DNA of 55,520 nucleotides, the filler included, from Isurus oxyrinchus (Eukaryota): assembly GCA_026770705.1 (NCBI GenBank). It is 3 parts of 3 records of this genome, joined end to end, with 100 filler letters (N's around TTAATTAATTAA, not from the genome) between each part and the next. Parts side by side here need not be neighbours in the genome. Positions count along the whole stretch, not along the records: positions 22,022 to 46,005 come from JANJGN010000385.1; 2 more parts are not named here. One strand, 5' to 3'. Positions 1-55,520 of this stretch are shown here, in pieces. Under the pieces are notes generated by a model. That model was not told the DNA's origin. It saw only the letters and a list, made by a program, of their open reading frames with translations, and did not search any database. Positions within the stretch are counted from its first letter, which is position 1. The number at the start of each line of letters is the position of its first letter. The position numbers and the translations under genes are program-made.

Positions 1-2244
1 GCCGCATTTTATTTCCATTATATATTTGAAACTCATTTACGTGTAGATTACGGGAATGGTATATCAAAGCTTGGCTGTATTATTATCTAGGGGAGGCTCC
101 GATAATGGCTACAATCTGGCAGGGATACATTAATTATTAAAAATAAAACTGCTGTTGAAATGTGGGATGATATTTAAACTCCGGAGTCCTGCTTCAGTGA
201 CTTGAGGATGATGCACTCCATTTTTTATTACCGATATGAGTACCCGAATAGTGTTTGAACAATTTTAAGCTGCCAACTTATAAATCTATCATGTGAAATA
301 CACGTTTAGAACAGAAGAGCTTTTATGTCGTGCCAACATAATCACAAACATGAAAACTTTACCAGAGTGTAGGTATAGGACCACCTTCTTATAATTTTTG
401 GTCATCTTAATTTATTAAAAGTAATATAATGTATTTGTCCGAAAGTGTATGGAATTATTTATTTAATTTAAGAAGAGTCACCTTAATTTAAACAAGCCTA
501 TTATTAACAAGAGACAAATCAGAAGGAGAATAAAATTATTAACAAATTTGGCATAATGGTGTTAAATATCACCAATATGAAAATAGAGTCTAAGTTCAGT
601 ACGAATTCATTACAAAAAAATCTCTCAAATGTGCTGCGCTGAGTCCAGGATTAAAGTTAAAACTCATGGTGGAGAATTTTTTAAATTATTTTCAATTAAC
701 TTGGAAAGCAACATGTTTCTTAGTCAACTGCCTTCAGCTCCATTGGATGTTGCTGTACAATTTAATTAATTATCTTCGTGTTTTGCCTCAGCAGTTTCAA
801 TGATTATATATTAATCTGAAAGTATGTCAGTGAATAATAGGAGTACAGTGTAAATATCTCCCAATTTGTTAAATTCTTGCTCTGTTACAATGTCCCTGTT
901 AGAGACATAAATTACCATGAATGTAAATTATTTTGATGAACCTGTTCTCAGCCAAACTAACTCTAAGGCTGTTGTGAAAACTGCACACAGACAGGGAGAA
1001 ATTAAGGCCCATCAAAGGGAATTTTTCCATTTAGAATCAGAATAATTTCACAGAAGTGACGTGGTCATAAATTTACAAACGTTTTAATCTATTCAAACGG
1101 ATTAATGGATACTGGAGAAATCTATCTTTAACAGACTGATTTTTGCATCGTTAATGTCTGTTCTGTTTCTATGTGTGTGGTCACTGTGTGGGAATCGGGA
1201 GCCTTCTGGCTGTTTGTGAACTTTCTGGTTCATTGTCCTGTAATTCAGGGAATTCATTTCGAACCATTTATTTAAGAAGTTTGTATATCCGAGAAAGGTG
1301 CAAATCTGTTCTAAAGTTTGAGAAGGTGCCTCAGAAATCAGATCAGTATTCCAGTTTGTGGAATTCAGAAGGAAAGCAAAATGTAGAAAGATATTTTTCT
1401 GTTCAGTGTTTGCTGTATCAGAGCCGGTGGTTTGTTGATGGCCCAGTCTAAGCACAAGTTTTAACTAACAATGCGGAATAGAGGGCGTTTTAGAATGCAT
1501 CCCACCATTACTGTTCCTGAAATACAGCGCTTCACAGGACTGTGCAAAGAGACTTTTAGTATAATTCACTTGTTCTGTATCTGACATGAGAGTGTTGGCA
1601 TTGTCAATGGTCAAGGAACTTTAACCACTATCAAACATATTAATTGCTCCGAATTAGATATGTAAAAGTAAATGCTTAAATTCCTCCAATGAAGTAGCAG
1701 ATCGTTAATTTAACGTACATTTCATTCTTAAAAAAAAGCTATGTTTGTGATGAAGGCTTGATGATTAAACATTTTCAATATGAGATAATATTTGAATCAG
1801 ATTGGCCTGATCTAAAGCTCAATTTCAGGACAGTTACAGGAAGTGACGGTAACGTTACCTTCTGCGATATGATCGAATCTGAAAATAAATTGAGCAACTT
1901 AAATGGACATTATGGTGCCTTACCCCGTGTCTCATACAAACTACGGTGGGAAGGAAAGCTGGAAAAATATGAGTTTAATTTAACTCAGTGCACAACCTGA
2001 TTCCAACTGCCCGAAGGACATTTGATGAACTATCAGAGAGGCAGTTTTACTCTTGTTCCAAGGGCTTTACTAGGGCTGTGGGTTTTATGTGGAACTTCAA
2101 TGTTCTTCTATCTTGTATCTAATCAGTACAGTCTGTGAACTGTAAACATTTGATTATGTGGTGGAGATGAAACACCTTTTTCTGGACATGTATCTATTCA
2201 TGCATCCATTTTTCATCCAACGATGCAAAGATCGATATATTGAA

Positions 2245-2630
2245 TGGTCTATCTATCTATCGATCGATCTGTCTTTCTACATATCTGTCTACCTGCCTAT
2301 CATGTCTATCTGTCTATCTCTCTCTCTCTCTCTATCTTCTATCACTCTCTATCTCTATCTCTTTCTATCTCTCTCTCTCTCTCTATCTATCTATCCAACC
2401 ATCTGTTTATCTGCCTGTCTCTCTCNNNNNNNNNNNNNNNNNNNNNNNNNNNNNNNNNNNNNNNNNNNNNNNNNNNNNNNNNNNNNNNNNNNNNNNNNNN
2501 NNNNNNNNNNNNNNNNNNNNNNNNNNNNNNNNNNNNNNNNNNNNNNNNNNNNNNNNNNNNNNNNNNNNNNNNNNNNNNNNNNNNNTACCGATCTCTTTAA
2601 CTCTCTATCTATCTATCTATCTGTTTATCT
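2245..2630. repeat. (TATC)n/(TC)n microsatellite spanning an N gap, in the IgH J-C intron
   Basis: TATC and TC runs on both sides of the gap 2426-2585. Confidence 0.9.
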
Positions 2631-3419
2631 AACCAAGATAGCTGATAATAATTGATTATTTGTAAACATCATTGTGCATTGGCAAATTTGGAGAGTTAAT
2701 TCAGAATTGTGATAGACCGAAAGCTAACTATCCATGCTATCAAATAGTCTCATTGAACAATTCTGGGTCATGCTTTATAAAAGTGCTAAAAAATTGCCTG
2801 TAAGTAATGAAACTAGTCGATCCACCCGTTGGAGTTACATAATCTTTAGAGCAAATGCTGCCAAGCATCATCCAAGTTTATCCTCTGAAAACGACAACGT
2901 GTTGATCATGAAACTAGAATAGATTTGTGTAAAAACCCCTCTGGCTCACTGATGTCCTTCCTGGAAGATAATCGGCCATCCTGGCCCAGAGATAGCTAAC
3001 TGTTTCTGTATTACAATAGTCATTTGCTGGCGATAAGAGGTTGATAGTAAAATACTTTAAGCGAGAGCTCATTGGAAATAATGTGGAAGCGTGTAAAGTG
3101 AAAGTGTTTGAGGAATGATTGATGTTTTCTTCAATAGAGGAGCAAGGGCTGGAGGAAGCCCAGGTTACAATATCCCGTATTTAACTCGCAATTATGTGGC
3201 CTCATGTAAAGTATTTCCCTTTTCCGACTTGTGCAACATCTTGTGTACAAGACTGGCCATCATGGCAGCGTGTCCTGTCGGGCATATCAACTCCTAAATG
3301 CAGTTTATTACCAGGATATTTTGGAAATTAATTATATCAATATTAAACTTCGAACAATTTGCTTATTTCATAATCACGAATCACATTTTTAAGTTGTTCA
3401 ATTGACTCTTAATTCGCAG

Positions 3420-3719
3420 TGACACCGTCTCCCCCCACCCTCTACGCTCTGCTCTCCTCCTGTGAACAAGCAAACACTGCCGGCTCCATCACCTACGGCT
3501 GTTTGGCTGCGGACTACTCCCCCGAAATCACCAGCGTTTCCTGGAAGAAAGATCAAGAGACGATCACAGCTGGATTGAAGACTTACCCATCAGTACTGAA
3601 CAAGAAGGGAACCCACACCCTGAGCAGCCAGTTAACCATCACCGAATCAGAGGTGGGAAGCAGCACAATCTACTGCGAGGTTCGAAGGAGCAACTCGGTC
3701 TGGCGGAAGGAAATGCCAG
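3420..3719 (+). CDS. IGHM: IgM heavy chain constant exon CH1
   Basis: Acceptor ttcgcAG|, donor |GTtcgt, phase 1-1, 300 nt. Encodes (V)[14 protein letters not shown]...[19 protein letters not shown]...SSQLTI...IYCEV; C1-set with an extra N-terminal Cys (light-chain bond), typical of shark mu CH1. Confidence 0.95.
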
Positions 3720-4630
3720 GTTCGTGTTGTGGGATGCACAGGGCGGCAGTGGCGGGGCTGGGTGAAGGGTGAACGTGGTCAGCAAATGAGTTATGTTCAA
3801 ATTCTGCATCACATGGGTTAGAATGGATTGAGAATATTATGTATAGTTCAGGTGCCCATATCACACTTAGTGCATTGTGGATACCTGTATTCTCCACATC
3901 ACACTTAGTGTGATATGTACAGCTGTGATCTCCGCATCACAGTTATTGTACTGTAGACAGTTTTTTCTTCCACATCAAAATGTAGTGTACTGTGTATAAT
4001 TAGGGCCTCCACATCATAAAAGGTGTATTGTGTGCAGTTATTCCCTCCAAATCATATCGAATATACCATATGTAGTTCTGGTTTCCATGTAAGGAAAATG
4101 CTACAGGGGCGTTGCAATCGGAGCTAAACTATTTACAAGGACATTACCAGAGCTGATAGATTACTTCTGTCATGTAACTGCGAACAGGTTGGTGGTCAAT
4201 TCTCTACAAAATAAAAAATTGTGGTGTGACCAAATAAAGGTCCTCAGACTTCTGAAATAATTTGATACATTAGACAAGAATTAGAGCTCATGTTTACAAC
4301 AGAATGTTAAAAAGAAACGATTGGCTATTCTGAATCTTTACACAAAGAGTGAGCAGAATGTGGGAATTCCTGTAGGTGAGATGTTACCGAAACTCTGTTC
4401 AGGGGAATCTTAATAGATACATGAGGGAGAATGTAAGGGAGGTATTTTTTTTTTCTGCTGAGAGGTGAAATAGGGCGAGAGGATGTTCGTGTGGATCCTA
4501 AACTCCAGCATTGTACTATGGGGCCGGTTGGCCTGGTTCTGTCCTGTGGATTTTATGTAATTAGTTTTACAGTTTTTAATTGTTTGGTTTGAAGCAATTT
4601 TAATTCCAAATAATATATATTTTCTTGCAG

Positions 4631-4942
4631 TTATTGTGGTGCATCATCCGACTGTTCTGCTCACCGTGAGCCCCAGTGAAGAAATCACAAGCAGCAGATT
4701 TGCAACCATCATCTGTTCAATCATTGATTTCCGTCCAAATTCAATCAAGGTGAAATGGCTGAAAAATGGACAAGCCATGGCCTCCGGCTTCGTCACCTCT
4801 CCCGGCTTTGAAGTGAACAGGAACTTCTCGGCGACCAGTCGGTTGACAGTCCCCGCTGGGGACTGGTTCAGTCACACGCTCTATACCTGCCAGGTCACTC
4901 ATAAAAGGGTCACCCAAAGCCGAAACATCACCAAACCTGAGG
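4631..4942 (+). CDS. IGHM: IgM heavy chain constant exon CH2
   Basis: Acceptor ttcttgcAG|, donor |GTaaga, phase 1-1. [11 protein letters not shown]...[23 protein letters not shown]...[14 protein letters not shown]...YTCQVTH, a C1-set domain. Confidence 0.95.
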
Positions 4943-5559
4943 GTAAGAGACACAACCCGAGGAAGTTCAAGGCCATTCTTGGTGTCAATCTCTTCCAAGC
5001 CAAGAAATATTTTGGAATGATTAAACGTCAGCGATTGTGTCCCATTTGCCAACTTGCCCATTTGTGTTTCCTTCCAAAGGAAACAAGAACACACTAAAGA
5101 AATCCTTTCATTTATAAAGCGCCCTCCCCAGCATCAGATTTTCCCAAAACACTTAGCAGCCAATGAATGACCGTGGAAATGTGCTCATTGTGGTAAAGTA
5201 GAATATTCAGCAGCGATTTGCTGCACAACAGTCACCAAGACCCTGGGACATGATGCTGACAGGATTTATTTATTTATTTTTTGATTTCATTCTGTTTGTT
5301 CAGGTACACATGTTGTCCAGGAAATAGACACACTTCAGCTCAGCATTTCGAACGTTTTCTTTTCATTTTTATTTCAAATTTCCAGCAATATTTGGCTTCT
5401 GGAACTAAAGACCATTATTGGTTTTGCTGTTGGGGAGTTAAACTAACTCAGGAGGAGCGTGGGAACAACGAGAGAATTTCAGCATGTAATAGCATGAATT
5501 CTGGGAGAGGCAGCTAACTCTAAAAGAGGGAATAGTCAGTTAATAGGCGGAGTCAGGAT

Positions 5560-7480
5560 AAGGGAGCAAACAATGAATTCTAAATTAGCGTTGCACTGCA
5601 TGTATGTGCATGCATGGAAAATAGTTAATAAAATGTGGGAGTTACAGGCACAGATTGCCTTTTGGGATTATTATGATAGGGTGATAACGGAGACCTAATT
5701 TAAGGAAGGACAGAATTGGGTGATACAAGATGTTCATAAAAGACAGGAAAGGACACAAACTGGAGGCGGGGTCGTGGTGGCGTTTTTGTTTAAGGAGAGT
5801 ATTTCAGTACTGGCGAAAAATAATGTGTCAGGCGATTCAAGGACAGAACCAATTTGGCTGGAGCAAAGGAATAAGAATGGTGCAATTACATTGCTGGGTG
5901 TAATGTATAGACCGCAATAGCTAGTGGGAAGATGGAGAGGAGCAAGTAAATAACAGAGAGCTGTAAATATCATCGAGTAGTCATAACGGAGGGGGAAGGG
6001 TACATTACCCGAATACATACTGGGATAGTAGTACTGTAAGGGGCAGTGAGGGAGCAGCATTCCTAGATCATATTCTGGAGAATTTCTGACAGCAGTGTGT
6101 GTCCAGTGCAAGGAGAAAGGAGGCACTGCTAGACCTGGTTCTTGGGAATGAGGTGGGCCAAGTAAAGAAACTGATAGGAGGCGAGCATTTAGGGGACAGT
6201 GATCATTGTATCATAAGGTTTAGGATGACGGTGGAAAATGACATTGATCAATCCAGGGAAAGAGCAGCCAACTGGCAGAGAGCAGACTTCAATGGGGCAA
6301 GAATGGGCCTGGGCCTGATAGACTGGAACCAAAGGTTGGTGGGAAAAACAGTAGCTGAACATTGGGCTAACTTCAAAGAGAAGATGGTTTTGGCGCAGTC
6401 TAAGTATGTTCCCTCAAAAGAGAAGGGCAGGAGAAACAAGTCCAGAGCTCCCTGGATGGCAAAGGAGATAGAAATTAAGTTAAGGAAGAAAAGATGTCTT
6501 ACAACAGGTGTCTGGTAGCAAATACATTTGAGAACCAAGCTTAATTCAGAAGTTTCAGAAAGGATGTGTAAAAGCAAATACGAGAATCAAAGAGGGATTA
6601 TGAAAAAAATACTGACAGCTAACATAAAAGGAAATCCCAAGGTATTCTATAAGCATATCAATCGTAAAAAGGTTGTAAAAGGAGGAATAGACCGATCAGG
6701 GATCAAAAAGGGGATTTACACATAGCGGCAAGAGGCATGGCTGAGGTGTTAAATGAATACTTTGCAGCTGTCTTTACCTACGAGGTAGATACTGCCCAGG
6801 TTATGGTGACAGAGGAGGAAACTCAGTCACTAGAAGGGTTTGAAATTGCTAAGGATGAGGTATTGCATCAGCTGTCGGCTCCTAAAGTGGATAAGTCTCC
6901 GGGACAGGGTGATATTCGTCTAAGAGTATTGAAGGAAGTGAGAGTGGAATTGCAGAGGCACTGACAATAATCTTTCAGCGTCCCCTGCATTTGGACGAGG
7001 TGTTAAAGGACTGGAGAATTGCAAATATTACGCCCTTGTTCAAAAAAGTTTGTAAAGGTCTTCCCTGCAATTACAGACGATTCAGTTTAACTTCGGTGGT
7101 GGGGAAACTTCTAGAAACAATTATTCCGGATGGAATTAATATCATGTGGGATAATGTAGATTGATTAGGAAGAGTCATCATGGATTTATTAAAGGAAAAT
7201 CCTGTATAACTAACTTGCTGGAGTTTATTCAAGAGGTAACAGAGATGGTTAATGAGGGCAAGGCCGTTGATATGGTCTATTTGGATTTCCAAAAGGCTTT
7301 CGACACAATGCCACACAACAGACCTGTGAGGAAAGTTATAGATGATGGACTTAAAGGGACAATAGCTAACTGGATAAATATTTATATATATAAATGATGT
7401 AGATCTTGGTTTGCAGGGGGCAATTTAAAGGATTGTGGAGGATGCAAAACTTGGGAGAATTTGGAGAAAGGTGACGTCAC
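5560..7480 (+). mobile_element. Degraded CR1-clade LINE ORF2 (APE endonuclease + RT) in the CH2-CH3 intron
   Basis: Fragments GGGVV..LFKE, LLDLVL..EHLGDSDH, HHGFIKGKSCITNLLEF, VYLDFQKAFD; many stops and frameshifts. Confidence 0.9.
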
Positions 7481-8529
7481 ACTGACAAAGCAGGCATTCC
7501 TGGGCCTTAACAGTTGATGTTGAAGTTGGTGCCTCCCACAATACAATACTCACCCAGTACTACATTGCTGGTATCAGCTACACTTGTGTTCAAACATCTG
7601 GAGTGGGGATTGAACCCATGTTCTTTCTGAATCAGAATCCCCGGTGTCCAGGATTCTATTAGCTCACAAAACACGGTGACATTTTGTTCAAGAGTTGGAC
7701 AGTGAGTGGGGAGTCAATGGTTTTAGTTTTACCCGAAATTGATTGTGGGTAGAATCGGTGTCTGCAGGCCTTTAGTGGTAATTGCCCACGACTTCAATTC
7801 TGACAAAGATATACACTTTATTTCTGCTGCTGTTTTCAGACTGAGCAGCGCTGATAGCAGTTTGCATAGTCTCGGCTGCATTTCTTTGAGTACAATAGTC
7901 TAATGAGTGATCGAATTGCGGTGTTTCAGTTAATTAATAAAGTGGGGAGAAAATGCTTAGTCCTCCAAATTAGAGATAGGAAACTAGTGAGGAAGCCGAT
8001 TTTGGCAACATTTTCCTCACACTGTGAAATATTATCACTTTCATTTTCCCCAAGAATTTCTGAGGCTGGGAATCAATTGACATTTCAAAAAAAGAGATTA
8101 ACATTTTTTTTTGAAAATGTTATCGCACATGACAGAACGAGGAGGATAAATGGGGTTAAGGCACACATTATTCTTACAGAGAGACATAGAGAGCTGAATG
8201 GTCTCCTCCTGTGCTGTTAGCGTTCTATCATTCTCTGATTCCTTGATTTCGGGACGAGTAATATTCTGTCTGTAAGACGATTGTACCTGAATTTATTCAC
8301 ATTGTTGGACCGGCATTTGGTTTAGTCATTCCCACTGGTTCTGGCTGGAAATACACAGGGAATGTTATGGAGTCTCCCGGAATTATTGCAAGTCATTGAC
8401 CTTCAAACAATGAAGGCGTTAACAGGGCAGGGGGAGATCAGGTAAATATTCCTGTCGTGAGAGTGAAAGCTGAATACCGGATTTCTGATTCTGATGATGT
8501 TTTGGTTGACATTCATTTCTGCTTCACAG

Positions 8530-8835
8530 TTTCCGACTGCAACGACCCCGTAATTACTCTACAGCCGCCGCCAATAGCACAGGTCTTACTGGAGGCGACA
8601 GTGACCTTAACCTGTATCGTGAGTAACGCCCCTTATGGAGTCCTTGTGTCCTGGACACAAGAACAGAAGCCTTTGAAATCAGAGATTGCTGTCCAGCCGG
8701 GAGAGGATCCTAACAGCGTGGTCAGCCACCTGAACATCTCAACACAAGCCTGGCTGAGTGGGGCTGAGTTCTACTGCGTGGTGAGCCATCAGGATCTGCC
8801 GACTCCTTTAAGAAATTCCATCCACAAGGAAGAAC
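8530..8835 (+). CDS. IGHM: IgM heavy chain constant exon CH3
   Basis: Acceptor ttcacAG|, donor |GTgagt, phase 1-1. [14 protein letters not shown]...VTLTCIV...VSWTQE...[21 protein letters not shown]. Confidence 0.95.
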
Positions 8836-9333
8836 GTGAGTGCTGAGAATGAATCAATAAGTGAGAGAGTGTGCAAATTCCCGGTGTAAGTTTAAGAACC
8901 AATAATCAATGCACAATGTACTAATGAGCAAGTCTGATTGGCAATTTCACTAACTATAACCCCTTGGTCCGTAAATGATGCATTTAAGTAGTAAATTCAT
9001 ATTTAGGTGAATGAACAAGAAACTGTGCTGCAGGGTTTGATTATATAATGTGGGAGGAGCTTGGTGTGGAGTTCAGACACCAGTACAGAGCTGTTCGGCC
9101 GAATGGCCTGTTACTGTTACTGATGAAACTTTCCAGTCCAATCCCGCATATTCTCAGAGCGAATGATTGCATCCACATCTGCTCCGATCTAGAAAGCCGG
9201 TCAGACCCCAAAGTGGAAAATGGAGATCTTGAAAAGTCAAAACAAAACACATTTCTCTCACATCTAACCACTGGTGTCATTGTCCCTGGAATTCTCCAGT
9301 TTTTTTTTTACATTTATTGTCAATTTTTTGCAG

Positions 9334-9725
9334 CTAAATATCCGCGGGAACCGTCCGTCTCTGTCCTCCTGCCCCCGGCTGAAGATGTCTCCGCTCAGAG
9401 ATTCATTTCCCTCAGCTGCTTAGTGAGAGGTTTCTCCCCCCGAGAGATCTTCGTCAAGTGGACCGTCAATGACAAGCCGGTGAATCCGGGGAACTACAAG
9501 AACACCGAGGTGATGGCGGAGAACGGCAATAACTCCTTCTTCATGTACAGCCTGTTATCCATTGCAGCGGAGGAGTGGGCCAGCGGCGCTTCTTACTCCT
9601 GTGTGGTGGGACATGAAGCCATTCCCTTGAAATTCATCAACAGAACGGTTGATAAATCCAGCGGTAAACCGAGTTTTGTGAACATTTCCCTTGCACTGAT
9701 GGACACCGTTAATTCATGTCAATGA
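9334..9725 (+). CDS. IGHM: IgM CH4 exon with secretory tailpiece; internal donor for the membrane form after 9663
   Basis: Acceptor tttttgcAG|. [15 protein letters not shown]...[18 protein letters not shown]...YSCVVGHE...DKSSG then [19 protein letters not shown], with the tailpiece N-glycan sequon and penultimate Cys. Donor G|GTAAAC at 9663/9664. Confidence 0.96.
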
Positions 9726-9761
9726 GAATCTATCACTTACTTTTCGAACTTTAGTAGAAAT

Positions 9762-9767
9762 AATAAA
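9762..9767 (+). terminator. Polyadenylation signal for secreted mu mRNA
   Basis: First AATAAA, ~37 nt after the tailpiece stop. Confidence 0.7.
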
Positions 9768-10729
9768 GGATCTTCCTCCAATTGTGAATTAAATACACAG
9801 CCACTTAATTAATTATTTTTTTTCCAGTTTTGCTAATGTTAGGCCTGTTTAGTTGATGTCGGGAATTTACAGGTCTCAGACCCGAGTCTTGTGCAATCCG
9901 TGCCCCCAGCTCAGATACACCCTGGGTTAGAGACAGAATAAAGCTCATTCATTACAGAATCCTGTAAAGTTACTTCACCAACTTGCCCCTCGCTGAGGTG
10001 AATTCTGACCATTTCCCATTTCCCACTAGCACACACAGTGGCAGCATTCAGATCCCATTGTTCCTGCTTCACTTTTCGTCCATCCATTCAAACTTCTACC
10101 AGCCGGATGTTGCCACATCGCACCCACTGGGAACTGAAGTGAGGGTCACAAGGGAAGGTGAAATCTATCTCGACTTAGCCAACATAGAAATGGGGAAGGG
10201 CATTAGCTAACGCAATGCACCTGCACATCCCCAACACAGATAACCGGAGTGGAAATTGTTTAGCCAACGAGAGAGAGTGGAGAGGGGAACATTAACTCAC
10301 TAACCTCCCAATCCCAGTCACAGAGGGTTTAGAAGTGAACAGCTGTCTATGATATGAGTTCAGATACAAGGCGGCTTCTAGCTTCCTGCGCTCAGATTGT
10401 AATCTTCAATCATGGCAAACATATCATGGCAAATCATGGCAAAGTGATGTTTTGAAATGATTTTCAATCTCTTGTTCTTGTAAATCACAAGTTGCCAATG
10501 ATTTTTCATAATCCAAATCTGAACTGCTGTTTCCATCCTTCCTGTTTTTCCGGTACTGTTTCTAATGTTTCTGGGGAACCTCTGTTTAATTGTTGCATTC
10601 TATCGCTTGATGTCACATTGAACCCCAAAGAAAACACATTCATACATAGAATGGCGAATTGTGTTCTCCATCGATCATACCTTCACTGTCAGGCCACGTT
10701 ATTGATGTTCAGTGATACAAGAAACAACA

Positions 10730-11491
10730 ACATAATACACACACACACTGACATAAGCTCATAAACACACACACACACACGGACTCACGTGCACACACAG
10801 AAACACACACAAGCACGCACACATACTCACACACACATTGACAGAAACAATGCAAGTGCACGAGTACATAACAATACACACATAAACACACACATGCACA
10901 CATACACACAGGCAAAGACAGACAGACACACACCCTGGCACAAGATCACACGCACACACAGACACACACACACACACACGCACACACATACACACACACA
11001 CATATACACATACAGACAAAGACAGGCTCACACACACCCTGGCACAAGATTACCTACACACATGCACACTCACACACACACAACAAAGACACACACACAA
11101 TCTGACACCAGATCTCTCTCTTTCTCTCTCTCACAGACAAATGCACACAGCGACACAGAGATACAAACACATGCATACACAACCAGTGATAGGAAAATGC
11201 ACACACAATAGTACGTAAAACATACACACATACACACACCCAAACACCCACACATACACACACACAGACAAAGACACTGTCACACACACCCTGGCAAAAG
11301 ATCACAAACGGACTCACACACACATAACAAAGGCACACACCCAATCTGAAACCAGATCTCTCTCTCCGTCTCTCACAGACAAACACACACAGAGACACAC
11401 ACATGCACTGAAACCAAATTGCGTACAAACACGTACACAAAGGCAGGCACACACACACAAACATGAACAAGCACACACATCCACATGAACA

Positions 11492-11524
<33 letters not shown>

Positions 11525-12165
11525 TCCCGCGTGCACTGGATCATGCTCACATGCTCGAACAAATCAACACAGAAGACATACACACATGCAGACAAAAACA
11601 CGCAGACAGACATACACACACACATACACACACACACACATACATAAACAAGCAAACACATCCACGCACAAACACGCACACACAACATTGGATCATGCCC
11701 GAACACATAAACAAAGGCTGACATAAACACAGTGAGAGAAAAGCACACGGACAGGCACAGATGCACATATAAGCACACACACACATACGTAAACAAGCAC
11801 ACACATCCCCACACACACACTAACATCCACACACACACACAAATGCACACAGGCTTTGACACAGACATGCACACACAGACGCACTTACAGACACACAAAC
11901 ACATGCATATATGAACACGCATACAGTTATGCACAGATATACACACATTCAGGCACACATGCAGGCAGACAGATGCACACACACTAACACATCCACTGGA
12001 TCATACACATATGCCCGAACAGATAAACACAGACTGGCATTGACACAGACAGACAAAATTACACAGACAGACACAGAGGCACACACGCATGCATGCACAT
12101 ACACAGACACACACACAAACATACAAACATACATAAACAAGCACACACATTGACGCACACACACA

Positions 12166-12203
<38 letters not shown>

Positions 12204-12617
12204 AACGCACTCTGATAGACACACACAAACATAGGCATGCGCACACACACACTCACACATGCATAAACGAGCATACATACAGGCATACACCGACATACAC
12301 ACATTCGTGCACACACGCAGGCAGATAGACACACACACCCACCCACTGGATCATGCACACTTGCCCGATCACATAAACACAGACTGACATTGACACAGAC
12401 AGACAAAAGCACGCACCCAGACACAGAGGCATCACACACACACAAAAGCATATGTAAACAAGCACACACATCGACATACACACACACACATTCACACACA
12501 CACACATTCACACACACACACATTCACGCACACACACATACACAAACACACACACATTTGGATAGATACAAACCCACAGACATTGAAGCAGACATGCACA
12601 CACACATGCACTTACAG

Positions 12618-12648
<31 letters not shown>

Positions 12649-13000
12649 CATACATGAGATCGCATACAGGCAAAACAGAGGTACACACATTCGAGCACAC
12701 AAGCAGACAGGCAGACAGAGACACACAGAAGCACACATACATCATAAAGAGAAACACACACTCACACACATCCAGACACAAGATCACACACACACATACG
12801 CAAACACACACACAATCACACAGGCATATACACAAACCCGCGCACACATATTCACACAAACACACACACACACAAACACATGGACGCATACACACAAAAA
12901 CAAATTGAGTCACACGATCAAAACACACAAACACACATGTAAACGCACACCCACACACTGATAAAATACACACACAAACACACACACAGGCAGAAGATCG

Positions 13001-13031
<31 letters not shown>

Positions 13032-13321
13032 AAACATGCATAGGTACACAGAAACAAACACACAGGTTCGTGCATAGGCACGGGAAAAGAGGCACACGTA
13101 CACAAACACGTGCAAGCATGCATGGATACATAGGCAGGCATACACGCGCACACACATACACATACATACACAAGCACAAGCATACATATACACACAAACC
13201 AGCACACAGACACATATACACATAGCCACACACACAAGCACACAAGAATGCACATGCAAACACAGACCCACACAATGATAAACATGCACAGGCATACACA
13301 CACAAACAAACCCACACTCAC

Positions 13322-13354
<33 letters not shown>

Positions 13355-14330
13355 AGAGTACACATATACATAGAAAATATGCAGACATGCAACTCACAGG
13401 AACACACAGCACATATGCACAGATGCAACCTCACACTCAGAAATATACACTCACTCTCGACAAACAGACACACAGACAGACACACTCACGCACAAGCAAG
13501 CACCTGAAAATGCAGATATCCTCTCACACACATGCACACACAGTCACACACATGCAAACGGTTGTGAGCAAACACACAAACACACATGCATGGATGCACT
13601 CAACACACACAATTACAGATATACACAACCCCATAAACAGGCTCAGACAGGTCCTGTAAGTTTGTACATGAACATGTTCATTACTGTGCTTCAACGAGCA
13701 CAACAGTACAGAATTAAGGACACACTATCATACACAATAGTGCACATGCATAGGCATTTGTACACACACATTAAAAATCGACAAACGGGTACACAGACAA
13801 ATAGATGAGCAGACAGTAACATTTTCACAAACATAGTGCAAGAAACAACTATGAATACATCCACGCACTCACATTAAAACAAACATATGTAAACACACGC
13901 TTTAGTAAACATAGATACGTAAATATACATTAAGACAAAGCTAGAAACATCCAAGAACACATAACGGCACGCCTCAACATACTCACACGCTCATGGGGGC
14001 ACAATCATTAACATATCAAACATAGAACATAAAAAGGCACAATATCAGATATATTAACAGGCATGGACGTAAATAAACTCCTTAACACAGACATTAATAA
14101 GTGAACATAAACATCAACGCATACAGACACATTAACACACTGATACACATTCATTTACAAATGGACAAACATACACACAAAGGCGGGCCACATATAAATA
14201 AGCATATCAACACTCATGCCACATGAACACACACATCAACGCTCATACAACAGGGCACACAAACACAGTTAAAGGCAGAGCAAGAGATACACGTGCACAT
14301 ATACGCAAATATTTAAAAAACACAAAGGCA
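10730..14330. repeat. Large degenerate (CA)n-rich low-complexity tract in the CH4-TM1 intron
   Basis: Dense CA dinucleotides to ~13600, then decaying; source of the spurious His/Thr and Cys/Val ORFs. Confidence 0.9.
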
Positions 14331-14922
14331 AATGCCAGGCTAAAGACGAAAGAATATTTTAAATCTATTTTTTTTAAAGGACACATCTTCCAAAAATTTC
14401 TGGGAGCACATAAAGACCCAGGAGACAGGCTGAAGCAATGTTCTTAATCATAAACTGATTTAAGTTAATTATGTGCCAAACATTACCACCACAAATAAAC
14501 AAACAAGATCAAAATTCACAAAAGATAGCTAACAGAGTTCAGAGTCTTGGAATTAATAGCTATCAGTACTTATCATTAAAATAATTGTGATCAATTAGCA
14601 AACCTCCTGCAATTTCCACCATAATATAATCCAGTGATAGGTCGTACTAAATTCATCCAAAATAAACTGGCATCGAAGGAATAAAAACACATTTTCCAGT
14701 AGGGGCAGGATGAGAAATGTAAAGTGAGAGCAGCTGTGGAGTTAGTAACAGACAGAGATTGTTGAGAGTCACTTATTCATTAATAGATATGCATTGAAAA
14801 CTTAATTACTGAACAGATCAAAAGCTTGAGGAAGATACAATAGAATTAATATATTAAAAAAACGGTAAGACACCCTCGATTAATAAGAATGTAATTAAAA
14901 TTTCTCGGTTATATCCCTGTAG

Positions 14923-15050
14923 ATTCCACAGACCGCATCTGGATTGAAGACAATGAGGACGATAACGGGAACATCTGGACAACCGCTTCCACATTCATTG
15001 TCCTGTTCTTCCTGAGCATTTTCTACAGCACTGCCGTCACTCTGGCGAAG
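14923..15050 (+). CDS. IGHM: IgM membrane exon TM1
   Basis: Not in the ORF track. ccctgtAG|AT TCC ACA...GCG AAG|GTgaga, phase 1-0. DSTDRIWIEDNEDDNGNIWTTASTFIVLFFLSIFYSTAVTLAK: acidic spacer plus CART motif (WTTASTF, LS.FYS..VT). Confidence 0.95.
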
Positions 15051-15190
15051 GTGAGAAGATTCAATCCACTAACACTACAATCTGACAGAAGCGGTTTGAA
15101 AACTTTCTAAATATTTGAACAATTAAAAACTATAACATAAATGCACAAGATCATAAACATCTGCTTCATTATTTTCTCCCTCTTTTACAG

Positions 15191-15199
15191 ATCAAGTGA
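15191..15199 (+). CDS. IGHM: IgM membrane exon TM2 coding part (IK*)
   Basis: ttctccctcttttacAG|ATC AAG TGA, phase 0; completes the cytoplasmic tail K-I-K. Confidence 0.92.
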   Translation: MK

Positions 15200-15595
15200 T
15201 CGGTTGAACTTGGACCCCGTAGCTTTTCCTCAGCTGTTCATTAAATCTCTGTATTTCAATTTAAAATATGTTCTCTTAATGATCCCGAATCTGTGACCGA
15301 GCCTCTAACAGTATTTCTGTGATCCTGTAAGAAATGTGCGAAATGGTAATGGTTGTAATGTAATTGTAGCATCTAATTTCCCTGGAATTAGGATTTCAAT
15401 TTTAATTAAATAACTTTTCTCATTCCTTATTCACTATTGCCCCCTTCCCTTTCCATTGAGCCGCTGTTTTCTTTTTCTGATCTATGTTCCAGTGGTACAT
15501 ACAGTTTACCAACTCAGAGCGCATATGGACTCAGAGCGCATGTGTTCTGTTCCCAACGTGACTTCAGGAATTATATTCACTTCTGTTAACTTTAA

Positions 15596-15637
15596 AATAA
15601 ACTTTCCTGTAAAATAGTCTCTGAAATTACTAATAAA
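15596..15637 (+). terminator. Candidate poly(A) signals for membrane mu mRNA
   Basis: AATAAA at 15596-15601 and 15632-15637. Confidence 0.55.
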
Positions 15638-16689
15638 TCTGGAATGAAAAGTGAACTAACTGTGACTTTGCTGAATTCCTTTCTCCAAGGCCCATCGACA
15701 CCGCTCCATTTTCCCTATTGCACATTTCTCTCAGTTTTACCAGTCCTGTCTGGGATCTGTTTCCACCCATCGCCCCATCCGTGTAAGGAGACCTTTATCT
15801 CTGTTTCTAACAATTGCCCGAGGCAGAATGAATGAACAGGGAGTGTCACCTCGGCGATTTCACTCTGGACGGTCACAGTCACATGTCTGGCAATTCCAAA
15901 CTGTAGGGTTCGGCTTCATCGGAGGCTGATATAGGACAGGAAATTGGAGCATAAAACGCCCATTACAATGCCCCATCAAACATTCCCACGGTTGGTGCAG
16001 CCAGGATCAGCAACAGGGTAAAGATCCCTCTGCATTGTTGGATTAAACACTTTGAAGGTGGGGATGCCACAGGCTAGATATATGACACAGGCAGAATAAG
16101 GAGCACAAACCAATGGGTGTATCCAGGGACTGAAGCGTATCTGGCACTGATATATTATTAAGTACAACTCCTGCAAATTATTACAGAGCTTTAGGTCTCT
16201 TGGACATACCTGGGGGGACAAAACTGCGAAAATGCTCAAAGACGGGGTTCAATGTTATGCAGCAAGTAACCATAAACATGAGGCTTGTTCCCAGACCCTG
16301 GGGCCGATCGGACACTGAGACACTGGCTTCGCATTTTCTGTTAAATACACAAACAGACATAGCCCACACCTCGCCCTGCCCCACCCCTTTCTGTTAAGCA
16401 TATACACGTCCTTATTCCGGTAAACACACATTGACTCTCCACTTCCACCTTTTCTGTTAAATCCATTAGCCCTGTCATTTTCCCTTATGCTTCGATAATG
16501 AATCGTATTCCTGATCAGCTCAGTCGTACTGATACCATCTCCCTGAACTCACTGAACATCACCCCAGGGATCCGTTCTCCCTGCTCCATTCCCTCTGATA
16601 CCAATTTCCTGAACTCACTGAACATCACCCCAGGGGTAAACATAGAAAGTGCTGGAAAGCTCGGCAGGTCTGATAGCATCTCCAGTTAT

Positions 16690-17180
16690 CTCCACTTGCC
16701 TGGGTGAGCGCGGTTCCAACAACACACTAGAAGTTCGACACCATCCAGCAAAGTCGCTCAATTGTTGACAGCTCATCTACCAGCTTCACCATTCACTCCC
16801 TCCACCACCGCCGCACAGTAGCAGCAGTGTGTGCCAATTACTAGATGCACTGCAGGAACTCATCAAGGCTCCTTCGATAGCACCTTTCACACCCACGACA
16901 TCTACCATCTAGAAAGACAAGGGCAACAGATACATGGGAACACCACCACCTGGAATTTCCTTCAAGGGCACTCACCATTTTGACTTGGAAATGTATCGCT
17001 GCTCCTTCGCTGTCGCTGGGTCAAAATTCTGGATCTCCCTTCCTAACAGCACTGTGTGTGTACCTACACTACATGGACTGTAGCGGTTCAAGAAGGCAGC
17101 TCACCATCACCTTCTCAAGGGCAATTACGGATGGGCAGAGAAATGTTGGACTCACCAACGAAGCCCACGTCCCTTGAAAT
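16690..17180 (+). mobile_element. 3' end of a shark LINE (same family as 20600-20950, 22190-23200, 47830-49540)
   Basis: Shared sequence CACTCCCTCCACCACC..GCACAGT and tail TTCAAGAAGGCAGCTCACCA..GGGCAATT..GGATGGG. Confidence 0.75.
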
Positions 17181-17959
17181 AATAATAAATAATTTTCTAA
17201 CTGATCATTGGGAATAGAAAAGCCGATTCTTGGAAACAAAATGGACAGCCTGATATCACTTTGTAAACAATAGAAAACAACCCAATAGTTATTAATAAAT
17301 AGTTGCAGTATTAAACTATCTGCAATTAAAATGCAGGAACACTTTGGGATTTAACACATTCACTGAGGGCGGAGATGGGCTGAAGGTTATCACTGAAGTT
17401 AATGTAGGGGAATTATTCTTTATTCAGTTTTTTATTCAGAAAAGCGTTATTAGAAAATCGGAGATTTAAAGGAATGGGCAATTTCCGAGAGACAGAGGGA
17501 GAGAGAGAGAGTTCATTAAGTTTCAGTGAGTTAGACTCTGTCTCAGGGAGAGAGATGACAGACATTAAGTAAGTGTGCTGACAAACATGCACATCTTAGC
17601 AAAGAAATGGTCAGTATCACATGAAATTCTAAACAAGAGCACAACAGAATGTACTACTAATAAATATTTACGATATTAGGCGATCTGTAGTTACAGGTTG
17701 AATAAGAGAAAATAAAAAAAGCTGAAACATTCTGGTGAAGATAAATCTTTTATCTTTGCAGAATGATATAGCATGATTTCATTTAACACAGACACACACA
17801 AAAGGTGATGTCTCATATGTAATTCTGTTGGCTGTAATGCAAATTAATATGAGGAGCTGCTTGGAACAACCAGTCAATGGGAAACCTCTAGTTTTAGGCC
17901 AAAGTGAGAGGCCCATTTCTAACTCAACATCCACTTTATAGAGACATAGACAAGTGAAT

Positions 17960-19240
17960 TAACAACAGAGACAGAGTTTGGTGTGGTAATTACTGAGACA
18001 GGGCCTAGTGCAATTTAAGCAAAGACATTACAGGTGCAGAAATAATCGAGACAGCATCTAATGTTACTTAAGCAAAGATGTGACTGAGTGCACGAATAAC
18101 AGGGATGGGGACAAGAGCTATATTAACATGGACAGGGTCTACTGCTATAATAGCGGAGACGGGATTACAGGGCCTGGATCAATATCAAGTGAAATAGGGC
18201 AGTTATTACAGGCACAGGGCCTAGAGTAATTGCTTCCTAGAGAGAGTCTAAGTCGTAATAATGGAGACTGCTGCCAGTGTAAGAGAGACAGGTATGATGT
18301 CGTGGAGTAAAATCAGGGAAAGGGATAGTGGAATAGAAGCAGAGACAGAGGTACAAAGACAAAGCCTCTGCAAAGACAGGATCCATTTTAATTGAAAAGA
18401 CAGACAAGGTCGTGTGTGATACAGGCTGATACAGAATCTAGTGTAACTTGTTCTGAAATGGTCTAGCGGAATATAAATGTAGACATGATTGAGTGTGTTA
18501 TAAGCAGGGCCGCGATTAGTGGAACATAAGTGAGGCAGTGCAGAGTGTAGTAATAATTGAGACAGGATCTTGTGTAATACGAACCTGCCTTGTGTAGCAA
18601 TAACACAGACCGGATCCAGTATAAGAAAACTGATACACGGTCTAGTGGAGCTTCACATAATCCAGCACTCTTTGTAATATAATCTGACACAGTGTCTGGT
18701 GAATTAAATACCTGCAAAGGTACGAGATTAATAAAAACAGGGACATGCACTAGTACAGCAATAAGAGAGTAATGGTATAGGACAATAACAACAGAAACAG
18801 GGAATTATGTGATATGAATGGATGCATGTATTGGTGCAGCATTACCTGAGACAGGGTCCAGTTTGACAGACAGGTGGCAGGTTCTACTGGAGTAATAGCT
18901 GAGACAGAGTCTTGTTAAATGCAAGTAAAAACATGTTCCAATTTTCTATAACCAGAGACAAGCTCTAGTGCAGTGACAACTGGGGCATGGCTTATTGTAA
19001 CTTCAACCGAGACCTGCTTCAGTGCAGTCATGACTGAGATAGTGCCAACTGTGTTGTGGCCCTAGTCCAGTACATAAACAAATGTGACTGAGCCAGTTAC
19101 AGAAACAACTGAGAGATGACCTTCTCTAATATGATTAGAGACATGTCCTAGTGTAATAGAAATAGAAACGGCGTCTAATTTAATATGAACAGGGACAGTG
19201 GCAAATGCAGTAAAAATTGAGACAGCGCCTGCTTCATGTG
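17960..19240 (+). repeat. Highly diverged ~27-bp tandem array, approximate consensus GAGACAGGGTCTAGTGTAATAACAACT
   Basis: GAGACA-like heads at 18901, 18928, 18955, 18982, 19009 and 19036 (27-nt spacing) and similar units throughout the interval. Confidence 0.7.
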
Positions 19241-19363
19241 ATGTGAGCAATCACGGTTACACTGCCATCCACTGGTCAATCTTTGCTATTACAGGTGTTG
19301 CGAAAATGTCGATTACATCTGCTGTTTCTGAGATCAATGGTTAAAATCCGAAATAATGGAAAA

Positions 19364-19445
19364 CGTAGTCGACAGGATTTGAACCTGCGCGGGGTAACCC
19401 CAATGGATTTCAAATCCATCACCTTAACCACTCGGCCACGACTAC
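19364..19445 (-). tRNA. tRNA-Ser(TGA), 82 nt, possibly an incipient pseudogene
   Basis: Reverse complement GTAGTCGTGGCCGAGTGGTTAAGGTGATGGATTTGAAATCCATTGGGGTTACCCCGCGCAGGTTCAAATCCTGTCGACTACG matches the vertebrate tRNA-Ser pattern. Long variable arm, A/B boxes, TTTT immediately downstream. Confidence 0.9.
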
Positions 19446-20599
19446 AGACCTGGGGAGTGAAACATATATATTTCATAGATGAAATCATAGAATAGTTACA
19501 GCAGAGAAAAAGCGTCTTCTTCCCACCCTGTCACTGCAACAACCCAGCCTTTTCCCCATAACCCTGCAATTTATACTGCCCCTCCTCGTTCTCCCTCCCA
19601 AATTGAGAATGAAAGAGAGAGAATGAAAGAGGAAGAGAAGTAACGGGTTTTGTAGATCCCAGGGAGAAGAGAGTCCGGGAACAGTTCATTGTGACAGTTC
19701 ACACAGCAACAAGAAAACAACATTCCCTGAGGAAGGCCAGGAGTGGGAGCATGTTTAGTTCAAACACAGAAGACTTGTTCAGCCAATAACAGCATCGGAT
19801 CTGTTAGACATATACATGAAGTGAACAGTGAGGTGAAATAGTGCCACAAGCTGCGGATGTGCAACTTTCAATTTCCAAGACCCACCATCCTCATCAATGT
19901 TGCTCCTCTGAAACTTTCAAGGTAAATGTTGATCCTTTATAAGGTGCCGTTCCCAGAACGAGACACAGTCCTCCAGGTGTAATCTAACCAGGGCTTTGTA
20001 TAGCCGCAGCAAACCTTTCCCTCTTTCCTATAACAGCCTCTGTAACGGGTTGTATAGACAGAGGGATTAGATTGTATCGATCCAGTAAGAAAAATAAGGA
20101 GATGCTTCATCAAACTAAAATTCCTTTTGAAATTCCATTTGAAATGAACTTAATTTTTTCGAAAGCTGTGTAAGAATCCCCAGTCTAACTCTTCATGTCA
20201 CTGGGTCAGGGGAACTTTGTTAATGTTCACACACTGAGCATGGACACGGCAGCAGCTCCTGCGCCTCTTCCAATATTGTTTTTCTTAACTCAGAGTTTTC
20301 GAAAGGGAAATGGACAATGACTTGAAAGGGAGAAAAACGATCAGGATGATGGAGAAAGAGAAGGAAATTGAGACTAATTGGAAAGAACATTGTAAAAAGC
20401 TGATATTGATATGATGGTTTAAATGGTCTTCTCGCACACTCTGCCATTTTGTGATGACATCACCAGATTAATTTGATGACAACATTTCTAAATTTGTCAA
20501 CCGAATTCCATTTCTGTAAAACAAAGACGCAAAGTGCGGCTGCAGGACCTCACAGTTTAACATAGTGTGCAGGTGCCTCTGGCTTTGTCAGGTATTGTT

Positions 20600-20950
20600 C
20601 TGTAGGGGAGTGGTTATCACATGTGCATGGAATCACCAAGCCTCCTTAGACAGAACCTTCCAAGCCCACGACAATTACCATCTAGAAAAACAAGGGCAGC
20701 AAATAGATGGGAACACGACCACCTGGAATTTCTCCTGCAAGGCACTCACCCTCTTGACTTGGAAATATGTCGCTGTTTCTTCACTGTTGCTGGGTCAAAA
20801 TCCTGGAATTCCCTTCCTAACAGCACTCTGGGTGTACCTACACAACAGGGACTGCTGCGTTTCAAGAAGGCAGCTCAGCAGCACCTTCTGAAGGGACAAT
20901 GGGATGAGCAATAAATGCTGGCCCAGCCAGCGAAGCCCATATCCCGAGAA
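20600..20950 (+). mobile_element. LINE 3' end fragment
   Basis: High similarity to 16860-17180; encodes FFTVAGSKSWNSLPNS. Confidence 0.75.
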
Positions 20951-21471
20951 TGACTTACATACTGTCAGCAGAATTAATCATAAATCTTCTTCTCATCCGT
21001 GTCACTCAAAGTTATTTTAGTTGCAAACATTCACTAAATTTGGAGTCTGAAACGGAACAATCATTGGCCAATTTGATGACACCGTTGTTTTCTGGGTCTT
21101 TGTCTCTCCTTAGGCCTCTGTCACTCTCGGTGTACATGTCTGTGTGCGCTCCTCTCTGTGTGTCAATGTGATTCAGTCCCCTGAGGGGTTGTACACATTT
21201 TTTCCCACCACAAACGTTTTACACATTGGTTGTGCAGCTTCACATTACAATGTAACAGAGAAAAGTATCAAGATGAAAGAGGAATTTGCAATGTTCTTGC
21301 ATCCCATTTCTTAACCTCTGCGTTTGCTCTGTTGCACTGATGCCATTCCCAGCTGTGGTACCAAATTCCAGCTCTTGCTCCATTCATTCTGGTAAAGGTG
21401 ATATGCAGGATTTCTGCATGTTCTATTACTCAGGGTCATCCCAGCACTTCACCAAGGTTATTAAATCACTG

Positions 21472-21543
21472 CTCCTTCATCAGGAATTGAACCCACGCCC
21501 TGACTATGAAAGCGCAGAATCCTAGCTATTGGGCCACCAAGGA
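21472..21543 (-). pseudogene. Decayed tRNA-Glu(TTC)
   Basis: Reverse complement TCCTTGGTGGCCCAATAGCTAGGATTCTGCGCTTTCATAGTCAGGGCGTGGGTTCAATTCCTGATGAAGGAG, 72 nt, colinear with vertebrate tRNA-Glu(TTC) but with broken stems. Confidence 0.75.
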
Positions 21544-21921
21544 AGGTGCTCAGAAGCCTCACAACCTGGGTAAGCCATGCTGTCTGTGCCTTTTATTTTC
21601 ATTTCCGACCTCTTTCATTAGAGGAACGTTTCTCCCCCAAATTGACACGTTTATATAAAACACAAACAACATCCATTGTCAGACAGTTCCGGGTTGTTAT
21701 TGGGTCCTTAAGCGACAGAGAGAAAATAATCCAACTCTCCTGTTGCTCAGCGGGTTCCAACAGCAGTGTTTTTTTATCTGAATATAAATGTAAAATATAA
21801 TTTAACAACTGACCAACCAGGTACCTACAAATCGATGAAGTTATTGGATCAGATAGACCCGTTAATGATTCCTTCTTCCTCAGCTCCGCAGTGAGTGAGA
21901 CAGGGAAAAGCAGAAAAGCAG

Positions 21922-22021
21922 NNNNNNNNNNNNNNNNNNNNNNNNNNNNNNNNNNNNNNNNNNNNTTAATTAATTAANNNNNNNNNNNNNNNNNNNNNNN
22001 NNNNNNNNNNNNNNNNNNNNN
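21922..22021. other. Artificial contig linker (44 N + TTAATTAATTAA + 44 N)
   Basis: Exactly 100 bp, symmetric, with a 12-mer that stops all six frames; identical structure at 46006-46105. Confidence 0.9.
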
Positions 22022-22152
22022 CAGAACAAGTTCCAACAATGAGCTGTGGTTGGTGATTCCTCACGTTACATCCAGGGACACTGGAGACTATCAGTGTGTG
22101 GCAGAGAATGAACATGGAGCAGTGGAGGGATTCATAACCATCACTGTGGAAC
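22022..22152 (+). CDS. 3' part of a membrane-proximal Ig (C2/I-set) exon of a Siglec/CD22/MAG-like receptor; 5' end lost in the gap
   Basis: RTSSNNELWLVIPHVTSRDTGDYQCVAENEHGAVEGFITITVE with D-x-G-x-Y-x-C-x-A-x-N-x-x-G motif; donor C|GTGAGT, phase 1. Confidence 0.85.
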
Positions 22153-22189
22153 GTGAGTTACACAGAATTGAACATTCTGTTTTTATTAG

Positions 22190-23200
22190 CTCATGGGATA
22201 TGGGCATTGTTGACAAGGCCATCTGTAACTGCCCCTTGAGAAGGTGGTGGTGAGCTGCCTTCTTTAACTACTGCAGTCCATGTGGTGTAGGTACACCCAC
22301 TGTGCTGTTAGGGAGGGAGTTCCATGATTTTGTCCCAGCGACGGTGAAGGTACGGCCGATATATTTCCAAATCTCATGGAAGACCAACACCACAAGTTCG
22401 CCTCCAAGTCACACACCACACTGACTTGGAACTGTCTTGGTGGAAGAGGTTAAGGGTTTGGAAGGTGCTGTCGAAGGAGCCTTGGTGAGTTGCTGCAGCA
22501 CATTTTGTAGATGGTGCACACTGCGGCCATTGTGTGCCAGTGGTGGAGGGTATGAATGTTTATGCTGGTGGATGGGCTGTCGATCAAACAAGCTGCTCCT
22601 GGATGGTGTCGAGCTTCTTGAGTGTTGTTGGAGCTGCACTTATTCAGGCAATTGGAGATTATTCCATCACACTCCTGACTTGTGCCTTGTCCGATGGTGG
22701 ACAGGCTTTGGGGGGTCAGGAGTTGAATTACTCACCGCAGAGTTCCCAGCCTCTTACCCGCTCTTGTAGCCACATTATTTCCTGTTGCCGGGTTGTTGCC
22801 AGGGCCATTAGCCTTTGCTGTATCCAGTATCATCAGCTGATTCCTGATGTCACGTGGAGTCAATTGAATTGTCTGAAAGCTGACATCTGTGATGCTGGGA
22901 CCCTCTGGAGGAGGCCGAGATGGAGCATCCACTCAGCACTTCTGGCTGAACATGGTTGCCAATGCTTCAGCCTTGTCGTTTGCACTGATGTGCTGAGCTC
23001 CCCCATCGTTAAGGATGGGGATATTTGTGGAACATCCTCCTCCTGTTAGATCTTTAATTGTCCATCACCATTCATGACTGGATGTGGCAGGACTGCAGAG
23101 CTTAGATCTGACCCGTTGGTTGTGGGATCGCTTTGCTCTGTCTATAGCATGTTGTTTCCGCTGTTTGGCGTGTATGTATTCCTGTGTGTCACCTCAGCAG
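22190..23200 (-). mobile_element. Rearranged LINE fragments
   Basis: Reverse-strand LINE tail plus ORF2 pieces (LDTAKANGPGN) similar to 47830-49540. Confidence 0.75.
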
Positions 23201-23403
23201 CTTGGCACCTCTGTTATATGTGAATCCTCCTTATAGAAACCTGCATGTACATGGATATTATCAATAAATATTACATAGATAAATGTTATTTGTATAGACC
23301 TTTCATGCATAGACAATATCACTTCACAAGTTCAGAATTACTACATGTACATAGGGAACCATTCTCAAACTGTACCGGAGTCATTCATTGGCTGATTTTA
23401 CAG

Positions 23404-23500
23404 GGCGAGATTCCAATGAATGGAAAGCAGGATTGCTTGGAGCTGGAATCTGTTTGAGTGTTGGACTGAGTGGATTCTTCATCTTCAAGTGTGTGAGAAA
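23404..23500 (+). CDS. Transmembrane exon A of the Siglec-like receptor (uncharged core)
   Basis: Not in the ORF track. attttacAG|GG CGA...AGA AA|GTAAGT, phase 1-2, in frame with the exon ending at 22152. (R)RDSNEWKAGLLGAGICLSVGLSGFFIFKCVR(K). Confidence 0.8.
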
Positions 23501-24204
23501 GTAAGTGTGAAGGTTTAATTGGTTGATTTCAAACATTTTTTCTTCAAACTTCTCTCCTTATAGAAAGAACTTGCATTTCTATAGCACCTTTCACAACCCA
23601 AAACCCTTCACAGCCCCTGAAGAGTTTTGATTTTCACATACTGTTTAACATCTCATCCAACACTCAATGTTTCACAACTCAGTCCTGTAACTGGCAGTGT
23701 TGACCCGCACCATAAGATACCTTGTGACCTCCTGAGGATGTGAAAGGTGCTATATAAATGAAAACTTTTCTTTTGTTAGTGAATGCAATCTCTTTCCTTT
23801 TTCCATGTTTCATTCACTCTCTCTTATCTCCACTAATGCTCTCCTTCTCATTCTCTCTCTCATTCACTCTCTCTCTTATCTCCACTAATGCTCTCCTTCT
23901 CATTCTCTCTCTCGTCCTCTTACACATTGTTCAGTATCTCACATTTTTAAGGAGCGCTGAGCAACATCTGCTCCTTCAGAAGATCCACCTCAACATCTGG
24001 AGTGAGCAGTGAATTGAAACTCGCTCACCAACAGCTCAGCTTTACACAGGAATCACGTCACAGAGTCAGGACACAAAGGGTTAACAGTTTGCTTACAACA
24101 CAACACTAAGGCCCTACGTTTCAGTGAAACGGTTTTCACAATTGTTCCCCAATTCCTGATTTGACTCACAGAGACACATCAACCCTTTCTCATTAAATAC
24201 ACAG

Positions 24205-24289
24205 AGGGAGCAGCACAGGAAGAGGTCATTCAGCCCAAGCAGAGCGTGTGGGCAGTTCCTCCCCAGGCGAGCAGTCGGACAGGTACTGG
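24205..24289 (+). CDS. Candidate juxtamembrane cytoplasmic exon (copy 1 of a 3-copy module; may instead be a 5'UTR-type exon)
   Basis: acacAG|A GGG AGC...TAC TGG|GTAAGT. Phase 2-0 bridges TM exon A to the phase-0 tyrosine exons. GSSTGRGHSAQAERVGSSSPGEQSDRYW; weak acceptor. Confidence 0.4.
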
Positions 24290-24479
24290 GTAAGTAACAG
24301 AACGATTGGAATTCACTTCCACCACCAACACCATCCTTTGTTGATGTTGTGACTTTATAAAGACAGATTCCAATGATTGATACCTTTGAAAGATTTCTAC
24401 TGATTATTGAGATCTGGGTGTGAGGCTTAGGTTTGTTGGACAGAACATCTTTCTGGTTAAATTATGCAGACAGGTTACA

Positions 24480-24730
24480 CACAGTCTACGATTATATTCC
24501 CTCGGGTCTAGAAGATTAAGGAGTGATCTAATTGAGGGGTTCAAACTGATTAAACACTCGATAGGGTCGATAGAGAGAAGCTATTCCCTCGGGTGGGGGT
24601 GGGTGGTGGGGGTCGGGTGGAGTCCAGAACAAGGGGGCTGGAACTTCAGATTGGAGCCAGGCCATTCAGGGGTGATGTCAGGAAGCACTTCTTCACACAA
24701 AGGGGAGTGGAAATCTGGAACTCTCTCCCC
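24480..24730 (+). mobile_element. CR1 LINE 3' fragment
   Basis: YSLGSRRLRSDLIE and RKHFFTQRGVEIWNSLP motifs. Confidence 0.8.
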
Positions 24731-24800
24731 AATAATCAAACCCAACACCGAATACACATCATTGTGATTGTCACTCTGTCCATTTCCATCTCTATTCCAG

Positions 24801-24890
24801 AAGAGAGGCGAGGGGAAAGCAGGAATCAAATCATACTACCGTGTTGATGAATATCGAGGTCCTCTTTATGAAAACTGTGAACGTGGTTGG
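24801..24890 (+). CDS. Duplicated cytoplasmic tyrosine-motif exon (paralog of 28131-28247); 3' end uncertain
   Basis: tctattccAG|AAG AGA GGC...; KRGEGKAGIKSYYRVDEYRGPLYENCE. Upstream intron homologous to that of the 28131 exon; no clear phase-0 donor found. Confidence 0.5.
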
Positions 24891-25039
24891 GCTTTGAGGA
24901 ATCAGTTGTGTCACACACCACAGGATCCCCAGCCTCTCAGCTGCTCCAGTAGCCTGGTTATTGATATGGCTGCTCCAGTCCTGTATCCGCAATGTTTTAT
25001 ACAGTCACTCCCAAACCCAACCAAACTCACACCCAACAC

Positions 25040-28032
25040 CATTCAGAATCAATAATCAAACCCCGATCAGAATCAATAATCAAACCCCGTTCAGAATCAA
25101 TAATCAAACCCCGTTCAGTATCAATAATCAAACCCCGTTCAGTATCAATAATCAAACCCCGTTCAGAATCAATAACCACAACCCGTTCAATATCAATAAT
25201 CAAACCCCGTTCAGAATCAATAATCAAACCCTGTTCAGTATCAATAATCAAACCCCGTTCAGTATCAATAATCAAACCCCATTCAGAATCAATAATCAAA
25301 CCCCGTTCAGAATCAATAATCAAACCCCGTTCAGTATCAATAATCAAACCCCGTTCAGTATCAATAATCAAACCCCGTTCAAAATCAATAATCAAACCCC
25401 ATTCAGGTTCAATAATCAAACATCGTTTAGAATCAATAATCAAACCCCATTCAGTATCAATAATCAAACCCCGTTCAGTATCAATAATCAAACCCCGTTC
25501 AGAATCAATAATCAAACATCATTCAGTATCAATAATCAAACCCCGTTCAGAATTAATAATCAAACCCCGTTCAGTATCAAAAATCAACCCCCTTTCAGAA
25601 TCAATAATCAAACACTGTTCAGAATCAATAATCAAACTCCGTTCAGGTTCAACAATCAAACATCGTTTAGAATCAATAATCAAACCCCGTTCAGAATCAA
25701 TAATCAAACCACGTTCAGAATTAATAATCAAACCCCGTTCAGTATCAATAATCAAACCCCATTCAGAATCAATAATCAAACACCATTCAGTATCAATAAT
25801 CAAACCCCGTTCAGAATTAATAATCAAACCCCGTTCAGAATCAATAATCAAACTCTGTTCAGTATCAATAATCAAACTCCGTTCAGGTTCAATAATCAAA
25901 CACCATTTAGAATCAATAATCAAACCCCGTTCAGTATCAATAATCAAACCCCGTTCAGAATCAATAATCAAACACCATTCAGTATCAATAATCAAACCCC
26001 GTTCAGAATTAATAATCAAACCCCGTTCGGAATCAATAATCAAACCCCGTTCAGTATCAATAATCAACCCCCTTTCAGAATCAGTAATCAAACACTGTTC
26101 AGAATCAATAATCAAACACCGTTCAGTATCAATAATCAAACTCCATTCAGATTCAATAATCAAACACCGTTTAGAATCTATAATCAAACCCCGTTCAGTA
26201 TCAATAATCAACCCCAGTTCAGAATCAATAATCAAACTCCATTCAGGTTCAATAATCAAACAACGTTTAGAATCAATAATCAAACACCATTTCGAATCAA
26301 TAATCAAACCCCGTTCAATGTCAATAATCAAACCCCGTTCAGTATCAATAATCAAACGCCGTTCAGAATCAATAATCAAACCCCGTTCAGTATCAATAAT
26401 CAAACGCCGTTCAGAATCAATAATCAAACCCCGTTCAGTATCAATAATCAAACCCCTTTCAGAATCAATAATCAAACCCCTTTCAGAATCAATAATCAAA
26501 CCCCATTCAGAATCCATAATCAAACCGCTTTCAGAATCCATAATCAAACCCCTTTCAGGATCAATATTCAAACCCTGTTCAGGATCAATAATCAAACCCC
26601 GTTCAGAACCCATAATCAAACCCCTTTCAGAATCAATAATCAAACCCCTTTCAGAATCAATAATCAAACCCCGTTCAGTATCAATAATCAAACCCCGTTC
26701 AGTATCAATAATCAAACCCCGTTCAGTATCAATAATCACACCCCGTTCAGTATCAATAATCAAACCCCGTTCAGAATCAATAATCAAACCCTGTTCAGGA
26801 TCAATAATCAAACCCCGTTCAGAATCAATAATCAAACCCCTTTCAGAATCCATAATCAAATCCCTTTCAGGATCAATAATCAAACCCCATTCAGAATCAA
26901 TAACCAAACCCTGTTCAGAATCAATAATCAAACCCCATTCAGGATCAATAATCAAACCCCGTTCAGGTTCAATAATCAAACACCGTTTAGAATCAATAAT
27001 CAAACCCCGTTCAGTATCAATAATCAAACCCCGTTCAGAATCAATAATCAAACACCATTCAGTATCAATAATCAAACCCTGTTCAGAATTAATAATCAAA
27101 CCCCGTTCGGAATCAATAATCAAACCCCGTTCAGTAACAATAATCAACCCCCTTTGAGAATCAGTAGTCAAACACTGTTCAGAATCAATAATCAAACACC
27201 GTTCAGTATCAATAATCAAACTCCATTCAGATTCAATAATCAAACACCGTTTAGAATCTATAATCAAACCCCGTTCAGTATCAATAATCAACCCCAGTTC
27301 AGAATCAATAATCAAACTCCATTCAGGTTCAATAATCAAACAACGTTTAGAATCAATAATCAAACACCTTTTAGAATCAATAATCAAACCCCGTTCAGTA
27401 TCAATAATCAAACGCCGTTCAGAATCAATAATCAAACCCCGTTCAGTATCAATAATCAAACCCCTTTCAGAATCAATAATCAAACCCCGTTCAGTATCAA
27501 TAATCAAACGCCGTTCAGAATCAATAATCAAACCCCGTTCAGTATCAATAATCAAACCCCTTTCAGAATCAATAATCAAACCCTGTTCAGGATCAATAAT
27601 CAAACCCAGTTCAGAATCCATAATCAAACCCCTTTCAGAATCAATAATCAAACCCCTTTCAGAATCAATAATCAAACCCCGTTCAGTATCAATAATCAAA
27701 CCCCGTTCAGTATCAATAATCACACCCCGTTCAGTATCAATAATCAAACCCCGTTCAGAATCAATAATCAAACCCCATTCAGAATCCATAATCATACCCC
27801 GTTCAGTATCAATAATCAAACCCCATTCAGAATCAATAATCAAACCCTGTTCAGAATCAATAATCAAACCCCTTTCAGGATCAATAATCAAACCCCATTC
27901 AGAATCAATAATCAAACCCTGTTCAGAATCAATAATCAAACCCCTTTCAGGATCAATAATCAAACCCAGTTCAGTATCAATAATCAAACCCCGTTCAGAA
28001 TCAATAATCAAACCCCGTTCAGTATCAATAAT
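25040..28032 (+). repeat. 24-bp minisatellite (TTCAGAATCAATAATCAAACCCCG)n, ~125 copies
   Basis: 24-nt register kept across the whole array; substitutions only, no visible indels. Confidence 0.97.
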
Positions 28033-28130
28033 TAATGTCTCTATTGTGGATGGAATTTTTGATTTGGATCAATAATACTAAACACTGATCACTCTGATTG
28101 TCACTCTGATCATTTCTGTTTCTATTACAG

Positions 28131-28247
28131 AAGAAAGATGAGAAGGATCTGGAAATGAAATCTAACCGCGGAGTCAATCCTGATACAGATGATGATCTTT
28201 ACGCAAACTGTGAATTTGCCAAGGATTCTGTTTATGGGAATTTATAA
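28131..28247 (+). CDS. Terminal cytoplasmic exon with ITIM of the Siglec-like receptor
   Basis: Not in the ORF track. tctattacAG|AAG AAA GAT...; KKDEKDLEMKSNRGVNPDTDDDLYANCEFAKDSVYGNL*. SVYGNL fits (S/I/V/L)xYxx(L/I/V) and sits at the C-terminus. Confidence 0.75.
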   Translation, partial: KKDEKDLEMKSNRGVNPDTDDDLYANCEFAKDSVYGNL

Positions 28248-29364
28248 ACTGAGCAAGAATGAGACACACACAGTGTGGGGAGAATACAGAACGGGAGAAT
28301 CATTCAAAACTCCAATTTACCTTCCTAATATCAACAGGAACTCACTCCCAGGAAATAGATTTAAACCTCTTGTTACAATCTGATGGAATTTCTTCGGAAT
28401 GATCTATCCTGGATGATTGTCTGTGGGTTTCCATTCGAACATCCTCCTTCAGATTTGTCCCTCACTGTTGGAAACATCCTTCTCTCCAATCTGATTGTAA
28501 ATGTTTTTAGATATCGTTCGATGATGTACCAGGACAGAACGGACAAATTCAATCCCGTGTCCATGATTATGAGTTAATTTTCATTCTGTTATTCACCTTC
28601 CTGTCTGTCAGTGTTTAGAATATTCATCAGCCAGTGTAGACTTCAGGAAATGCAGCATCGGTGGATAATTGGAGCAGAGGAGATTGTTAAAATTTACTCA
28701 CCATTTTGTAGTCAAAAGTATTTTCAGAAATATATTTGGATTTTACACTTCATCGTTAAACAGCGAAACGAACAACAACCTGGGAAACAGGGAAGCAATT
28801 TGATTGGAGATTTGAGAAATTCTCTGCAGCTCAGAGGATAACAGATGTGCTACAGTGCCACCACTGGTGGGAGTTCATCAGTACAACGTGACATGTTTAC
28901 ATTGATATAGCCAATGAACATAGGAAATTATGATGTGAAAATTTGGTTGCAGGTTTACCTTCTTCAATATGTCATGGATGGATGAGACAGCTTTGATAAC
29001 AGAATGAGACAGAGCTGCAATAAACCACCATTTTAGTCTTTCACACTTGGAGAGTACAATTAGCATCCATCCTGAAGGCTGAGTGGATGGGTGGACTGTG
29101 CGATGTGTTACAGATTACAGAGACCAACATCCTTGATCCTGTTTCCGCTCTGTGTTTGATGAGATGCTTGGATCAAAGATTGGGAAAATAAATAATCCTC
29201 CTGCATTGATCTGTATCTGGTCTCTCCCTCTATCAGTGTCCTGAGGACAGAATTGGGTTCCATGTCCAAAATCAGACACATGCTTTGACTGCCCATTGAA
29301 TCGGAACAGGAGGAGGTCATTCAGCCCCCTCGAACCTGCTACACAGGAACAAGAGGGCACCTGA

Positions 29365-29575
29365 TACAAAAACAGAAATGCTGGAGACTGAGTAGGTCTG
29401 GCAGCATCTGTGCAGAGATAAACAGAATTAACATTTCGAGTCCGTATGACCCTTCTTCAGAGTCTCAAAGCAAAAACTCTGTTTCTCTCTCCACAGCTGC
29501 TGCCAGACCTGCTGAGTTAATGCAGCATTTTCTGATTTTATTTAGATTTACAGCGTCTGCAGTATTTATTTTTAA
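29365..29575. mobile_element. Inverted pair of Penelope-type terminal sequences
   Basis: AATGCTGG..GGTCTGGCAGCATCTGTG followed by its reverse complement CACAGCTGCTGCCAGACCTGCTGAG..CAGCATT; similar to 30310-30410. Confidence 0.6.
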
Positions 29576-29579
29576 TGAG

Positions 29580-31870
29580 AGGAGGACATTCAGCAGCTCA
29601 AGCCTGTTACACAGGAACAGGAGGAGGCCCCATTCAGCCCCCTCAAGCCTGTTACACAGGAACAGGAGGAGGCCCATTCGGCCCCTCAAGCCTGTTACAC
29701 AGGAACAGGAGGAGGCCCATTCAGCCCCTTGAGCCTGTTACACAGGAACAGGAGGAGGCCCATTCAGGCCCTCGAGCTTGTTACACAGGAACAGGAGGAG
29801 GCCCATTCAGCCCCTCGAGCCTGTTACACAGGAACAGGAGGAGGCCCATTCAGGCCCTCGAGCTTGTTACACAGGAACAGGAGGAGGCCCATTCAGCCCC
29901 ATGAGCCTGTTACACAGGAACAGGAGGAGGCCCATTCAGCCCCTCGAGCCTGTTGCACAGGAACAGGAGGAGGCCCATTCAGCCACTCAATCCTGTTACA
30001 TGAGGACAGGAGAAGGCCCATCAGCCTCATGAGCCTATTACACAGGAACAGGAAGAGGACATTCAGTCCCTCAACACCCTTCCACAGGAACAGGAGAGAC
30101 TCTCAGCCCCTCGAGCCTGTTACACAGGAACAGGAGGAGGCCCATTCAGCCCCCTCGAGCCTGTTACACAGGAACAGGAGGAGGCCCATTCTGTCCCCTC
30201 GAGCCTGTTACACAGGAAGAGGAGGCCCATTCAGCCTCCACAAGCTTGTTACACAGGAACATTAGGGGCTCCATTCAGCCACTCAAGCCTGCTCCACATG
30301 AACGGGAACAAACACAAAAATAGCTGGAAAAACTCAGCAGGTCTGACAGGATCTGCGGAGAGGAACACACTTGACGTTTTGGGTCTGTATGACTCTTCAT
30401 CAGAACTAAGGGAATCGAGAAATGAGGTGACGTTTTAGCTGGTAGAGGGGGTGGGACAGGTAGAGCTGGATTGTGGGCCAGTGATAGGTGGAGGTAAAGA
30501 AGAGGTTGCCAAAGATGTGATAGACAAAAGGACAAAGGGGTGTTGACGGTGGTGATATTATCTGAGGAATGTGCTAATGGGGACATTAAGGGTAGAAAGC
30601 AGGACGAGCAAGAGACAGATAGTCCTAGTGGGGGTGGGGTGGGGGGAAAGGATTGAAATAGGCTAAAAGGTAGAGATACAACAACAGATGTAAAACATTT
30701 AAAAATAATGGAAATAGGTGGGAAAAGAAAAATATATAAATAAAATAAATATTAAAAATGATAAATTAATGGAAAAGGGAGATTGGAAAGGGGGTGGGGA
30801 TGGAGGAGAGAGTTCATGATCTGAAATTGTTGAACTCAATATTCAGTCGGGAAGGCTGTAAAGTGCCAGGTCGGAAGATGAGGTGCTGTTCCTCCAGTTT
30901 GTGTTGGGCTTCACTGGAACAATGCAGCAGGCCAAGGACGGACATGTGGGCATGAGAGCAGGGTGGGGTGTTAAAATGGCAAGCGACAGGGAGGTCTGGG
31001 TCATGCTTGCGGACAGACCAAAGGTGTTCATCAGAGCGATCACCCAGTCTGTGTTTGGTCTGTCCCATGTAGAGGAGACCACATTGGGAGCAGTGAAGGC
31101 AGTAGATTAAATTGAGGGAAGTGCAAGTGAAATGCTGCTTCCAATGATGCTCCTAATGTACTCGAGCCTGGTACACAGGAACTGGGGAAGGCCAATTCAG
31201 CCCCTTTAGCCTTTTACACAGGAACAGGAGGAGGCCCACTCAGCCCCTCGAGCCTATAACACAGGAACAGGAGGAGGCCCACTCAGCCCCATGAGCCTGT
31301 TACACAGGAACAGGAGGAGGCCCACTCAGCCCCCTCAAGCTTGTTACACAGGAACAGGAGGAGGCCCACTCAGCCCCATGAGCCTGGTACACAGTGAGAG
31401 AAGGAGGCCATTCAGCCCCCCTGAGCCTGTTGCACAGGAAAAGGAGGAGGCCCATTCAGCCCCTCGAGCTTATTACCCAGGGATAGGAGGACGCCCATTC
31501 AGCCCCTCGAGCCTGTTACACAGGAACAGGAGGAGGCCAATCCGGACACTCGAGCCTGTTACACAAGGACAGGGGGAGGTCCATTCAGCCCCTCGAGCCT
31601 GTTACACAGGAACAGGAGGAGGCACATTCAGCCCTGCCAAAAACTGTTACACAGGAACAGGAGGAGGCATAATCAGCCACACAATCATGTCACACTGCGA
31701 CAGGAGGATACCCATTTAGCGCCCTTGAGCCTGTTACACAGGAATAGGAGGAGGCCATTCAGCCCCATCAAGCCCATTGCACAGGAACAGGTGGGGGCTC
31801 ATTCAGCCCCTCGAGCCTGTTACACAGGAACAGGAGGAGGCCCATTCAGCCCCTCGAGCTTGTTGCATGT
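29580..31870 (+). repeat. ~43-bp minisatellite (CCTGTTACACAGGAACAGGAGGAGGCCCATTCAGCCCCTCGAG)n, split by a Penelope insertion
   Basis: Two blocks, ~29580-30300 and ~31165-31870. Confidence 0.92.
30310..31140 (-). mobile_element. 5'-truncated Penelope-like element (GIY-YIG endonuclease end + 3' region)
   Basis: MGQTKHRLGDRSDEH...PVACHFN...LEEQHLIFRPGTLQPSRLNIEF resembles the C-terminus of Penelope GIY-YIG domains. Confidence 0.85.
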
Positions 31871-32194
31871 GAACAGTCAATGGCCCTTCAACCACATTCT
31901 TGGCACGCAAAGGGTTAACAGTTTTCTAACAGTGCGAGGCAAAGAGCTGCTTTCTCACTTGGTACCAAGCACTTCCTCATTTTGACTCACAGTGACACAT
32001 CCACCCTTTCTAATTAAACACAAATAGGGAGCAGCACAGGAAGAGGTCATTCAGCCCAAGCAGAGCGTGTGGGCAGTTCCTCTCCAGGCGAGCAGTCGGA
32101 CAGGTCCTGGGTAAGTAACGGAATGATTGGAAATCATGGGGGCAGTTCTGAGAGCTCCTAATCCATTGTCCTGTCTTGTAAATCAGCACCTTAA

Positions 32195-32425
32195 TACTGA
32201 CCCTTCAACAGTGCGGCACTCCCTCAGTACTGATCCTCCAACAGTGCAGCACTCCCTGATTAATGTCCCTCTGACAGTGCAGCACTGCCTCAGTACTCAC
32301 CCTCCAATAGTGGAGATCTCCCTCAGTACTGACCTTACAATAGTGCAACACATGCTCTGTAATGACCATCCGACAGTGCAGCACTCCCTCAGTACTGACC
32401 CTCCGACAGTGCAGCACTCTCTCAG
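32195..32425 (+). repeat. 33-bp minisatellite (ACAGTGCAGCACTCCCTCAGTACTGACCCTCCG)n
   Basis: About 7 copies; same unit as 35430-37415. Confidence 0.9.
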
Positions 32426-33867
32426 AATATGGAAATTCTAAAGTCTATTACAGACATTCAGATGCATAGAGGCTCTCACAGATACTCTCTGCCTCTCCAA
32501 CTCTCTCTCTCCCTTTAAGAAGCTTCCTGAAAGCTAACCCTTCGAACAATCACCGGTCCCAAATCCTCCTTATCTGAATCTGTGTGACTTTGTTTGTGTA
32601 TCAGAGAAAAAGAGAGATGTGGAGAGGTTTAGGAAGAGAATTCCTGCTGGCGAAAAGCTTACATCATTTACTCACCATTCCAGTGCACATATTTCCCAGT
32701 ATGTCCAATGCCTCTGTTTATAATGATGACTGCCTATGTAAACGTCACGCTGTAGTTACAGTCTCCCACCAGTGGTGGCATTGTAGCCCTTAATCCTTGT
32801 GTTTCCCAGCTTTTCAAGCAACTCCACTTCCCAGTTTGCTACACAAGCTGTGAGTTCATCAGAATTCAATTATTTCTCAAACGGTAGATTTGATGTCATT
32901 TTATTGAAAACTTCCTCAGTACCTCCCTGAAGGGTTTACACTCTCTGGGAAGCAGGAATAGGCTGGATGTTGGGGAGTTCATCTTTTCCCAGAGAGTAGT
33001 GATCCTTGGGAATGTGCTGTCAGTGGGTGTGGTAGTTCCTGTTTCTCTGTCACCTTCAAGAGGGATCTGGAGTGGTTACTGACTGGGGGAGAGATCATGG
33101 AAGCGGAGAATGGTACAGCACAGGAGGAGGCCATTCAGCCCATTGAGGCTGTGCCAGGTCTTTCAATGTTCTATCCAATCAGATCCACTAACCACCACTC
33201 CACTTTACCCCATCTTCCTCCTTCAAGTGTTTATCCAATTTCCCTTTTGAAAGTTCCTATTGAATCTGCTTCCACCGCCCTTTCAGGCAGCACCTTCCAG
33301 ATCACAACAACTCGCTCTGTCAAAACAAATTCTCCTCATCTCCCCCTCCAGTTGGTCAATCTGTGTCCCTCTGGTTACCGACCCTCCTGCCCCTTAAATA
33401 CATCGATACTGTTCACCTCAACCACTCCCTGTGGGAGTGAGTTCCACATTCTCCCCTCTCTCTGGGTAAAGATTGGAACTGTTTATTAAGCGGGGGGTGT
33501 AAGTCCGTGGGGGAGTCCATCTCGATTCTGCCCGATTCGCACACGCATCCGAGATGGATTTCCACCCTGCACTAAACGTTTCCAGAATTTTCTACAGCAC
33601 AATCCTGTACACAGCGATGGAGAGAAACATTGGACAGGGAGTCCAACAGCACAATGATCCATTCTCACCAATGTTCCACGCTAAGGGGAAAGTTCCGATT
33701 GTCCACTCTTAGAGTGTTTACAATGAAAACATTCATTCCACATTGAATCCCAGTGGATGGGTCAATATTACAGCAAATGTTGCAGTGATATGAAGCTTGA
33801 TTGTTCAGCCAGAGTGAGAGATTGAAAGCGGAGAGTCAGTGATGATTTCTTTCTGTGTGTTCTCTAG

Positions 33868-34007
33868 ACAGTGGAGGAGAGATTCTGCACGTGTTCCTGA
33901 TCCTGGGAATACGAGCTGTGATATTCCTTGTGGCTGTGGTTATCACTATCGCTGGAGTCTGTGTCTGGGAGAGACAAACAGTGAAAGGAAGTCGACAGAC
34001 TGTTTGA
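33868..34007 (+). CDS. Transmembrane exon B: activating-type TM (intramembrane Arg) with short tail and stop
   Basis: This frame is not in the ORF track. ttctttctgtgtgttctctAG|AC AGT GGA..., phase 1. SGGEILHVFLILGIRAVIFLVAVVITIAGVCVWERQTVKGSRQTV*. Confidence 0.75.
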
Positions 34008-34129
34008 AGCTTTGTACAGCAACAATCTGGTCAGTCAGTGCGGACAAATAACGTGTGATGTTGTGTTAAGTTGTAATGAAACTGGTCAGTGTCCTGGTTA
34101 GAATCACCTTCGTATCAGAGAGGCATTCC

Positions 34130-34710
34130 AGCACAGTAGGAGACCATTCAGCCCATTAAGTCCATGCTGTCTCTCTGTAGAGCAATCCAGTCAGTCCCAT
34201 TCCCCCTCTCTATCCCTGTATCTCTACAAGTGTCCATCCAATTTCCTTTTGAAATCATTCATCGTCTCCGCTTCCACCATCCTCGTAGGCAGCGAGTTCC
34301 AGCTCATTACCACTCGCTGTGTAAAAAAGTTCCTCCTCACATCCCCCTCTGTCCAAAACCTTCAATCTGTGTCCCCCAGTCCTTGTCCCATCAGCTAATG
34401 GCAACAGCTTCTCTTTGTCTACCGTATGTAAACCCATCATCATCTTGTACACCTCGATCAGATCCCCCCTCAATCTCCTTTGCTCCAAGGAGAACAACCC
34501 CAGCTTCTCCAACCCAACCTTGTAGCTAAAATCCCTCATCCCTGGACCCATTCTGCTCAATCTCCTCCCCACCCTCTCAAGGACCCTCACTTCATTCCCA
34601 AAGTGAGGAGACCAGAACTGGACACAATAGTCTAGTTGTGACCTAACCAGAGCTTTATAAATGTTCAGCATAACCTCCCTGTGTTTGTACTCAATGCCTC
34701 GATTTATGAA
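34130..34710 (-). mobile_element. CR1 LINE 3' end
   Basis: YKALVRSQLDYCVQFWSPH, LGLFSLEQRRLRGDLIEVYKMM. Confidence 0.9.
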
Positions 34711-35429
34711 AAGCTTATTCTTTCCATCAGCACAAACAGCAATTTCCAAGCGGACTCCCATCAGCAGACAGAGTGCAATGAAACATCGGCATGCCTGCTT
34801 CTTAATGTACGGAGAGAAACCTGGAACGAGAGATTCTCCTTCTTCTCCTCAGCAAGCTGAAACTTTTCCTTATACCTGGTGCTCCCCAGTCCTGCTGTGT
34901 GGACACATCATACCACGGCATTGTCTGGCTGTGTGCAGCCAACATGGTCGAATAGGAATGAACAGAAATGTGACATTGCTAAACTCTGTTCTCTGATTGG
35001 AATGAGCTTTCTGAATGCTGCACCTTTTTCATGCTGCGATAGATTGTAAGAAGCATTTGGGTTATGAATAAAATTACATTGATTAACACAAGTGATTAAA
35101 ATGTTCAGGCTTTTCTGTAGATACTTATGGATTAAAATTCTTATTTTGCTGCCAGATTCTTGGCTCAAAGACATTATTTCATGTTGTCACTTTTTCCAGT
35201 CTGATGAATTCCTGTGGCCATCTGTATAATGGAAATTTTCAATGTAAACACGTCACATTGCAGCTGCACACTCCTGCCAGTGGTGGTGCCATTCCAAAAC
35301 TGTCTTGCTGCACCAACACAGTGAGAATTATTCTCGACATGTACATGATGTTGTTATTACACAGACATCAGGCGGAATCTTGGGCTGTGCCTAGAATGCA
35401 CTTAGGACATTGCAGACCACGCACAGAAC

Positions 35430-37415
35430 TGACAGTGCAGCGTTTCCTCAATCCTGACCCTCGGTCAGTGCAGCGCTCCCTCATTACTGTCCCTCTGACA
35501 GTGCTGCACTACCTCATTATTGACCCTTTTCAAGTGCAGCACCCTGTCAGCACTGACCTTCTGACAGTGCAGCACACCCTCATGGCTGACAATCTGACAG
35601 TGCAGCACTCCCTCAGTACTCATCCACCCACAGTGCAGCACTCTCTCAGTACTGATCCTCTGACACTGTATCCCTCCCTCACTACTGACCTTCCGACAGT
35701 TCAGCACTCCCACGGTACACACCTTCTGACAGTGCAGCACTCCCTCATTACAGACTCTCTGACAGTGCAGCACTCCCACAGTGCTAACCCTCCCACAGCG
35801 CAGCCCTCTCTCAGTACTCACCCTCCCACAGTGCAGCACTCCCTCAGTACTCACCCTCCCTCGGTGCTGTTCGAGTTGATTCAATCAAGACTGGTGCCCA
35901 AAGAGGGAGGTTTCAATGCTAAATCATTGAAATCCGTGAAAATTATTTTTAGGCTTATGGGAACAAGACTTAGTTCCTCAAATCCTTTCTTTTGCAATAA
36001 CACACAGTACAAGAATTCTGTTTAAATAAATTCCAGTTAAACTTTGCCATGAAAGGATATCTCCTCACACTCCACTCTACCTCAGTACTAACCCTCCCAC
36101 AGTCCGGCCCCCCCTCAATACTGACCCTCTGACTGTGCGGAACTCACTCAGTACTGACCCTCCGACAGTGCAGCACTCCCACATTACTTACCCTCTGATA
36201 GTGCAGCGCTCCCTCATTACTGACCCTCTGACAGTGCAGCACTCCCTCATTACTGACCCTCTGACAGTGCAGCACTCCCTCATTTCCGACCCTCTGACAG
36301 TGCAGCACTCCCTCGGTACAGACGCACTGACAGTGCAGCACTCCCTCAGTACTCAGCTTCCCACAGTGCAGACATCCCTCTGTACTCAACTTCCCACAGT
36401 GCAGCACTCCCTCAATTCTCACCCTCCCACAGTGCAGCACTCTCTCAGTACTGACCCTCCCACAGTGCAGCCATCCCTCTGTACTCAACTTCCCACAGTG
36501 CAGCACTCCCTCAATTCTCACCCTCCCACAGTGCAGCCCTCCCTCTGTACACACCCTCCCACAGTGCAGCACTCCCTCAGTACTCACCTTCCCACAGTGC
36601 AGCACTCCCTCATTACTGATCCTCTGACAGTGCAGCACTCCCTCAGTACTCCCCCTCCCACAGTGCAGCACTCCCTCAGTACTCACCCTCCCACAGTGCT
36701 GTGCGAGTTGTTTCAATCAAGACTGGTGCACAAAGAGGGAGGTTTCAATGCTAAATCATTGAAATCGATGAAAATTATTTTTAGGCTTACGGGAACAAGA
36801 CATAGTTCCTCAAATCCTTTCTTTTGCAATAACACACAGTACAAGAATTCTGTTTAAATAAATTCCAGTTAAACTTTGCCATGAAAGGATATCTTCTCAC
36901 ACTCCGCTCTACCTCAGCACTAACCCTCCCACAGTCTGGCACCCCCTCAATACTGACCCTCCGACTGTGCGGAACTCACTCAGTGCAGACAATCTGACAG
37001 TGCAGCACTCCCTCATTACTGACCCTGTGACAGTGCAGCACTCCCTCAGTACTGAACCTCCGACAGTGCAGCACTCCCTCAGTACTGACCATCTGACAGT
37101 GCAGCACTCCCTCAGTACTGAACCTCTGACCGTGCAGCACTCCCTCATTACTGACCCTCTGACAGTGCAGCACTCCCACATTACTGACCCTCTGACAGTG
37201 CAGCACTCCCTCATTACTGACCCTCTGACAGTGCAGCAATCCCACATTACTGACCCTCTGACAGTGCAGCACTCCCTCATTACTGACCTTCTGACAGTGC
37301 AGCACTCTCCCATTACTGACCCTCTGATAGTGCAGCACTCCCACATTACTGACCCTCACACAGTGCAGCACTCCCACAGTAGATTCCCGCTGACAGTGCA
37401 GCATTCCCTCCGTAA
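35430..37415 (+). repeat. Three blocks of the 33-bp minisatellite separated by a duplicated ~220-bp spacer
   Basis: Spacer ~35864-36080 nearly identical to ~36696-36912 (offset 832). Confidence 0.9.
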
Positions 37416-37629
37416 TGATAACAGGGATCGTTGAAATGTATCATAAGGCCAGAGACCTGTATTGGGGACTCTATCGCCTGAGTTTCAGCCTCAGTGGTGA
37501 GGGGGAGGAGTCTAATCCCACGGAGCCAATGGAGAAGCTTCATGACTACAGCTGCCCAAATATGAGCTGACAGATCACACATGGTAAACGTTTTGCTGAG
37601 AGCACAAAACATCCTCGATCTTCTCACTG

Positions 37630-55520: not shown

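Follow-up and report, generated by a model that had tools for sequence, protein, structure and literature searches.

TM-B, the activating-type membrane end that lies alone in a Siglec cluster of the shark Isurus oxyrinchus, is in our view, held with moderate confidence, what is left of the 3' end of a truncated activating paralog and not a regulated alternative end of the inhibitory-type gene upstream of it (gene A). This reading follows from three observations: TM-B ends separate genes in relatives, the relatives of gene A have no TM-B isoform, and 28248-33867 contains no Ig or leader exon. Furthermore, this interval is rearranged, nearby exons are decayed, an RNA contig fits a V-C2 gene, and several copies of TM-B exist. 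The studied part is JANJGN010000385.1, positions 22,022-46,005 of the window (the whole 55,520-nt stretch of DNA analysed, whose coordinates are used throughout); all exons described are on the plus strand. It is best explained as a slice of a lamniform shark multigene Siglec (CD33-related-like) cluster, in which the 3' half of gene A, TM-B, and the 5' half of an activating-type gene follow in this order. "Activating" and "inhibitory" are labels read from motifs only.

Each exon was searched individually for homology, by reference, while repeats were located with Tandem Repeats Finder and exon copies by self-BLAST. Sequencing-read contigs were aligned to 31870-35425, the TM-B side, from runs including X1, X2, X7, and X16; run X16 (Organism B), the kind of which is unlabelled, gave contigs of low, even depth and is probably DNA.

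Gene A and its tyrosine-bearing tail

The piece opens with the 3' end of a membrane-proximal Ig exon of I-set type (22022-22152; Pfam I-set, E 8.6e-7), cut on its 5' side by the contig edge. The contig breaks here inside a repeated Ig exon, within gene A. The fragment 22023-22151 translates to RTSSNNELWLVIPHVTSRDTGDYQCVAENEHGAVEGFITITVE and matches Ig units repeated in Cetorhinus P0012 and Carcharodon P0089/P0087 with 100% identity (tblastn and homology). Reading and translation agreed with the original prediction that this exon ends in phase 1 at 22152 (donor gtgagt), and that TM-A (23404-23500) is an uncharged helix leading to tyrosine exons that end in SVYGNL and a stop. TM-A enters in phase 1, exits in phase 2, has an uncharged core (AGLLGAGICLSVGLSGFFIF), and is 97% identical to the Carcharodon MAG-like isoforms X1-X4. 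To the predicted path we add an 85-nt cytoplasmic exon, X1 (24205-24289; KGSSTGRGHSAQAERVGSSSPGEQSDRYW), which is required because the frame would otherwise be lost; it runs from phase 2 to phase 0 and is 93% identical to residues 538-565 of P0024/P0080. The possibility that X1 is just a repeat or a 5'UTR copy was ruled out, since many shark Siglec models conserve it as a coding exon. Splicing of TM-A to an X exon has RNA evidence in run X2, namely a loose end reading ..TTCAAGTGTGTGAGAAA.

The path from TM-A to the final SVYGNL takes in two or three tail exons. The cytoplasmic cassette cyt1 (24801-24905; ..GPLYENCERGWALRNQ; 89% identity to Carcharodon) is optional: Carcharodon isoforms X1, X3, and X4 have it, and isoform X2 lacks it. 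Its donor here is TT, not GT, and cyt1 is therefore probably skipped or read through; a loose end behind an X exon in run X2, AAGAGAGGCGAGG, represents cyt1 splicing. The intron preceding the last coding exon carries a 24-bp satellite of about 125 copies (25035-28032). This last exon (28131-28247; ..DDDLYANCEFAKDSVYGNL and stop) shares 87-89% identity with the tails of Carcharodon P0080/P0111, and the 3'UTR extends to AATAAA at 29019-29024. Taken as a set, TM-A, X1, cyt1, and the last exon show 87-97% identity to the Carcharodon "MAG-like" isoforms X1-X4 (XP_041037222-225).

Two of the original designations stood in part. The tail had been called an ITIM tail, which is true of the C-terminal SVYGNL, the only match to the consensus (S/I/V/L)xYxx(I/V/L); DLYANC and PLYENC fall outside it, with D or P at -2 and C at +3. 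Both conserved tail tyrosines lie in a YxN context, and gene A may signal as an inhibitory receptor. Likewise, the label "Siglec-like" rests on homology between the other exons and annotated shark Siglec models, because only 43 aa of ectodomain lie in the piece and the V-set of gene A is outside it; the matches are RefSeq models named Siglec or MAG-like, and these names are automatic.

The TM-B cassette and its relatives in other sharks

TM-B (33868-34029), the family's activating-type cassette, was delimited by translation, HMMER, homology, and record 30 of run X7. Behind the acceptor tctctag it enters in phase 1 at 33868 and reads SGGEILHVFLILGIRAVIFLVAVVITIAGVCVW and then ERQTVKGSRQTV, with a stop at 34005-34007 and 22 nt of 3'UTR up to 34029. 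Translation bore out what had been claimed of its protein, that is, an in-frame phase 1 entry, a helix with an Arg inside (..FLILGIRAVIFLV..), and a 12-aa tail (ERQTVKGSRQTV and stop) without Tyr. It is not a last exon, as had been assumed: a 3'UTR intron (34030-34730, GT..AG; joint 34028>34730, cut +1, in runs X2 and X7) leads to a terminal 3'UTR exon at 34731-35119 (end approximate), where X7 record 30 aligns to 34730-35119 and the signals AATAAA (35067-35072) and ATTAAA (35095-35100) are found. A basic residue in the helix together with a short, motif-free tail, the combination that characterizes adaptor-coupled receptors, is present in TM-B, which, as far as its residues suggest, may couple to an adaptor of the DAP12/FcR-gamma type. 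TM-B is not a chance ORF, because it has an HMMER E of 2e-13 against 1.84 billion proteins and 42/45 residues (93%) identical to Carcharodon exons. The three differing residues, IQ to FL and G to R, make up the copy-specific variants Phe-Leu and Arg in HVFLILG..WERQ.

Searching with the TM-B part of the 647-aa P0002 returned two proteins only, owing to the length window, whereas the 219-aa P0001 as query recovered the Carcharodon TM-B genes. A TM-B-type exon is the last coding exon in 10 gene models of the great white shark Carcharodon carcharias on 6 contigs, all of V(-V)-C2 structure, with the cassette spliced directly to the Ig exon (junction ..TVQ/D/SGGEILHV). Models ending in TM-B also occur in S. 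canicula, S. torazame, C. punctatum, H. ocellatum, R. typus, and M. asterias; among paralogs and other sharks, TM-B was thus found in separate genes in ten Carcharodon models and six other species, and it ends genes of their own in every annotated relative examined. The Arg is invariant in 14/14 cassette copies from 8 species. In addition, the cassette terminates CD22-like, SLAM-like, and pIgR-like shark receptors, across three shark orders.

Carcharodon offers the closest comparison. Separate ITIM-type models (P0024, P0111) stand there against the ten TM-B models, the same split recurs in other sharks, and both kinds of gene share one 646-kb contig. XP_041037231/232/236 and others (named "Siglec-12/13/7" and "CD33-like") match TM-B at 93% and the V domain of exon V2, described below, at 85-87%. 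Each Carcharodon TM-B has its own V(-V)-C2 exons, whereas the window TM-B has none within 11.8 kb upstream. The expectation that paired Siglecs are separate genes consequently holds in annotated sharks, with the window copy of TM-B lacking ectodomain exons.

Origin of the isolated TM-B exon

That no leader or Ig exon lies between 28247 and 33868 had already been noticed, and a stop-to-stop ORF scan, Pfam, and tblastn with seven family proteins likewise revealed none in 28248-33867. Here, tblastn yielded chance matches with E>1 only, apart from X2, a relic copy of the X exon with short flanks (31951-32136; 89-92% to X1 and X3 in self-BLAST, also seen by tblastn). The exon part of this relic is 32026-32110, with donor gt at 32111, at a distance of 1.76 kb from TM-B on the upstream side. 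A 33-bp satellite (32195-32425), whose unit is extremely abundant in reads, cuts the relic off. Also within the interval are two satellite arrays with 43-bp units and a Penelope-like fragment, which matches GIY-YIG weakly. The relic exon and the satellites between gene A and TM-B indicate that the interval is rearranged. Three exons in the same 24 kb are decayed (cyt1 with donor TT, V1 with donor AT, and the LINE-truncated V2), and the piece contains five satellite arrays. Two further candidates were rejected, namely a coding transcript joining relic X2 to TM-B (the frames misfit, ATG and signal peptide are missing, and the contig partner is not X2) and a degenerate Ig exon just 5' of TM-B, where a spurious tblastn extension to 33735 crosses five stop codons.

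TM-B is one copy of a multi-copy "activating" cassette (basic helix residue, short tail). We propose that a rearrangement would have deprived its parent paralog of the leader, V, and C2 exons, with the relic X2 exon and the 33-bp satellite as a possible scar; this deletion history is what we infer from the present arrangement. Several facts speak against a remnant. The window copy is fully intact in acceptor, ORF, donor, 3' exon, and poly(A) signals; exactly matching RNA-type contigs (run X2, records 21 and 24) suggest that it may be transcribed; and the models P0003 of C. punctatum and P0002 of S. torazame are long activating forms, in which an I-set exon is joined to an exon resembling TM-B.

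The original prediction had left a choice between such an orphan and a single-gene polarity switch, in which the Ig donor at 22152 chooses TM-A (23404) or TM-B (33868) and one ectodomain receives two ends. The junction 22152>33868 would then read ...ACTGTGGAAC followed by ACAGTGGAGG, the partner of TM-B would equal ...GGATTCATAACCATCACTGTGGAAC, and loose ends at 22152 would begin ACAGTGGAGGAG. The phases fit, with a joint codon C/AC for His; all family Ig exons are phase 1-1, so that any of them could join TM-B in frame, which counts against a remnant. The interval offers no other Ig exon, the same I-set-type exon precedes the TM-B-type exons of P0002 and P0003, and cross-gene splicing is modelled in the cluster, as Cetorhinus P0062 chains TM-A, X, and the leader exon and V exon of the next gene. 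Against this, the contigs listed, from reads aligned to 31870-35425, contain no 22152>33868 junction, and among the closest relatives of gene A a TM-B end occurs in 0/4 Carcharodon (XP_041037222-225) and 0/3 Cetorhinus isoforms. Moreover, such splicing would have to pass over four exons and also over the poly(A) site at 29019. The separate genes of relatives, the lack of TM-B isoforms, and the rearranged interval favour the orphan, and the switch, unsupported though not refuted, is unlikely.

The RNA-type contigs bear on both readings. In these, a TM-B about 99% identical to the window copy is spliced at 33868 and followed by the 3'UTR intron, so that a near-identical TM-B is joined to something >2 kb upstream, as a switch would have it. 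X7 record 30, a contig of 850 nt, carries 296 unaligned nt upstream of TM-B (a partner of at least 296 nt), which are absent from the 2 kb upstream in the window. Since this record aligns from 33866 on, the partner exon seems to end in AG, and the junction codon would accordingly be GAC (Asp), as in V-C2 activating genes; the Carcharodon C2 exon has 297 nt by our own count, compared with the 296 unaligned nt. The Ig exon at 22152, in contrast, ends in AC, which argues against the switch. The start at 33866 is a weak clue, as the aligned part of the record has one mismatch at an unspecified place. Divergence between the contigs and the window is 1.3-3.7%, the variants in runs X1 and X2 are not the same although both runs come from a single sample, and Organism B contigs have both window-like and variant letters at some variant sites. 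Given several near-identical copies of TM-B, contigs and expression are not assignable to the window copy, and the many TM-B paralogs can explain the RNA that would otherwise favour a switch.

If the window TM-B is itself spliced, its partner lies >2 kb upstream with no Ig exon between, and must belong to gene A or to DNA that precedes the contig. The latter would apply to nested or overlapping genes, where the leader, V, and C2 exons of an intact activating gene lie upstream of the contig start and the 3' half of gene A sits in its last intron, or where the first V/C2 exons of gene A are spliced to TM-B. Such an arrangement would agree with the intact TM-B, with a contig that begins inside gene A, and with a partner resembling a C2 exon of ~297 nt ending in AG. 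We regard it as very improbable, for it needs an intron >11.8 kb that takes in a poly(A) site and a complete terminal exon set. In the Carcharodon ortholog of gene A the first C2 exon ends ..SVK/Y, which would place T, not G, at the junction, and no such isoform is annotated in relatives.

Alternatively, the V-C2 exons before TM-B could be missing because the contig was collapsed or mis-joined in a satellite array. The contig is short and breaks within a repeated Ig exon, it holds the five arrays and the 33-bp unit so abundant in reads, and an extra A behind 34911 in all four runs points to at least small errors. However, the assembly runs through a 3-kb satellite, a hint of long reads, and the Organism B contigs (run X16, probably DNA) cover 32440-34055 in the window arrangement with small holes only. 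We rate an artefact as quite unlikely. A remnant remains our preferred explanation of TM-B.

Downstream of TM-B, X3 (37621-37941; exon part 37692-37776), a third copy of the X exon block with 94% identity to X1 in self-BLAST, is probably a 5' non-coding exon of the next gene; Carcharodon P0053/P0087 start in an X-like exon joined to a leader exon. The leader exon of this Siglec gene (38185-38266; found by tblastn against P0102/P0109/P0087 and by sequence) has its ATG at 38227, reads MIGKSYFLLSLLE, and exits in phase 1. It is followed by the V-set exon V1 (43550-43927; Pfam V-set 4e-13, Ig_CD22 3e-10), the donor of which is AT, not GT. Its best solved-structure matches are all Siglecs (sialoadhesin, Siglec-7, -8, and -5, MAG, and CD33). 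The Arg lines up in these matches, and its sialic-acid motif YFFRI falls on YNFRF of sialoadhesin. A second V-set exon, V2 (44991-45282; self-BLAST to V1, Pfam), has an intact donor gtaagt and a 5' third replaced by a LINE reverse-transcriptase fragment (~44140-44980), and is 85-87% identical to V domains of Carcharodon Siglecs ending in TM-B. X3, the leader, V1, and V2 are best explained as the 5' half of an activating-type V-V-C2 gene, itself decaying.

Shark membrane ends and mammalian paired Siglecs

Pairs of activating and inhibitory receptors recur throughout the innate immunity of vertebrates, and knowledge about the origin of activating partners comes mostly from mammals. A literature search for shark Siglec clusters and their adaptors found no paper on either. 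From its motifs, a lamniform shark Siglec cluster appears to hold both activating- and inhibitory-type ends. The recurrence of the cassette across four receptor kinds and three shark orders suggests that exon shuffling has been one way for cartilaginous fish to acquire activating receptors. As it stands, the lone TM-B is an unremarkable outcome of a gene cluster that evolves fast and rearranges.

It is doubtful that one shark Siglec gene makes inhibitory and adaptor-coupled forms of the same ectodomain through 3' exon sets 10 kb apart. If true, such a switch would be notable, albeit unsupported, as it would capture paired receptors either before they became separate genes or after they ceased to be so, and the portable TM-B cassette would be a means for shark Ig receptor families to gain activating partners. 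A comparable case is NKp44 (NCR2), whose isoforms with or without a cytoplasmic ITIM illustrate how alternative splicing of 3' exons alters the signalling of one gene (PMC5371597). However, all NKp44 isoforms keep the Lys-bearing helix and DAP12 coupling, and the tail alone changes (PMC5371597), whereas the proposed shark switch would swap the helix too.

The mammalian CD33-related pairs (Siglec-5/14, Siglec-11/16) have near-identical sialic-acid-binding ectodomains with either a tyrosine-motif tail or a basic helix and short tail, and their genes lie side by side in a cluster; sharks are likewise annotated with separate genes, and the neighbouring shark V-set keeps the sialic-acid Arg. Unlike in these pairs, the activating end in sharks is encoded by a discrete cassette exon, which is highly conserved and also common to CD22-like, SLAM-like, and pIgR-like receptors. 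A second difference lies in the inhibitory tail: mammalian inhibitory Siglec tails carry the LxYxxL/TEYxEV motif pair, whereas the shark tail has tyrosines of the YxN type (LYANC, VYGNL).

Arg-bearing transmembrane exon among shark receptors

The exon TM-B starts at 33868 (+ strand, as are all features in the analysed piece, window 22022-46005, unless marked), enters in phase 1 behind the acceptor tctctag and reads SGGEILHVFLILGIRAVIFLVAVVITIAGVCVWERQTVKGSRQTV*. Homology searches were run exon by exon. With the 45-aa TM-B exon, HMMER retrieved eight shark proteins from 1.84 billion (E 2e-13 to 5e-4), named Siglec-12, Siglec-13, CD33-like, sialoadhesin-like, CD22-like and SLAM-family in their sources, all eight of which terminate in the TM-B module; the final two Ig domains from one of them, used as a query, returned 71 elasmobranch Siglec-like proteins. 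When aligned over eight shark species of three orders (lamniform, carcharhiniform and orectolobiform; protein models P0001-P0009, P0079 and P0096-P0112), the module is 55-93% identical across Siglec-like, CD22-like, pIgR-like and SLAM-like receptors. The core, ILGIRA with its Arg, does not vary, and in every aligned case it forms the last coding exon, directly 3' of an Ig exon. The Arg-bearing cassette looks like a shuffled exon module.

In Carcharodon carcharias, ten gene models on six contigs carry TM-B, and three of these share a 646-kb contig with the ortholog of gene A, the inhibitory-type Siglec gene whose 3' half lies in the window. All ten are organized as leader-V(-V)-C2-TM-B with the common junction ..TVQ|D|SGGEILHVIQILGIRAVIFLVAVVITIAGVCVWEGQTVKGSRQTV, and their TM-B matches the window copy in 42 of 45 residues. 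The species of the window is thus a near relative of Carcharodon and distinct from it. Furthermore, Carcharodon model P0111 joins a V-V-C2 ectodomain of the same kind to an X-cyt1-ITIM tail. As one kind of ectodomain thus occurs on both ends, the family is one of classical paired receptors, with separate genes for the two forms. TM-B is a genuine cassette, of the activating type by its motifs, and the family forms a paired-receptor Siglec cluster.

The original observation of no leader or Ig exon between 28247 and 33868 was borne out by ORF, Pfam and tblastn scans. Stop-to-stop ORFs of at least 50 aa in 28248-33867 derive from repeats or transposons, and Pfam detected no Ig domain among the ten longest ORFs lying outside satellites in this interval, its single weak match (GIY-YIG) falling in a Penelope-like fragment. 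In tblastn, seven family proteins, among them representatives of leader, V, C2, I-set and both types of end, matched the interval no better than E ~1, the one exception being an exon X copy (32027-32110). That TM-B belongs to an intact activating gene with V-C2 exons outside the contig, past its start, is very unlikely. The TM-B match seemed to reach upstream to 33735, but this stretch contained five stop codons and was dismissed as spurious.

Gene A and the proposed splice switch

The contig begins inside the Ig exon of gene A, which ends at 22152 in phase 1 (one spare base) before gtgagt; 22023-22151 translates to RTSSNNELWLVIPHVTSRDTGDYQCVAENEHGAVEGFITITVE (Pfam I-set, E 8.6e-7). TM-A (23404-23500; phase 1 in, phase 2 out) encodes RDSNEWKAGLLGAGICLSVGLSGFFIFKCVR with an uncharged core. 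The previously proposed positions of the Ig end, TM-A and TM-B proved correct by translation. In addition, the 85-nt exon X1 (24205-24289; KGSSTGRGHSAQAERVGSSSPGEQSDRYW; donor gtaagt) is needed, because the tyrosine tail would otherwise be out of frame from TM-A. The optional exon cyt1 (24801-24905; KRGEGKAGIKSYYRVDEYRGPLYENCERGWALRNQ) is separated from the last coding exon (28131-28247; KKDEKDLEMKSNRGVNPDTDDDLYANCEFAKDSVYGNL*) by about 125 copies of a 24-bp satellite (25035-28032), and AATAAA follows at 29019. At the cyt1 donor position, 24906-24907, TT replaces GT; inclusion of cyt1 would read into a stop within the satellite, and such a tail would here end without the SVYGNL motif. Among the tail tyrosines the ITIM consensus fits SVYGNL only, and both conserved ones stand in a YxN context, known for Grb2-type SH2 binding. 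The labels "inhibitory" for gene A and "activating" for TM-B are motif-based only.

The end of gene A recurs nearly letter for letter in the Carcharodon "myelin-associated glycoprotein-like" isoforms X1-X4 (XP_041037222-225), with identities of 97% for TM-A, 93% for exon X1, 89% for cyt1 and 87% for the last exon; cyt1 is included in isoforms X1, X3 and X4 and missing in X2. Given this conservation and isoform dependence, exon X1 is, by homology, genuinely coding, and cyt1 is a cassette. The TM-B end is absent from all four isoforms and from all three of the Cetorhinus maximus counterpart.

Two readings had been offered for TM-B: a single gene whose Ig exon is spliced at 22152 to TM-A (22152>23404) or to TM-B (22152>33868), or an orphan of a lost paralog. 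A signalling outcome switched by splicing has a precedent in the NKp44 isoforms (PMC5371597), although there the transmembrane helix is kept; the proposed shark switch would exchange TM-A for TM-B. The switch appears unlikely, since TM-B ends separate genes in relatives, as in the ten Carcharodon models, a pattern originally named among those that would refute it. We favour the orphan, and give about an even chance to TM-B being what is left of an activating paralog after truncation.

Transcripts of TM-B and their splice partner

Public runs containing 33640-34128 were found, and four were mapped onto 31870-35425; the mapped runs behave as RNA, with GT..AG joints. One contig of run X7 (record 30; 850 nt) covers 33866-34028 and 34730-35119 with 7 mismatches plus a single gap over 554 nt (~99% identity), while its further 296 upstream nt fit nothing in 31870-33865. 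A TM-B about 99% identical to the window copy is spliced at its acceptor. A 701-nt intron begins 22 nt past the TM-B stop, with the same joint in run X2, and hence TM-B is the last coding exon, not the last exon; the transcript ends near two poly(A) signals. Depth over the exon exceeds that of the upstream intron 7-fold in run X2 and 13-fold in run X1, and in run X7, where the intron has zero depth, the share of sampled words (0.27) is that expected from the exon alone. All four mapped runs have an extra A behind 34911, probably a one-base assembly error or private variant.

The mapped piece of run X7 begins at 33866, two bases ahead of the exon, so that the partner of TM-B seems to end in AG; with one mismatch somewhere along the piece, this is a weak clue. 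Such a partner would place GAC (Asp) at the junction, as is found in every Carcharodon V-C2 gene. The Ig exon, whose last two bases at 22152 are AC, would give His, a point against the one-gene switch. The upstream part of the contig measures 298 nt, compared with 297 nt for the Carcharodon C2 exon (hand count).

The contigs are 1.3-3.7% divergent from the window; at 33507 and 33638, different variants occur in runs X1 and X2, which come from one sample, and contigs of organism B (run X16; kind unlabelled, probably DNA from its low, even depth) hold window-like together with variant letters at several such sites. This divergence and mixture mean that the contigs are not assignable to the window copy. 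A collapsed or mis-joined assembly is quite improbable. The spliced RNA is most simply explained by intact paralogs, because ten or more near-identical TM-B exons are expected in the genome. Since two short run X2 contigs (34000-34100 and 34825-34974) show no difference from the window, its own copy may be transcribed too.

Rearranged, decaying surroundings of TM-B

Self-comparison revealed three copies of exon X with flanks (24134-24454, 31951-32136 and 37621-37941; 89-94% identity): the cytoplasmic coding exon of gene A, one 5' of TM-B, and one 408 nt 5' of the leader exon of the downstream Siglec gene. The third probably serves that gene as a 5' exon, as an X-like exon opens Carcharodon models P0053 and P0087 and is followed there by the leader exon. 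In Cetorhinus model P0062, TM-A, X, leader and V exon are strung together out of frame, and the exon X pattern points to either a recycled 5' exon or read-through splicing between neighbouring genes. A run X2 contig mapped on exon copy X2 has a loose end ..TTCAAGTGTGTGAGAAA before it, which is the end of TM-A, and AAGAGAGGCGAGG behind it, the start of cyt1, a further sign that the mapped runs are RNA.

Exon copy X2, 1.76 kb 5' of TM-B, is broken off 26 nt past its donor. The TM-B segment is flanked on both sides by a 33-bp satellite (unit ..CAGTGCAGCACTCCCTCAGTACTGACCCT..; 32195-32425 and 35429-37410), whose summed contig depth of ~540,000 in run X16 marks it as a very abundant repeat in the genome. 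In one reading, exon copy X2 and TM-B would be what remains at either end of an activating gene unit after loss of its middle. Further upstream, two 43-bp satellite arrays (29579-30307 and 31161-31864) flank the Penelope-like fragment (30817-31152, - strand), in whose ORF the GIY-YIG-like motif scores E 0.16 in Pfam.

The downstream activating-type Siglec gene shows signs of damage: its V-set exon V1 (43550-43927) has the donor ATAAGT, compared with GTAAGT in V2 (44991-45282), and V2 has lost its first third, in place of which stands a LINE reverse-transcriptase fragment (~44140-44980). Its V domain is a true V-set of the Siglec kind and has the sialic-acid Arg.

A conserved element of ~60 nt, ATGTAAAC(A)CGTCAC...CTCCCACCAGTGGTGG, pairs a forkhead-like TGTAAACA with a near-palindrome CCACCAGTGGTGG and occurs 1.1 kb 5' of TM-B (32737-32780, +), ~130 nt past the TM-B transcript end (35245-35288, +) and inverted in the gene A 3'UTR (28856-28900, -). 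Its CCAGTGGTGG was observed 4 times against 0.06 expected, and the contig cover of run X2 begins at the copy upstream of TM-B.
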